From Thermoanaerobaculia bacterium (GTDB lineage Bacteria > Acidobacteriota > Thermoanaerobaculia > Multivoradales > Multivoraceae): DNA of 64,000 bases. Each line of letters starts with the position of its first letter. Position 1 is the first letter of the stretch. The stretch spans positions 4,192,001-4,256,000 of the forward strand of contig OY761158.1 of NCBI GenBank assembly GCA_963664405.1, written 5' to 3'. The translations under genes were made by a program, and so were the position numbers. The notes below the pieces were generated by a model. That model searched no databases. It saw nothing but the letters and a program-made list of their open reading frames with translations, and was not told where the DNA came from. Below are positions 1 through 64,000 of this stretch, piece after piece.

Positions 1-174
1 GCTCGCTTGCTCTCGCTCCTCGCGGTGGACGGGGATCTGCTCTATTCGGGGGCGATGATGGAGCAGGAGCCACAGGTTTTGAAAGTGCTCCGGCAGCACG
101 GTCTGGAAGCAGTCGGAGTGCGCACGGACGGTCTCTGGGGGGCGTGGCGGCTGCGGCGGGAGGGTCGAGCGTGA
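1..174 (+). CDS. prmA: 3' end of probable ribosomal protein L11 methyltransferase (partial, runs off window)
   Basis: Frame 1 reads ARLLSLLAVDGDLLYSGAMMEQ...DGLWGAWRLRREGRA*, like the PrmA C-terminus. Its TGA overlaps the rsmE GTG, and prmA-rsmE is a common gene pair. Confidence 0.6.
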   Translation, partial: ARLLSLLAVDGDLLYSGAMMEQEPQVLKVLRQHGLEAVGVRTDGLWGAWRLRREGRA

Positions 175-869
175 CGACCACCGCGTTGGTTTCGAGCGAT
201 GAGCTCACGCGGGAAAGCCTCAAGATCTCCGGAGAGGCCTTCCACCATCTCTTTCGGGCGGCCAGGTTGCGGGTTGGCGAGCGTCTTCGACTCACGGACG
301 GCAGGGGGGGATCCCGATGGAGTGTGGTTGGCCGCGTCGAGCGGCATAGTGCGTTCTTGACCTTGGAGAACGAGGCTCCGTCGAATGACCCTGATCTGGC
401 GGTCGAGCTGGTGATCGCGCCTCCCAAGGCGAGCCGCGCCTCGTGGATGGTCGAGAAGGGTACGGAGCTCGGCGTACGGGCCTTTCACTTCTTCAAGTGC
501 GAGCGCACTTCCCGCGAATTTGGGGCGGCGAATCTGGATCGACTGCGGCGAGTCGCAAGGTCGGCCCTCGAACAGAGTAACGGGTCTTGGCTACCCGAAG
601 TGACCGGGATGCATTCTCTCGAACAAGTGATAGCTGATCTTCGAGCGTCACCGCATTTGTTCGTTCTCGACCCGGAGAGCCCTCCAAGCGGCGGCAAGGA
701 GAGTGGAGGAGGGGTTTGCGTTGTCATCGGGCCCGAGGGTGGGCTGACGCCCGCAGAGCTGAAAATGCTGATCGAGGGAGGCTTCGAGAGCTGGGGCTTG
801 GGGCCGCGGGTGTTGAGGGTCGAGACGGCGGCGATCGCCGCCGCTGCGGCTCTTTTGGTCGGAGCCTAG
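171..869 (+). CDS. rsmE: 16S rRNA m3U1498 methyltransferase RsmE
   Basis: Motifs HHLFRAARL, EKGTELGV, EQS, IGPEGG and LGPRVLRVETAA. Start placed at GTG 171, overlapping the upstream stop. Confidence 0.93.
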   Translation: MTTTALVSSDELTRESLKISGEAFHHLFRAARLRVGERLRLTDGRGGSRWSVVGRVERHSAFLTLENEAPSNDPDLAVELVIAPPKASRASWMVEKGTELGVRAFHFFKCERTSREFGAANLDRLRRVARSALEQSNGSWLPEVTGMHSLEQVIADLRASPHLFVLDPESPPSGGKESGGGVCVVIGPEGGLTPAELKMLIEGGFESWGLGPRVLRVETAAIAAAAALLVGA

Positions 870-956
870 CCCCAGAAAACGCGCCTTCGGCCCGTTTCCC
901 GGCCCATCCCCGCCTGAGAATTACTCGCCTGTCCGAATTCTCGGACACGCTCCTAG
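866..956. mobile_element. 87-bp CTAG-bounded hairpin repeat element, copy 1 (MITE/REP-like)
   Basis: CTAG at 866-869 and 953-956. Colinear and gap-free with the reverse complement of 17497-17587. Two internal hairpins. Confidence 0.85.
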
Positions 957-990
957 GTCCCCAGGAGTGGTCCCGAGAGGTGCCGATGCT

Positions 991-1019
991 TTGACAGTCT
1001 CGCCGCTGAGAGCTAGGAT
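991..1019 (+). promoter_or_regulatory. sigma70-type promoter upstream of pilT
   Basis: TTGACA (991-996), 17-nt spacer, TAGGAT (1014-1019). Confidence 0.7.
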
Positions 1020-1104
1020 TAACGCTTACAAACCTTATGGCAAAGTCTCTCTTTTTCGAAGATGAGGCGTCACGAGGTGTGGGAATAGAAGAGGGGATAG
1101 GACC

Positions 1105-2274
1105 GTGACGATCAACGAGCTCCTCAAGATTGCAGTTGAGCAGAACGCATCGGACCTCCATCTGAAGGTCGGCAGTCCGCCGGTTGTGCGCATCGATGGC
1201 CGCCTCCAGCCGCTGAGCGATTTCAAGCGCTTGATGGAGGAGGACACGGTTGCGATGTCGTTCTCGATCATGAATTCGCGGCAAAAGCAGCGCTTCAAGG
1301 AAGAGATGGAGATCGATCTTTCCTATGCGGTTCCGGGGCTGGGGCGGTTTCGTTGCGCCGTTTTTCAGCAGCGCTCGTCCGTCGGCCTCGTGCTCCGCGT
1401 TATTCCCTCGAAGGTACCCGAGCTCAGCGAGCTCAACCTGCCTCCGGTGATGGAGACCATCTGCCAGGCACAGCGTGGACTCGTCCTTTGCACGGGCACG
1501 ACCGGCTCGGGCAAGAGCACCACCCTGGCGGCGATGATCGACTGGGTCAACAACCGCCGCAACGAGCACATCGTCACCATCGAGGATCCGATCGAATACG
1601 TCCACACAGACAAACGGTCTCTGGTGAGTCAACGAGAGCTCGATGTTGACACGCGCTCCTTTTCGACCGCTTTGCGCGCTTCGCTACGTCAGGATCCCGA
1701 CATCATCCTCGTCGGTGAGATGAGAGATTACGAGACCATCGAAACCGCGGTAATGGCGGCGGAGACCGGGCATCTTGTGCTCTCCACCCTGCATACGCTC
1801 GATGCCACCGAGACCATCACCCGACTCATATCGGTTTTCCCACCTCATCATCAGCAACAGGTGCGCATCCAGCTCGCGCAGGTGGTGCAGGCGATCTGCT
1901 CGATGCGGCTCTTGCCCAGAGCCGATGGATTGGGGCGAGTTCCGGCGGTCGAGATCATGATCGCAACTCCCTACATCCGCGAGTGCATCGAGGATCAATC
2001 GAAGACCAAGTTCATTCGCGATCAGATCGCCTTGGGCACCAGCCAGTACGGTATGCAGACCTTTGATCAGTCTCTCTTCCGTCTCTACAAGAGTAATTTG
2101 ATCTCCCTCGAAGAGGCGATGAAGCGAGCCTCCAACCCGGACGAGTTCCGACTGCGGCTCGAGGGCGTGCAGTTCACCGGCGACGAGGCGAAGGAAGAGA
2201 TGGAAGGCACTATCGAGATGGGCGTCGAGACGGCAATGGCCGGTGTCGACGAGAGTATGCAGATCGAGCGCTAG
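1105..2274 (+). CDS. pilT: PilT/PilU-family type IV pilus retraction ATPase
   Basis: ASDLHL, Walker A GTTGSGKST, TIEDPIE, LRQDPD, GEMRD, ETGHLVLSTLH, GMQTFDQSL. Confidence 0.93.
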   Translation: MTINELLKIAVEQNASDLHLKVGSPPVVRIDGRLQPLSDFKRLMEEDTVAMSFSIMNSRQKQRFKEEMEIDLSYAVPGLGRFRCAVFQQRSSVGLVLRVIPSKVPELSELNLPPVMETICQAQRGLVLCTGTTGSGKSTTLAAMIDWVNNRRNEHIVTIEDPIEYVHTDKRSLVSQRELDVDTRSFSTALRASLRQDPDIILVGEMRDYETIETAVMAAETGHLVLSTLHTLDATETITRLISVFPPHHQQQVRIQLAQVVQAICSMRLLPRADGLGRVPAVEIMIATPYIRECIEDQSKTKFIRDQIALGTSQYGMQTFDQSLFRLYKSNLISLEEAMKRASNPDEFRLRLEGVQFTGDEAKEEMEGTIEMGVETAMAGVDESMQIER

Positions 2275-2276
2275 CC

Positions 2277-2720
2277 TTGGCGGCAGACGCTGCCTATCGC
2301 AAGGCCGTAGAGCTTCTTGCCCGGCGCGCCCATTTCGAGCGGGAGATCCGTCGCAAGCTGCGTTCGCGGGGCTTTGAAGAGGACGAATGCGCTGAGGTGA
2401 TGACGCGGCTCAGAGACGAAGGGCTGGTCGACGACCGAGAGAGTGCCGCCATTTTCGTCGAAGGGCGCCTACGGCGTGGCCCGATGGGCCGGCGTCGCCT
2501 GCGCGCCGAGCTCGAGCGTCGAGGGGCGAGGGCCGAGGCGGTCGAAGCCGCGCTGGAGTCTCTGACCATCGAGAGTGAGAGAGAGCTGGCTCGCGAAGCC
2601 GCACGCCGCTTCAAGAATCGGCGTACCGCCAAGCCCGATGCCCTACTGCGTCATCTAGATCGGTTGGGCTTCTCGCCTCATGATATTCTGGCGGTCGCGG
2701 AAGAGCACGAAACCGGCTAG
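2277..2720 (+). CDS. recX: Regulatory protein RecX
   Basis: LLARRAH.E.EIRRKL, GLVDD, G.RRLRAELERRG; located directly upstream of alaS. Confidence 0.85.
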   Translation: MAADAAYRKAVELLARRAHFEREIRRKLRSRGFEEDECAEVMTRLRDEGLVDDRESAAIFVEGRLRRGPMGRRRLRAELERRGARAEAVEAALESLTIESERELAREAARRFKNRRTAKPDALLRHLDRLGFSPHDILAVAEEHETG

Positions 2721-2763
2721 CCGCGATAGCACGGAACCGAGCCGCAACCACCAGAGCCGCGTC

Positions 2764-5424
2764 ATGAAGGGCAGCGACATCCGTGCGAGTTTTCTCGACT
2801 TCTTTGAAGCGAGAGGTCATCGTGTCGCTGCGAGTGCCCCGCTCGTCCCGCAGTCGGATCCCACTCTGCTCTTCACCAATGCGGGGATGGTTCCGTTCAA
2901 GAACTTCTTCCAGGGTACGAGCGTGCCTCCGCACCCTCGCCTGGCGACGACGCAGAAGTGTTTGCGCGTGTCCGGCAAGCACAACGACCTCGAAAACGTG
3001 GGGCCGAGCTCGCGCCACCACACCTTTTTCGAGATGCTCGGCAACTTTTCCTTTGGCGATTACTTCAAGGCCGAAGCGATCGAGCTGGCCTGGGACCTGG
3101 TGACAGCGGTCTGGGAGATGAACCCAGAGCACATCTTCGCTACGGTCTACGAAGAAGACGACGAGGCCTTCGATCTCTGGCTTCGTCTTTCGACCCTTCC
3201 GGAACAGCGAATCGTTCGTTGTGGCAAGGAGGACAATTTCTGGGCGATGGGCGATACCGGGCCTTGTGGGCCCAATAGCGAGCTTCATATCGATCGCTTT
3301 CCCGAGCTCCCGCAGGTTCCCTGGAAGGAGGGTAGTGAGAGCGGTCGCTACTTCGAGTTCTGGAATCTCGTCTTCATGCAATTCGACTGCGGCGAAGACG
3401 GCGAGCTGCGGCCGCTGCCGGCTCCCTCCATCGACACCGGTGCGGGGCTCGAGCGGGTCACGGCGCTGATGCAGCAGGTACATTCGAACTATGACACCGA
3501 CCTCTTTCGGCCCCTTCTCGAAGCCGCGGCCGAGCTTGCGGCGGTTTCCTATGGCGAGGACGATGCCAGCGATCTCTCTCTTCGAGTCGTTGTCGACCAT
3601 CTCCGAGCCGTCGGTTTTCTTCTCGCCGACGGGGTGATTCCCGGCAACGAGGGTCGCGGCTATGTGCTTCGTCGGATCCTGCGTCGAGCGGTGCGTCATG
3701 GGCTCCGGCTCGGACTCGAGGAGCCCTTTTTTCACCGCCTTCTGCCCCAGCTTGCCGAAGTGATGTCCGTTTATCCCGAGCTGGCGGCAACCGAGGAGGC
3801 ATCGGTCGCCACCGTGAAGGCGGAGGAGGAGAAGTTTCTCTCCACCGTGGCAGCGGGAGAGCGCCACGTCCAAGACGTGGTCGAGCAGGCACGAGGCGAG
3901 GGGCGATCGCAGCTGCGAGGCGACGAGGCTTTCAGGCTCTACGACACATTTGGCTTACCGGTCGAGATGATTCGAGAGATCTTGGAGGAGGAGGGGCTCA
4001 CTCTCGACGAAGTGGGTTTCGAGGAGTCACTCTCCGATCAGCGAGCGCGCTCACGCACAGCGACGAGCCGTCGGCAGGGGCAGATGTCGAGTCTTCGCGC
4101 TGCGCTTCTGGATGGAGATGAGCTCGAGGCAACCCTCTTCGATGGCTACGACAAGCTGGAGATCGAGGGCGCGCGGGCACTTCGAATCGCTCGGGCCGAT
4201 GCCGAGCGCTTCAGGGTTGCCGACACTCTGAGGGCCGGAGAGAAGGGAGTCGTCCTCTTCGATCAGACCGTCTTTTACGCCGAGTCCGGCGGTCAGGTCG
4301 GGGACACCGGCGTTGGGCACTGGGCTGACGGACGGCTTCTTGTGTCCGATACGCAGAAAGATGCGGCCGGTCTCTTCTATCACTGGGTTGAGATTGTCGA
4401 GGGTGAGCTTTCGGGTGCGAGTCGCGTCCGACTCTGCGTCGATGAGCTACGCAGACGACAAACCGAGCGTCATCACACGGCTACTCACCTCTTGCAGGCG
4501 GCTCTTCGACAGCAGCTCGGTCCCCGGGTGCGGCAGGCCGGATCTCTCGTGCACCCCGAGCGGCTGCGTTTTGACTTCACTCTGGATCGACCGCTCGAGG
4601 TGGCGGAGCGTGAGGCGGTCGAGGACCTGGTCTCGGAATGGGTACGCCAAGCGGTTCCGACACAGATTGACGAGCGGAGCTATGAGGAGGCGATAGACCT
4701 CGGGGCGATGGCCCTCTTCGGTGAGAAGTATGGAGACGTGGTGAGAACCGTCGGGGTCCCCGGATTCAGCCTCGAGCTGTGCGGAGGGTGCCACGTGCGG
4801 AACACCGGCCAGATCGGTGCTTTCCGCATCGTCGGGGAACGGGGTGTCGCTTCCGGGGTGAGGCGTATCGAAGCCGTGAGCGGCGACATCGCCGAAGCCC
4901 TTGCGCGACAGGAGCACCAGCTGGTGGGCCGTGTCACCGAGGAGCTCGCGGTGCCTGCCGAGCGGGCCGTGGAGGAGATCGCTACGCTCAAGACCCGGCT
5001 CAAAGAAACCCAGCGAGAGCTTCAGAGGCTTCGCCTCGAGAGAGTCTCGGGCCCGGCGCAAGAGGCGGCCGGTGAGGTCGAGATTCTCGGTGTCAAGGTC
5101 CTTACCAAGGAAGTGGGGGTTGCGCCTCCAGGAGAGCTCCGAGCGATGGCCGATGCGCTCCGTCAGCGACTTGGCTCCGGGGTCGTCGTGCTTGGTGCCG
5201 GTGAGGAGGAGAAGGTGGTTCTGGTAGTGACCGTGACGCCGGATCTCGAGCAGCGAGTGAACGCGGGCGCACTGGCCAAGAGTCTGGGCGGCCTGGTCGG
5301 TGGCAATGGTGGCGGTCGACGGGACTTTGCGCAGGCGGGCGGTAAAGATCCGAGCCTTCTTCCCGCCGCATTGGACGCGGTTGCAGGTGCGGTAGAGGAG
5401 CAGCTTCGCGAAGGGGCTGGTTGA
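2764..5424 (+). CDS. alaS: Alanine--tRNA ligase
   Basis: DPTLLFTNAGMVPFK, HHTFFEMLGNFSFGDYFK, editing motifs HTATHLL and ELCGGCH, C-terminal GGGRRDFAQAGG. Start at ATG 2764 (MKGSDIR). Confidence 0.98.
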   Translation: MKGSDIRASFLDFFEARGHRVAASAPLVPQSDPTLLFTNAGMVPFKNFFQGTSVPPHPRLATTQKCLRVSGKHNDLENVGPSSRHHTFFEMLGNFSFGDYFKAEAIELAWDLVTAVWEMNPEHIFATVYEEDDEAFDLWLRLSTLPEQRIVRCGKEDNFWAMGDTGPCGPNSELHIDRFPELPQVPWKEGSESGRYFEFWNLVFMQFDCGEDGELRPLPAPSIDTGAGLERVTALMQQVHSNYDTDLFRPLLEAAAELAAVSYGEDDASDLSLRVVVDHLRAVGFLLADGVIPGNEGRGYVLRRILRRAVRHGLRLGLEEPFFHRLLPQLAEVMSVYPELAATEEASVATVKAEEEKFLSTVAAGERHVQDVVEQARGEGRSQLRGDEAFRLYDTFGLPVEMIREILEEEGLTLDEVGFEESLSDQRARSRTATSRRQGQMSSLRAALLDGDELEATLFDGYDKLEIEGARALRIARADAERFRVADTLRAGEKGVVLFDQTVFYAESGGQVGDTGVGHWADGRLLVSDTQKDAAGLFYHWVEIVEGELSGASRVRLCVDELRRRQTERHHTATHLLQAALRQQLGPRVRQAGSLVHPERLRFDFTLDRPLEVAEREAVEDLVSEWVRQAVPTQIDERSYEEAIDLGAMALFGEKYGDVVRTVGVPGFSLELCGGCHVRNTGQIGAFRIVGERGVASGVRRIEAVSGDIAEALARQEHQLVGRVTEELAVPAERAVEEIATLKTRLKETQRELQRLRLERVSGPAQEAAGEVEILGVKVLTKEVGVAPPGELRAMADALRQRLGSGVVVLGAGEEEKVVLVVTVTPDLEQRVNAGALAKSLGGLVGGNGGGRRDFAQAGGKDPSLLPAALDAVAGAVEEQLREGAG

Positions 5425-5482
5425 CTCAGGATAGACGCCGGTGGGATATGATCAGCGTTTCGCCTCGTTCGGAGAACTCGCT

Positions 5483-6076
5483 GTGGCAAGGATCTGTCTC
5501 CTACTGGCTCTTTTCTCGGGATTCCTTCCCGCGTCTCTCTGCGCCCAGCTGAAGGTCGAGCGGCGCGCTGACGGGGTGCTGTTCTTCTCCAACAACCCCG
5601 ACCGCGCGCGGACGTCGAAAGATATTCGTGCCCAGGCGTTGAGGTCGGCGCAAGAGGCGCCGGGCGTCGTTCGAGGTCGCACCGCGGCACCAGCCGAGCT
5701 GCGGGGTCGTATCGCTCATTGGGCCGGTTTGCGCCGATTGGACCCCCGACTCGTCGAGGCCGTGATCCGCGTCGAGTCGGCCTTCAACACCGGCGCGAGA
5801 TCGAGCAAGGGGGCAATGGGGTTGATGCAGCTGATGCCGGATACTGCCCGCGATCTCGGGGTCAGCGACGCTTATGACCCTGACCAGAATCTACGCGGCG
5901 GAACGGCCTATCTGCGGCGCATGATCGATCGTTTCGATGGCGATCTCAGGCTCGCCTTGGCAGGTTATAACGCGGGCCCTGGAGCGGTGGAGAAGTATCG
6001 CGGTGTGCCTCCCTACCGTGAGACCACCGCCTATGTAGATCGCGTGTTGTCGATGTATGGTTCAGCTACGCGCTGA
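5483..6076 (+). CDS. Lytic transglycosylase (SLT domain), secreted
   Basis: Signal peptide; VESAFN, GAMGLMQLMP, ALAGYNAGPGAV, ETTAYV. GTG 5483 follows GGAGA. Confidence 0.9.
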   Translation: MARICLLLALFSGFLPASLCAQLKVERRADGVLFFSNNPDRARTSKDIRAQALRSAQEAPGVVRGRTAAPAELRGRIAHWAGLRRLDPRLVEAVIRVESAFNTGARSSKGAMGLMQLMPDTARDLGVSDAYDPDQNLRGGTAYLRRMIDRFDGDLRLALAGYNAGPGAVEKYRGVPPYRETTAYVDRVLSMYGSATR

Positions 6077-6136
6077 GCTTGTCCCAGGGCTCCGCCATAT
6101 GCAGGCCGAGGCCCGCTTGTCGCGCGGCGACGCCCG

Positions 6137-6688
6137 ATGATCAATCTGCCGAACATTCTGTCGCTGACCCGCATTCTGCTGGTCCCGATCCTGGTGGTCG
6201 TGCTCCTGACCGAGGTCGAGGACAAAGAGCTCATCGGACTCACGCTCTTTCTCCTGGCCGCCTTCACCGATTTTCTCGATGGTTTCATCGCGCGACGCCG
6301 TCAACAGGTCACCCGGCTCGGCCAGCTCTTGGATCCGGCGGCTGACAAGATACTCACCTCGGCCGCTTTCATTTCCCTCGTCGAGCTAGGTCTGGCGCCG
6401 GCTTGGATGGTGGTTGTCGTGGTGGCGAGAGAGTTTGCCGTTTCGGCTCTTCGAAGCGTCGCGTCGCTTCAGAATCGCGCCATTGCGGCGTCGGCGTCGG
6501 GTAAGCTCAAGACCATTCTGCAGATCACGGCGATCTCGCTCGCGCTCGTCTCCGAGCGCCTGGGTGAGTTCCAGAAGTTGGCGCCCGCTTGTCTGTGGAT
6601 TGCCGTCGTCGTGACCCTCTACTCGGGCCTCGAGTACTTCGTCCGTTTCGGCCGCGCGGTTGTAACGGAGCCCGAGAGCGGCGACTAG
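6137..6688 (+). CDS. pgsA: CDP-diacylglycerol--glycerol-3-phosphate 3-phosphatidyltransferase
   Basis: NLPNILSLTRI; CDP-alcohol phosphotransferase motif DFLDGFIARR...G.LLDPAADK. Confidence 0.92.
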   Translation: MINLPNILSLTRILLVPILVVVLLTEVEDKELIGLTLFLLAAFTDFLDGFIARRRQQVTRLGQLLDPAADKILTSAAFISLVELGLAPAWMVVVVVAREFAVSALRSVASLQNRAIAASASGKLKTILQITAISLALVSERLGEFQKLAPACLWIAVVVTLYSGLEYFVRFGRAVVTEPESGD

Positions 6689-6692
6689 TTCT

Positions 6693-9284
6693 GTGCGAAT
6701 TGGGCAGGGCATTCCTGGTCGCCTCTTGCAGCGCGTTGCTCTCTTCGCTCGCCGCCGATACCGTCGTATCTTCTTGGTTGCCGCCGTCCTGGTAGTGATC
6801 AATATTGCTATCGCCGCAACTCTCGGCTTCGACAGTGACGTTCTGGATCTCCTGCCTCGGAACGAGCCCATCGTCGATACCTTCCGCTCCACTCTGGAGG
6901 ACTTCGGAGGAGTGGACCTGCTTCTGGTACTGGTCGAGGTGCCGGAAGGGCGGGCGGTGGATCCTTATGAGGAGTTTGTCGAGGAGCTCGCCCTCGACCT
7001 CGAAGAGCTGCCTCAGCTCGAGTATGTCGACTACAAGATCGGCGACATCGAGGAGTTGATCCGATCCTATTTCCCCGACGCCTTCCTCTTCCTCGATGAA
7101 GAGGGGCGGCGCCTGTTCGAGGAAAAGCTGAGCGACGAGGCGGTCCGTCAGCGAGTTGCCGAGATCCGGCGGGTCCTGACCACGCCGCAGGCGGTTATCG
7201 CCAAGGCCTTGATTCGGCTCGATCCTCTGGGGCTGGCCGATCTCTTCTTGGACCGACTCTCGAGTACACGAGGAGCTCTGCGGGTGGACCTCAACAGCGG
7301 TTTCTTCCTCTCCTCGGATCGCCGCTTGCTGCTGCTGATGGCGAAGCCCTTGAGGCCCGCCCAGGAGATCGACTTCACCCAGGAGCTCATCGCAGCCGTC
7401 GACGAGCGTGTGGCGAGCACACTCTTGAAGTGGCCGGAGATCTCAGGGCCCGAGCCCCTGCCGACGCCGACGGTCGAGCTGGGCGGCAATTACATGACCG
7501 CGCTCGAGGATGCGGCCTATATCCGCCGTGATGTCGTGGTCAATGTCGTCACCTCGATGCTTGGCGTTCTCCTTCTCTTTCTCTTTGCTTTTCGGCGGCT
7601 CGGCGTTCTGCTCTACGCCTTCATACCCCTCTTCACCGGCCTGGTGCTCGCTTTCGGCTTCACCGGGCTGACGGTGGGCTCGTTGAACGCGGTCAGCGCC
7701 GGAATGGCTGCACTTCTTGTCGGCCTTGGAGTCGACTTCGTGATCGTCTCCTACGGTCGTTACGTCGAAGAGCGCAACCGAGGGAGACGGATCGCTGGTG
7801 CCTTGCGCGTCATGTGCGGCTCCTCCGGGCGCGCCGTCCTGGTGGGAGGTGTGACCAGCGCTGCCACCTTCTTTGCCTTTACCGGCACCGACTTCGTCGG
7901 CTTGCGCCAGATGGGCTGGCTGACCGGCACCGGAATTCTTTTTTGCATGGCCGCGGTCATGCTGCTCCTGCCGTCGATGCTGGCCTGGAGCGAGGACCAC
8001 CACAGCCGCCGGGGTCGCGGTTACCCTCGCCTATACCTTCACGGTTTCGGCAGTGCTCGATTGGTCAAGATCAGCATGCGCTACCCAGGGGTCGTTCTCG
8101 CCATTGGAGTCATCCTGACGGGTGCCTTGGGTTGGTTGGCGCTGCGCCTGCAGTTCGAGGACAGCATTCGCGAGATGAGGCCGCAAGGGACCCGGGCCGC
8201 CGGCATCGAGCAAAAGATGGCGGATCACTTCGGCTCGGGCTTCGACTTCATGATGCTGGTTCTGCGTGCCGAGACTCTCGAGGAAGTGCTGGAGTTGACC
8301 GAGAAGGCTGGAGCTGCGGCGGCCCCTCTCACCGGCACCAACGAGATCTTACGATTCGACAGCATCACCTCGATCCTGCCGACTCGTGGGCGTCAGCAGG
8401 AGACCCTGGACTGGTTGGCTCGGCAGCGGCAGGGCTATCTCGCACCGGGGCGATTGGAGACAGTTTTCGCCGAAGCGGCGACCGCCGAGGGGCTGCGGGC
8501 AGCGGGTTTTGAGGATGGGCTCGCCCTCCTTGCTGAGGCGGCCAGCGTGGTAGCGCCCATCTCTCTCGGTGACTTGTCGAAGGACGACTCCAGTCGGCGA
8601 TTGCTCGAGCGCTACGTGCGAAAGTCGGAGGAGGGCTGGACCAGCATCGTCTATCTCTATCCACCCGCTCGTATCTGGAAGCGCGAGCCTCCGCCGAGTG
8701 CTCGCAAGTTGGCGGAGGATCTAGGGCCGCAGGTGGAGCTGAGCGGAGTCAATGTGGTGAGTGAGTTCATGCGCAAGACAGTGAAGCGGGACGCCCTCAT
8801 CGCCGCCGTCGTCGGCCTGGTGCTGGTGTCCCTGCTGTTGTGGATCGACTTCCGACGGTTGCTCGACACTTTGCTTGCTTTGGGGCCATTGATAGTGGGT
8901 TTGGTGTGGATGCTTGGTGGAATGGTACTGGTCGGCATCCCGATGAACTTCTTCAATATCTTCGTCAGTACCATGATCATCGGCATCGGCGTCGACTACG
9001 GAATCCACATGATGCACCGCTATCGGGAGAATCGGGAGGCCGAGCACGCGGTACTCGAAGCCGGCCTGGTGGAGACCGGCAAGGCGATCGTGCTGGCGGC
9101 GGCATCTACCATGATCGGCTTCGGTTCGATGTCGCTCTCTTCCTACCCAGGGCTTCAGTCGATCGGCTATGTCGCGATCCTGGGAGCCTCCTCTACTGCC
9201 TTGGTCGCCATCACTCTGTTACCCGCTTACCTTTCGATACGACTTCGCCGCTGGGAGAGGGCAGAGGGGTTGCAATCCCGTTAG
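6693..9284 (+). CDS. MMPL/RND-family membrane transporter
   Basis: Two repeats of TM + periplasmic domain + 5 TM, with GLGVDF and GIGVDY motifs. Confidence 0.9.
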   Translation: MRIGQGIPGRLLQRVALFARRRYRRIFLVAAVLVVINIAIAATLGFDSDVLDLLPRNEPIVDTFRSTLEDFGGVDLLLVLVEVPEGRAVDPYEEFVEELALDLEELPQLEYVDYKIGDIEELIRSYFPDAFLFLDEEGRRLFEEKLSDEAVRQRVAEIRRVLTTPQAVIAKALIRLDPLGLADLFLDRLSSTRGALRVDLNSGFFLSSDRRLLLLMAKPLRPAQEIDFTQELIAAVDERVASTLLKWPEISGPEPLPTPTVELGGNYMTALEDAAYIRRDVVVNVVTSMLGVLLLFLFAFRRLGVLLYAFIPLFTGLVLAFGFTGLTVGSLNAVSAGMAALLVGLGVDFVIVSYGRYVEERNRGRRIAGALRVMCGSSGRAVLVGGVTSAATFFAFTGTDFVGLRQMGWLTGTGILFCMAAVMLLLPSMLAWSEDHHSRRGRGYPRLYLHGFGSARLVKISMRYPGVVLAIGVILTGALGWLALRLQFEDSIREMRPQGTRAAGIEQKMADHFGSGFDFMMLVLRAETLEEVLELTEKAGAAAAPLTGTNEILRFDSITSILPTRGRQQETLDWLARQRQGYLAPGRLETVFAEAATAEGLRAAGFEDGLALLAEAASVVAPISLGDLSKDDSSRRLLERYVRKSEEGWTSIVYLYPPARIWKREPPPSARKLAEDLGPQVELSGVNVVSEFMRKTVKRDALIAAVVGLVLVSLLLWIDFRRLLDTLLALGPLIVGLVWMLGGMVLVGIPMNFFNIFVSTMIIGIGVDYGIHMMHRYRENREAEHAVLEAGLVETGKAIVLAAASTMIGFGSMSLSSYPGLQSIGYVAILGASSTALVAITLLPAYLSIRLRRWERAEGLQSR

Positions 9285-9341
9285 GGACGCCATTCTTGCA
9301 GCGGGCGCATGAAACGCCTCTAAGCCACTGAAGAAAGCGGG

Positions 9342-9440
9342 TCATCGGTTGCCCTCGACCTCTTCGGGCGCTACCGTCGTCTTCTTGGCGATCAGTCTTC
9401 TGTACCAGCGCAGAATCGTCTCGAGCGTAACGATACCCCC
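9342..9440 (-). pseudogene. Short transposase fragment (integrase-core-type IS transposase, N-terminal region)
   Basis: Minus strand reads GIVTLETILRWYRRLIAKK..., resembling the IVxPETxLRWHRRLIARK segment of these transposases. No start codon. Confidence 0.5.
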
Positions 9441-9447
9441 GAATTCG

Positions 9448-9463
9448 TCAACTTGACAGTGCC
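9448..9463. mobile_element. Orphan IS6-family terminal inverted repeat (right end)
   Basis: TCAACTTGACAGTGCC is the reverse complement of GGCACTGTCAAGTTGA. It matches the left end at 10060-10075 at 14/16, and GGCACTGT is the typical IS6/IS26 terminus. Confidence 0.65.
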
Positions 9464-9523
9464 CCCTCGACGCCCCTGAAGCGACTACATCGATGTCCCT
9501 TCATCTAGCCCCCAGAAGAAGTG

Positions 9524-10015
9524 CTATTCAGGGTCGGGTATTGTGTAGAAACCAGACAGTGAAAGAGCGATATTGATATCACTGTCCGTTTCGTTCGAAA
9601 AATACCAGCCATGCACACCGTCAAAAGGCGCGACCAGATAGCCATCTGATGTGTCGCCACGGCCCTGCTTGAAAAACATCACATTCCCAGGCTCTTCAGA
9701 AGCTCTTACCGTGTGACCATGAAACTCTGCAAGAAGAAGTTCAGGATTCGAGATGTCTGTGGATCTCCACTGATAGGACACTGAATGACCTTGTTTCATG
9801 TCCAGCATGTATTCCAGATCCGAATTGGCAGGAACTGTAATTGCAACCTGGTCCGTCTGATAAACAGGACTGGCTTCAAAGTAGACATTATCGGCCAGCG
9901 GTACGTCTATCCACTCGACAGGCGCCGATGCACAAGCGGGAAGAATTAGACAGAAACACAAAGCAACAAAATGAAAGCCGCGAGTTCCGATGCTGGATTC
10001 GAGTGAATTAGTCAA
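9524..10015 (-). CDS. Hypothetical lipoprotein, possibly metal-binding
   Basis: Lipobox-like LILPAC; His motifs EFHGH and FDGVHGWYF; visibly more AT-rich than its flanks. Confidence 0.7.
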   Translation of the reverse strand: MTNSLESSIGTRGFHFVALCFCLILPACASAPVEWIDVPLADNVYFEASPVYQTDQVAITVPANSDLEYMLDMKQGHSVSYQWRSTDISNPELLLAEFHGHTVRASEEPGNVMFFKQGRGDTSDGYLVAPFDGVHGWYFSNETDSDINIALSLSGFYTIPDPE

Positions 10016-10059
10016 AGGTAGTGTCTCCTCTTGTGCAGTCTCGTTGGTTGGCCAGCAGC

Positions 10060-10617
10060 GGCGCTGGCAAGTTGAGGCCGTGGCTGGCAGAGTACGTCGA
10101 TGGCGAACCCACCGCCCAGCTATCGTCTGGATACCGGGTTCCCCCTGAAATCATCAGTGACGCCGTCTGGCGCCATCACCGTTTCGGTCTCAGCTTCCGA
10201 GACCTCGCCGAACGGCATATCACGGTGACGTACGAGGCGATTCGGCCATGCTGTCTGACGATCGGACTCGACTACGCTCGGCGGTTGCGGCGCCGCCGCG
10301 GCCGCATGGGCGACATTTGGTATCTGGACGAGGTCTTCGCGAAGATCCAGGGGCGCCGGCAGTATCTGTGGCGGGCTGTCGATGACGACGGCGATATGAT
10401 CGACATTCTGGTGCAGTCCCGGCGCAATCGGCGAGCGGCCATACGCTTCTTTCGGAAATTGTTGAAAGGACAAGGCCACGAGCCTCGACGACTGATCACA
10501 GACAAGCTGTGCAGCTACTCGGCGGGGCACCACACCGTGATGCCGTCCGTAGTGCACAGTACCCAACAGGACGAGAATAATCGAGCGGAGGTGTCGCATC
10601 AACCGACGTCGGTCTGA
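10060..10617 (+). mobile_element. Degenerate, truncated IS6-family element (left IR + transposase pseudogene)
   Basis: Left IR GGCGCTGGCAAGTTGA. Transposase motifs GYRVPPEII, LSFRDLAER, WYLDEVF, YLWRAVD, ITDKL, NNRAEVSHQPT. C-terminus and right IR are missing. Confidence 0.88.
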
Positions 10618-10711
10618 CCTGTGTGGTCTTCGATCTGATGTCCGTTGCTGCGGTCGAGGAGCGGCGACCGCGAGAGGTTCATGAGCGGCTCGATCTTAGG
10701 GAGGAAGCACG

Positions 10712-10870
10712 CTAGGCGAGGATGTCGTGAATGACGCGACCGTGTACGTCGCTGAGCCGAAAGTCGCGTCCTCCATGCCGGTAGGTCAGAAGCTGGTGAT
10801 CGATTCCCATCAGATGGAGCACGGTCGCCCACAGGTCGTAAACCGTGGTCTCGTTCTCCACCCCGGCAGC
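10712..10870 (-). pseudogene. C-terminal fragment of a DUF1501-family protein
   Basis: VYDLWATVLHLMGIDHQLLTYRHGGRDFRLSDVHGRVIHDILA* is the characteristic DUF1501 C-terminus. The rest of the gene is absent. Confidence 0.75.
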
Positions 10871-11079
10871 TTTTGGGCTGCCGACGGTGCCACCCGAATA
10901 TTTCAAGGAATATGCGAAGGAATCTCGTCTCCATCTAAATCGAAGTATGTCAACAGCTTACCAGTGAAGACGCCGAATTGACGGCGACCCATGTCGCCCC
11001 CAAGGCCGGAACAGGGGAGGTGAGCTCGCTTGACTCGGGCCTTCTAATGTGTGGCACCTTGTGAGCGAAGCGGTTCAAG

Positions 11080-11565
11080 GGGCTCCCTGAACTGGGCGAT
11101 GCTTTGCATTCTCCCCGGTGAGATCGCGGAGGGAAACGGGAAGCGCCAGATCGTTATCGACGAGCGTGCGGACGAGGCTCAACGGACTCCTCTCGAAACC
11201 ATCATCGCGGGCGAGGCATGCGCTGCTCTCAGCAATCATTTCTCCGTTTTCGGCTCCCTATGCTCGGAGTTCTTCGAGACATTGTTTCTGCCGATCGATC
11301 TCGAGGTGGACCTGGAGCTCAGAACCGCGAAGGTCGACATCCTGGCGTTGTGAAGAGTAGCGGCAGACCGATAATCAACAAGTTCAATGGAGAACCCTTC
11401 CACATTGCACTGGTACGGCCGAGCGGTAGCTTCGAGTTTAGCTACGGGGAAATCGGACGAGGCACGACCTCGGTGACCGGTGAGCTGGAAATGGCGTTCG
11501 AACATTCATGGGCGCTATTCTGCGTTCACCACTACAACCAGGATGGCTTGGTCCGGGCTGGTTGA
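11080..11565 (+). pseudogene. 5'-truncated, frameshifted DUF1326-family gene
   Basis: PGEIAEGNG...IDERADEAQR in one frame continues as PGVVKSSGRPI...SFEF after a -1 shift near 11342. The Cys-rich N-terminus is missing. Confidence 0.7.
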
Positions 11566-11616
11566 GATGATTGGCTCCTCGGCTTCAAAATAATCTCAAG
11601 AGCGAAGGTGCTAATC

Positions 11617-12906
11617 CTAAGAGCGAAGGTGCAGCTGTGGCCGCGGGCAGAAGAAGATGGCCGTGGCGCCGGCGAAAGCCATGAGCATGAGGACCGTAAT
11701 GGCGCCGACGTAGGAGCCGCTCTTGTCGGCTGAGGCGCCTGCCCAGGTCGGTGCGATCCAGCCGGCGACACCGGTGATGGCGATCCGCAGACCGCCCGTG
11801 CCTACGAACGCGTTGCGGCCGAAGAAATCTGCGAACACGATGGGCTCGCTGACGAAGGCAAGGCCGTAGCCTACGCCGAGCATCAAAACGCAGGGGTAGG
11901 CGTATAGCGCGCTCGTCGCGAAGAGGAGTCCGAGCAGGCCCAGTCCTGAGATCGTGAGTGCCATCGCGAGCACCCGGGTGGGGCGCATGAAGTCGCCTAG
12001 CGAGGCGCTGAGCCTGCCGACGGCGCTCACACCGACCCTCACGCCGAGAATCGCGGCGGCCGCGGTCGGTGTGAAGCCCAGATCCTCGAAGTGGAGCCGG
12101 CCATGAGCGGTCAGCACGCGCCAGGGAACCGCGTTGGTGAGCCCCGCGAAGGTCGCGACGAGGAAGTGGGGCGTGCGGATCGCCTGCACTACGGTCCACT
12201 GGAGTCGCACGGGCGCGGTGGCCGGCTCTGTCGGGTCGTATCGGTGCGCCTCCTCGCTCGCCAGGCGGCCGTCCCGGCGCTGGCCGATGTCGCCGGGATG
12301 GTTGCGAATGAGCACGAGTGCGATGAGCGCGACGAAGATCGACGATCCCGCGATCAGCCGAAAGGCAATGCGCCAGTCCCAGTGCTCGAGGATGAGGGCG
12401 TCGATCGGTGTCACAGCGGCGCCGAAGACGGCCGCTCCGAGCAGGATGACGGCGGTGGCGCGTGCGCGGTACCGACGAAACCAGTTCACCGGTAGCGCTT
12501 GAAAAGGCAAGAGCGTCGAGAAGCCGAAGCCGATTCCGGCGACGAGGGCATAGCTGAGGTAGAGACCCTCGAGCGAATCCACCAGGCTGACGCACCAGAA
12601 GCCGACTCCGGCGCACAGTGCTCCGGCGGAGATGGTCGCGCGCAGTCCGAATCGCCTGATGGCGATCGCGGCCAGTGGGCTCACCGTGGCCAACGTCAAG
12701 GTAAACGTGCCGAAGATCGAGCCGATCTGCTCCCTGGTCAGCCCGAGCTCGTCCATGAGCTCCGGCGCGAGAAAGCCCCAGCTGTAATAGCCTGGCGCGA
12801 CGCCGAGGCCGTAGGCGACAAAGCCGACACCGACGAGCGTCCAGCCGTAGAACATGGGGCGGTTGGGAGACTCGATAGCGGGCCCCTTAGGAGATGGTCG
12901 CGGCAC
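11617..12906 (-). CDS. MFS transporter (OFA/MCT-like)
   Basis: About 12 TM segments; FYGW start, RRFGLR loop, VNWFRRYRARA, DFFGR. Confidence 0.88.
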   Translation of the reverse strand: MPRPSPKGPAIESPNRPMFYGWTLVGVGFVAYGLGVAPGYYSWGFLAPELMDELGLTREQIGSIFGTFTLTLATVSPLAAIAIRRFGLRATISAGALCAGVGFWCVSLVDSLEGLYLSYALVAGIGFGFSTLLPFQALPVNWFRRYRARATAVILLGAAVFGAAVTPIDALILEHWDWRIAFRLIAGSSIFVALIALVLIRNHPGDIGQRRDGRLASEEAHRYDPTEPATAPVRLQWTVVQAIRTPHFLVATFAGLTNAVPWRVLTAHGRLHFEDLGFTPTAAAAILGVRVGVSAVGRLSASLGDFMRPTRVLAMALTISGLGLLGLLFATSALYAYPCVLMLGVGYGLAFVSEPIVFADFFGRNAFVGTGGLRIAITGVAGWIAPTWAGASADKSGSYVGAITVLMLMAFAGATAIFFCPRPQLHLRS

Positions 12907-12963
12907 GTGACTGTTGCAGCTCGCTACAGCAGCTCACCATCTCGTTGCCCTAAGCCGCATCAA

Positions 12964-14658
12964 CTATGACCGCCCTTTGGTGAACCGGACCTGCGGGTTT
13001 TGCGGATCGCGTGGCGCGACCGCCTTTTCGAACGCCTCGCACACGTCTGTCGAGATGTGCACGACGGAGCGCCAGGCGCCGATGTTGATCGCACCGACCT
13101 GCTTCCCGGTGATCCCGCCACGTCTGCAGGTGTGAGCCAGGATACGCTGGGGGTTGGCGCCGGCCTTCGATCCCCAGGAGACGTCGAAGGGCACGAAGCC
13201 TGCTTCCGCCTTCTGCCGGCGGCCGCCAAAGGAACCCTTCTCCGAGCTGCTGCCCGACTTTCCCTCGTGGCGCCGCGATGGCGTGTCCACCGCCCGGATC
13301 TCCCGCGGCTCGACGGCAGTGCCGGCACCGAGCTCGTGTAGCAGCTCCGCGACGAGAGCCTCCGGCGGGCGCCGCTCGAGCAGGCGCGCGGCGATCCGCT
13401 GATACTCCTCCGGAGCGCTCGAGCTCGCCGGATCGCCTTCGGCTTCCTGGTCGAAGGCGCCGTACTTGCGTATGAGCCGTTTGCGGCCCGCCTTGCGGAT
13501 TTTCGCCGGGGTTGGAGGCGACTGCCACTGGGCGTCAGCCTCGACGATGCGAAAGAGCTCCTCGATGCGGCGCCGCATATGCGGTGGCACGAGAAGGATG
13601 CTCTCGCCCTTCTCGCCCGCGCGACCGGTTCTGCCGCTACGGTGGGTGAACGCCTCGCGACTTTCCGGCAGGTCGTAGTGCACGATCTTCTGAACTCCCC
13701 GAATGTCGAGGCCGCGCGCCGCCACATCTGTGGCCACGACGCATTGGAGCTTGCGCGCTCGGAAGTCGGCCAGGCAGCGGGTGCGCTCGCGTTGTGCCAT
13801 CTCGCCGCTCAGGGGGCCCGCCGACAATCCAAGACTGGCGAGCTCGCCCGCGACCCCGGCGGCGGCCACTCGGGTGCGGACGAAGACCAGGAAGCGATGG
13901 TCGGGTTGAAGAAGCATCAGGTTGATCAGCATGTCCGTGCGCTGGTTGGCCGCCACGACGATGGCGGAATGGCTGATGTCCTGGTGTTGGGTGGTGACGG
14001 TGCCCTCGACCACCACGGCGTCTCTCTGGTAGCGATCGGCGAGAGCCCTGACTTTCGGCGGGAAAGTGGCCGAGACCAGATGCGTCCGGTGCCGATCCGA
14101 AGTGCGCTCGAGGATGCTCTCGAGCTCCTCGCGGAAGCCCATGTCGAGCATCTCGTCGGCTTCGTCGAGCACCACCTCGGAAGCCTCGGAGAGGTCCAGG
14201 GATCGTCGGTTCAGGTGATCGACCAGTCTGCCGGGGGTCCCGATGACGATCGCCGGACCCTCACTCAACGCTCGCAGGTCGCCAGTGATCGCTGTGCCTC
14301 CGGTCACCACGGTGAGCCCTAGATGGCGCCGCCCGTAGAGCCACGAGAGCTCCAGGCCGAGCTGGGCGGCGAGCTCGCGGGTCGGTACCACGATCACAAC
14401 GCGGGGCCTGGCCGTACGCTTCGATCCCACGCTCGCGGCATCGACGGCAGCGCCCTCGGCTTGGTCGGCGAAGGCGGTGGCGACGACGAAGCCCACAGCG
14501 ACGGTCTTGCCGGAGCCGGTCTGCGAGGAGATCCGCAGATCCCTGTTCGCGAGCTCAGGCGCAAGAACCGCACGCTGCACCTCCGTGAGCTCGGAGAACC
14601 CCCGCGCCCGCAGCGCGTTGGCGAAGTCGGGCAGAGCGCCGAGCTCCTCGAAATCCAC
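12964..14658 (-). CDS. DEAD-box RNA helicase with C-terminal DbpA-type RNA-binding domain
   Basis: Q motif, SQTGSGKT, PTRELA, TPGRL, DEAD, SAT, ARGLD, HRSGRTGRAG; C-terminal GITGKQVGAINI. Confidence 0.93.
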   Translation of the reverse strand: MDFEELGALPDFANALRARGFSELTEVQRAVLAPELANRDLRISSQTGSGKTVAVGFVVATAFADQAEGAAVDAASVGSKRTARPRVVIVVPTRELAAQLGLELSWLYGRRHLGLTVVTGGTAITGDLRALSEGPAIVIGTPGRLVDHLNRRSLDLSEASEVVLDEADEMLDMGFREELESILERTSDRHRTHLVSATFPPKVRALADRYQRDAVVVEGTVTTQHQDISHSAIVVAANQRTDMLINLMLLQPDHRFLVFVRTRVAAAGVAGELASLGLSAGPLSGEMAQRERTRCLADFRARKLQCVVATDVAARGLDIRGVQKIVHYDLPESREAFTHRSGRTGRAGEKGESILLVPPHMRRRIEELFRIVEADAQWQSPPTPAKIRKAGRKRLIRKYGAFDQEAEGDPASSSAPEEYQRIAARLLERRPPEALVAELLHELGAGTAVEPREIRAVDTPSRRHEGKSGSSSEKGSFGGRRQKAEAGFVPFDVSWGSKAGANPQRILAHTCRRGGITGKQVGAINIGAWRSVVHISTDVCEAFEKAVAPRDPQNPQVRFTKGRS

Positions 14659-14911
14659 CGCGCGGCTCGCGGGCGCGGAGCTTTCCTTTTCTTTCTCGGC
14701 GCGAGGCTCGGCCGCTTCATCGCCTTCGTTGGGCGTGATATCGCTCTTGGCCGAAGGGTCGGGCGGGTTTTTGGCCTTGTCTTGATGTGGCGAGAGGATT
14801 CCTCCGTCTGCACTCTAGCGGATGTGAGGAGGGGCCGGGACCTCGGCTCACTCCCATCCGTAGGCCTTTCAACCCGGGCCAAGCTAGCGACAGCCGAAGG
14901 CTGCCTGGGGC

Positions 14912-16141
14912 TCAACTTCGTAGTGCCTCGATCCTATTCATCAGAGGCGGATGCGAGTAGTGCAGCTTCACGTAGAAGGGATGCGGAGTGAGGTTCTGAA
15001 GGCTCTCGGCCGCGAGCTGCTTGAGCGACGCGACGAGTCGCTCACCGGTTCCGGTGGTCTCGCGCGCGTATGCGTCCGCTTCGAACTCGTTCTGACGTGA
15101 GAACGCTTGGACAAAGAACGAGAGCACCAGATCGATCGGCGAGAAGAGCATCCCGAAGAAGATCAGGCCGGCGTAATTGGACATCTCGTCCATGTAGAAC
15201 GCGTCGAACAGTCCGCGCTCTGTGAGGAACAGCGAGAGCAGGAAGAAGACCAGCCCCGATTGAACGATACCAATGATCAGGCGCTTGCGAATGTGCCCGC
15301 GTTTGTAGTGCCCGATCTCGTGCGCAACGATCGCGACGAGCTCGTCGGTAGATTGCTTCTCCGTCAACGTGTCGAACAACGCGACGCGCTTGTGCTTGCC
15401 GAAACCGGTGAAGAACGCGTTGGCCTTCGTCGAACGACGAGAGCCGTCGATCACGAACAATCCTTCGAGTGGAAAGCCGACCTTCTGCGCGTAGCCCATC
15501 ACGGCTTGGCGCAGCTCGCCTTCTTCAAGCGGCGTGAACTTGTTGAAGAGCGGCATGATCCACGTCGGTGCAATGAACTGGATCAGGAGCGCGAACGCAG
15601 AGACGAGAGCCCAGCACCAGATCCACGCGACCGATCCCGCAGCCTCGAAGAACCACAGGATTCCCGCCAGCAGCGGCCCGCCGAGGAGCACGGCCAGAGC
15701 GATGCTCTTCAGCACGTCGAGCCAGAACGTTTTCAGCGTCGTCTTGTTGAAGCCGAATCGCTCTTCGATGACGAAGGTGCCGTACCAGCTGAACGGGAGT
15801 CCGAGCGCGAGCTTCGCTCCCACCAAGAGGCCCATGTACACCAGACCGGTCAGGATCGGCCCATAGTCGAACCCACGCACGAGCTCGTCGAGCCACTGAA
15901 AGCCGCCGCCGTACCAGAACGCCAAGAGCACGGCGAGATCGAATGTCGTCGGGATCATCCCGAAGCGCGTGTTCACGCGCGTGTACTCCTGCGAGCGGCG
16001 ATAGCGCTCGGTGTCGTAAACGTCCCGGAACTCGTCCGGGAGCTCGGGCGCGAGGGCTCTGAGGTTGAGCAAGTCGGCGGCTAGATGCAGCGAGTACTCG
16101 ACGACGAGCGCGATCTGGATGACAACGGCGTAGACGTTCAC
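14912..16141 (-). CDS. M48 (Ste24/HtpX-like) zinc metalloprotease
   Basis: IEERFGFNK, NAFFTG, HEIGH, EFEAD, YSHPP. Confidence 0.93.
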   Translation of the reverse strand: MNVYAVVIQIALVVEYSLHLAADLLNLRALAPELPDEFRDVYDTERYRRSQEYTRVNTRFGMIPTTFDLAVLLAFWYGGGFQWLDELVRGFDYGPILTGLVYMGLLVGAKLALGLPFSWYGTFVIEERFGFNKTTLKTFWLDVLKSIALAVLLGGPLLAGILWFFEAAGSVAWIWCWALVSAFALLIQFIAPTWIMPLFNKFTPLEEGELRQAVMGYAQKVGFPLEGLFVIDGSRRSTKANAFFTGFGKHKRVALFDTLTEKQSTDELVAIVAHEIGHYKRGHIRKRLIIGIVQSGLVFFLLSLFLTERGLFDAFYMDEMSNYAGLIFFGMLFSPIDLVLSFFVQAFSRQNEFEADAYARETTGTGERLVASLKQLAAESLQNLTPHPFYVKLHYSHPPLMNRIEALRS

Positions 16142-16222
16142 GCGCGGAGTCTAACGCTATCCCGCGTCGGGTGGACCGCCGCTGCGAGCTGCGCATGACG
16201 AGGTGCCATCACCGAGTCGTCC

Positions 16223-17899
16223 TCAGTGCAGAAGGGGCTTCATGACCGGCCGCTGCTGCGCATATCGCGCCAGGTGGTCGTCGATTACGGTGGTGAGCGC
16301 CGGATCCCCTTGGGCCAGCTCCCGGGCCCTCAGAGCGACACGGGTGGCATCACCGAAGCGTCCGTTGGCTGCATAGGCGATGCCGAAGAGGTCGGCGCAC
16401 GCCGCATCGTGGCGATGGGTGCTGTAGAGCCGCTGCGCCAGGTCCAGAGACTCCGCCTCCTCCTCCTCCGAGATCGGTCTCGAAGTCGCCAGAAGCATGG
16501 CCAGATTGAAGGCGGTACCGATCTCCTCAGGCTGCTGTCCGAGAATCTGCCTCAAGGTCTCCTTGGCAGCGCCGAGGTCGGCCAACTCGATCTCGAGTCG
16601 GGCGAGAGGCCTCAGATTGGGCAGGTGATCCGGCGCCAGCATTGCCAGCTGCCGGCGGGCTTCGAGCGCCTGGTGAAACGACTCCTGCCCCGCAAACGCC
16701 ACGGCCAGATCCGCGTAGGCGAGGTATCGTGTCGGTTCCGCTGCCAGTGCCCTTTCGAGAGGCTCGATCGCATCCCGGAAACGTTCTTGCCGATTGCGAA
16801 GCTGACCCAGCGCGAGATGAGCGCCGGGGTGGTCGGGCCGTCGTTCGAGGGCGAGCGCGAGCGCACGCTCCGTCGCCGCCAGTTCGCCGAGCTGCAACCA
16901 GGCGTCGGCGAGCCCTACCTGAAGGTCCGCGTTCTGCGGCGCCTTTTGCAGGCCCGCCTGGAAGTGCTCGATGGCATCTCGGCTCCGACCCTGGGCGAGC
17001 GCGACCCTACCCAGGTCGTTCAGCGCCTCACCGCTGGTGTCGAGTCTCGAGGCCTCCTCGAACAGCGCACGGGCCTCTTCATCATCGCCTCGGGCCGAGA
17101 GGCGCCGGCCACGGTCGAGGAGGGCGCCGGCACTGATGCCTTGGGCGCGCATCTGATCGACCACGTCGCTCACCGGTCGCAGCCCCGCGCCGTAGGAGCG
17201 GGCTTGCCAGGCAGCTTCGGCCGCGCCGGCGGCATCTCCGATCTGTTGCCGAGCCTGCGCAAGCAAGCGGTAGAGATCCCCGTTTTTCGAGGTGCGGAGC
17301 CGCTCTGCTTCGAGAAGCTCGAGCGCGTCCTCGACCCGTCCCTCGACCAGAGCGATGCGCCCGAGGCCGAGCTGTGCGTGCTGCCGCGCCGATTCAGTGG
17401 CACCGGTCTTCCGATAGACGGCACGAGCCTGATCCAGCCGACCGGCTCGGGTCAGCGCGCTGGCGTAGGTCAGGCTCAGGGCGACGTCTTCTGGGGCCAG
17501 GAGCGTGTCCGAGAATTCGGACGGGCGAGTGGTTCTCAGGCGGGGATGGGCCGAGGAGTGGGCCGCGGGCCCATTCCTCGGGGCTAGCGCATGCGCCTTT
17601 GCCAAGAGATCGAGCGCGGCGTCTGCCGGCCGGTCGGTGAGCGCTGCGAGGTATGGCCAGCGGTAGTCCGCGGGCGGGCGCGCCATCGCTTCGAGGTAAC
17701 TCTCGTAAGCCTCGATCTCGAGCCCGTGCGCGTGGAGCACCATGGCGAGCTCCCCCCAGGCTTCGCCCGTTCCCGGGCTTTCGGCGACGGCGGCTCGGGC
17801 AGACGCGATGCGTGCGGCGACCTGCGGCTGCAGATCGACAGCTCCGGATCGCGTTACCAAGGCGAGACCTGCCCACAGCACTAGCGGCGCAACCCTCAA
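16223..17899 (-). CDS. Tetratricopeptide-repeat protein, secreted, carrying an in-frame 29-aa element insertion
   Basis: Many TPR units. TTG 17899 overlaps the upstream stop and is followed by a hydrophobic signal segment. Confidence 0.85.
   Translation of the reverse strand: MRVAPLVLWAGLALVTRSGAVDLQPQVAARIASARAAVAESPGTGEAWGELAMVLHAHGLEIEAYESYLEAMARPPADYRWPYLAALTDRPADAALDLLAKAHALAPRNGPAAHSSAHPRLRTTRPSEFSDTLLAPEDVALSLTYASALTRAGRLDQARAVYRKTGATESARQHAQLGLGRIALVEGRVEDALELLEAERLRTSKNGDLYRLLAQARQQIGDAAGAAEAAWQARSYGAGLRPVSDVVDQMRAQGISAGALLDRGRRLSARGDDEEARALFEEASRLDTSGEALNDLGRVALAQGRSRDAIEHFQAGLQKAPQNADLQVGLADAWLQLGELAATERALALALERRPDHPGAHLALGQLRNRQERFRDAIEPLERALAAEPTRYLAYADLAVAFAGQESFHQALEARRQLAMLAPDHLPNLRPLARLEIELADLGAAKETLRQILGQQPEEIGTAFNLAMLLATSRPISEEEEAESLDLAQRLYSTHRHDAACADLFGIAYAANGRFGDATRVALRARELAQGDPALTTVIDDHLARYAQQRPVMKPLLH
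17497..17587. mobile_element. 87-bp hairpin repeat element, copy 2, inserted in frame in the TPR gene
   Basis: Reverse complement runs CTAG...CTGG and aligns without gaps to 866-956. It encodes LAPRNGPAAHSSAHPRLRTTRPSEFSDTL. Confidence 0.85.
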
Positions 17900-19530
17900 G
17901 GCGACACTCCCTCTCCGCGGACGAGCACGAGGTGGCGGTTGATACCGGGGACGGGAAACGCTTCTCGATGACCGTCCGGCCATCGCACCACGAGAGCGCT
18001 GGCCTGCGTCGCCTCCCCGAGGCCGAAGTGAACCGTGGCCTCGCGGCTCGACAGGTAGCTGCGGGTGTGTGTGATCGGCCGCGCCAGCCAGCGGTCCCCG
18101 ATCTGCAACTCCACTACCCCGCCAATGGCATCCCACTTCCCGCGCGCCGTCATGGGTGACGGCACAAGCGCACGCACGGCGAGCCAGTTCCCGGTCACGG
18201 AAGCACGGTTCTCATACACCCTTGCCCGGCCGTTGGCATTGGCAAGAACCAGATCCAAATCGCCATCGCGGTCCAGATCTGCCGCCAGCAACCCTCGGCC
18301 CACCGAGCGGTCCGCACAAAAAGGGTTCGCATCGCAAGACACCTCGAACCGGCCGCTGCCGTCATTGGCGAGGAGCAGATTGGGCTCTCCGTAGATGGAC
18401 TCGAAGGAGGCCCCCGCCGGGAGGGTCCTGGTGGGGCGTCGCACCCGCCCGTTGGCGATCGCCAGGTCCAGGTCCCCATCCAGGTCGAAGTCGAGGAAGG
18501 CGGTGCCGAACCCGGTCAACGGCAGGCTCACCCGTCCCAGGTCCGATCGGATGGTGGCGTCCAACATCGCGTCGTTCGGGCCGCTCAGGTAGAGCGTGTT
18601 GGACTCGCGATCGACGTGGGTCAGGAAGAGGTCCATCTGCAGATCGTCGTTGAGATCACCGAGCGCGATCCCCATTCCGGCTTCGGACTCCCCGAAGAGG
18701 TTGGTGGCCACCCCCATTTCCGTGCCGCGTTCGGCAAAGCTCCCGCCACCCTGATTGATCCAGAGGTGATTCGGCGTGCCGTCGTTGGCGACGAAGACGT
18801 CGGCACGGCCGTCGGAGTCGAAGTCGTGGCAGACGACACCCAGGGTGGGGGAGTTAGCCTTCGAGATCCCGCTCGAAACGCCCGTGTCTTCGAAGGCGCC
18901 GTTTCCCAGGTTCCGGTAGAGCCGATCGGCGACGCCGGGGTAGACGTTGGGTGGGCAGTAGTCCCGGGCTCCGGCTTTGGTTGTGCATCGTTGATGGGCG
19001 TCCGAGCGCAGGTAGCTACCGACATAGAGATCGAGCAGACCGTCCATATCGATGTCGCAGAAGGCGGCCGAGGAGGACCAGGACGCCGCGTCGATGCCGG
19101 ATGAAGGTGTTATGTCACTGAAGGTACCATCGCCGTTGTTCCGGTAGAGCTGATCGCGCCCGACATGGGTGAGGTAGACGTCCAGATCGCCGTCGTTGTC
19201 GATGTCGCCGAGTGCGATTCCCATGCCGTATCCGGGCGACTCCAGACCGGCAGCGTGGGTCGCGTCCTGGTAGATGCCGCCGGCGGTCTGGCGGTAGAGC
19301 CGTGGTCCCCGGGGTGGGGCACCGGCGAAGAGGATGTCAGGCAAGCCGTCGCCATCGGAGTCGAAGATCGCGACACCGGCGCCCATGATCTCGGAGAGCC
19401 GATGATCTTCTGTTGGCGCCGCCGAATGTCGAAAGTCGATGCCGACGGCATCGGTAACGTCGACGAAGGTGTGGGGCTGGGCCCAGGCAGCAACCGAGAA
19501 GGTCAGCGCCAGGAATCCTCCAGCAGACCG
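17896..19530 (-). CDS. CRTAC1/ASPIC-UnbV family protein with FG-GAP-like repeats (start uncertain)
   Basis: Repeated DxDxDGxxD motifs and C-terminal HFGLG..VRWPDG. The frame continues upstream of ATG 19386 (FLALTFSVAAWAQPHTFVDVT...) with no ATG/GTG/TTG. Confidence 0.85.
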   Translation of the reverse strand, partial: RSAGGFLALTFSVAAWAQPHTFVDVTDAVGIDFRHSAAPTEDHRLSEIMGAGVAIFDSDGDGLPDILFAGAPPRGPRLYRQTAGGIYQDATHAAGLESPGYGMGIALGDIDNDGDLDVYLTHVGRDQLYRNNGDGTFSDITPSSGIDAASWSSSAAFCDIDMDGLLDLYVGSYLRSDAHQRCTTKAGARDYCPPNVYPGVADRLYRNLGNGAFEDTGVSSGISKANSPTLGVVCHDFDSDGRADVFVANDGTPNHLWINQGGGSFAERGTEMGVATNLFGESEAGMGIALGDLNDDLQMDLFLTHVDRESNTLYLSGPNDAMLDATIRSDLGRVSLPLTGFGTAFLDFDLDGDLDLAIANGRVRRPTRTLPAGASFESIYGEPNLLLANDGSGRFEVSCDANPFCADRSVGRGLLAADLDRDGDLDLVLANANGRARVYENRASVTGNWLAVRALVPSPMTARGKWDAIGGVVELQIGDRWLARPITHTRSYLSSREATVHFGLGEATQASALVVRWPDGHREAFPVPGINRHLVLVRGEGVSP

Positions 19531-19532
19531 AG

Positions 19533-20528
19533 CTACTGACCGCTTCGTTTGTGCCAGCTCGGCATCCAGTTCTCGTCCGACTCGCCGGCCTCCTCCAGCT
19601 TGCGGGCCGCCTTGAGGACGAGCGGCATGGAGTAGTTGGCCTCATGGCATGCGTATTCGTACACGTCGTCGTCGGTGCGCCGAAACTGCTGACGCGCGGT
19701 GAAGGGCGCCTCGTAGGTCTCCGGATCTTCGATCGTGTACTCGTACTGGAGCGTGTCTTCGTCTAGTCGGGTGAAGCGCTCGGTGAAAACCACGTTCTCG
19801 CCGGTGCCGCTAGGGGCGGCGAAGTGCTTGAAGTTGGTGGTGGTGACTACGAAGCTGTCACCCTCCCACTTGCCGGTGGAGAAGCCTTTGAAGAATCGCG
19901 TGGTCGCCGCCACGCTGCCGCTCCCGTCGGTGGGAATGACACGGTGGTCATTCACCATCTCGACTTGCATGGCGACGTGGCTCTCCGACTGCACGATCTG
20001 CATGATGTTGTTGTAGGCACCGGAGCGCATCGGGTTGTTGTTGAAGCCGATGATGCAGCGATCGGTCAGGCTCCGCATTTCGGGCCCATCCGGCGACTTG
20101 CCCTGCATTTCGACGTAGGGCTTGTTGCGCTCCCTTGCCGACGGTTTCATCGCCGGCATCCGCCCGTTCGGGGGATCGACGATCAGCGAGGTACGCAGGC
20201 TGCCATCGAGCCGTGTCGCCAACTCCAGAAAGCCGGAGTTGTAGCCCACATCCACATCCCTCTGGCCATCGAGGCCTTCGCGAAGCTCGCCCTCGCGCTC
20301 CGCGGCTGCGGCGCGCCTGTTGATGGTGTCTCGCTGGAATTGAGCCGCCTCTTCCGGGGTGAGGAGCTCCTTGTCCTTCCAGCGCTCGGGTCGGCTCAGC
20401 GGCGTCGCGTTCTTGAAGTCCCAGGTCCCCTGCAAACTGGGCTTGCCCCAGGGCTTCATCGGTACTTCGCCTCCGGCTGAGGTCGCGGTCAGGACGACCA
20501 GTGTGGTCACTAGTGCTCGGGTTTTCAT
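19533..20528 (-). CDS. Secreted hypothetical protein (paralog of 20551-21366)
   Basis: Signal peptide; GKPSLQGTWD, TSLIVDPPNGR, DRC, ERFTR, TIEDPETY, YEYACHEAN. Confidence 0.85.
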   Translation of the reverse strand: MKTRALVTTLVVLTATSAGGEVPMKPWGKPSLQGTWDFKNATPLSRPERWKDKELLTPEEAAQFQRDTINRRAAAAEREGELREGLDGQRDVDVGYNSGFLELATRLDGSLRTSLIVDPPNGRMPAMKPSARERNKPYVEMQGKSPDGPEMRSLTDRCIIGFNNNPMRSGAYNNIMQIVQSESHVAMQVEMVNDHRVIPTDGSGSVAATTRFFKGFSTGKWEGDSFVVTTTNFKHFAAPSGTGENVVFTERFTRLDEDTLQYEYTIEDPETYEAPFTARQQFRRTDDDVYEYACHEANYSMPLVLKAARKLEEAGESDENWMPSWHKRSGQ

Positions 20529-20550
20529 GACCTCTCCTATCTCCCCACGC

Positions 20551-21366
20551 TCAATAGAGGTTCTTCAGAATAGGTTGGGTCCGGTCCGCACCTTTGCGCA
20601 GGTGAGCGTACATGGCGTCTTCGGCGAAGGGGACGCACTTGAACTCCAAGAGGCGCGCGCCTTCCTCCAGACGTCGGTAGAGGGGCATTCGGATCGTCCA
20701 GGGTCGGGTGAACACCTGAGGATCCTCGATGGTGGCTTCGTAGCGGATGTGATCCGGACCCATCAGCGTGTAGCGCTCCGTCACTTTAAGCTGATCGCTG
20801 TGCCAGCTGCCGGTGGCGTCGAACCAGGTGTCCGGCATCTGGTCGGTCACCTCGACCACCAGGGTTTCGCCTTCCCAGTGACCGAGTGAATAGCCCATCC
20901 AGGACGGCAGCTCCGCCCGGGTGCCGGGTCGGTCGAGGTGGATGATGCGGCTGTTGCTTCCCCATTCGTAGGCAATGAAGAACTTGTTCTTTGACTGCAC
21001 GATGTGGAAGGGCAGCGGCATGTAGGTTTGGCGCGGGAAGCCCGGGATGAAGCACTTCACCACCGGATCCCATAGGTTCCACTCAGACCGGTACTGCTCC
21101 CGTTCGGCCTTCGCTTCCTCGGTGTAGGGAATGGTGCCGCCGTCGATGTAGCTCTGGCCTGCAGGGATCCCTCCCAGCGCGCCAAGTACGATGGTTGCCG
21201 GGCCCTTTTCCGCGTGACCGCCTTCGAGATTCCAGTGAGCGGTACCGACCGCTTGCCAGAGCCCGTTCAGATCCGGCTTCGTGCCTTCATTCGCCTGGCC
21301 GAATAACGTGGCCGTGGCGAGCAGCCCACAAAATAGGGCTCCCGAAATCGCTGATTGTCTTCCCAT
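20551..21366 (-). CDS. Secreted hypothetical protein
   Basis: Start at ATG 21366 with signal peptide; KPDLNGLW, DPVVKC, G.SLGHWEGETLVV, ERYT, TIEDP, LLEFKC. Confidence 0.85.
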   Translation of the reverse strand: MGRQSAISGALFCGLLATATLFGQANEGTKPDLNGLWQAVGTAHWNLEGGHAEKGPATIVLGALGGIPAGQSYIDGGTIPYTEEAKAEREQYRSEWNLWDPVVKCFIPGFPRQTYMPLPFHIVQSKNKFFIAYEWGSNSRIIHLDRPGTRAELPSWMGYSLGHWEGETLVVEVTDQMPDTWFDATGSWHSDQLKVTERYTLMGPDHIRYEATIEDPQVFTRPWTIRMPLYRRLEEGARLLEFKCVPFAEDAMYAHLRKGADRTQPILKNLY

Positions 21367-21377
21367 GACGGTCTCGC

Positions 21378-21836
21378 CTATCGCTCCGTCGGATCGGCGC
21401 CGTTGCTCGGGGCGCCGGTGCCGGAAGAGCCCATGAAGAGCTTCTGGCCGTTGGCGAAGGTGATGTCGCGGCCGCTGCCCCGACACTTCGGCTCGCAGTC
21501 CGGGTCCTTGCTCTGGTAACCCCTGACGATCACTTCGGACCCGACGGTCAGCACCGTGCGGGAGATCCCCCGTCGTAGAAGCGCGTTCGGCGTACCGCCC
21601 TCCATCATCCACGGCACCGTGGAGCCGTCCTCCTGGGTCACGTCGACGTGGATCCAGCTGTGGGGGTTGACCCACTCCACCCTCACCACCGTACCGGTGA
21701 TCTCGAACGGCCTGCCGGCATCGAACTCCGAGGAGAACGCATGGTGGGCGTTCACCACAAGCGGGGATCCAAGCAGTGCCGCCGTGGTTGCGAGAGTCGG
21801 CAGAAGGCCTCGGGTGATGCGAGTCATCGAGCTCAT
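21378..21836 (-). CDS. DUF6152-like secreted protein
   Basis: Signal peptide ending VNA, then HHAFSSEFD; WVNPHSWI; WMMEGGTPNAL. Confidence 0.8.
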   Translation of the reverse strand: MSSMTRITRGLLPTLATTAALLGSPLVVNAHHAFSSEFDAGRPFEITGTVVRVEWVNPHSWIHVDVTQEDGSTVPWMMEGGTPNALLRRGISRTVLTVGSEVIVRGYQSKDPDCEPKCRGSGRDITFANGQKLFMGSSGTGAPSNGADPTER

Positions 21837-21969
21837 AACCTCCGTTGTGATCGCAGGGTCCCAATACTAGTCTCAAGAGGCTGGTGGCGCCACATCTTGC
21901 ACGACCAAGCCTGGTTGGAGCCCAGCGGCTTTGAGATTACGCTGAGCTTCGAGAACCCGAGGAGACCGT

Positions 21970-22773
21970 ATGGCCCTGGCCGCAATCAGCGCCGCCGAGT
22001 TCGAGGAGGTCTACCAGGCCTGGGTCGAGCACGGCGTGCTGCGCTTTCGCGGTCAGAGCCTCGACGACAAGCAGCTCGAGGAGTTCAGTGCGCGATTCGG
22101 GCCGCTCGAGAAGACCCCGGCCAAGCTGCCGCCCGAGAAGTTGAAGCTACTGCCTAGCCTCTATGTCGTGCCGCTGTCGAACATCAAGAAAGACGGCCGA
22201 CCGATCGGAGGCCTGGGCAACACCGAAGCCAGATGGCACTCCGATATGACCTATCTCGAGACACCACCCCCAGCGAGCGTCCTGTTGAGCATCGAGGTGC
22301 CCGAAGAAGGGGGCAACACTCAGTTCTCCTGCCAGCACGCAGCCCTCGAGTCCCTTCCCGAGGAGCTTCGGGAGCGACTCCAACACATCCGGATCAAGCA
22401 CGATGCCGCCCACACCAGCGTTGGGGATCTTCGCTTCGGCTTCGAAGAGGTGAGCGACCCGAGCGACGCGCCAGGCGCCGTGCACTCCGCCATCCTTCGC
22501 CACCCGGAGAACGGCCGCGACGCGCTCTACCTCGGCCGGCGCGAGTGGGCCTACGTTATGGGGATGGAGATCGAGGACAGCGAGAGGCTGCTCGACGAGC
22601 TCTAGCGCTATGCGACGCTGCCTGAGAATGTGTGGACCCAGGAGTGGCGGGTCGGCGACGTGCTCATCTGGGACAACCGGCGAGTGGTCCACAGGCGCGA
22701 CGGGTTCCCCGACCACATGCGGCGATTGATGAAGCGCTGCCAGGTACTAGCTCGCGAGTCGGTGACGAGCTGA
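21970..22773 (+). pseudogene. TauD/TfdA-family 2OG-Fe(II) dioxygenase, interrupted by a nonsense codon
   Basis: HGVLRFRGQSL, WHSD, GGNTQF, HPENGR. In-frame TAG at 22603-22605, then WRVGDVLIWDNRRVVHRR. The N-terminus also looks short. Confidence 0.85.
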
Positions 22774-22806
22774 GCTAGTCCGAGCCGATAACTTCTTCGC
22801 GTAGGG

Positions 22807-23822
22807 TCAGAAGAGCTGCCGTTGTTCCACGGTCTCAGCTCCCTTGGCGAGCTCGAAGAGCATGCCGTCCTTAGTTACGACCACGTCCTCCGGAAGGCCG
22901 GCGGTGAACTGGTTCATCATCATCTCGTTGGCCGGGGCGGGCACGAGGTGGTAGAAGGCGACCATTCTGACCCCCGCCTCCTTCGCCAGCTCGAGGATGT
23001 CGGCGGTCGGCGCGTGGTAGTCCTGGATGTCTTTCATGATCTTGCTCAAGCGCTCGTTCCCCATGGCACCCAGCATCCTCTCGGCCTGCTGGACCAGGGA
23101 TAGCGCCATGGCGTCGTGAAGTAGCAGGTCGGTGCCCTTGGCCGCATCGCCGAGGGTCGCAGTGGCGACGGTGTCGCCGCTCACGACCACGGAGCGACCG
23201 ACGAAGTCGAAGCGGTAGCCGAACGCGGGCTCGATCGGTCGATGGTCCACTGGAAATGCGGTGATCGTGAGACCGTCCTCCTCATAGACCACGCCCGGCT
23301 CGATAACCTGCGCCTTCATCGGGCCCAGTTTCGCCGGCAGCATCTCCTCGCCGTGGTGTGCGGTGCGGTAGGAGCGGTCGAGGAATAGGCCTGGTTGAAG
23401 CCGTTCACGACCTCGCCTACTCCTTGTGGCCCCAACACAGCGAGCGGCTCGGAGCGCCCCGCGATCCAGGAGGCCAGGTTGATGCCGGGGAGGTCGCCGA
23501 TGTGATCGGAGTGATAGTGGGTCAGCAGAACCCCCCTGAGATGCTCCATCGGAAAGCGGGCGATACCGAGATTCTTGGCCGAGCCGACGCCGGTGTCGAC
23601 CAAGAAGATGCGCTCGCCGGCGACGACCGCGATGCAGGCTTGGGCGCGCTCGGGGATGTTGCCGAGTGGTGAAGCCGAGCCGCAGACGAACACGCGCAGT
23701 GCGTCGGGCTCGAAGAGGGCGGTTGGAGGAGCACCGAGCTGTGCGGCAGTTGGCAGGACTCCCAGCAGGGAGACTACAGCCGTAGCGAGAAGAGGGAATC
23801 GGATCTGGTCAGAGCGGGACAT
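22807..23822 (-). pseudogene. RNase Z/AtsA-like MBL-fold hydrolase (secreted), frameshifted
   Basis: CGSASP, LTHYHSDHIGD in one frame; VDHRPIEPAFGYR, SGDT, DYH, YHLVP in another. Single-base shift near 23380. Confidence 0.82.
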
Positions 23823-23872
23823 ACTCACTCTCCGTTTCGAGCGGATGAAGTCCGAGACGATTCGGAGCGACT

Positions 23873-24185
23873 TTACCCCGCTTCCGCCATCCCGGCTGGC
23901 TCCGCCTCGCCTACGCGCTCGGCCGCCGCGCTCATCATTCGGCCCTGGTTGAGGTCGAGGTACACGTGGAAGGCCATCGCCAGCCACAGAGAACCGCTGA
24001 ACACATAGAGGAGCGCTGCGACCAGGCCAACACTGCCCGTCGTCAGTACGTTTGCCCACAGTCCCTGGTAACTGTGGGCGAGGCCGAAGGCCAGTGAGGA
24101 GAGCAGCACGGCCCAGTGCGAGGGTGCGAACTGGGAGAAGTACCAGATCAGGTAGCCGCGGAAGACGATTTCTTCGCAGACGTAC
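23873..24185 (-). pseudogene. C-terminal half of a CPBP/CAAX (Abi) intramembrane protease
   Basis: CEEIVFRG, FGLAHSYQG and AMAFH..D are present. The N-terminal TM region is missing. Confidence 0.72.
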
Positions 24186-24327
24186 GACGAAGCAGGTAGC
24201 GGATGCGCTCGGTGTGAAGCGCAGCCGCCAGCACCCTCGGGCAGCGAAGGAGGAGCCGCGAAAAGCCGCGGCTGCGGTTCCGAGCCACCAAGTGCGCTGG
24301 GGGAGTCCAGGCGTTTTCTCTGCGGGT

Positions 24328-24600
24328 CGGTGATCTCGACCGTGAGTACCTGCTGCACCTGCCCTCGATCTACGACGCCAACATCGCGTCCTCCCTGGTT
24401 CTCGACTTTCACGGCTACACCGGAGTGGCGGCGGGAGAGGGGGGCCTACACCGGACGCAGCCATCATGCCGACCAGAACGCCTACTGCACCTGGGACGGG
24501 GAGCACGCGTGGCCTAAGGCAGAGGGCCTGCCGGTCGGCAACGAGATCATCTGGGAGTTCTTCTCTCGGCATACGCGGTCGAAGTACCGAGCTAACGGGT
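24328..24600 (+). pseudogene. Internally deleted PHB-depolymerase/feruloyl-esterase-like gene
   Basis: N-terminal DREYLLHLP..YD....LVLDFHGYTG is joined out of frame to C-terminal GEHAWP...NEIIWEFFSRH. The catalytic Ser region is absent. Confidence 0.65.
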
Positions 24601-24741
24601 CAGCGGGCTCTCCCTGACTTGGACCAGAAGCCCCTTGAGCTCGGCCAGCTCAAATGACACATCCCGTGGGCCCCCAGGTCAATTCTTCCGACGAGAGCGT
24701 CCGTGGCTGGCGGCCAGGTTTGGCTGGCCCGATCCGCTCGG

Positions 24742-26643
24742 TCACTCGGCGGGTGCCGGTGTGATCCAGATCGGCGAGGACCAGGCCCGCTCCTGGATGG
24801 TCTGGGGCAGGCCCGGCCGCGGCTCCACCCCGGCGCGGATGGCATCCCAGGTCGACCAGCGACAGGTCGGGTTCTCGATCACTCGCACGTAGTAGAAGGC
24901 ACGCTGGGAGGGATCGAATCCCGGATCGCTCCAACCCGCGTCGAGGGCCGCGGCACCGGCGTCCTCGCTGAAGCTGCAGTCGGACAGGTCGACGCTGGCG
25001 TCGTTCGAGGGGCAGCGCCATGTGTCAGGGTCCGGCACGGCCCCGTCCGAGCACGCGATGTCGAAGACCTGCTCGTGGGTAGCGCCGCCCTCGAGCCAAC
25101 CCTTTACGATCTGGAGGCGATCCAGGGGCGCGCTCGCCGGATCGCGGGTCGCCTGCGCCAAGAAGCGCGGAGCGACTGCCTGTCCGCCCTCCAGATCTGC
25201 TCCCATCGGCACCCCACCGGTGTAGGCCAGCTCGACGGCGTCCTCACCCTCCGCCAGGGTCTCCGGTAGTCCGTAGCCGGCGAAGAAGCGAACCCGGATG
25301 CGAGGGCCCGAGGTGGCGAAAGTCTCTTTTCGACGCATTGCATCGTAGATCGCTTCGCGGGTGTTCTCTTCCGCCCAGACACCGGCGAGACCCGAGGCGC
25401 CCCACAGCGCCAAACGGAGCTCGACATAGTCCTCTCCCTCGGCCAGCGGAATCGATCCTCGCCTCTCCGGAGTGCCGTCGGCGAACCCGATCTTGGAGCT
25501 GAAGCTCGACTCCTCCGGCTGGCTGGCTCCGGTATGGGTGTCGCTCGAGCCGATGAGACCGAAGCGGAAGGGGTTGAACCCCACCTCTTCTTGCATCTGG
25601 AGACCCCCGAGGTAGGCGTCGCGGGCGTAGCTCCCAGGCGGATCGCTCGCCATCGCCGGGGCGTTGGCGCCCGACCGGTACGGATAGAGCTCGAAGTCGG
25701 CCCATTCGTCGGTGGGCGAGAGCATGGGGTGGGTCTCGGAGGTGCCCTTGATCTGCGTCACCTCCACGATCGGCTCGTTGCGCATACGCTGTTCCGCGTA
25801 GGCTGCATCGAGTGGGTCACCCTCGAAGCTGGTGCGCCGGAACATGAGCCCGTTCGATTCGTTCGAATTGTGCGGAATCGCCAGCGACTCGATGCCTTCG
25901 GCACGGAGGCCGTCCATCCACGCCCACAGATCCTCCGGGTTTTCGGAGTCGTACCTGCTGAAGGGGGTGGCCGGAACCTTGGTGTCACGGAAGATCACGT
26001 TGCGGTGCAGGTTCTGGCGGTTCGGGCCGGAGGTGTACTCGTAAGCGATAAAGGTGGTGAACTTTCCGGGCTCGTAGTGACGCTCGGCCGCGGCTGCGAT
26101 CTCCTGCCAGGCCGAGCGCAGGACCTCGGCGTCGAAGATCTCGCCCCACCTGTCAGCTGGCAGGTAGGTGGGTAGCAACGCCAGTGCTTCCAAGCGCTCC
26201 TCGAGGCTTCGGGCCTTTCTCACCACATCTCCCAACTCGGTATCGTGCACCCTCTCTGCCGGATCACTCATGGCCCTCATGTGGCCGAGCAGAATGGCGT
26301 GGTCGGTGACGGCGTAGAAGTCCAAGGGACCGCTTGCGAGTCTCATCTCGTAGCCGACCGGATGCTCGATGGCGTCGCCGCGTGCGAAGCGATAGGCGTC
26401 GTCGGGCGTCGCCAACGAGCCGTAGAGGTAGGCGTCCATCGAGTAGCTGGTGTGGACGTGGAGGTCTCCGAAATAGGCGTTGCGCAGAGGATTACGCTCA
26501 CTGCTTCCGGCAGCCTGCTGCGATGTCGCCGCGCCCTTCGACGTCGAGGGCTCCTGCTCGGGCGTGCTCGGCCCGCAGCCTAGAGCCAGGATGGAGAGGA
26601 GAGCCGGCACGACGGAGCAGCGAAGGTGACTCGATTTCGACAT
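24742..26643 (-). CDS. DUF3604-family lipoprotein (PHP-like metal-binding)
   Basis: Lipobox LALGC; YFGDLHVHT, AVTDH, NLHRNVIF, IPHNSN, GSSDTH, ERAWSSPIW. Confidence 0.88.
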   Translation of the reverse strand: MSKSSHLRCSVVPALLSILALGCGPSTPEQEPSTSKGAATSQQAAGSSERNPLRNAYFGDLHVHTSYSMDAYLYGSLATPDDAYRFARGDAIEHPVGYEMRLASGPLDFYAVTDHAILLGHMRAMSDPAERVHDTELGDVVRKARSLEERLEALALLPTYLPADRWGEIFDAEVLRSAWQEIAAAAERHYEPGKFTTFIAYEYTSGPNRQNLHRNVIFRDTKVPATPFSRYDSENPEDLWAWMDGLRAEGIESLAIPHNSNESNGLMFRRTSFEGDPLDAAYAEQRMRNEPIVEVTQIKGTSETHPMLSPTDEWADFELYPYRSGANAPAMASDPPGSYARDAYLGGLQMQEEVGFNPFRFGLIGSSDTHTGASQPEESSFSSKIGFADGTPERRGSIPLAEGEDYVELRLALWGASGLAGVWAEENTREAIYDAMRRKETFATSGPRIRVRFFAGYGLPETLAEGEDAVELAYTGGVPMGADLEGGQAVAPRFLAQATRDPASAPLDRLQIVKGWLEGGATHEQVFDIACSDGAVPDPDTWRCPSNDASVDLSDCSFSEDAGAAALDAGWSDPGFDPSQRAFYYVRVIENPTCRWSTWDAIRAGVEPRPGLPQTIQERAWSSPIWITPAPAE

Positions 26644-26975
26644 TCAGATCTCCCCTCGGCTGCGACCGTAGCATTTTCGAGATCTCCTCAAACGGAGGCG
26701 GCAGGCCCGTCGTTGTCTGAGATAGCCGCTGTGGCGGTGTCGAGGAGTACGGTCGGCCCCAGACCGACCGGGACACTGGCCAAGAAGAGCTGTCGAGCCC
26801 GGCAAGAACTCGGCAGGGCAGATTCGATTCGTCAACCACGGCAAGGATGACGATCTTCGAGCTCGATCGTCTCCTGGTTGCTTGCGGAGCTCTCGCCCAC
26901 TGCGTTGACCCGCTGCACGACGACCGCCACCTGCCCAGAGGACTCGGAGCCGGTGAAGCTCTCGGCCGCGAGCGC

Positions 26976-27635
26976 AACCTCTGCCTTGTCGCCAGCCGCT
27001 TCCGGGTCGAAGTCGAATGGCGCAACCAACGCAACGGCGAGAGGGGCAGCGGCCATGCCCTCGAAGGAAGCGACCAGAGCGGCGGCTTCTGGTTCTTCGA
27101 CGCCGACAACGTCGAGCTCATCGTCAAGGCTCTCGATGGTCGCCAGATCACCGGCGCATGGTGGATCTTCTATGGAGCGCTCTCCGACGTCGAATACTGG
27201 ATCGTCGTCACCGACACCGAGACTGGAGTGACGAGGATCTATCGCAACGAGCCCTTCGACATTTGTGGCCGAGGCGACACCGCAGCCTTTCCCGAAGCTG
27301 GAGGAGAGGCCGTCTCGACGGGGTCGAACGAAGCTCTCCCAACCAGCAGCTGGCTTCCAGCGCCCCTGCACCCGGCTCTCGATCTCGAGCCTCGCCTTCA
27401 GAGTCGCGATGCTTGCGTTCCCGGCGATCTCACTCTGTGCCTGCTCGACGGACGTTTCGAAGTCGAAGTCGGTTGGCGCAACCATCGCAACGGCGATACC
27501 GGAGTAGGCACCGCGATCCCCTTCTCCGACCGCAGTGGCTTCTTCTGGTTCTTCGATTCGGGCAACACCGAGCTGGTGGTGAAGGCTCTCGACGGCCAGT
27601 CGGTCAACGGCAGCTTCTGGTTCTTCTACGGGGCG
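26976..27635 (+). pseudogene. Two tandem copies (second truncated) of an uncharacterised C-terminal domain of surface proteins
   Basis: LCL..RFxVEVxWRN.RNG..G.G....D.SGxFWFFD..NxELxVKALDG occurs twice. The second copy breaks off at FFYGA. No credible N-terminus. Confidence 0.7.
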
Positions 27636-27680
27636 CGCACGCGGGGAGGTGGGGTGCCCTGGACGGCCGGCGCTAGTCGC

Positions 27681-28446
27681 TCAGCACAGCTTCTCTTGCG
27701 ATCTCTGTGGGCTCTCTGCGGCGAGCCAACGATTGCCGACGACCTCGAGGGTGCAGCGGATCTCGAAGCCGAGTGCCTCGTATAGGCGGACGGCGTTCTC
27801 GTTGGTCGCCAGGACATGGAGCAGAGCCTCTTCGCCTTGCTCGCGGATGTGGCCCGCGACCCACAGAGTCAGCGCCGCACCGAGGCCTTGGCGGCGGGCG
27901 TCGGGATGGGTGCACACAGCCGAGATCTCGCGCCATCCCGGTAGATGGAGTCGTTGTCCCGCCATCGCCATCAGCCTGCCAGCCTGGCGCACGCCGACAT
28001 AGGCCCCGAGCTCGATGGTGCGGGGACGAAACGGGCCGGGTTCCGTCAACTCGACCAACGACATGATTTCGTCCGTGTCCGCGGTGCCGAGTTGTAGAAG
28101 CTCAAGAACGGGGATAGCCGGTAGATCGCGAGCGATCATCTGGTGGCAAGGCTGGCGGAAGAGCTCGGTCCAGCCCTCCGGCGCCGGAGGCACTCGAGGT
28201 CGAACAAGGACCGCGGTCTTCTGGGGGCCGACCAACTCGGCTAGGGCCGCCCAGCTCTCCTCGTTTACCTGATCGACGGCCGAGAAGGGAGAGACCTCCG
28301 GCACGAAGCGGCGGGCCAGGCCGTCCAGACTGAGCTCCGCGAAGCGCTGCTGAGGACCGGTCAAGCTATGCCAGACAGGGTTGTCTAAGAGCAGCATGGC
28401 GTTGTCGCCGGAGGACGTGGCGCTGGCGGTAGGATCTTTCGACATG
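27681..28446 (-). CDS. GNAT (FR47-like) acetyltransferase
   Basis: LDNPVW, EPGPF, MAGQR, EISAVCTHPDARRQGLG, N..A.RLYEALGF. Start uncertain. Confidence 0.88.
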
Positions 28447-28458
28447 GGATGCGGGCTC

Positions 28459-28926
28459 CTATCCGCGGTTTCTTTCGGTTTCGACCGCGGCATCGTAGAG
28501 CCGTTTGAGCGCCGGTCCGATCGGTTTCCGGTGCCGATGTGGGATGTGGTCGAGGAGCCGTTGGGCCTCCCCGTCGAGCGCCTGGTCGAGCTCGGCGGCC
28601 CGCGCGCGGCCCTTGGCGCTGAGACTGAGCCGTATCAGCCGCCGGTCGATCTCAGCGGGCCGCCGTCGCAACATGCCCTCGGCCTCCAGAGCCGAGACTG
28701 TACGGCTCACCCACGCCTTGTCTAGGCGTGTGCGCTGTACCACCTCGGCGAGCCCCATCTCGCCGTGGTCGTGCAGGGTAGTGAGGACGTGGCATTGGGC
28801 TACGCCGATGCCACTACAGACCCTCAGGGAGTAGCGCTGGAGACGAGCAACGGTCCGAGTCAACTCTCGCAGCAGCCGGGCGTCGTCGAGATCCTTCTTC
28901 GGTTCCGCGGAACGGATCGTTGTCAT
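28459..28926 (-). CDS. MarR-family transcriptional regulator
   Basis: Winged HTH (LDKAWVSRTVSALEAEG), DRR..LSAKGR. Confidence 0.88.
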   Translation of the reverse strand: MTTIRSAEPKKDLDDARLLRELTRTVARLQRYSLRVCSGIGVAQCHVLTTLHDHGEMGLAEVVQRTRLDKAWVSRTVSALEAEGMLRRRPAEIDRRLIRLSLSAKGRARAAELDQALDGEAQRLLDHIPHRHRKPIGPALKRLYDAAVETERNRG

Positions 28927-28963
28927 ATACAACTAGTTTGCACGATAAAGCCGTAGTTGACAA
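28919..28963 (-). promoter_or_regulatory. Putative marR promoter and palindromic operator
   Basis: GTTGT-CATAT-ACAAC palindrome (28919-28933) covers the start codon. The minus strand has TTGTCA-N17-CAAACT upstream. Confidence 0.55.
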
Positions 28964-29067
28964 CGATTTTCGTCGTCCGGGCGGTGCCGACTCCGTCGAG
29001 GGTGAGACCCAGGGCTCGACGACGACGAGATGGGCACTGTGGCTTGCCTCGTATAAAATTTGGAATC

Positions 29068-30531
29068 ATGCCCATCATACCGTTGCAGGAACAGCACTTA
29101 GCTCCCCGGCCCACTGAGCTGGAGCACTTCGGTACCGCTCTCGGTATCTCCCGCGATGGCCGTGTCATGGTCGTCGGTACCGAGGCGCTGGCGCGCGACC
29201 CCAATCATTTGGGCGACGTCTTACAGGACCTTGCGGGACGCATCTACGTCATCATTCGCAACGACGCTCGGGCAGTGGTGGCTACCGAGCCGATCCCCGG
29301 GCCCGTGCCGCCCGACGGTCACTGGTTCGGTGCCACCGCGGCCGTTTCTCCGGATGGCGAGCAGATCATCGTCGGCGACTGGGGTACAGGCAAGGCTTGG
29401 GTCTATACGAGGCGCGGCGAACTGGGCCCCGGCAACGAATGGAATCACCCTCCGGCCGAGCTCGTACCCGACCCTCGGGTCGAAGAGAGCCATTTCGGCC
29501 ATACGGTCTCCATCGCCGATGGGCACGTTGCGGCCGTCGGCGCGCTGAACTCCTCTACCGATACGCGCGAGGCGGGGATGGCGATTGGTGGGGTCCACAT
29601 CTTCCGCGACATCACCAGACCTGACGGCGTTGAGGGCTGGCAGCAGGAAGCTCTGCTCCAGCCGCCTCCGGTAATCAACGACCAGGACCCTTGGATCTCG
29701 CACTTCGGCAAGGCGATCGAGCTCTCGGCCGATGGCGGCCGGATTTTGGTGGGATCCTTCCTTCGGCGCGACCGGGTGACTGGAGCGGGTCGCGCCTACG
29801 TCTACCGCTTTGGCGGCAATCCGATCGCCGTGAACTGGAATCTCGAAGCGACCCTGCAGGCTTCTGCGGACGAGGATTTCGACGACTTCGGGAGATCGGT
29901 TGGACTCTCGCTGAATGGGTCGACGGCCTGTGTAGGCGCCCCACGGTTTCGCGATCTCGATGTCGATCGCCGAGGCGCAGCCTTCGTCTTCCACCAGGTC
30001 CAGGGGTGGCAGCGGCCGGTGCGGTTGCAGCGAAGCGACGTCGGGGAGAGGGAAAACGAGCTGGGGATTTCGGTCTCGCTGTCCGACGCGGGTCGTTCCG
30101 CACTGGTCGGCGCTCAGGCCGTCGAGGTGGCGACGAGACTCGACAGCCACGCCGCCTACTTGTTCACCACCGATGTCGGTATCCCGTGGCGCGAGCACGC
30201 CATCCTTAGCCCTGTTCCCGAGTTGACTGCCGATGCGGAGGCGGGCCACAACGTCGCCTTGTCGAGAGATGGTGTCGAGATGGCGGTCTCCGCCCGTCGC
30301 GCTCCTGCCCCCGACGACCCCGGCCCTCCCGAGAGGGGAGCTCTGCGGTGGGCCGGCATCGTCTTTACGGGCGCCGCGCCTGGTGGTGGAGACGAGAGAC
30401 GGGAGAGGAATCAGCGCGACATCATTGATGGCGCGCGCCCGGGGCTCGGTCGCTTCGGGCGCTTCGGTCGTCTTATCGGCCGTCTCGGCCGGTGGATTCG
30501 CGGCCTGGGCCGCGGCGGTGTCAACCCCTAG
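29068..30531 (+). CDS. FG-GAP / integrin-alpha-like beta-propeller repeat protein
   Basis: About 7 repeats of FG.xvalS.DG..vG (HFGTALGISRDG, WFGATAAVSPDG, HFGKAIELSADG, DFGRSVGLS...). Start uncertain. Confidence 0.8.
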   Translation: MPIIPLQEQHLAPRPTELEHFGTALGISRDGRVMVVGTEALARDPNHLGDVLQDLAGRIYVIIRNDARAVVATEPIPGPVPPDGHWFGATAAVSPDGEQIIVGDWGTGKAWVYTRRGELGPGNEWNHPPAELVPDPRVEESHFGHTVSIADGHVAAVGALNSSTDTREAGMAIGGVHIFRDITRPDGVEGWQQEALLQPPPVINDQDPWISHFGKAIELSADGGRILVGSFLRRDRVTGAGRAYVYRFGGNPIAVNWNLEATLQASADEDFDDFGRSVGLSLNGSTACVGAPRFRDLDVDRRGAAFVFHQVQGWQRPVRLQRSDVGERENELGISVSLSDAGRSALVGAQAVEVATRLDSHAAYLFTTDVGIPWREHAILSPVPELTADAEAGHNVALSRDGVEMAVSARRAPAPDDPGPPERGALRWAGIVFTGAAPGGGDERRERNQRDIIDGARPGLGRFGRFGRLIGRLGRWIRGLGRGGVNP

Positions 30532-30694
30532 TGTCCTGTATCAGTGGTTCGTTGCATAAATCGCGGAGTCATTTTGGGTGCTGCCAAGGCGCTACGACGA
30601 AGGTATATTGGGCAATATTGCGAGGAGGAGCAACGACGGCAGCGCGCAAAAGGGCCAGCGAGTTGTGTGACGAACTACTGATACAGGACACTGG
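30528..30694. mobile_element. 163-bp palindromic MITE
   Basis: Terminal IRs TGTCCTGTATCAGTGGTTCGT / ACGAACTACTGATACAGGACA, flanked by CTAG and CTGG. Internal imperfect palindrome. Confidence 0.88.
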
Positions 30695-30733
30695 TCCGGG
30701 TCCTCTGGAAGCAGGTGGGCGACGACCGTGCGC

Positions 30734-31711
30734 TCACTCGTTTCGAGGCATCAGGTAACGCTCGAGGAACGGCAGCAGGCGCGCGAGAAACTCCTGGTTC
30801 TCGGCCGGGTCGTAGGGGACGCCGAAGTCGCCCTGGGCAGAGCTACCCCAATAGAAGCCGTGGGGTCCTTTTGGCGGAAAGAAAGTCTCGACAGTCTTTC
30901 CGCCCTTCTTCAGGGTGGTGGCAAGACTCTTGGTGAAGCTGACAGGGACCGACGCGTCCTGCTCACCGTGTACCAGGAGCACTGGGCATCGGAGCTGATC
31001 GGCTCGACTCATAGGGCTCGAGCTTCTATAGCGGTCGGGAGCTTCACTCGGCGTGCCCCCGAGCTGGTGTGCGACCTCCTGCATATAGGTGTTCCCGACC
31101 GAGATTCGTCCAGGGGGCAGCTTCCGCTGGTGATACGGTGCGCTTCCGCAATGCTCGTAGAGCGCGCCGAGGTCGTGGAGGCCTGAGCACGGAATCGCTG
31201 CCTGAATGTCGACCCGAGTGGCGAGCTCGAAGGCTAGCTTGCCGCCGTGGCTGCCGCCGATGACGGCGATGGCGTCGGGCCGGACGTAGGGCAGCCGCTT
31301 CAGGTACTCGTACGCCGCGACCACGTCTTCGTACTCGGTGACCCAGTCCTTCGCCCGGTAGTCGGTGCTGAGCAGGGCGTAACCGGCGGCTACGAGCGCG
31401 TCAGCCGGGGTGGTGCTCAAGGTGCCGCGCGTGGCGGCGAAGTTGCCGCCGAAACCGCCGTGGATCATCAACACCCCTGGAAAGGGGCCGTCCCCCGGAG
31501 GCTTACGGATCGCGCCATAGATCAGAAGCCCGGTGGGGCTTCGCATCAGAGTGTCGAAGGTCTGCGAGCCGTCGTCCAGCGTGCGTGAAGAAAAGTCGAA
31601 GCGCTCGACGATCTCTTCGGCGTTGAGCAGCGCTGCAGGAAAGGCGCTGCACAAGAGCGCTACCGCCGTCAGCGCCTGCACGGCCCGTCGGCCGAGTGGG
31701 ATGGTCTTCAT
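30734..31711 (-). CDS. Secreted S9-family alpha/beta hydrolase
   Basis: Signal peptide; IHGG, GGSHGG nucleophile elbow, HGEQD, PHGF. Confidence 0.87.
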   Translation of the reverse strand: MKTIPLGRRAVQALTAVALLCSAFPAALLNAEEIVERFDFSSRTLDDGSQTFDTLMRSPTGLLIYGAIRKPPGDGPFPGVLMIHGGFGGNFAATRGTLSTTPADALVAAGYALLSTDYRAKDWVTEYEDVVAAYEYLKRLPYVRPDAIAVIGGSHGGKLAFELATRVDIQAAIPCSGLHDLGALYEHCGSAPYHQRKLPPGRISVGNTYMQEVAHQLGGTPSEAPDRYRSSSPMSRADQLRCPVLLVHGEQDASVPVSFTKSLATTLKKGGKTVETFFPPKGPHGFYWGSSAQGDFGVPYDPAENQEFLARLLPFLERYLMPRNE

Positions 31712-31829
31712 TGTTGCCTCCCGATGCTGAGTTTATTTCTCATCGAAGATGTTATCCCCGATTTCAGGGGCGAGACCGGTTCGGAGATCGGCGCCGTAGC
31801 CTGGTGAAAGAGGGTAGTGTTGAGAGAGC

Positions 31830-32783
31830 ATGCCGCCCGCCAACATTCCGCCGAACTTAGACATCACCGTTCGCGTGGGTTGCAGCCTCGTCTACGAGGT
31901 CACGGGTGCGGCTTCACTGCTTCTCAAGGTGAATCTCGGTCCGAATCGCAGCGCCTCTGTACTCTCCGAGGCGCTGTCGCTCGGCGACAACCTACCGGCA
32001 GCGGAATTTACCGACAGCCACGGAAACGAGCTTCGTCGCCTGACGCTTGCGCCTGGCGTAAATTGCGTCCGGCACGACGCGATCGTGGCGGTCTCGTCGA
32101 AGGCCGACAACGAGGACCTTCCCGTCACGGTGCCGGAAGCGCCCGGTGATCTCCCGGCTTCGTTGCTTCGCTACACCCTTCCCAGCCGATATTGCGACTC
32201 CGACAAGCTCACCGACTTCGCCTGGGAGAAATTCGGTCACATCGAACATGGAATACCGCGGGTTCAGGCCATCAGCCTTTGGATTCACGAGAATATCGAG
32301 TATCGGTACCTGTCGGGCAGACCTGATCTCTCCGCCTGGGACATCTTGCAGCGCGGCTATGGCGTTTGCCGTGATTTCGCGCATCTCGCCATCGCGCTCA
32401 ACCGCACCTTCAACCTCCCCGCGCGCTATGTAACGGGCCATCTACCCGACATCGGCTTCCCCGACCCCGAGAACCACATGGATTTCCACGCCTACGGGGA
32501 GGTCTACGTTGGAGGAACATGGTTCACGACCGACGCTCGCTTCCACATCCCGCGCATCGGTCGGCTCAGAATCTCCTGCGGCCTAGATGCTGTGGATGGT
32601 GCGTTCTCGACGATCTACGGCGGCGCGACGATGACGTATTTTCAGGTGTGGGCCTACCAGGTGGCACGGGGATCGGTGGGTGTAGGTGACCCGATCGATC
32701 TCTCAGCCAGCGTCTTGACAACGAGCGGACGGTACGCTCTGACAAGGCCTGAAGCGGTGTTGCCGAATCATGGCCGGAGTTGA
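31830..32783 (+). CDS. Transglutaminase-like protein (possible frameshift near the 3' end)
   Basis: PSRYCDSD, GVCRDFAHL, PARYVTG, DFHA, GLDAVD. Confidence 0.88.
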   Translation: MPPANIPPNLDITVRVGCSLVYEVTGAASLLLKVNLGPNRSASVLSEALSLGDNLPAAEFTDSHGNELRRLTLAPGVNCVRHDAIVAVSSKADNEDLPVTVPEAPGDLPASLLRYTLPSRYCDSDKLTDFAWEKFGHIEHGIPRVQAISLWIHENIEYRYLSGRPDLSAWDILQRGYGVCRDFAHLAIALNRTFNLPARYVTGHLPDIGFPDPENHMDFHAYGEVYVGGTWFTTDARFHIPRIGRLRISCGLDAVDGAFSTIYGGATMTYFQVWAYQVARGSVGVGDPIDLSASVLTTSGRYALTRPEAVLPNHGRS

Positions 32784-34410
32784 ATCAGCGCAGTCCGACG
32801 TTCACTTCGACGCCGTCGTTGTCGGAGCGGGATTTGCCGGCCTCTACATGCTCTACCGGCTCCGCCAGCAGGGCCTTCGAGTGCGAGTCTTCGAAGCAGG
32901 AACGGGAGTGGGAGGTACCTGGTACTGGAATCGCTATCCCGGGGCTCGCTGCGACGTCGAAAGCATGGAGTACTCCTTCGGCTTCGACGAAGAGCTGCAA
33001 CAGGAGTGGGAGTGGAGAGAGCGTTATGCCGGACAGCCCGAGATCTTGCGCTACGCCAACCACGTTGCCGATCGCTTCGAGCTACGCTGTGACATCGAGC
33101 TCGAGACTCGAGTCGAGGCGGCCCACTTCATCGAGAGCAATGGGATTTGGCAGTTGCGTACGACTTCCGAGAACGGCCGGGCGGTGTGGACGGCCCAGTT
33201 CTGCATCATGGCCACCGGTTGTCTGTCGTCCGCAAACACTCCAGACTTCGAGGGCCTTGGCGACTTCAAGGGAGATCTGCTCCACACCGGCCACTGGCCC
33301 AAGGAGGAGCCGGATCTGAGTGATCGCAGAGTCGGGATCATCGGCACCGGCTCCTCAGCGATTCAAGCCATACCCATCCTCGCCGAGCGATGCGGCGAGC
33401 TCTTTGTCTTCCAGCGCACAGCGAATTACAGCATTCCGGCTCGCAATCACCCGCTCGATCCCGAAGAGCAGGCCGCGATCAAGGCGACCTACTCCGAGTT
33501 CCGCGAAGCCAACAAGAGGATGTCGTCGGGCTTTGGTTCGAAACGCCGATTAGGCGATCGTTCGGCGCTCGAGGTGAGCGGCAAGGAGCGCGACGAGGAG
33601 TTCGAACAGCGATGGGAGGAAGGCGGATTCGGTTTCCTCGGCGGTTACACTGATTTCCTGGTCAATGAGGATTCGAACCAGCTGGCCGCGGAGTGGGTTC
33701 GTGGTCGCATCCGCGAGATCGTAAGAGACCCACAGGTCGCGGACCTTCTCTGCCCTGAACAGGTGATCGGTTGTAAGCGCATCTGTCTCGACACCGGATA
33801 CTTCGAGACCTTCAACCGCGACAACGTCCACCTGGTCGATGTGAGCGGTACGGCGATCGAGAGGATCACGCCGAGGGGCGTGGTCGCCGGCGGCCGAGGC
33901 TTCGAGCTCGACACGCTGATACTGGCCACCGGCTTCGATGCCATGACCGGCACACTGCTACGAATCGATGTTCGCGGACGCGGCGGAAGGACTCTGGGGG
34001 AAAAGTGGGAGGAGGGCCCGAAGACCTATCTGGGTCTGGGGATCGAGGGCTTTCCGAATCTCTTCACGATCACCGGCCCCGGCAGTCCCTCCGTGCTCAC
34101 CAATATGATCGTATCGATCGAGCAGCATGTGGAGTGGATCGATGAGTGCATCGGCTTCCTACGCCTCCATGGGCACCAGACCATAGAGGCGACTCGCCAG
34201 GCGGAAGAGGAGTGGGTGGATCACGTCAATGGCCTCGCGGCCCGAACCCTCTACCCGACTTGCAACTCCTGGTACCTCGGCGCCAACATCCCCGGCAAGC
34301 CACGGGTCTTCATGCCGCACATCGGCTTCCCGCCCTACGTGGAGAAGTGCAACGAGGTGGCTTCGAGGGGCTACGAAGGCTTCGAGCTGGGGTCTCCTAG
34401 CTTCGGATAG
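32770..34410 (+). CDS. Baeyer-Villiger monooxygenase (CHMO/PAMO-like)
   Basis: GAGFAG, GGTWYWNRYPGARCD, BVMO motif FKGDLLHTGHWP, GTGSS, ATGFD. Confidence 0.95.
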   Translation: MAGVESAQSDVHFDAVVVGAGFAGLYMLYRLRQQGLRVRVFEAGTGVGGTWYWNRYPGARCDVESMEYSFGFDEELQQEWEWRERYAGQPEILRYANHVADRFELRCDIELETRVEAAHFIESNGIWQLRTTSENGRAVWTAQFCIMATGCLSSANTPDFEGLGDFKGDLLHTGHWPKEEPDLSDRRVGIIGTGSSAIQAIPILAERCGELFVFQRTANYSIPARNHPLDPEEQAAIKATYSEFREANKRMSSGFGSKRRLGDRSALEVSGKERDEEFEQRWEEGGFGFLGGYTDFLVNEDSNQLAAEWVRGRIREIVRDPQVADLLCPEQVIGCKRICLDTGYFETFNRDNVHLVDVSGTAIERITPRGVVAGGRGFELDTLILATGFDAMTGTLLRIDVRGRGGRTLGEKWEEGPKTYLGLGIEGFPNLFTITGPGSPSVLTNMIVSIEQHVEWIDECIGFLRLHGHQTIEATRQAEEEWVDHVNGLAARTLYPTCNSWYLGANIPGKPRVFMPHIGFPPYVEKCNEVASRGYEGFELGSPSFG

Positions 34411-34433
34411 GCGCTGAGTACGGGCCCCGGCCC

Positions 34434-35315
34434 TCAGTCAGGATTCTCGAGGCGGTAGTAGATTCTTTCGATCGTCAGCGCGCTCACACCTACGTTCTTG
34501 ATGGGGATCCCGGTGTGGTTGGTCAGGTCGAGGGTCTTCAGATTCTCCAGAGTCTGGGGCCACTCATCGACGAATCCGTCACCCAGGAATGACGGACCAC
34601 CCAAGGCCATGTCGCCGGTGAAGACCAGCTTGTCCTGGGGAAAATAGACGGCAACGTCGCCCCCGGTGTGGGCTCGCCCGAGGAAGATGATCTGAATCTC
34701 TCGCCCCGCTCGATAGAGCGTCAACCGATCGCTGAGGGTCACGGAGGGGGGTAGTGGATCGATCTCATCGAAGTCCTTGACGTGCGCCGAGAACATCGCG
34801 AGATAGGTCTCGAGCTCTTCACGCTCCGACGCGTCCTCCGCTGAGGCGATCTGCTGCTTCACGCGATCCAGTGTCCTGGCGTTACCTGCGAGACCGCTCC
34901 GATAGGTGGGCTCGTCGAGTGATCCGGTAGCCAGCCTCAGATAGGTGAACTCATGTCCGATGATCGGGACGTCGGCAAACTCCTGATTCCCGTGGGCATG
35001 GTCCCAATGGTGATGAGAGTTGATGAGAGCGCTGACGGGCTTTGTAGTGATCGCTTTGATCGACTCGATGAGCTGCCTGGCCTTCGCTGGAGTTACATGC
35101 GAGTCCACCACCACGACATCGTCGTCATTGACGACGACAAGCGAGTTGCTGTTGAACACCTGCGCCGTCGTCTGGGCGAGGTAAATCCCGTTCCTGACTT
35201 CACTGAAGCGGTGGGTCTCGGTGGTGATCGGATCCGCCGCGTGGAGTGGCCCGGCGGTCAAACACAGGGCGAATCCCAGCTTTGCGGCGCGGAATCTCAA
35301 CTGGTCTCGAGTCAT
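34434..35315 (-). CDS. Secreted MBL-fold (cyclase-like) hydrolase, probably internally deleted near the C-terminus
   Basis: NSHHHWDHAHGN, AHTGGD, FTGD. The PGHG motif expected after LKTLD is absent. Confidence 0.78.
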   Translation of the reverse strand: MTRDQLRFRAAKLGFALCLTAGPLHAADPITTETHRFSEVRNGIYLAQTTAQVFNSNSLVVVNDDDVVVVDSHVTPAKARQLIESIKAITTKPVSALINSHHHWDHAHGNQEFADVPIIGHEFTYLRLATGSLDEPTYRSGLAGNARTLDRVKQQIASAEDASEREELETYLAMFSAHVKDFDEIDPLPPSVTLSDRLTLYRAGREIQIIFLGRAHTGGDVAVYFPQDKLVFTGDMALGGPSFLGDGFVDEWPQTLENLKTLDLTNHTGIPIKNVGVSALTIERIYYRLENPD

Positions 35316-35410
35316 CGAGTGTCTTCTCCTTGAAGTGGGGGTCAGGGACTCGCGAGAGTGTACTCTTAGATCTCGGGCGAGTCCGGCAGACCGACGAGGA
35401 GTGGTGGCAA

Positions 35411-36730
35411 GTGTTCGAGAGCCTTCAGCAGAGATTCGATGGGGTTTTTCGGGGCCTTCGCTCCCAGGGCCGAGTTAGTGAGGAGCATGTCCAGGCGGCG
35501 ATGCGGGAGATCCGACTCGCGCTCCTCGAAGCGGACGTCAATTTCAAAGTCGTTCGCTCGTTCGTCGAGCGCATTCGGGAGCAGGCTCTCGGAGCCGAGG
35601 TCCTCGGCAGCCTGACCGCCGACCAGCAGGTTCTCCGCATCGTTCGTGACGAGCTCTGCGCCCTTTTGGGAGAGAGCGGGGGGGAGCTCCGCCTCGAGGG
35701 AGGGCCAGCAGTCGTATTGCTTTGTGGGTTACAGGGCTCGGGTAAGACGACGACTGCGGGCAAGCTCGCCCTGCGCCTTCGTGGCCGCGGTCGCAGTCCC
35801 TTGCTGGTGGCTGCCGACCTGCAGCGCGCCGCCGCGGTCGAGCAGCTGGTGCAGGTTGGCGATGCGATCGGTGTGCCGGTACTTCGTCCCCAGGCGGGCG
35901 AGGATGTTGCGTCGCTGGCGCGGCGAGTGCTCATAGAGGCGCCGCGCGGAGGTCACGACGTTGCCATCATCGATACCGCTGGGCGTCTTCATATCGACGA
36001 GGAGCTGATGACTGAGCTCGGCGCAGTGGTTGCTGCGACACGGCCCGCCGAAACGCTACTCGTAGCCGACGCCATGACGGGTCAAGACGCGGTGCGCAGC
36101 GCCGGCGACTTTGCCGCCGCGATCTCGCTGAGTGGAGTCATCTTGACCAAGCTCGACGGTGACGCGCGAGGGGGCGCCGCACTCTCCGTGCGTAGCGTGA
36201 CCGGAGTGCCGATTCGCTACGTCGGGGTCGGAGAGCGGTCCGAGGAGCTCGAGGTCTTCGAGCCTGAGCGAATGGCGTCGCGCATCCTCGGCATGGGCGA
36301 CGTGCTTTCGCTCTTGGAAAAGGCGGAGAGCGCCCTCGACGGAGCGGAGACTGAACGCCTCGCCAAGCGGATCGCTCGCCGCGAGTTCACTCTGGATGAT
36401 CTCTTGGATCAGCTTCGCCAACTGCGCCGCATGGGTCCGCTCTCCCAGCTAGTGGATCTGCTACCGCGCCGGGGGCCTCTGCGCGGCGTCGACACCGGCG
36501 ATATGGACGAGTCTCGGCTGACCCAGATCCAGGCCATCATCTCCTCCATGACTCCGAAGGAGCGAGCCCGTCCCCAGCTCTTGAACGCGAGCCGGAAGCG
36601 AAGGGTCGCGCGCGGTTCCGGGACCCGGGTTCAGGATGTGAACCAGCTGTTGAAGCAGTATCGTGAGATGCGGCGGATGATGAAGCGAATGAAGGGCAAT
36701 TGGCTCAGTCAGGCGATGGGTGGCCGCTAG
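35411..36730 (+). CDS. ffh: Signal recognition particle protein
   Basis: ALLEADV, GLQGSGKTT, DTAGR, TKLDGDARGG, M domain. Start at GTG 35411. Confidence 0.97.
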   Translation: MFESLQQRFDGVFRGLRSQGRVSEEHVQAAMREIRLALLEADVNFKVVRSFVERIREQALGAEVLGSLTADQQVLRIVRDELCALLGESGGELRLEGGPAVVLLCGLQGSGKTTTAGKLALRLRGRGRSPLLVAADLQRAAAVEQLVQVGDAIGVPVLRPQAGEDVASLARRVLIEAPRGGHDVAIIDTAGRLHIDEELMTELGAVVAATRPAETLLVADAMTGQDAVRSAGDFAAAISLSGVILTKLDGDARGGAALSVRSVTGVPIRYVGVGERSEELEVFEPERMASRILGMGDVLSLLEKAESALDGAETERLAKRIARREFTLDDLLDQLRQLRRMGPLSQLVDLLPRRGPLRGVDTGDMDESRLTQIQAIISSMTPKERARPQLLNASRKRRVARGSGTRVQDVNQLLKQYREMRRMMKRMKGNWLSQAMGGR

Positions 36731-36816
36731 ATGTACTTGGTGCGAGTTTCTGGTAGAGTCGCCAGCCCTCGCGACCTCTGTAGAGTGCCGCGTTCCAAGT
36801 TCAGGAGGTTAGACGC

Positions 36817-37077
36817 ATGGTCAGGATTCGGCTGCGCCGGATGGGTTCTCGCAACCGGCCGTTTTACAGAGTGGTGGTTTCGGATTCTCGTCGGGTGCCC
36901 ACCTCGCCGGCACTCGAAGAGATCGGCTATTACGACCCTTTGAAAAAGCCCGCGGTGGTGAAGATCGACCGGGAGAAGGTCGATTACTGGGTGAAGCGCG
37001 GAGCAAGGCCCTCTGCGACGGTGATGAAGCTCTTGCGCCAGACTGCGGTCGACGAGCCCGTCGAGGCGGCTTCTTAA
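36817..37077 (+). CDS. rpsP: 30S ribosomal protein S16
   Basis: MVRIRLRRMG...PFYRVVV; canonical operon position. Confidence 0.97.
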   Translation: MVRIRLRRMGSRNRPFYRVVVSDSRRVPTSPALEEIGYYDPLKKPAVVKIDREKVDYWVKRGARPSATVMKLLRQTAVDEPVEAAS

Positions 37078-37081
37078 AACC

Positions 37082-37324
37082 ATGAGCGAGCTGGAGCAGG
37101 AGCTTAGCGAGGTCGTGATGCTCCTGGTTGACGAGCCCGACCTGGTCGAGGTGGAAGAGTGCGACTTTGACGATGGCATTCACTATGAGGTCCGAGTTGC
37201 AAACGAGGATCTCGGCAAGGTCATCGGCCGCCAGGGACGCACGGTCCGCGCGCTGCGTAATCTTCTCGAGGCCCGAGCCGAGAAGGATGACACCCGCTAC
37301 TGGATCGATATTCTCGAAGATTGA
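37082..37324 (+). CDS. khpA: KH-domain RNA-binding protein
   Basis: DLGKVIGRQGRT, between rpsP and rimM. Confidence 0.9.
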   Translation: MSELEQELSEVVMLLVDEPDLVEVEECDFDDGIHYEVRVANEDLGKVIGRQGRTVRALRNLLEARAEKDDTRYWIDILED

Positions 37325-37328
37325 TTCA

Positions 37329-37862
37329 ATGTCCAAGGGGCTGCCGGAAACGGTTCTTGTCGGCAGGATCCTTCGGGCACACGGCCTTCGGGGCGACGCC
37401 GTTGTCGACGTCCTCAGCGATGTTCGAGAGCGCTTCGCCGCGGGTAGCAAGGTGTTGTTGCTTCGGCCGGAGAGAGCCGTATCGCTCGAAATCATCAGCT
37501 GCCGCCCTTTCAAGGATGTCTTTCTGGTTCGCTTCGAGGGCTGTAGCGATCGGACCGCGGTAGAGGAGATGCACGGTCTCGAGCTTGCGGTGCCGCTCTC
37601 GGAGGTGCCGCAGGCGCCCGATGGCTCTTTCTATTACTTCGAGCTCATCGGCTGCGAGTGCCGCGACAAAACGGCGGGCGAGCTCGGAGAGGTTGTCCGC
37701 GTCCTGGAGGACGGTGGGGGACTCCTTCTCGAAGTGAAGAACGGGGATCACAAGACCCTCGTTCCCTTTGTTCAATCCTTCATCCGCGACATCGACATCG
37801 CCGAGGCCGTCATCGATGTGGATCTGCCTCCTGGACTTGTCGAGATATGCGTATCGACGTGA
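37329..37862 (+). CDS. rimM: Ribosome maturation factor RimM
   Basis: VGRILRAHGLRG, FYYFELIG, LVPFV. Confidence 0.93.
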   Translation: MSKGLPETVLVGRILRAHGLRGDAVVDVLSDVRERFAAGSKVLLLRPERAVSLEIISCRPFKDVFLVRFEGCSDRTAVEEMHGLELAVPLSEVPQAPDGSFYYFELIGCECRDKTAGELGEVVRVLEDGGGLLLEVKNGDHKTLVPFVQSFIRDIDIAEAVIDVDLPPGLVEICVST

Positions 37863-38575
37863 TCACGATCTTTCCGGAGCTCTTTCGCCCCTTCTTGCGA
37901 ACCAGCCTGGTCGGGCGGGCCGCGGAAGCCGGGATCATCAATGTCGATATCTGCGATCTTCGCGAGTTCAGCGACGACCCCCATCACTGCGTCGATGATG
38001 AGCCTTATGGTGGCGGCGGCGGAATGGTGATGACAGCGCCTCCGTGGATTGCGGCGGTGCGCTCCCGGAGTGAGGGCCACACCCCCTGGCGTGTCCTTCT
38101 CACTCCCCAAGGTCTCCCTCTGAACGACGCCAAGGTCGAGGAGTTGGCGGCGCGGCCCCATCTGCTCTTTTTATGCGGGCGCTACGAGGGCATAGATGAA
38201 CGAGTCGCTTCCTTCGTCGTCGATGAAGAGCTTTCGATCGGCGACTACGTGCTGGCAGGCGGGGAGCTTGCGGCGATGGTGACGATCGAGGCGGTTTCGC
38301 GCTATCTTCCAGGGGTCGTGGGCCGGCCGGAGTCGGTCGAGCGCGACAGTTTTCGCGGTGGCCTTCTAGACCACCCCCACTACACCCGTCCGCGGGAGGT
38401 GGAGGGTATCGAGGTGCCGGAGGTGTTGGTTTCGGGAGACCATCGGGCCATCGATGCCTGGCGCCAGGAGCAGGCAATTCGTGCGACGAGGAGCCGACGA
38501 CCCGATCTTCTCCGTTCACCAAGGCAAGGAAAGATCGGAGCTGCAGGTTGCAACTCCGGTGACGAAGAAGGATAA
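37847..38575 (+). CDS. trmD: tRNA (guanine-N1)-methyltransferase
   Basis: MRIDVITIFP, DEPYGGGGGMV, CGRYEGIDER, SIGDYVL, YTRP. Confidence 0.97.
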   Translation: MRIDVITIFPELFRPFLRTSLVGRAAEAGIINVDICDLREFSDDPHHCVDDEPYGGGGGMVMTAPPWIAAVRSRSEGHTPWRVLLTPQGLPLNDAKVEELAARPHLLFLCGRYEGIDERVASFVVDEELSIGDYVLAGGELAAMVTIEAVSRYLPGVVGRPESVERDSFRGGLLDHPHYTRPREVEGIEVPEVLVSGDHRAIDAWRQEQAIRATRSRRPDLLRSPRQGKIGAAGCNSGDEEG

Positions 38576-38655
38576 TAGCGCCGTAGCTATAAGGTAAGCA
38601 CTTAGCCCACAGTGGGTTACAACAACAGCCAGAGATCCGGAGAGCAGGTTCCTAA

Positions 38656-39027
38656 ATGAGAGAGTTGCAGCAGGTTGAGTTAGGTTATTTGAGATCGGAT
38701 ATCCCAGAGTTCCGTGCGGGTGACACTGTGCGGGTCCATGTCAAGGTCCGAGAAGGAGAGAAAGAGAGGATCCAGCTGTTTCAGGGCGCAGTTCTCGCTC
38801 GCCGCGGCGGGGGTACTCGGGAGTCCTTCACGGTCAGGAAGATGTCGGGGAGTGTGGCGGTAGAGCGTATCTTTCCGCTGCATTCGCCGTCCATCGCCAA
38901 GATAGAGGTTACGAGGCGGGGGAAAGTGCGTCGAGCTAAACTGTACTATCTTCGAGGCTTGCGCGGTAAAGCCGCACGCATCGAGGAGCGCAGGGATGAT
39001 CGTCCGAGCTCTCCGAGCCGGGGATAG
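38656..39027 (+). CDS. rplS: 50S ribosomal protein L19
   Basis: [20 protein letters not shown]. Confidence 0.97.
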
Positions 39028-39059
39028 CAAAAAGCCTTGGCTCGAGTGTACGAGCAGCC

Positions 39060-39722
39060 ATGCAGCCGCTTTTTGCCGAAGCCTTTCGACTCCACCTTAT
39101 GCGGGGGCTGGAAGAGGAGCTTTGGCGAGCCGGCTACCAACGAATCGCGGGGGTGGACGAAGTGGGAAGAGGCTGTCTGGCGGGTCCGGTCGTCGCCGCC
39201 GCGGTGGTCGTCGACCCGGATCGCTTGGTTCCTGGAGTGGACGATAGCAAGCGCCTTGGAGCCGAGCACAGAGAAAAGGTGGCTGAGGCGATCAGGAGCA
39301 GCTGCTTAGCATGGGGAGTCGAGAGCGTGCCGGCCCAAGTCATCGATCGCAGCGACATTCTTCAAGCGACGCGGAGAGCGATGCTGGGGGCGCTCGAAAG
39401 ACTGGCTCCGGCTCCCGATTCGGCGGTCATCGATGCGGTTGCTCTAAAGGGGCTGCCATTTCCTTCGCTAGCTCTCGTAAGGGGCGATGCGGTCTCCTAC
39501 TCGGTCGCCTGTGCGTCGATCGTTGCGAAAGTCGAGCGTGATCGAATGATGCGGGAGTGGGACGCCGAGTACCCCCAATACGGATTTGCAAAGCACAAGG
39601 GGTATGGAGCCGAGAGCCATCGAGATGCATTGGCAACCTATGGACCCAGTCCGATTCATCGCCTGACCTTCCGCTCGGTGTTGCCCCGGGCCATTGAAGG
39701 CGCGGCAAGGGAGGTTTGCTGA
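39060..39722 (+). CDS. rnhB: Ribonuclease HII
   Basis: GVDEVGRGCLAGPV, DSKRL, ASIVAKV.RD, HKGY. Confidence 0.95.
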   Translation: MQPLFAEAFRLHLMRGLEEELWRAGYQRIAGVDEVGRGCLAGPVVAAAVVVDPDRLVPGVDDSKRLGAEHREKVAEAIRSSCLAWGVESVPAQVIDRSDILQATRRAMLGALERLAPAPDSAVIDAVALKGLPFPSLALVRGDAVSYSVACASIVAKVERDRMMREWDAEYPQYGFAKHKGYGAESHRDALATYGPSPIHRLTFRSVLPRAIEGAAREVC

Positions 39723-41770
39723 TGTTCGGGTGGTTTCGGCGAGAGCCTTCGGCGAGAACGGCCGAGAAGCTGGTCGCACGGGGCAAGATCGACGCGGCGA
39801 TACGCCAGTACAGGAGATTGCTAGACGACAACCCCGAAGACACGGGAACTCTGAATCGGGTTGGCGACCTCTATTCGCGGGTGAGCAAATTCAGCGAGGC
39901 GACCGAGCTCTATCGGCAGACAGCCGAACGCTTCGTCGACGAAGGCTTTTACGTCAAGGCGATCGCTGTTTACAAGAAGATCCATCGCCTCGATGCGACG
40001 CAGTACGATGTCCACGAGAAGCTCGCCGAGCTTTACACCCTACAGGGCCTGCTTACCGACGCGCGCACACAGTACGAGGAACTGGCGAAGTACCACGAGA
40101 GTCAGGGAGACCTGGACTCCAGCATTGCGGTCTGCCGCAAAGTCGTAGAGCTCGAGCCCCAGGATCCGAGTCATCGCATCCGGCTGGCGGAGCTCTACCA
40201 GAAGAGTGGCGATCTCGAGGCAGTTCTAAAGGAGTACCTTCAGATTGCCTGGGTGATGCTCGAGCACGGACGGTTGGAGCAGGCGGTTCAGGTGTTGGAG
40301 CGTGCCTTGGCGGTCGAGCCTGGCGATATCGACTTCATCGCTGATACCGTCCGCATGCTGCGCCGGAGAGGCCACACCCAGATCGCGGAAGAGCTGGTTT
40401 CCGAAGCGGAGAAGCTGAATAGGGAGCGCGATCGAGACGATCTCGTAGCCGAGATCAGGGCTCGCTATGAGGAGCTCAAAAAAGAGGTGAGCGCGCCTGC
40501 TGAGCCTGTTGGGGACGACTTCCCCGAGGTCGGAGTGCCCTCGATACCGGACGAGGATGCCGCCGTCGGAGGAGAGGAAGAGATCCTCGATTTCGATGAG
40601 ACGGATCTGACGCCGGATGAGGTCAGTGTTCCTCTACGACGGCTAGTCGAGGAGGGCCCTGAGGGGAGCGCCGTCCGCGGCACAACGGACGCAGAGCGAG
40701 CCGCCGCGCACCCAGGGCCGCAGGACCTTCTGGCAGAGGTCGAGGTGTTCATCAAGTACGGCTTTCGCGAAAAGGCTCTCGAACGATTGGGAGAGGTCTT
40801 GCGAATTCTGCCGGACAATACCTCCGCCTATAAGAAGCTGGTCTTTCTCCTTCTGGAGGACGGATCGAATCGCGCGGCCCTGGAGGCGGGCAACAAGATG
40901 GCGGAAGCTGCAGCCACGAGCGGCGACCGAGAGGACTGGGAGGAAGTAAAGACGCGGCTTCTGGAAGTGGGCTTCCTTATTCAGGGAGATGAGGTCAAAG
41001 CTCCTCCGGCGATCGCGAGCGCCGGCGATGAGGAGTTCGAGCTCCTGGAAGAAGATGGCGCCGACTTACACTCGGTGATCGAGGCCGCGGGCAAGGCGTC
41101 ATCTGCGAGAGAAGAAATTTTCGTGTTGGACCCGGACGAGATCGCGGCGTCCGAGGAGTTGGGTGTCGAGATCGATCCTGTCGTCGAGGTGGGGAAGGTT
41201 GCCAGTGAGGAGGCGACCGACTCGGAAGTGGCCGAAGAGCAGGTTGAGTTTGTTGTCGTGGACGACGAGTTCGCCGATCTCGCCGCCGAGGTCGAACGGG
41301 AGATCGAAGAAGCTGCCGGGGCGCCGGTTGGAGAGGGTGGGGACGCTCCCTCTTTGGAGGAGATCGTCGAGAGCTTCAAGCAGGGAGTGGCCGAGAATCT
41401 CTCTGCCGAAGACTTCGACACCCATTACAATCTTGGCATCGCTTACAGAGAGATGGGGCTTATCGACGAGGCCGTAAACGAGTTCGAGATCGCTGCCGAA
41501 AGCCCGGAGTACTTCATTGGTTGCTGCTCATTGTTGGGTCTCTGCATGCGCGAAAAGGGTGACGCCGAAGGCGAGATGGGTTGGTATCGGAAGGGGCTCG
41601 ACAAGAGCGATCTGGTCGAGAGCGAGAGGTTGGCCCTGCTTTACGAGCTCGGCGAGGCCTACGAGAGCTCCGGCAATCTCGACGCCGCTCTAGAGACCTT
41701 CACCGATGTCTCGGGCGCCGACAGCAGCTACCGAGACGTAGAGGCTCGGGTCGCGGCGCTTCAGAGCTAG
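39722..41770 (+). CDS. TPR protein with acidic linker (SgmX-like architecture)
   Basis: N-terminal TPR array, long D/E-rich linker, C-terminal TPRs (THYNLGIAYREMGL, YRDV). Confidence 0.8.
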   Translation: MFGWFRREPSARTAEKLVARGKIDAAIRQYRRLLDDNPEDTGTLNRVGDLYSRVSKFSEATELYRQTAERFVDEGFYVKAIAVYKKIHRLDATQYDVHEKLAELYTLQGLLTDARTQYEELAKYHESQGDLDSSIAVCRKVVELEPQDPSHRIRLAELYQKSGDLEAVLKEYLQIAWVMLEHGRLEQAVQVLERALAVEPGDIDFIADTVRMLRRRGHTQIAEELVSEAEKLNRERDRDDLVAEIRARYEELKKEVSAPAEPVGDDFPEVGVPSIPDEDAAVGGEEEILDFDETDLTPDEVSVPLRRLVEEGPEGSAVRGTTDAERAAAHPGPQDLLAEVEVFIKYGFREKALERLGEVLRILPDNTSAYKKLVFLLLEDGSNRAALEAGNKMAEAAATSGDREDWEEVKTRLLEVGFLIQGDEVKAPPAIASAGDEEFELLEEDGADLHSVIEAAGKASSAREEIFVLDPDEIAASEELGVEIDPVVEVGKVASEEATDSEVAEEQVEFVVVDDEFADLAAEVEREIEEAAGAPVGEGGDAPSLEEIVESFKQGVAENLSAEDFDTHYNLGIAYREMGLIDEAVNEFEIAAESPEYFIGCCSLLGLCMREKGDAEGEMGWYRKGLDKSDLVESERLALLYELGEAYESSGNLDAALETFTDVSGADSSYRDVEARVAALQS

Positions 41771-41899
41771 ACGAGCTCGAGATCGGGGCCTCGCTTCGGC
41801 GTTCGTTGTTGCTGGGGCCGGCCGCATCCGGGGGTCTTGGGCGCCGGGGTGCTTCGCCCTCCCGATAGACCTCGCATCCTTCCCATACAATCGAAGGCA

Positions 41900-42967
41900 G
41901 TGAACACAACGAAGAAGGTGTATTTAGTCGTCGGAGCCGTCTTTGTCGCGCTACTTGTGGCTCTATGGCTTCAGCCTCGGGTCAAAGAGGCCTTGGCGCC
42001 AGTGCCGTTGGCGGCGTTTGCCGCCATCGAAGTCGAGGGAAGCGGTTTGGCGGTTGTGGGTCCGGTAGAGATCCCGGCCGGGACGCCTTTTCGTCTCCGT
42101 GCGGTGCTCGAGGCACAGGAGAGGGACGGCGGGTCGATCTACTACAGCGAGGCTGAGGCTCTCTCGATCGGCGGGACAGCGGTCGCGGCTGAGCAATTGC
42201 GCCGCTGGCACGGCGCCGGAGAAGTCAAGGCTCTGTGGTTCACGGTAGAGGCGAGGTCCGCCTTTCTACAGCTCGACGGGTCGGAGCCTGGAGTGGCGGT
42301 GCGCTTCGAGGAGTTCTTTCATCCTGAGTGGTCGACCCTTTGGACCGTAGATGGCTTCTTGGATAGTCGCAGTTCGGAGCAGGTTACCGGCAGGGACGGG
42401 CAGCACCCCCGCTTCGGCACCCAGCGCTATCAGGTGTGGATCGAGCTCTACTCGGACGACAACCGCCTGGTTCCCAAGGAGCGCTACAAGTCATGGGGGG
42501 CAGGCGATCTCTTGGACCGGGTCACGGAGTTCCCGACGGTGACTGCGCAGCTCCCCGGGGTCGCGGCACCGGCTTCTGCAGCCTTTGGGCTAATCGGGGT
42601 AGGTCTCCCACCGAACCCTTCGGCGGAGCTCTTGGAGCGGATCTCGATTCGCGCGCGGCAGCGACTCCTGTTTACGCAGGTCTCGGTTCTCCGCGGCATC
42701 CTTGGCGTTGCGGGCCAGGACGTGGAAGACGTGGAATGGCGGAATGTCGAGCTTAGCGCCGGGCTGAGCTGGGCCGAGCAGGTGAGTCAGGGCGATCTGG
42801 TAAGGGTTGGGGCTCGTATCGTAGTGCTCCATGAGGATGCCAACGAGAACGGTCTTCTGGATCCCGACGATTTCTGCCTCGACTTCGAGGTAGGGGCAGC
42901 CAAGCGGCGTCTGGCGGATGTATTCCCCGGCGAGGGAGAGGTCGAATGGGCTCATCTGGGGACCTGA
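41900..42967 (+). CDS. Hypothetical membrane-anchored protein
   Basis: N-terminal TM segment. GTG 41900 lies 8 nt after TACAAT. Confidence 0.7.
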   Translation: MNTTKKVYLVVGAVFVALLVALWLQPRVKEALAPVPLAAFAAIEVEGSGLAVVGPVEIPAGTPFRLRAVLEAQERDGGSIYYSEAEALSIGGTAVAAEQLRRWHGAGEVKALWFTVEARSAFLQLDGSEPGVAVRFEEFFHPEWSTLWTVDGFLDSRSSEQVTGRDGQHPRFGTQRYQVWIELYSDDNRLVPKERYKSWGAGDLLDRVTEFPTVTAQLPGVAAPASAAFGLIGVGLPPNPSAELLERISIRARQRLLFTQVSVLRGILGVAGQDVEDVEWRNVELSAGLSWAEQVSQGDLVRVGARIVVLHEDANENGLLDPDDFCLDFEVGAAKRRLADVFPGEGEVEWAHLGT

Positions 42968-42969
42968 GG

Positions 42970-44304
42970 ATGCCCCTCTTCGAGAGTGACGAAGAAGAGA
43001 CGCCTTCGGGGCCGGAGCCCGGTACTCCGTTGGCGGAGCGCATGCGCCCGAGGACGGTGGACGAGCTTGTAGGCCAAAGTGCGGTCGCGGGTCCCGATGG
43101 CTTTCTGCGCCGCGCGCTGCGGGAGGATCGGGTTCCTTCGTTGATCTTCTGGGGCCCCCCGGGATGCGGAAAGACCACTCTGGCTCGCATCATCGCGAGC
43201 GAGAGCGACTCCTTCTTCGTCTCTTTCAGCGCTGTCACTTCCGGCATCAAGGAGATCAAAGAGGTGATGCGAGACGCGGCGCGGCTTCGTCGCTCTCAGC
43301 GCAGGCTCACCCTGGTGTTTATCGACGAGATCCACCGTTTCAACAAGGCGCAGCAGGATGCCTTCCTGCCTTATGTTGAAAGAGGAGAGATTGTGCTTGT
43401 CGGCGCCACCACCGAGAACCCGTCGTTCGAGCTGAACAACGCGCTGCTCTCGCGCTGCAGAGTCGTGGTGCTCGAGGCACTGGGTGTTGACGAGCTCGTT
43501 CTCCTTCTCGAGCGCGCTCTCTCTGACCCGGATCGCGGTCTCGGAAAGATCGAGGTCGAGGTCGAGGACGATGCACTCGCGGCGATCGCACACCTGGTCT
43601 CGGGAGACGCTCGCAGTGCGCTGAATATCCTCGAGCTCTCGGTTGCGGACACACCCACGGGTCGCAGCCTGAGTGCCGCTACCGTTGCGCAGGTTGCGCA
43701 GCGAAAGATCTTGCTCTACGACAAGGCGGGCGAGGAGCACTTCAACCTCATCTCCGCCCTTCACAAGTCGCTCCGCGAGAGCGAGCCCGATGCCTCGCTC
43801 TATTGGCTCGAGCGGATGCTCCAAGGAGGCGAGGACGCCAACTACGTGGCCCGTCGACTGGTCCGCTTCGCGGCAGAAGACGTCGGGCTGGCGGACCCTC
43901 AAGCGTTGTCGCTCAGTCTTGCCGCTTGGGAGACTTATCAGAGACTCGGCTCTCCCGAGGGCGAGATCGCGTTGGCACAGGCCGTCCTTTACCTCGCGCT
44001 GGCGCCGAAGAGCATCGCCGTCTACAGGGCTCAGAAGGCCGCACGCAAGGCGATCGCAGACTATCCGGCCGAGCCGGTTCCGCACGCTATTCGCAACGCG
44101 CCCACCGCTCTGATGAAGGACCTGGGTTACGGCAAGGACTATGTGTACGGACCGGATACCGAGCAGGGGATGGCCGGTCTCGAGTGCCTTCCGGAGTCTG
44201 TGCGTGGGGCCCGCTTCTACCGCCCGGGAGCGGCTGGGCTCGAGAAGGCGCTAGCCGAGCGCATCGAAGAGCTCGACTCGCTGCGGCGGCGCCTCAGGAA
44301 ATGA
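42970..44304 (+). CDS. rarA: Replication-associated recombination protein A (RarA/MgsA)
   Basis: PLAERMRP, WGPPGCGKTT, DEIHRFNKAQQD, ISALHKS. Confidence 0.95.
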   Translation: MPLFESDEEETPSGPEPGTPLAERMRPRTVDELVGQSAVAGPDGFLRRALREDRVPSLIFWGPPGCGKTTLARIIASESDSFFVSFSAVTSGIKEIKEVMRDAARLRRSQRRLTLVFIDEIHRFNKAQQDAFLPYVERGEIVLVGATTENPSFELNNALLSRCRVVVLEALGVDELVLLLERALSDPDRGLGKIEVEVEDDALAAIAHLVSGDARSALNILELSVADTPTGRSLSAATVAQVAQRKILLYDKAGEEHFNLISALHKSLRESEPDASLYWLERMLQGGEDANYVARRLVRFAAEDVGLADPQALSLSLAAWETYQRLGSPEGEIALAQAVLYLALAPKSIAVYRAQKAARKAIADYPAEPVPHAIRNAPTALMKDLGYGKDYVYGPDTEQGMAGLECLPESVRGARFYRPGAAGLEKALAERIEELDSLRRRLRK

Positions 44305-44310
44305 TGGCTA

Positions 44311-46173
44311 TCACTTTCGCAGGTTAGCGACGCTCGCCTTGCCGGAGTCGCTCTGCGAGAGGACTTCCAGGATCTGGCGCTGGCGCAGTAGCTCGGGAAA
44401 CAAATGAGGATCCAGGCCTGGCCGGTAGAGCAGGTAGAAGGGCACGCTGTAGCGGCCGAAGTCGGCGAGGAGGGTAGCGATCTCGTCGTTGCGGTTGGTC
44501 CAATCCGCACGCATCGGGACGACGTCGTGCTTTGCGAAGGCGTCCGCTACCTCCTGGGTCTCCAGCACCAAGCGCTCGTTCACTTTGCAGGTGAAGCACC
44601 AGTCCGCGGTGACGTCGACAAAGACGAGCTTGCCCTGTTCGGCGAGAGCCTCCGCCTCGCTGCGATCGAACTCCGACCAGCCGATGAGGCCGACGTTCTC
44701 CTTGGCGACGCCGGCGCTCACCTGCCCGCCCCAGCCGCTCAGGGCCAGGGTCGCAATGATGGCGGCGACGGAGCCGACACGCGCAACGACCCGCCCCCTC
44801 ACCGAGCTCGAGGTAGCCGTTAGCCAGACGAAGAGAGCGAGCACCAGCAGGCCGACCTCGATGAAGGCGACCCGCTCCGGACGAACCTGTGCGGCCAGGA
44901 CGTAGAGCAGCCAGACCGCTGCCCCAGCGAGAAGGAACCCCATGGTCATCTTCAGCTGCATCATCCACATTCCGGGCTTGGGGAGCCACGAGACGCTGCC
45001 GGGAGCGGCCGCCAAGGCTAGATAGGGGGCCGACATGCCAATGGCGATGGCGGTGAAGACCGCCAGAATCGTCCCTCCGCTCTGGCTGAGGCCGAAGCCG
45101 ACAGCCGTGCCCAGAAAGGGCGCTGAGCATGGCGTTGCCATGAGGGTGGCGAAAAGCCCGGTGGCGAAGTGTCCGAGAACACCGTCGTGGGTTCCGCCGT
45201 CGCCAAATTGCGCCAGGCGCCTGGGCAGTGGAACTTCGAAGATCCCCCATAGATTGAGGCAGAAGAGCACCACCACGATGACCAGGAGAGTGACGAAGGT
45301 CGGATTCTGAAACTGGATACCCCAGCCGACCAGTCCACCGGCAGCCCTAGCCACGATGGCGAGGATGGCGAGAATCCAGAAGGAGACGAGGATTCCGGCT
45401 GAGGTCGCCAAACCACCGATCACCACGCTGCGCCGACCCTTGCCGGCCTTCTGCACGAGTCCGAAGAGCTTGAGAGAAAGAACGGGGAGAACACAGGGCA
45501 TCGCATTGAGGATCACGCCGCCCAGAAGGCCGAGGGCAAGGATGCTGAGCAAACCTGCGGCATCGACCTGCGCGCTGTCGCCGCCTGGACCCTGCGTATC
45601 GTCGCCTACCACGGTAAAAAGGCCGGTGTGCTGGAGCTCGCCCTCCTCACCGATGCTCAGTCGGAGGTTGGCGGTGGCCTCGGTTGGCGGTAGGCAGGTT
45701 CTCTCGTCACAAGCTTGATAGCGGAGACGCGCCTCCACCTCTCCGACGGGGCGATCGAATCCCTTAGGAATCACCACCGATGCGAGGATGTTCGTGGTCC
45801 CCTCGAACACCGCTAGGGGCTCCTCTTCGAACTCGGAGCTCCAGAAGATGTGATCCGGGTACTCGATCTTGGCTTCCGCCCATCCCGAGGGCAGCCGGAG
45901 CTCTAGTTGAGTCGGAATCAAATAGTCGAAGCTGGGGGTGTTGCTCTGGATGTGCCAGCCCGGATCCACCTCGATCGTGGCCGCGATCCTGGCTTCGCCG
46001 CCGGCGAGATAGGCGCTGCGATCGGTGGCGAGTTCGAGCTTTGCCTTCTCGATCGGCGGGCGTTGGGCGGAGGCCTGTTGGCTGGAGCCGACGGAGATCA
46101 GAGCCAGCGCCACGAGGACTGCGCGCAGCCGCCGTCGTTGCGAAGCGCTCTGGTGCCGTTCGTTCAGGCGCAT
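44311..46173 (-). CDS. dsbD: DsbD-family thiol:disulfide interchange protein
   Basis: N-domain QACDERTC, TM motifs MPCVLPV and TPCSAP, thioredoxin WCFTC. Confidence 0.9.
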   Translation of the reverse strand: MRLNERHQSASQRRRLRAVLVALALISVGSSQQASAQRPPIEKAKLELATDRSAYLAGGEARIAATIEVDPGWHIQSNTPSFDYLIPTQLELRLPSGWAEAKIEYPDHIFWSSEFEEEPLAVFEGTTNILASVVIPKGFDRPVGEVEARLRYQACDERTCLPPTEATANLRLSIGEEGELQHTGLFTVVGDDTQGPGGDSAQVDAAGLLSILALGLLGGVILNAMPCVLPVLSLKLFGLVQKAGKGRRSVVIGGLATSAGILVSFWILAILAIVARAAGGLVGWGIQFQNPTFVTLLVIVVVLFCLNLWGIFEVPLPRRLAQFGDGGTHDGVLGHFATGLFATLMATPCSAPFLGTAVGFGLSQSGGTILAVFTAIAIGMSAPYLALAAAPGSVSWLPKPGMWMMQLKMTMGFLLAGAAVWLLYVLAAQVRPERVAFIEVGLLVLALFVWLTATSSSVRGRVVARVGSVAAIIATLALSGWGGQVSAGVAKENVGLIGWSEFDRSEAEALAEQGKLVFVDVTADWCFTCKVNERLVLETQEVADAFAKHDVVPMRADWTNRNDEIATLLADFGRYSVPFYLLYRPGLDPHLFPELLRQRQILEVLSQSDSGKASVANLRK

Positions 46174-47036
46174 TCGCGCTCTTTGCCGATGGACTCGAGA
46201 GCGTCCTCCGCGACCCGGATGAAGATCCCGTCCGGGTGCTCCGAGACGAAGGCCTCCAGGGCACTCTGCGCCTCGAGGCACGCCCTCGCGTCATGTGCGA
46301 TGTGGTAGGAAAGTAGGTCGTTGAGCTCTATGAGCTCGTCGATATGGAGCTCTGATGCCATTCCTCGCACCTGAGCCTGGGCCGATCGCGCGTCTTCGAA
46401 GGCGCCCTGTAGGCGTAGAGAGTCCGCGTAGTAGAAGCGGTTCCAGACATCGTCTTCGCTGCCGCTCTCGACGGTTGAGAGCAGGCGCCGGTAGAGCTCT
46501 GACGCGCGCGCGCCATCTCGTCGCGCATGGAAGTCATCCGCCAGTGTCTTTAGCATGTCTCGGTCGGCGCTTTCTTCGAGATTGTCATAGCTTCGCACCA
46601 GCATCTGAAACATCGCTCTTTCGAGCTCGAGGTTCTGAATATACGGCTCGGTCGGGGCAAAGCCCTGCAGCTCTCCTACCTTGACCAGGTTGGCGTCTAG
46701 AAGAAGCGTCGTCGGTAGGCTGACGATGCCGAAGTCTGCTTGAAGCCGTGCTCCCTCACCCTCATCCTCGGTATTGACCCGCAGTAAGACGAAGTTCTTT
46801 GCGAAGTCTTGGAAGGTGGGAGTGGAGAAAACCTCTTCCTCGAGCTTCTTGCACCAGGAACACCAATCGGCCCAAAGGTCGACGAAGATCAGGCGACCGT
46901 CCTCTCGGGCCGCTGACTGAGCCGCCGAGACACTGGCGAGCCAGCCCGCGTCCTCGGGTGGAGCGGCTGTCGCGACCGCCGTGCACACGACTGTGATCAG
47001 GGCGCCGGCGAGCGTTATTCTTGGCGTTGAGTCCAC
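46164..47036 (-). CDS. Secreted thioredoxin-family protein with C-terminal TPR-like region
   Basis: Signal peptide, WADWCSWCK, cis-Pro LPT. Start at GTG 47036. Confidence 0.85.
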   Translation of the reverse strand: MDSTPRITLAGALITVVCTAVATAAPPEDAGWLASVSAAQSAAREDGRLIFVDLWADWCSWCKKLEEEVFSTPTFQDFAKNFVLLRVNTEDEGEGARLQADFGIVSLPTTLLLDANLVKVGELQGFAPTEPYIQNLELERAMFQMLVRSYDNLEESADRDMLKTLADDFHARRDGARASELYRRLLSTVESGSEDDVWNRFYYADSLRLQGAFEDARSAQAQVRGMASELHIDELIELNDLLSYHIAHDARACLEAQSALEAFVSEHPDGIFIRVAEDALESIGKERECA

Positions 47037-47073
47037 GGTATTTTCCCTTCTGAATGATACCATTCGCCCCCTC

Positions 47074-48243
47074 ATGAAACTGGCCGCAAGGGCGTCTCGC
47101 ATCGGAGAATCAGCCACCATGAAGGTGTCGCGGATGGCCGCTGAGTTGAAGGCTAAGGGCGTCAGAGTCGTTGATTTCGGCGCCGGCGAGCCGGACTTCG
47201 ATTCGCCTTCGGTAGCTGTCGAGAAGGCCCGCCTCTCCCTCGCCGAGGGCTTCACCAAATATACGCCGGCAGCGGGGCTCACGGATCTGCGCCACGCCCT
47301 TCTGGAACGTTATCGGCGGGACTTCGGCACCCCTTGGAGGGAGCTCGAGGAAGTCGTGATCACGGTGGGTGCGAAAGCTGCTCTCTTCGAGCTCGCGCTT
47401 GCGCTCTACGATCATGGCGACGAGGTGATCATTCCTTCACCCTCGTGGGTTACCTTCGCCGAGCAGGTGAGATTCTGTGGGGCATTGCCGGTGCCGGTAG
47501 AGACTTCTGCGGACGACGGTTTCCGTATTCACGCTGACGCTGTGCTCGGAGCTCTATCCGGAGCGACTCGGGCGATCCTGCTCAACTCTCCCTGTAACCC
47601 GACCGGAGGCATGCTCGCCGGCGATGATCTTCGTCGCATCGTGGAAGTCGCTGCCGACCGCGATCTTGTCGTGATCGCCGACGAGACCTACGAGCGCTTT
47701 GTTTACGATCAGTCGAGCTTTCCCAGCTGTGCCGCGCTGGCGGCGGAGTTTCCCAACACTGTGCTCTTGGTCGGCTCGTTCTCCAAGACCTACGCGATGA
47801 CCGGTTGGAGGGTCGGCTACCTGCTCGGGCCACCTGAGGTCCTTGGCTCTGTCGCGGCGATTCAGAGTCACGCGACGTCGAATCCCACTTCCTTCGCAAT
47901 GACCGGGGCGCTCGCAGCACTGAACGGGGCTGAGGATGATGTCGCTGCGATGATCGAGGAGTTCCGCTGCCGTCGGGATCTAGTGGTCGCAGGTCTCAAT
48001 CGGCTCTCCGGAGTGAGTTGCAAACCCCCCAGCGGTGCTTTCTACGCATTCCCTCGCGTGTCTGACTGCTATGCCAACGGTCAGGGCTCTCTGGAGTTTG
48101 CGAGCTTCTTGCTCGACGAGGCAGGCGTGGCGGTCGTCCCAGGTGTTGCCTTCGGCGCTGACGATCACATCCGAATCTCTTTCACCTGCTCCCGCGAGGA
48201 GCTCGATGAAGGCCTGGGTCGCATCGAGCGGGCTCTCGCTTGA
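47074..48243 (+). CDS. PLP-dependent class I (aspartate) aminotransferase
   Basis: GEPDF, NSPCNPTG, DETY, SFSKTYAMTGWRVG. Start at ATG 47074. Confidence 0.93.
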   Translation: MKLAARASRIGESATMKVSRMAAELKAKGVRVVDFGAGEPDFDSPSVAVEKARLSLAEGFTKYTPAAGLTDLRHALLERYRRDFGTPWRELEEVVITVGAKAALFELALALYDHGDEVIIPSPSWVTFAEQVRFCGALPVPVETSADDGFRIHADAVLGALSGATRAILLNSPCNPTGGMLAGDDLRRIVEVAADRDLVVIADETYERFVYDQSSFPSCAALAAEFPNTVLLVGSFSKTYAMTGWRVGYLLGPPEVLGSVAAIQSHATSNPTSFAMTGALAALNGAEDDVAAMIEEFRCRRDLVVAGLNRLSGVSCKPPSGAFYAFPRVSDCYANGQGSLEFASFLLDEAGVAVVPGVAFGADDHIRISFTCSREELDEGLGRIERALA

Positions 48244-48258
48244 GAGGCTGAGCCCGTC

Positions 48259-49362
48259 GTGCAGCGCCGACCGTTTCTCTCCGCCTCCGTGAGCCTGGGA
48301 AGCGTTCTCGGCATTCCGATTCGTCTCCACCTCACTTTTCTTCTGCTGATCGCCTGGCTGGTGTGGCAGGCCGCCAGCCGCGGCGGTGACGGTGCCGTCG
48401 GCCTGGTCCTTGTCCTTCTTCTTTTCTCCTTTGTCGTTCTCCACGAGCTTGGGCATGCGTTGATGGCGCGCGTTTGCAGGGTCCGCACTCGAGAGATCGT
48501 CATCCTGCCTATCGGAGGGCTTGCAAGGCTGGAGAGAATGCCGAGCGGCGCGGTCGAGCTCGCGATCGCGTTGTCCGGCCCCGCCGTCAACTTGGGCCTC
48601 GGCTTGCTCTTTGGCTCACTCGGCCTTCTACTCTTCGACGTCCCCGCGGATTGGAGCCTCGGCGGGGGCCTCCGCCCTGCAGTGGTGGTGTGGAGTGCGG
48701 CGGTGACCAACTTTGCCCTGATGGCCTTCAACCTCCTGCCGGCTTTCCCGATGGACGGCGGTCGCGTTCTGCGCGCCCTTCTGAGTTTCTTCATGCCCCT
48801 GGAGAGGGCGACTCGGCTGGCGGCGAGGGTAGGTCAGGCCGTGGCAATCGTTTTCGTGGTCCTTGGTTTTGCCGCCACCAACCCCGCTCTTGCTCTGGTG
48901 GGCATGTTGGTTTTCGTCGGAGCGGCAAATGAAGGACTTTTTCAGGCGAGCCGTACCCGCCTCACCGGGCGTGTCGCTGAGGACGCGATGATTACTCGTT
49001 TCGACACGGTGGCGCCGCAAGACTCCTTGGCCGACGCAGCTCGCCTATTGCTCGCCTCTGACCAGGAGGTCTTTCCAGTTGTCGATGCTTGGGGCAGGCT
49101 CGCCGGCGTCTTGTCGCGCGACGGACTTTTCGCCGGCATCACGAAACGGGGCGCAGAGACCGCGATACTCGAGGTGATGGAGAGAGAGTTCCCAGTGGCC
49201 AACAAGAGCTTGCCGTTGGACGAGCTGGTGGACAAGCTCGAGAATGCACAGCAGCTGCCGGTCTTTGTGATCGAGGACTCCAGATTGGTGGGATTCGTCA
49301 CCAGCGAGAACATGGCCGAGCTGGTCGAGATCTCGAGATTGCTCGACGTCCCCGACGAGTGA
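48259..49362 (+). CDS. Site-2 (M50) protease with CBS domains
   Basis: HELGH, GPAVN, FNLLPAFPMDGG; tandem CBS domains at the C-terminus. Confidence 0.93.
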   Translation: MQRRPFLSASVSLGSVLGIPIRLHLTFLLLIAWLVWQAASRGGDGAVGLVLVLLLFSFVVLHELGHALMARVCRVRTREIVILPIGGLARLERMPSGAVELAIALSGPAVNLGLGLLFGSLGLLLFDVPADWSLGGGLRPAVVVWSAAVTNFALMAFNLLPAFPMDGGRVLRALLSFFMPLERATRLAARVGQAVAIVFVVLGFAATNPALALVGMLVFVGAANEGLFQASRTRLTGRVAEDAMITRFDTVAPQDSLADAARLLLASDQEVFPVVDAWGRLAGVLSRDGLFAGITKRGAETAILEVMEREFPVANKSLPLDELVDKLENAQQLPVFVIEDSRLVGFVTSENMAELVEISRLLDVPDE

Positions 49363-49415
49363 GCCTTCGCGTCACTGCTAGACTGAGAGGTGGCATTGCT
49401 TCTCCCGGAGGTTCG

Positions 49416-50048
49416 ATGATGGAGAGAGACGACAAGAGGAAAGTGTCAGAGAGCGGAGTCTCGCGCAGAGACTTTCTTCGCGGGGGCGCTGCTGGGGCGG
49501 TAGCGACCGGCATCATGCCGGCGGCTCTTCGTGGCGAGAATGCTTCCGGGGACGCAGCCTCGGGAACGGAGGTCGTGGGCCCGGGCAAGGTGCCGATGAC
49601 TCTCGACGTCAACGGTCGTAGGCTCGAGCTCGAGCTCGAGCCCCGGGTGACCTTGCTCGATGCCTTGCGAAACCACCTCTCCATTACCGGCGCGAAGAAG
49701 GTCTGTGATCGAGCGACCTGCGGTGCGTGCACGGTAATTGTCGACGACAAGCCCGTCTACGCCTGCTCCATGCTCGCGATCGAGGCTCAGGGCGCATCAA
49801 TCGTCACCATCGAGGGACTGGGCACGCCTGAGCAGATGCACCCGATCCAGGCCGCATTTGTCGACAACGATGGCCAACAGTGCGGCTATTGCACACCTGG
49901 TTTCGTCATGGCGTGCAAGGCTTTCCTCGATGCCAATCCGACTCCGTCGAAGCTCGAGATCGAACGGGGCCTTGGCGGTAACCTGTGCAGATGCGGCACT
50001 TACAACGGCATCAAACAGCTGCTACTTGAAGGGAAGGGGGTGGCCTAA
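49416..50048 (+). CDS. Tat-signal 2x[2Fe-2S] subunit of a xanthine/aldehyde oxidoreductase (PaoA-like)
   Basis: SRRDFL Tat motif; CDRATCGAC...C, QCGYC, NLCRC. Confidence 0.92.
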   Translation: MMERDDKRKVSESGVSRRDFLRGGAAGAVATGIMPAALRGENASGDAASGTEVVGPGKVPMTLDVNGRRLELELEPRVTLLDALRNHLSITGAKKVCDRATCGACTVIVDDKPVYACSMLAIEAQGASIVTIEGLGTPEQMHPIQAAFVDNDGQQCGYCTPGFVMACKAFLDANPTPSKLEIERGLGGNLCRCGTYNGIKQLLLEGKGVA

Positions 50049-52175
50049 GTGGTCGAGTACAGCTGGCCGCCGGCCGACAAGCGAGATCTCCTCGGCGATC
50101 GCATCTCCCGTCTCGACGGTCCCGCCAAGAGCACCGGGGCCGCGAAGTACCCTTCTGATCAAAACCCGGAGGGGCTACTCCACGCCAAGATTCTCACCTG
50201 TCCTCACGGCCGAGCCAGGATCAAGTCGATAGATATCTCGGCTGCGCGTCAGATGCCGGGAGTACGGGCGGCCCGAGTTCTCCAAGAGCCCGGCGCCGAG
50301 ATTCAGTGGGCCCATGACGAGATCGCTGCGGTAGCCGCCGATTCCGAGGAGCTCGCGGAGGACGCGCTCCGTGCGATCAAGGTGGAGTACGAGATTCTGC
50401 CTCATTACGTCGATGAAGCCGACCCCGCCAAGGCGCCGGAGACCAAGCCGGGTAGAGAGCGAGTAGTCGGGGACCCCTTGGCCGCTCTCGAGAGCGCCGC
50501 GGTTACGGTCGAGCGCGAGCTGTCGGTGCCGATGATCAATCACTGTTGCCTCGAGCCCCATGGTCAGGTGACGGCCTGGGATGGCGACGAGCTCACCGTA
50601 TGGGCCTCGACACAGGCGGTCTCGACGCTTGCGTTTCAGTTCGCCGAGCCGCTCGGCGTCCCGGCTTCTGCAGTGCGGATCAAGACCGATTACATGGGAG
50701 GCGGCTTCGGATCCAAGTTCTCGGTCGATCGATGGGGTATCGAGGGTGCTCAATTAGCACGCGACGCGGGGCGCTCGGTGAAGCTCTTTTTGGAGCGCGA
50801 CCACGAGCTTGCCGTTGCCGGTAGCCGACCCTCAGCCTTTGCGCGGATCAAGGCCGGGGCGGATCGGGAGGGCAATCTCGTGAGCTGGGTTTCCGAGTCC
50901 TGGGGCAGTGGCGGTATGCCGGGGACGGGCACGACTCCGCTGCCTTACGTCTTCGAGCCTCCAGACCGGAGCACTTCGCACACCTCGGTACCGACGAACT
51001 TCGCCGGCTCGCGCGCGTGGCGCGCTCCCAACCATCCCCAGGCCGCTTTTCTGACGATGTCGATCATCGAGGACCTGGCTGCCGAGCTCGAGATGGACCC
51101 CCTCGACTTCGTCCATCGCAATCTCGGGATCGCCAACCAAGACCGCGTAAAGGTCTACGAAGAAGAGCTCGCAATCGCTGCCGATCTGATGGATTGGAAA
51201 GCGCGATGGCGACCCAGAGGCACTGAGACCGGAATCGTACGTCGGGGCCTCGGCCTTTCGCTTCACACCTGGGGAGGCAGGGGCCATCGCAGCGCCTGCG
51301 ATGTGAAGGTCCATCCGGACGGCGCTGTCGAGGCCTTCATCGGTACCCAAGATCTCGGCACCGGAACCCGCACCGTCATCACCATGGTCCTCGCCGATAC
51401 CTTCGGGCTCGAGCTGGGGCAAGTGAAGGTCCACATCGGGGATAGTCGTTATCCTCAATCTGGCCCCTCGGGTGGGAGCACGACGGTCGGTGGGGTCTGC
51501 TCCTCTACTCGGCGCGCGGCTCAGAATGCTCTCGCCGAGCTTTTCGCCAAAGTGGCTCCCGATCTGGGCGTCGAGGCCGGTCGGCTCGAGGCCAGGGGTG
51601 GCAAGGTCTATGTCGCCGGCGACCCGAGCCGTGGGCTGAGCTGGAAAGAAGCCGCCGGCCGCATCGGCGCCGTACCGATCGCGGTGAGCGGGCGCAACCC
51701 GGGAAAGGGGCAGCTGACGGACAGCGGTGTCGGAGGCGTAGGGATGGCCGATGTGTCGGTCGATGTCGAGACCGGTATCGTCAAGGTTAATCGTATGGTG
51801 GCGGTCCAGGACGTCGGGCTCGTGGTCAACGAGAAGTTGGCCGAGACCCAGATCTTCGGCGCCCTGATCATGGGAGTGAGCTCGGCGCTCTACGAAGAGA
51901 GGATCGTGGATCCGGGCAGCGGGCGTCTTCTCAACCCGAATATGGAGTTCTACAAGCTTGCCGGCATCGGCGATGTCGGTGAGTTCAAGGTTCATCTCAT
52001 GACGGGTCCTGGGTACGACGAGCGTGGCGTGATCGGTATCGGTGAGCCGCCGATGATCTCTCCGCTGGCCGCTATCGGCAATGCGGTCTCCAACGCGATT
52101 GGCGTCCGAGTAACCGAGGCGCCATTCACTCCCGATCGTGTGCTCGCTGCTCTCGAGGCGGAAGGGGGCGCGTGA
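50049..52175 (+). CDS. Molybdopterin-binding subunit, xanthine dehydrogenase family (PaoC-like)
   Basis: GGGFGSK, WRAP, GTGTRT, SGGS, catalytic GIGEPP. Confidence 0.92.
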   Translation: MVEYSWPPADKRDLLGDRISRLDGPAKSTGAAKYPSDQNPEGLLHAKILTCPHGRARIKSIDISAARQMPGVRAARVLQEPGAEIQWAHDEIAAVAADSEELAEDALRAIKVEYEILPHYVDEADPAKAPETKPGRERVVGDPLAALESAAVTVERELSVPMINHCCLEPHGQVTAWDGDELTVWASTQAVSTLAFQFAEPLGVPASAVRIKTDYMGGGFGSKFSVDRWGIEGAQLARDAGRSVKLFLERDHELAVAGSRPSAFARIKAGADREGNLVSWVSESWGSGGMPGTGTTPLPYVFEPPDRSTSHTSVPTNFAGSRAWRAPNHPQAAFLTMSIIEDLAAELEMDPLDFVHRNLGIANQDRVKVYEEELAIAADLMDWKARWRPRGTETGIVRRGLGLSLHTWGGRGHRSACDVKVHPDGAVEAFIGTQDLGTGTRTVITMVLADTFGLELGQVKVHIGDSRYPQSGPSGGSTTVGGVCSSTRRAAQNALAELFAKVAPDLGVEAGRLEARGGKVYVAGDPSRGLSWKEAAGRIGAVPIAVSGRNPGKGQLTDSGVGGVGMADVSVDVETGIVKVNRMVAVQDVGLVVNEKLAETQIFGALIMGVSSALYEERIVDPGSGRLLNPNMEFYKLAGIGDVGEFKVHLMTGPGYDERGVIGIGEPPMISPLAAIGNAVSNAIGVRVTEAPFTPDRVLAALEAEGGA

Positions 52176-53158
52176 TGAAGAGCTTTGAGTATGCGAGCCC
52201 GACGACCCGCGAAGAAGCCGTTCAGCTGCTTGCTGAAGAAGGTGTGGAGACGGCCGCACTCGCCGGTGGTACCGACCTCTTCAGTCTGATGAAAGACGGC
52301 GTGGAGTCGCCAGGTCGGTTGGTGAACATCAAGGCCGTCGAAGGCCTGGGGGGCGTAGAGCGCCTAGAGGACGGTGGACTTTGCATCGGTGCGCTGGTCA
52401 CCCTCGATGAGCTCATCGCCAACGAGCACATTCGTTCTGCCTACCCTTCGCTGGTTCAAGCCGGCGAGGGCGTACGAAGCCCTCAGCTTCGTGCCATGGG
52501 GACCGTCGGAGGAGATCTCCTGCAGCGACCCCGTTGCTGGTATTACCGCGGCGGCTTCGGTCTGCTGGCGCAGAACGATGGACGTTCGAGAGTGGTAGAC
52601 GGGGACAATCGTTACCACGCCATTCTGGGCACCAAGGGGCCGGCCTACTTCGTCAACCCGTCGAGCCTGGCTCCGGCCCTAGTCGCTCTTGGCGCCCGCA
52701 TTCATCTTCACGGTCGGGACGGGGAGCGCGGAGTGGATCTCGGAAGCTTCTACCGCGCGCCGGTGCGCGAGAGTGAGCGAGAGTACGATCTTGCCCGGGC
52801 GGAGATCCTCACCGAGGTGGTGGTGCCCGCGGCCGCGACGAGCAACGCCTGCTACGAAGTGCGGCAGAAAGAGGCCCTCGATTGGCCGCTCGCCGCCGCC
52901 GCCGTCTCGTTGCAGATGGAGGCAGGCCGGGTGATCAAGGCAAGCGTCGTTCTGGGGCATGTCGCGCCCACGCCCTACGCTTCCAAGGCCGCGGCCGCCG
53001 CTCTCGAGGGCGGAGAGATCACGGCTCAGCGGGCTGAAGAGGCCGGCGTCGCGGCGGTCGACGGCGCGCTTGCGCTGAGCAGGAACGGATACAAGGTCCA
53101 GCTGGCGAAGGTGGCGACCAAGCGAGCCATCTTGCGCGCAGCGGGACTGGAGGTTTGA
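52172..53158 (+). CDS. FAD-binding subunit, xanthine dehydrogenase family (PaoB-like)
   Basis: AGGTDL, SPQLRAMGTVGGDLLQRPRCWYYR, LGHVAPTP, N.YK. Confidence 0.92.
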   Translation: MMKSFEYASPTTREEAVQLLAEEGVETAALAGGTDLFSLMKDGVESPGRLVNIKAVEGLGGVERLEDGGLCIGALVTLDELIANEHIRSAYPSLVQAGEGVRSPQLRAMGTVGGDLLQRPRCWYYRGGFGLLAQNDGRSRVVDGDNRYHAILGTKGPAYFVNPSSLAPALVALGARIHLHGRDGERGVDLGSFYRAPVRESEREYDLARAEILTEVVVPAAATSNACYEVRQKEALDWPLAAAAVSLQMEAGRVIKASVVLGHVAPTPYASKAAAAALEGGEITAQRAEEAGVAAVDGALALSRNGYKVQLAKVATKRAILRAAGLEV

Positions 53159-53160
53159 CT

Positions 53161-53376
53161 ATGGTGCTCGATATCGTGCAGCCGCAGAGATTTTGCCGTC
53201 GCCTACGCTCCAAGGGCATGTTCATTGAGGTCGAGAGCGGCGTCGAAGAGGCCAGACTGCCTTCGATGAGCGACGGTTTTGTGTGGTGCACTCATACTCA
53301 GAATTGCCTGGGTCCAGACGGCCGAGTGGCTTCGCGTGAAGTCTGCTTGCCGGACCGCCAGTGTTTCGAGTTATAG
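53161..53376 (+). CDS. Small Cys-rich hypothetical protein
   Basis: GGAGG RBS; 5 Cys (FCRRLRSK, WCTHTQNCLGPDG, CLPDRQC). Starts 2 nt after the FAD-subunit stop. Confidence 0.72.
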   Translation: MVLDIVQPQRFCRRLRSKGMFIEVESGVEEARLPSMSDGFVWCTHTQNCLGPDGRVASREVCLPDRQCFEL

Positions 53377-53391
53377 AGTAGGGGTGTCGAT

Positions 53392-54063
53392 ATGAAGAAT
53401 CTCTTCCTTTCCCTCGGTATTTTGCTGCTCGCGCTTCCGCTCGCTGGGCGCGACTTGAGCTCAGGAGAGTCGCTGGTGGGCGACTACCTGGAAGCGCGGA
53501 CCGCCGAAGTTTTCGTAGGTCATTGTCTGGCGAACTCAGAGGTCTCGTTGGCGGGGCAGGAGGCGGTCCTGGCCCTGCGAGTGAGAGAAGGCGGTTGGAA
53601 CGGCGTGCCCCTCGCGGGGCTGAGCGTGGTCGCCGTCGTGCAAGGCGACCAGACTCTTGGCGATCTCGAGGCGGATCCCGTTTCAGCGCGCGGTGTGTTG
53701 ATTGTCGATAGCAACGCCTCGCCAGAGCAGCACGAGGCCCTGGTGGAGCTAGCGCGTTCGATGGCTGGAACCCTACTCGAAGAAGTGGTGGCCGTCGAAA
53801 GCGCATCGATCGAGGTCGAGCTCGACCCCGAGATCGGACTTCGAAGAGTGCGTGCCGGGGAGCTTGCGGCGCTCGAGGTGCGAGAGCGTCACCACCACGA
53901 CGGCCTTTGCGGCAATGAAGGCGTCTATTACCCTCCTCTCGTCGATCTCGCCCACGCTCGCCCGACCTACACCCTGACCCATGAGTACTCGGGCAAGGGG
54001 CTGACGGGCACCTGGAAGAGCCCTGAGAAGTCGAGCTCCTGGGTGGGTACTTTCATCCGCTGA
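53392..54063 (+). CDS. Secreted DUF1326-like protein
   Basis: Signal peptide; GDYLEART, G.WNGV.L.GL.VV, IVDSNASPEQ.EAL, HHHDGLCGNE. Confidence 0.75.
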   Translation: MKNLFLSLGILLLALPLAGRDLSSGESLVGDYLEARTAEVFVGHCLANSEVSLAGQEAVLALRVREGGWNGVPLAGLSVVAVVQGDQTLGDLEADPVSARGVLIVDSNASPEQHEALVELARSMAGTLLEEVVAVESASIEVELDPEIGLRRVRAGELAALEVRERHHHDGLCGNEGVYYPPLVDLAHARPTYTLTHEYSGKGLTGTWKSPEKSSSWVGTFIR

Positions 54064-54710
54064 TGCCCCGCTGGATTTGTTCGCTTAGCTCGGCCCTTCT
54101 CTGCTTAGCCCCGCCGGCTTCGGGAGAAGCGATCCTCGAGACACTCGACGCCTTCCCTCCGGGCTTGGCGGAGTCCGTGCAGGAGGTGCTCGGAGAAGTC
54201 GGCTATCGGGTGGTGGACGGCGATCGGGTCCTCGGCGAGTTCTGGCTACGCAAATCGCTGCCGCTCGAGGGGATAAATGAGGGAGCGCTTGGCATCGAGT
54301 TCGGCCGGGTAACGGCGAGCGCCCTGGTCGGCGTAGTGCACTTTCCCGAGGGCTGGATCGACTACCGGGATACCGATCTGGACCCCGGTGTCTACACTCT
54401 GCGCTACTGGATCCAGCCTGCCGACGGAGACCATATGGGAGTGTCGGAGTACCGCGACTTCCTGCTGATGAATCCCGCCGATCAGGACACGGAGCCGGGG
54501 GCCGTCTTCGAGAAAGAGCCCCTGCTGGAGCTGAGTCAAGAAGCTTCCGGCCGAGTCCACCCGGCGGTACTGGCTGTGTTCCCTATCTATGACGAGCTTT
54601 CGGATGCCGCGCAGCTGATGATGAACGATCTCGATCAGCTCACTCTAGCGGTGTCGATTGGTGACGCGGCGCTCGGGCTCGTCGTCGAAGGTTTCGGCGA
54701 CATTCAGTGA
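54063..54710 (+). CDS. Secreted hypothetical protein
   Basis: ATG overlaps the upstream TGA; signal peptide; DYR...GVYTLRY..QP.DGDHMGVS.YRDFLL, HPAV. Confidence 0.75.
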   Translation: MPRWICSLSSALLCLAPPASGEAILETLDAFPPGLAESVQEVLGEVGYRVVDGDRVLGEFWLRKSLPLEGINEGALGIEFGRVTASALVGVVHFPEGWIDYRDTDLDPGVYTLRYWIQPADGDHMGVSEYRDFLLMNPADQDTEPGAVFEKEPLLELSQEASGRVHPAVLAVFPIYDELSDAAQLMMNDLDQLTLAVSIGDAALGLVVEGFGDIQ

Positions 54711-54741
54711 TCGCCGCTTCGGGGACGCCGGGGGACCGTCG

Positions 54742-55416
54742 CTAGAAAAGGCTCTGCTGAACGGGCTCATCAGCTACACGCTCCAGGCAGGCAGGGTCGT
54801 CGAAGCGAGTACTGTTGATCCGACTCGAGACCGGGATCCTCTCCATTCGTTCGGCGGCCAGAGGCTCAGCGAGGCGGTGGAGCTCGTCGGCGTCGAGTGC
54901 CTGCGGCTCGAGCCAACGATCGAAGTCGCGACGATCCAGGATCATCGGCATCCGGTCGTGAAGATCGGCGACGAGTTGATTCGGCGAGGTGGTGAGGATG
55001 ACCATCGACTCGACCGCTTTGCCGTCGCCGTTTGGCCACAGACTCCATAGACCGGCCATCGCCAGAAGCTCCGAGTCTCTGCTACGGAAATGGTAGGCGG
55101 CTCTGGCGCGTCCCTCGTGTCGCCACTCGATGAAGCCGGTTGCCGGCACCAGGCAGCGGCGAGAGCGCAGGCTGTCGCGGAAGGAGGCCTTGGTGGCGGC
55201 GGTCTCAGAGCGAGCATTGATGACGACTCGCGCACCGCGCTGGCCAAAGCCCCAGGAGACGAAGGGGCACTCCCGCCCTCTCTCTCCGTGGCGGACGATG
55301 GCCACGTCTTGGGCCGGAGCGATGTTGTAGCGCTCGCTCAGAACCGGTGTCTCGGAGAGATCGAACTCTTCGGCCACTGCCCTTCCGTTGCTGGTCAAAG
55401 TGTAGCGCCCACACAT
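54742..55416 (-). CDS. SOS response-associated peptidase (SRAP/HMCES, YedK-like)
   Basis: N-terminal MCGRY, YNIAP, INARSET, F.EW, HDRMP. Confidence 0.93.
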   Translation of the reverse strand: MCGRYTLTSNGRAVAEEFDLSETPVLSERYNIAPAQDVAIVRHGERGRECPFVSWGFGQRGARVVINARSETAATKASFRDSLRSRRCLVPATGFIEWRHEGRARAAYHFRSRDSELLAMAGLWSLWPNGDGKAVESMVILTTSPNQLVADLHDRMPMILDRRDFDRWLEPQALDADELHRLAEPLAAERMERIPVSSRINSTRFDDPACLERVADEPVQQSLF

Positions 55417-55496
55417 CCTCAGGTCTCCGAAACGGCTCTGGATAACCGCCGGGTTACGTTGCCCCTACACCTCTGCGCTGCTATGGTCCCGACCTC

Positions 55497-55835
55497 ATGA
55501 TCGTCGAAAAACGTCGCATCGATGGGCTTACCCTCCTTCAAGTCGAAGGCGTCATCAAGCTTGGCGAAAGTGCTCGCTTCTTTGCCGACACCTTGAAGCG
55601 GGTGTTGGCGGAGGAAGGTGGCCACGTTCTTATCGATCTCTCCAAGATCAACTATATCGACTCGACCGGGATCGGTGAGCTGGTCGGCTATCTAGGTCGC
55701 TTCCAGGAGGTCAAGAGAAAGTTGATCCTGGTCGAGCCCTCGGACCACATCCGCAAACTATTGCGAGTGGCCCATCTCGACGAGCTCTTCCCGATCTACG
55801 ACCTCCTGAAAGACGCTGTCGAAGGGGAGAGCTGA
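55497..55835 (+). CDS. STAS-domain anti-sigma-factor antagonist
   Basis: IDLSKINYIDSTGIGELV. Confidence 0.9.
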   Translation: MIVEKRRIDGLTLLQVEGVIKLGESARFFADTLKRVLAEEGGHVLIDLSKINYIDSTGIGELVGYLGRFQEVKRKLILVEPSDHIRKLLRVAHLDELFPIYDLLKDAVEGES

Positions 55836-55842
55836 TTCCTCA

Positions 55843-56688
55843 GTGGTGACCAGGATCCGCATCGCCCACAGCCCCGACTCGGACGACGCCTTCATGTTCT
55901 ACGCCTTGAGCGAGGGGCTCTTGGACTCCGCGGGCTTGGAGATCAGCTGGATTCATCGGGACCTGGAGACTCTCAACCAGGCTGCCATGGCTGCAGCCTA
56001 CGAGATCACGGCGCTCTCTTTTCATGCCTGGGCCCGGCTCTCGAAGCGCTACCGCCTGATGCCCTGTGGGGCCAGTTTCGGTGACGGCTACGGCCCGGTG
56101 GTGGTGGCGCGACAGAGTCTCGACCGAGAAGATCTCGCGGGTCGGGAGGTCGCGATTCCTGGAGAGCTCACGACCGCCCATTTGGTCCTGCGCTTGTGGC
56201 AGCCCGAGGTCGAGACGCGGGTGGTGCCTTTCGAGAAGATTCTCGAGCTAGTCGCGACTGGAGAGGCCCTTGCCGGAGTCGTAATTCATGAAGGTGCGCT
56301 CACATTCGGCGACGCGGGGCTCGCCCGTGTGGTCGATCTCGGAGCCTGGTGGAAAGAAGAGACCGGCGGTCCACTGCCGTTGGGCTGTAATGCCATTCGG
56401 CGTGACCTGGACCCTGCTCTCCAGCTGCGGCTGAGCCGACTCCTGCGTGAGAGCATTGACTACGCGCTCGACCATCCGAAGGAAGCTCTGGGCTACGCCA
56501 GAAGGTTTGCGAGAGGGTTGGAAGAGGATCCCGATCAAGCGGACCGTTTCGTCGGGATGTACGTCAACCAATGGAGTCGGAGCTTCGGCGAAGCGGGCCG
56601 GAATGCGGTGCAGGATCTTGTCGATCGAGGCTTCGAATCGGGAGTGTTGCCGGAACGAGTAGAGACGGATTTCGTCGAGCTTCCGTGA
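55843..56688 (+). CDS. mqnD: MqnD-family 1,4-dihydroxy-6-naphthoate synthase (futalosine pathway)
   Basis: AHSPDSDDAFMF, S.GDGYGP, PGELTTA, IHEG, PLPLG. Confidence 0.85.
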   Translation: MVTRIRIAHSPDSDDAFMFYALSEGLLDSAGLEISWIHRDLETLNQAAMAAAYEITALSFHAWARLSKRYRLMPCGASFGDGYGPVVVARQSLDREDLAGREVAIPGELTTAHLVLRLWQPEVETRVVPFEKILELVATGEALAGVVIHEGALTFGDAGLARVVDLGAWWKEETGGPLPLGCNAIRRDLDPALQLRLSRLLRESIDYALDHPKEALGYARRFARGLEEDPDQADRFVGMYVNQWSRSFGEAGRNAVQDLVDRGFESGVLPERVETDFVELP

Positions 56689-56764
56689 TACGCTTCGTCG
56701 GCTTTTTGAGAGTCCTTTCTAGACGTCTTCGAACGACTCAAAACTGCAGAAAGAGGGGCCTTTT

Positions 56765-58012
56765 GTGAGTGTGCAAGGAAAGATAACTCCGCCTGCGGAC
56801 GGGCAGGAAATCGGTTTTGAAGACGGTGAGCTGCTCGTACCCGATCGGCCGATCCTTCCATTCATCGAGGGCGACGGCATCGGTCCCGACATCTGGCGGG
56901 CGTCGCAGTTGGTCTTCGATGCGGCGGTCGAGAAGACCTACGGTGGCTCTCGCTCGATCGCATGGATGGAGGTGCTCGCCGGAGAAAAGGCGAAGAGCGG
57001 AACCGGAGAGTGGCTTCCCGAAGAGACGGTGGATGCGGTGCGCCAGTACCGGGTTGCGATCAAGGGCCCGCTGACGACACCCGTTGGCGGAGGTATTCGC
57101 AGTCTCAATGTAGCTCTGCGCCAGATCCTGGACCTCTACGCTTGTGTTCGTCCGGTGCGCTGGTATCAAGGTGTGCCCTCGCCGGTGAAGCGCCCGGACA
57201 AGGTAGACATCGTTATCTTTCGCGAGAATACCGAGGACGTCTACGCGGGTATCGAGTGGGAGAGCGGCTCGCCGGAAGTGCAGCGGCTGATCCGCTTCCT
57301 ATCGGAGGAGTTCGGTTCCCGTATTCGCGAGGACAGCGGGATCGGAATCAAGCCGGTCTCGGCACACTCGAGTAAGCGCTTGGTGCGCAAGGCGATCCAG
57401 TACGCGATCGCTCAAGGTCGCGAAAGCGTGACCTTGATGCACAAGGGAAACATCATGAAGTACACCGAGGGCGCTTTCAAAGAGTGGGGTTACGAGCTTG
57501 CTGCTGAGGAGTTCCCGTCCGAGACGATCTCCGAAGATGCCCTCTGGGACCAGCACGACGGCAAGCTGCCTGACGGGCAGGTACTGATCAAAGATCGTAT
57601 CTCGGACTCGATGTTCCAACAGATTCTGCTTCGCCCCGAAGAATACGATCTCATCGCTACTACGAACCTGAACGGGGACTACATTTCGGATGCTCTCGCC
57701 GCCCAGGTCGGCGGCCTTGGGCTCGCTCCCGGCGCCAACGAGGGCGATGGCATCGCACTCTTCGAGGCCACCCACGGCACCGCGCCGAAGTACGCCGGGC
57801 AAGACAAGGTGAACCCTTCTTCGGTGATCCTGTCGGGCGTGATGATGTTCAAATGGATGGGTTGGGGCGAGGCCGGTGAGAATATCGAGCGAGCCATCGC
57901 TCGGGCGATCGAACAGAAGCGGGTCACTTACGACCTCGAGCGTCAGATGGAAGGTGCCACCTTGTTGAAGACCTCGGAGTTCGGTCAGGCCCTGGTCGAG
58001 AATCTCGACTAA
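56765..58012 (+). CDS. icd: NADP-dependent isocitrate dehydrogenase
   Basis: [50 protein letters not shown]. Confidence 0.97.
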
Positions 58013-58061
58013 GACGCCTCTGGCTCGAGCCTGCCACCATTCACCACGGAGGCCATAAAGC

Positions 58062-59248
<1,187 letters not shown>

Positions 59249-59249
<1 letters not shown>

Positions 59250-60121
59250 TGGCTGTTCTGGTTACTGCCGAGACCCGGCTTCTGGTGCAGGGGATTACCG
59301 GCAAAGAGGGCCTCTTTCACGCGCAGGGGTGCCGTGACTATGGAACCGAAGTGGTTGGAGGGGTGACGCCGGGGAAAGGTGGCAGCACGGTCGAGGGCTT
59401 CGCGGTCTTTGACTCGGTCGAAGAGTGCCGCCGCTCCACCGGAGCGAATACCTCGCTGATCTTTGTGCCTCCGCCCTTCGCCGCAGACGCGATCATGGAG
59501 GCTGCCGGTGCCGGCATCGAGCTCATCGTCTGCATTACCGAGGGCATTCCCGTGCGCGACATGCTCAAGGTGAAGGCATTCTTGAAGGAGCACCCTTCTC
59601 GGCTGATCGGTCCCAACTGCCCGGGGGTGATCTCCCCGGGAATCGGCAAGGTCGGCATCATGCCTGGCCACATTCATCTGCCGGGAGGAGTTGGAGTCGT
59701 GAGCCGCTCCGGGACTTTGACCTATGAAGCCGTGTGGCAGCTCTCCGCTCTGGGCCTCGGGCAGTCGACCTGTATCGGCATCGGTGGCGATCCGATCAGC
59801 GGGACTTCTTTCCTCGACGCCATGGAGACTTTCAAGAGTGATTCAGCCACCGAGGCTGTGGTCCTCATCGGCGAGATCGGTGGCAGTGCCGAAGAAGAGG
59901 CTGCCGAATGGATCAAACGGAACTTCGACCGCCCCGTGGTCGGTTTCATCGCCGGCCGCACCGCACCGCCTGGTCGACGCATGGGTCATGCCGGCGCGAT
60001 CGTGGCGGGAGGCAAGGGTACGGCACAGGACAAGATGGCGGCGCTTGTCGCCGCCGGCATCGAGGTAGCTGAGTCGCCTGCCGATATCGGTGCGGCGATG
60101 GCCCGAGCCTTGAGTCGCTGA
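59249..60121 (+). CDS. sucD: Succinyl-CoA synthetase alpha subunit
   Basis: [26 protein letters not shown]. Confidence 0.97.
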
Positions 60122-60130
60122 GGAGATTTG

Positions 60131-60553
60131 ATGGAAACCACACTGACCATGGTCAAACCCGATGCCGTTCGCGCCCGCAACGCCGGCAAGATCTTGGCCC
60201 TTCTCGAAGAGAAAGGCTTTGTCGTGCTAGGCCTTCGGCAGTTGCGACTGAGTGAGACCCAAGCACGGGCCTTCTACGAAGTGCACAAAGAGCGCCCCTT
60301 TTTCGGTGAGCTCGTCGAGTTCATGACCAGTGGTCCCGTGGTCGTGGCAGCATTGGAGCGCGAGAACGCGGTTCTCGAGCTGCGCCAAGTGATGGGCGCT
60401 ACCAACTCCCTGGAGGCGGCGGCGGGAACGGTTCGCTCTCTCTATGGCACCGACGTTCAGGAGAATGCCATTCACGGCAGCGACTCTGAGGAGAATGCCG
60501 CCAAGGAGCTCGCCTTCTTTTTTTCTCGGAGCGAGCTGATCGCGGCGCAGTAG
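60131..60553 (+). CDS. ndk: Nucleoside diphosphate kinase
   Basis: VKPDAV, FYEVH.ERPFF, NAIHGSDS. Confidence 0.97.
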   Translation: METTLTMVKPDAVRARNAGKILALLEEKGFVVLGLRQLRLSETQARAFYEVHKERPFFGELVEFMTSGPVVVAALERENAVLELRQVMGATNSLEAAAGTVRSLYGTDVQENAIHGSDSEENAAKELAFFFSRSELIAAQ

Positions 60554-60582
60554 CGGATGGTTATACAGTTGGCTTCAGATTC

Positions 60583-60789
60583 ATGAGAGCACGAACCATC
60601 CTCTCAGTCCTGCTTTTGGCGGTGATCTGGCTGACTGCCTGCGGGGCGCCTCCCCGGGAAGGTGCGAGCGAGAGCAAGAAGAGCGGTAGCTCTTTTGCGG
60701 TTGAGAATGTTTCTGTAGCTCCGCAGTTGGACGGGGGCGGAGCAAGGCCGACGCCGGTCCCGGCTCCTAGGCCTCCGAGCGCTGACTGA
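60583..60789 (+). CDS. Small putative lipoprotein (possibly truncated)
   Basis: Basic N-terminus, hydrophobic core and LTAC lipobox. Its 3' end overlaps the ligD 3' end. Confidence 0.45.
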   Translation: MRARTILSVLLLAVIWLTACGAPPREGASESKKSGSSFAVENVSVAPQLDGGGARPTPVPAPRPPSAD

Positions 60790-63328
60790 GAGCCGCTAGG
60801 GCCGAGCCGAGGTCCGGTGTGATGTCGAGGATCCCTTTCCAGGGGTCCTTCTTCATGCGGCGGAGGCGCTGCGGTACTGAGCGGATGTTGTGACTCTCTA
60901 TTGTGAGGTCGGAGTTGACCTCGCTCCAACGTAGGGGGGTGGATACGGGGGCGCCCGGGAGGGGTCGCACACTAAAGGGTGCCACCAGTAGACGGCCGTG
61001 ACCGTTCTGGCCATAGTCGAGGTAGACCTTTCCTCGTCTTCGACCGATAACTCTCTCTGTGGTGGCGATCTCCGGACTCTCGTGTGCCACCACGCGGGCG
61101 ACCAGCTCTCCCAGGAGGCGCGACTGTTGGTAGGTGCACTGCCTACCGAGGGGTAGCAGGACGTGAATTCCGGTCGAGCCGCTGGTCTTGGCGAAGCAGG
61201 GTAGACCGATGTCGTCGCACAGTGCTCGCACTGCCAGTGCGACTTCGATCACATCGGTGAACGGCGCCTCCTTGGGGTCGAGATCGAGGATGCACCAATC
61301 CGGTTGCTGCAGGGTGGCGGTGCGGCTCGACCAAATGTGGAGTGGAATCGCGCCCAGATTGGCGATGAAGATCAGAGACTCGACATCTTCTCCGACGAAG
61401 TACTCGATGTCTCGCTCGGAGTGTTCACTGTAGATCGCCTCGGTGCGAATCCATTCTGGGGCAAACTCCGGGGCGTTCTTCTGAAAGAAAGACTTGCCCT
61501 CGATACCGTCGGGGTAGCGAGTCAGCACCAGTGGACGGTCGTCGAGGAAGGGGAGAATCGCGGGTGCTGCCGCGCGGTAGAAGTCGATCAGGTCGCCCTT
61601 GGTGTAACCCTCGTCCGGCCAGAAGACTTTGTCGAGGTTGGTGAGATGAAGAGTCTTCGTGTCGTCCTCAACGACGAGTGCGGCGGCTGGTTCGGCCGCT
61701 GGGTGGATGCCGCGGCGCTCGGGAGCGACGCACTCTTCGGGTGTCTTGTCGGGTCGCAGTCCCAAGAAGGCCGGTTGTCGAAGCAACCCCTCTTCTGTCC
61801 ACTCCTTGTATCGGACCTCGCAAACCAGCTCGGGCTCGGTCCAGACCTGCCCCCTCGAAGTGGGCACTGGGCCGGTGCAGGGAGGCGACGGTCGCTGGTG
61901 TGCGGAGATCTGATCGTGAAGCGAGCCCAGCTGCGCTTCGCTGAAGCCGGTACCGACCCTGCCCGCGTAGATCAGTTCCCCCCCGTCGCCGGCCTCAGGG
62001 CTCCAGGCGGCGAGGTGGAGGGCGCCGAAGCCGGTTCGCCCTCTGCGGGGCGGGCTCATGCCGACGATGACGAAGTCGTCTCGGCGGTCGACGCGTATCT
62101 TCAGCCAAGAGGAAGAGCGCTCGGGGCGGTAGGTCGAGTCCACTTTCTTGGCAACGATCCCTTCCAGGCCCATCCCACTCACCGCCTGGTAGAAGTCCTC
62201 ACCGCGCTCGAGGATGTGATCGCAGTAGCGAAGGGGGCCGCTCGGTGGCATCAAGCGGCGGAGAAGCTGCTTGCGCTGGTGGAGCGGCAACGAGCGCAGG
62301 TCGAAGTGATCGAAGGCGAGCAGGTCGAATGCGAAGAGAGTCGCCGGTAGCCGAACCGCGGCGCGTTGGATGTCCATGGCGCGACTGAGGTGGGTGCGTT
62401 TCTGGAGCAGCTGGAAGCTGGATCGCGATTCCTGGTCCAGGACTACGACTTCGCCGTCGAGAACGAGGGAGCTCGCCGGAAGCGCGGCAACGGCCCTGGC
62501 TATGTCGGGAAAGATTCGAGTCGCATCGGCGCCGCGGCGATAGAAGAGGCGAGAGCCGCTCCCTTCCTTGGTGGCGAGGAGGCGATAGCCGTCGTGTTTG
62601 AGCTCGAAGAGCCAATCCTTGTCGCTGAAGGGCTGCTCTGCGATAGTGGCGAGCATGACGCGCTGCTTTTCCGGATCGACCTTGCGCCTGGGAGCCTCGA
62701 TCTCCTCGAGCTTTTCGCTGAGCTGGTGCGAGCGGTGGCCGCCTTCGCGAAGCTCTTCAACGGTCAGCCCAGAGTAGATCGAGTGCTCGGGAGGGTCGGC
62801 GTCGTCTGAATCGCGCGCCCAGCGGTCGGGCTTTTTGACTAACAGCCATTCGTTACCGCCGGTCTTACGCTGGGTCTTGAACAGTGTCCAGACTCCCCGA
62901 AGCTTGTAGCCGCGCAGCTCGAATAGGAGCTTGCCCTGGTCGAGGCCGACCTTGTCGCCTTCGATCGGCACCCAGGTACCCTTGTCCCAGACGATCATTG
63001 CACCGGCGCCGTAGTTGCCGTCGGGAATCACCCCTTCGTAATCCTGATACTCGATGGGATGGTCCTCGGTTTGGATCGCCAGTCTCTTCTCGGTGGGATC
63101 GAAGGACGGCCCCTTCGGCACCGCCCACGACTTGAGAACACCGTCCATCTCCAGTCTCAGGTCATAGTGAAGGCGGCTGGCGGCGTGTTTCTGGACTACG
63201 AAGACGCCAGACAGCGCCGGGTTGAGCCGGCCGAAGGGCTCAGGGCTGCGGTCGGTGGATCGCTTGGCGCGATACTCGTCCAGGGCGCCCCGGGGCGGTT
63301 TCTCAGAGCCAGTGGGAGGGGAGGACAT
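60767..63328 (-). CDS. ligD: NHEJ DNA ligase D (phosphoesterase-ligase-polymerase)
   Basis: PE domain FVVQKH.A.RLHYDLRLE; ligase ELKHDGYR and EGIVAK; polymerase LTRYPDG, DLDP, KTSGSTGIH. Confidence 0.96.
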   Translation of the reverse strand: MSSPPTGSEKPPRGALDEYRAKRSTDRSPEPFGRLNPALSGVFVVQKHAASRLHYDLRLEMDGVLKSWAVPKGPSFDPTEKRLAIQTEDHPIEYQDYEGVIPDGNYGAGAMIVWDKGTWVPIEGDKVGLDQGKLLFELRGYKLRGVWTLFKTQRKTGGNEWLLVKKPDRWARDSDDADPPEHSIYSGLTVEELREGGHRSHQLSEKLEEIEAPRRKVDPEKQRVMLATIAEQPFSDKDWLFELKHDGYRLLATKEGSGSRLFYRRGADATRIFPDIARAVAALPASSLVLDGEVVVLDQESRSSFQLLQKRTHLSRAMDIQRAAVRLPATLFAFDLLAFDHFDLRSLPLHQRKQLLRRLMPPSGPLRYCDHILERGEDFYQAVSGMGLEGIVAKKVDSTYRPERSSSWLKIRVDRRDDFVIVGMSPPRRGRTGFGALHLAAWSPEAGDGGELIYAGRVGTGFSEAQLGSLHDQISAHQRPSPPCTGPVPTSRGQVWTEPELVCEVRYKEWTEEGLLRQPAFLGLRPDKTPEECVAPERRGIHPAAEPAAALVVEDDTKTLHLTNLDKVFWPDEGYTKGDLIDFYRAAAPAILPFLDDRPLVLTRYPDGIEGKSFFQKNAPEFAPEWIRTEAIYSEHSERDIEYFVGEDVESLIFIANLGAIPLHIWSSRTATLQQPDWCILDLDPKEAPFTDVIEVALAVRALCDDIGLPCFAKTSGSTGIHVLLPLGRQCTYQQSRLLGELVARVVAHESPEIATTERVIGRRRGKVYLDYGQNGHGRLLVAPFSVRPLPGAPVSTPLRWSEVNSDLTIESHNIRSVPQRLRRMKKDPWKGILDITPDLGSALAALSQRSEA

Positions 63329-63337
63329 ATCTGTCGG

Positions 63338-63348
63338 ATGCTATGATA
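63338..63348. promoter_or_regulatory. Overlapping divergent -10 elements for ligD and ku
   Basis: Plus strand: TGcTATGAT, 8 nt before the ku ATG. Minus strand: TAGCAT, 9 nt before the ligD ATG. Confidence 0.5.
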
Positions 63349-63355
63349 CGTCCAC

Positions 63356-64000
63356 ATGCCTGCCCGTCCGATCTCTTCCGGGAACATCTCTTTCGGCCTG
63401 GTCTCCATTCCGATCAAGCTGTTTTCTTCCGCCGACCACTCGTCGGATATTCGCTTCAACATGCTCGACGCCAAGCACAAAGTGAGACTGAAGCAGCAGT
63501 ACATCTCGACCAAGGATGGCCGTCTGGTGGAGCGTGGAGAACGGATTCGCGGCTACGAGTTCGCCAAGGGCCAGTACGTCACCTTCACCGATGACGAGAT
63601 CCGCGAGTTGTCCCAGAAGGCGTCACCCAATATCGAGATCACAGAGTTCGTTCCTCTCGAGGAGGTCGATCCCATCTTCTACGAGAAGGCCTATTACCTG
63701 GGGCCGGAAACTGGCGGCGAGAGGGCGTACCGGCTCCTCGGCGCCGCCATGCGCCAAACCGGTCGCTGCGCAGTCGCCAAGTACGCAGCTCGTGGCAAGC
63801 AGTATCTCGTCCTCCTGCGCCCCTTTGATGAAGGGCTGGTGATGCAGCAGCTTTTCTACAAAGACGAGATTCGTGCTTTCGACGAAGTGCCCCTCGGCGA
63901 GGACATCGAAGTGAAGGACGGTGAGTTGGAGCTCGCAATTCAGCTCATCGAGCAGATCGCCACCGAGGGCTTCGACGCGGGGAAGTACGAAGACGACGTT
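63356..64000 (+). CDS. ku: NHEJ Ku protein (partial, runs off window)
   Basis: MPARPISSGNISFGLVSIPIKL, RGYEFAKGQYV, IEITEFVP, YYLGP. Confidence 0.95.
   Translation, partial: MPARPISSGNISFGLVSIPIKLFSSADHSSDIRFNMLDAKHKVRLKQQYISTKDGRLVERGERIRGYEFAKGQYVTFTDDEIRELSQKASPNIEITEFVPLEEVDPIFYEKAYYLGPETGGERAYRLLGAAMRQTGRCAVAKYAARGKQYLVLLRPFDEGLVMQQLFYKDEIRAFDEVPLGEDIEVKDGELELAIQLIEQIATEGFDAGKYEDDV

Follow-up and report, generated by a model that had tools for sequence, protein, structure and literature searches.

The DNA analysed here, referred to below as the window, is a stretch of 64,000 nucleotides at positions 4,192,001-4,256,000 of the single 6.78-Mb contig of a genome labelled G000. On its minus strand lies a gene (16223..17899) for a TPR-repeat protein of 558 amino acids that matches Pfam TPR_19 and related families, and upstream of it is a gene for an FG-GAP/ASPIC-UnbV repeat protein (17896..19386, minus strand); this gene order is kept in each of the four syntenic relatives. 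Within the TPR gene and on the same strand, positions 17497..17587 contain a segment that runs from a CTAG (17587-17584) to a degenerate CTGG (17500-17497), encodes LAPRNGPAAHSSAHPRLRTTRPSEFSDTL within the TPR protein, and carries two stem-loops (17551..17581 and 17503..17526, both minus strand). An intergenic copy of this segment lies on the plus strand at 866..956, with CTAGs at 866-869 and 953-956; it abuts an RNA methyltransferase gene (144..869, plus strand; Methyltrans_RNA and PUA_4), whose TAG stop codon, 867-869, is the TAG of the left CTAG. A repeat search returns the two copies as the longest inverted pair in the window, with arms at 866-954 and 17499-17587 (89 nt, 83% complementary). 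The initial annotation had reported that the reverse complement of 17497-17587 aligns to 866-956 without gaps and that both copies have an 87-nt period from CTAG to CTAG or CTGG; the MAFFT alignment has no gaps (89 nt, 83%), and the period is present in both. Because the genome contains 79 nhmmer matches, and because the flanks outside the CTAGs are unrelated, the match between the two segments is far beyond chance. The 87-nt unit, CTAG to CTAG, is named Z here.

The 79 matches in the 6.78-Mb genome were identified by iterated nhmmer searches (E ≤ 1e-3), so the further copies that had been proposed as a check on the existence of a repeat family do exist. Forty-one copies are full length and score 81.7-93.5 bits; the intergenic copy in the window scores 88.6 bits and the TPR-gene copy 67.8. 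When the copies are aligned with 20 nt of flank, the common part is CTAG, 83 nt and a second CTAG, with unrelated sequence on either side. There are at least two subfamilies, plus a 78-nt variant with a shorter second hairpin. The segment had been called a hairpin element, and hairpins are indeed present; they do not form one long hairpin, but two separate stem-loops, at element positions 7-37 (stem-loop 1) and 62-85 (stem-loop 2), the second of which is a right-end module in common with a 92-nt family, Y. Folding z-scores are -3.25 for the TPR copy, -3.18 for the intergenic copy in the window and -2.79 for a copy in a PdxT gene described below. Among 19 copies from three genomes, 91.9% of cells in the stems pair, and at most 46.8% do so when the partners are slid; six pairs are altered on both sides, a number reached by only two of 500 shuffles. 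We find no terminal inverted repeats in Z, as comparison of the left end with the reverse-complemented right end yields CTAG alone (equalled by 500 of 500 shuffles), and none beyond CTAG in Y (382 of 500 shuffles score equally). No Rfam family reaches its gathering score anywhere in the 64,000-nt window, and for this repeat with its 79 matches the earlier statement that no named family was recognised holds.

CTAG is under-represented in this genome (a Markov model predicts 12,769 sites, and there are 7502), and many unrelated elements nevertheless use this one four-base target, often coinciding with TAG stop codons. These include a 36-nt palindromic unit, X (296 matches), the 92-nt unit Y (153 matches), of which only the last ~25 nt are in common with Z, and a 166-nt MITE with terminal inverted repeats (314 terminal-repeat matches, forming 138 adjacent inverted pairs spaced 164-257 nt), all CTAG-bounded, as are further MITEs. 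Also bounded by CTAG are a 1562-bp IS5-like element that encodes DDE_Tnp_1, has terminal inverted repeats and is present in eight copies, and a 2706-bp element that encodes a Y2_Tnp plus Zn_Tnp_IS91 transposase and a tyrosine recombinase, of which the 166-nt MITE is an abundant derivative. X, Y and Z often abut one another in head-to-tail arrays with a single common CTAG. The genome itself provides empty and filled sites: the 166-nt MITE usually reads GCGCGC-CT(G/A/T)G-CCAGCG, and 11 composite MITE copies read CTAG-[74 nt of a Z variant]-CTAG-CCAGCG. CTAG flanks every intact Z copy on both sides, which fits a 4-nt target duplication and the insertion of an element with its own 3′ CTAG after a CTAG equally well.

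The reading frame of the TPR gene had been described as staying open, and the minus-strand ORF 16223..18136 does read ...AKAHALAPRNGPAAHSSAHPRLRTTRPSEFSDTLLAPEDV... across the copy. The protein has an N-terminal hydrophobic leader, carries the insert at residues ~106-134, and is 100% identical to database protein P0001 (558 aa); the stretches with peptides that would be informative on translation of the insert are ...AHALAPRNGPAAH... and ...SEFSDTLLAPEDV.... The prediction of a clean 29-residue gap relative to orthologues is borne out by all seven homologues examined (33-72% identity), each of which shows a single 29-column gap, and the contrary outcome that had been named, orthologues all carrying the segment, is not observed, as the 29 residues are absent from seven of seven. 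Other than the genome's own protein, a protein search returned no relative above 72% identity. In the four syntenic orthologues both sides of the insert match as contiguous DNA, and the homologues read AHA immediately before the gap and L(G/D/E/A)P immediately after it; the ancestral site therefore read ...GCG CTA GCC CCA... and offered a CTAG. The duplication of Leu-Ala-Pro at the insert, also noted previously, is confirmed, and arises because the target read CTAG-CCCC and Z also begins with CTAG-CCCC.

We conclude that 17497-17587 is very probably a copy of a lineage-restricted, non-autonomous mobile repeat, Z, that inserted in frame into the TPR gene at a CTAG. The ancestral gene would have read ...GCG CTA GCC CCA GAA... 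(Ala-Leu-Ala-Pro-Glu), and Z would have entered this CTAG in the sense orientation, leaving a CTAG on both sides; being 29 codons long and free of stops in the frame that it entered, it would have left the gene open, with 29 extra residues now encoded in the turn between two TPR helices. The converse reading, that the relatives lost 29 residues which the TPR family had from the start, or that the similarity to 866-956 is a coincidence, has in our estimation a vanishingly small probability: we found nothing in its favor, and against it are the gap-free DNA alignment to dozens of intergenic copies, the absence of the segment from every homologue down to 33% identity, and its boundaries at the family's CTAG sites.

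Few copies of the family have diverged as far as the one in the TPR gene (67.8 bits, and no more than 85.6% identical to any other copy), and the insertion is therefore old. Stem-loop 1 of this copy keeps 13 of 14 pairs; in three of them both partners differ from those of an ordinary intergenic copy, with pairing preserved. This stem sequence is found in no other copy in the genome, and the TPR copy looks like a fossil of an extinct Z subfamily. Contigs of 13 kb from runs of two studies cover the whole TPR gene, match it and its insert at every position and contain no joint bypassing the insert, although they may be the assembly's own source; contigs from four runs, in two of which the insert is spanned whole and which again may be that source, yielded no insert-free allele.

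An old insertion raises the question of whether the gene still makes a working protein. One could suppose that Z inactivated or crippled it, and that what stays open is a recent or neutral leftover encoding a non-functional product. In favor of this, the third intragenic copy in this genome sits in a split PQQ-dehydrogenase gene, and in a different genome, G004, a related copy breaks a thioesterase-like gene with a net 86 nt, out of frame. We consider this highly unlikely for the TPR gene, since the divergence of the copy marks the insertion as old and yet all 558 codons still form an unbroken frame, both halves of the gene keep coding signal and are ~70% identical to the nearest orthologue, and the change from CTA to CTG at the boundary is synonymous. 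The coding signal is in one frame on both sides of the insert (codon scores of 0.27/0.27 and 0.32/0.31). The AF2 model also retains the full TPR solenoid (mean pLDDT 88.7); in it, residues 110-134 fall below 50 and lie between helices 92-105 and 139-151, and the 29 added residues are thus most likely a disordered surface loop in the turn between two TPR helices, as far as can be judged from this model. We infer that the insert is translated and tolerated.

Two further Z copies lie within genes of this genome. A 78-nt variant is present in sense frame 3 in a PdxT gene (G000 5,573,880 onward; L024 581-662), the only PdxT match in the genome, where it adds ~26 residues after ...TCAGLIVLASRV, about ten residues past the catalytic cysteine motif. 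Neither of two orthologues has the PdxT insert, and the solved T. maritima PdxT chain 2iss_D lacks it too, running directly from residue 111 to residue 112. In a model that is itself weak (mean pLDDT 63.8), the insert (residues 95-116) has pLDDT below 50. The other copy is in antisense frame 3 in a PQQ-dehydrogenase gene (G000 897,993-898,103) that is split over at least three frames and is therefore a pseudogene. The related copy in G004 has an 85-nt period and is inserted at CTA-GGC, where the interrupted gene encodes its DxDxxGH motif region; by that motif we take the gene to encode a thioesterase. The earlier proposal that the repeat can add peptide segments to acidobacterial proteins finds support in the TPR and PdxT genes, both of which are intact and carry the repeat in frame.

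A CTAG inside a gene can be read only as CTA-G or xCT-AGx, which with two orientations gives four possible states for an inserted element. Among 35 exact 91-nt Z copies, sense frame 1 and antisense frame 3 are both open without exception and sense frame 3 is open in 34; antisense frame 1 is closed in every one. Each of the three open states is occupied, by the TPR gene (sense frame 1), the PdxT gene (sense frame 3) and the PQQ-dehydrogenase pseudogene (antisense frame 3). The unit length is a multiple of three, with 29 codons in the standard unit and 26 in the variant, and it is this length, together with freedom from stops in three of the four CTAG states, that accounts for the tendency of surviving insertions to be in frame. 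We note that the architecture cited for a possible wider class of X, Y and Z consists of these two properties and of hairpins that compensatory changes preserve even where a copy is old and coding.

The genomic placement of the family is nevertheless predominantly outside genes. Coding frames were called using codon log-odds learned from long ORFs, a model that finds the right frame in 97.5% of 300-nt test chunks, and the genic and intergenic counts that follow rest on these codon-score calls rather than on annotation, and could shift. Three of the 79 Z copies are intragenic, having an open frame through the copy and coding signal on both sides, and two of these three are in intact genes; the same criterion finds no intragenic copy among either the 296 X or the 153 Y matches. 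In at least 32 of the 79 the stop codon of the neighboring gene is the TAG of the bounding CTAG (31 by threshold, plus the 866-956 copy, which the threshold missed); a hand tally of stop-codon copies gives 19 in the same orientation as the upstream gene and 12 in the opposite one, with no clear bias. For comparison, of the 7163 CTAG sites outside X, Y and Z, 18.2% provide the stop of an ORF that looks coding, and 27.5% fall within a frame that does. Against this background, intragenic Z copies are depleted about ten-fold and stop-codon copies enriched about two-fold, a pattern that purifying selection on a CTAG-directed element would produce, and the intragenic copies appear to be rare survivors of such selection.

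These counts change how the family should be described. The label "protein-coding mobile repeat" given in the initial annotation does not fit a repeat of which only three of 79 copies are intragenic, one of those in a pseudogene, and of which at least 32 lie right behind TAG stop codons. The count of intragenic copies that had been suggested as a check comes out divided, adding two intact genes with in-frame copies (TPR and PdxT), but also a copy in a pseudogene and a large majority of intergenic ones. Given these figures and the out-of-frame copy in G004, Z is an intergenic repeat that genes tolerate now and then, and not a habitual colonizer of them.

The distribution of Z among other genomes is narrow. 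BLAST against 57 genomes of the family gives matches in four, and the element is carried only by G000 and by G004, which has nine copies of a diverged version; G001 and G045 each have one partial match of 23-29 nt. A covariance model run with strict filters, scoring 28 candidates in each of 151 genomes from the class, has a match in G000 only. A core-motif search of the genome contig set found four matching stretches in named Acidobacteriota/Thermoanaerobaculia MAG records. One of the genomes with such a stretch, G073, has two Z copies adjoining an IS110-family element that is 99.9% identical to copies of that element in G000, and no TPR orthologue was found in it.

Several routes by which Z may move were considered. 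Z and Y have no terminal inverted repeats, each has a subterminal 3′ hairpin, and they have only the 3′ end in common; head-to-tail arrays with a single common CTAG occur, and the genome contains the CTAG-bounded 2706-bp Y2 element with its abundant MITE derivative. Because of the missing terminal repeats, the 3′ hairpins, the tandem arrays and this resident element, our preference, a tentative one, is that Z may be mobilized in trans by a single-strand or rolling-circle HUH transposase, namely the IS91-type Y2 enzyme of the genome. Against this, the similarity of the ends is weak: the Z right end matches the IS91-like terminal repeat at nine of 16 anchored positions, which 42 of 2000 shuffles equal and which is not significant after ~30 comparisons, and local alignment of the Z ends with the IS91-like element is equalled by 43 of 500 shuffles. 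Moreover, the CTAG-bounded IS5-like element (1562 bp, eight copies) shows that a DDE enzyme with a CTAG target is also present. No larger element with Z ends was found in the genome, as all 21 right-end matches outside Z are Y units. The Z ends show no similarity to those of two other MITEs, and an abundant 2013-bp IS (26 near-full-length BLAST matches besides the query, and one copy in two pieces) has different ends and is unrelated. The Z copies show no replication-strand bias (38 versus 41, p 0.82, with origin and terminus placed by cumulative GC skew), which argues against a mechanism of the IS200/IS605 type, for which an orientation bias tied to the lagging-strand template would be expected.

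Could Z instead have been moved by the IS5-type DDE transposase, cut at CTAG with a 4-bp duplication in the manner of ordinary MITEs? The CTAG on both sides of every intact copy and the eight-copy, CTAG-bounded DDE_Tnp_1 element with its terminal inverted repeats are as this route would have them, and the published MITEPsy1 duplicates 4 nt on insertion at its CTAG or YTAA targets (PMC3189936). We nevertheless think it unlikely, because neither Z nor Y has terminal inverted repeats beyond CTAG (500 and 382 of 500 shuffles do as well) and the ends of both are unlike those of the IS5-like element (445-558 of 2000 shuffles are equal). Distinctly unlikely, in our judgment, is a third route, in which a RAYT-like Y1 transposase would spread Z as a repeat of the REP/BIME type, with CTAG beside stem-loop 1 in the role of GTAG. 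A conserved tetranucleotide does stand 2 nt ahead of a 31-nt imperfect palindrome, the copies are numerous, intergenic and arranged in mosaics with X (296) and Y (153), and 12 Y1_Tnp matches exceed the Pfam cut-off; but there is no REPtron, as none of the 12-13 Y1_Tnp genes is flanked by X, Y or Z (the nearest copies are 446 nt to 66 kb away), the tetranucleotide is CTAG and not GTAG, and what moves is a piece of 87 nt whose two hairpins are unlike, rather than a single palindrome or inverted doublet.

A bolder interpretation, which we regard as improbable, is that X, Y and Z constitute an undescribed class of CTAG-specific mobile units lacking terminal inverted repeats, whose architecture has been selected for survival inside genes, and which would be an acidobacterial counterpart of the Rickettsia palindromic elements (RPEs) that builds protein loops, even beside the active-site helix of PdxT, and is spread by a CTAG-directed HUH enzyme or by some other route. 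Apart from this, the TPR gene provides a clean and datable case in which a selfish repeat has given a protein an extra peptide loop, with a second case in the conserved enzyme PdxT, and the PQQ-dehydrogenase pseudogene and the out-of-frame insertion in G004 serve as natural controls. A fixed CTAG target, a unit of 3n length and three of four states open make for a simple arithmetic of in-frame survivors; the two proteins can be used to test how far a TPR solenoid and a glutaminase tolerate loop insertions, and units without terminal inverted repeats present a tractable puzzle for the biochemistry of transposition.

Comparison with known systems places Z as a new family of a known kind. A literature search (CTAG/MITE/REP repeats, stop codons, Acidobacteria) recovered no description of the family, although the print record may still contain one. 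Non-autonomous elements of the IS91/Helitron type lack terminal inverted repeats, carry a subterminal hairpin at the 3′ end, use a fixed target tetranucleotide, form tandem head-to-tail arrays, and fall into families that are alike only at the 3′ end. Z resembles them in having no terminal inverted repeats, a 3′ hairpin, a CTAG target, arrays, and a 3′ end in common with Y, with only weak similarity to the ends of the resident element. IS200/IS605-type elements have similar subterminal hairpins at both ends and no terminal inverted repeats, and insert 3′ of a fixed tetranucleotide; Z has no terminal inverted repeats and a fixed CTAG, but two hairpins that are unlike each other. REPs are a target for IS110-family elements, a role that Z fills as well. 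A REP is a palindrome of 20-50 nt with a conserved tetranucleotide, as a rule GTAG, ahead of it (PMC8266576); in Z, CTAG and 2 nt stand ahead of a 31-nt imperfect palindrome. REP/BIME repeats with their RAYT (TnpAREP) compare with Z in a tetranucleotide beside a GC-rich palindrome, multiple copies, an intergenic position just behind genes, and mosaics with other short modules (PMC8266576); Z differs in having CTAG, two unlike hairpins, no REPtron, and precise CTAG-bounded insertions of 87 nt.

Among CTAG-targeting MITEs, MITEPsy1 of the IS5 family is one (PMC3189936), and Z is similar in being small (87 nt), non-coding, multicopy (79) and flanked by CTAG on both sides, but unlike in having no terminal inverted repeats and no autonomous partner of matching ends in the genome. 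The intragenic ERIC and RU-1-3 elements of enterobacteria (Delihas 2007, PMC2759123) parallel Z in being mainly intergenic repeats of which a few copies are intragenic and supply open reading frame. They differ from Z in sequence, host and target site, and have TIR-like ends.

In-frame insertion of small repeats is already known from RPEs, intragenic ERIC and others, as stated in a review (PMC10969869), which gives RPEs as ~100-150 nt long and unusually frequent inside ORFs. Z differs from RPEs in host phylum, in length (87 nt against ~100-150 nt), in having a defined target, CTAG, and in that only three of its 79 copies are intragenic, whereas RPEs are unusually frequent inside ORFs (PMC10969869). 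The earlier designation of Z as RPE-like therefore does not extend to frequency or to membership, but it stands for the outcome, an in-frame peptide at a spot that the fold tolerates: the TPR insert lies between helices at pLDDT below 50, and the PdxT insert is likewise below 50, in a weaker model. Z and RPEs are alike as small structured repeats that can be found in frame in unrelated genes and contribute peptide where the fold tolerates it.

The 78-nt variant of the 87-nt CTAG-to-CTAG repeat lies in frame within the PdxT gene (locus L024, 581-662; G000:C1:5573880-5573961), which is the only PdxT gene of the genome. The insert comprises about 26 extra residues, approximately ten residues past the catalytic TCAG motif, and it is absent from two orthologues as well as from the solved PdxT chain of T. 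maritima. A third intragenic copy of the repeat is antisense within a PQQ-dehydrogenase gene (locus L041, 690-810; G000:C1:897993-898103); this copy contains an internal duplication of about 20 nt, the reading of the gene is split across at least three frames, and the gene is a pseudogene. In the compared genome G004, a thioesterase-like gene (locus L020) is broken at a CTA-GGC site by a related copy with an 85-nt period (1500-1588), and the net gain of 86 nt throws the reading out of frame. Either the gene is disrupted or the draft assembly is in error at this point.

Copies of the repeat are themselves entered by a member of the IS110 family, about 1.45 kb long (DEDD_Tnp_IS110 and Transposase_20; G000:C1:6026852-6028381 and 5487767-5489296, and also at locus L049). 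Two copies are hit at an identical point within stem-loop 2, the rest of the interrupted repeat, ACACGCTCCTAG, resuming after the element, and another (G000 3697419-3697499) is truncated at the same position beside a 71%-identical relative of the element. In G073, an otherwise unrelated genome, a 99.9% identical IS110-family element adjoins two copies of the repeat.

The genome contains 7502 CTAG sites where a Markov model predicts 12,769, and by a crude codon-score test stop codons coincide with 18% of the CTAG sites outside repeats. A 2013-bp IS (G000:C1:71656-73668, with terminal inverted repeats CTTAGGGTCGGCGCGGAAATAA) is unrelated to the CTAG-bounded units; in addition to the query copy, BLAST gives 26 near-full-length matches at 98.9-100% identity, plus one copy in two pieces, and the copy nearest to the window lies just past its end (window-relative 66464-68480).

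Two 2706-bp CTAG-bounded elements (G000:C1:6272417-6275122, locus L023, and G000:C1:6758844-6761549) have 20-nt terminal inverted repeats and encode an IS91-type Y2 transposase together with a tyrosine recombinase. The same ends recur in a 166-nt MITE family, which is abundant, with 314 terminal-repeat matches; the 78-nt variant rides as a passenger in 11 of the MITE copies. A second MITE with terminal inverted repeats, of a distinct family and about 165 nt long (window 30528-30695; CTAG-TGTCCTGTATCAGT...ACTGATACAGGACA-CTGG), gives 123 BLAST hit lines across the genome, the query copy counted. The window also holds one copy (44291-44327) of X, the 36-nt palindromic CTAG-bounded unit, which totals 296 hits in the genome. 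At G000:C1:1964959-1965347, X alternates head to tail with the 92-nt unit Y in an X-Y-X-Y-X-Y array of 128-nt period, in which neighbouring units have CTAG sites in common; such arrays would fit a mechanism able to run on beyond the element end.
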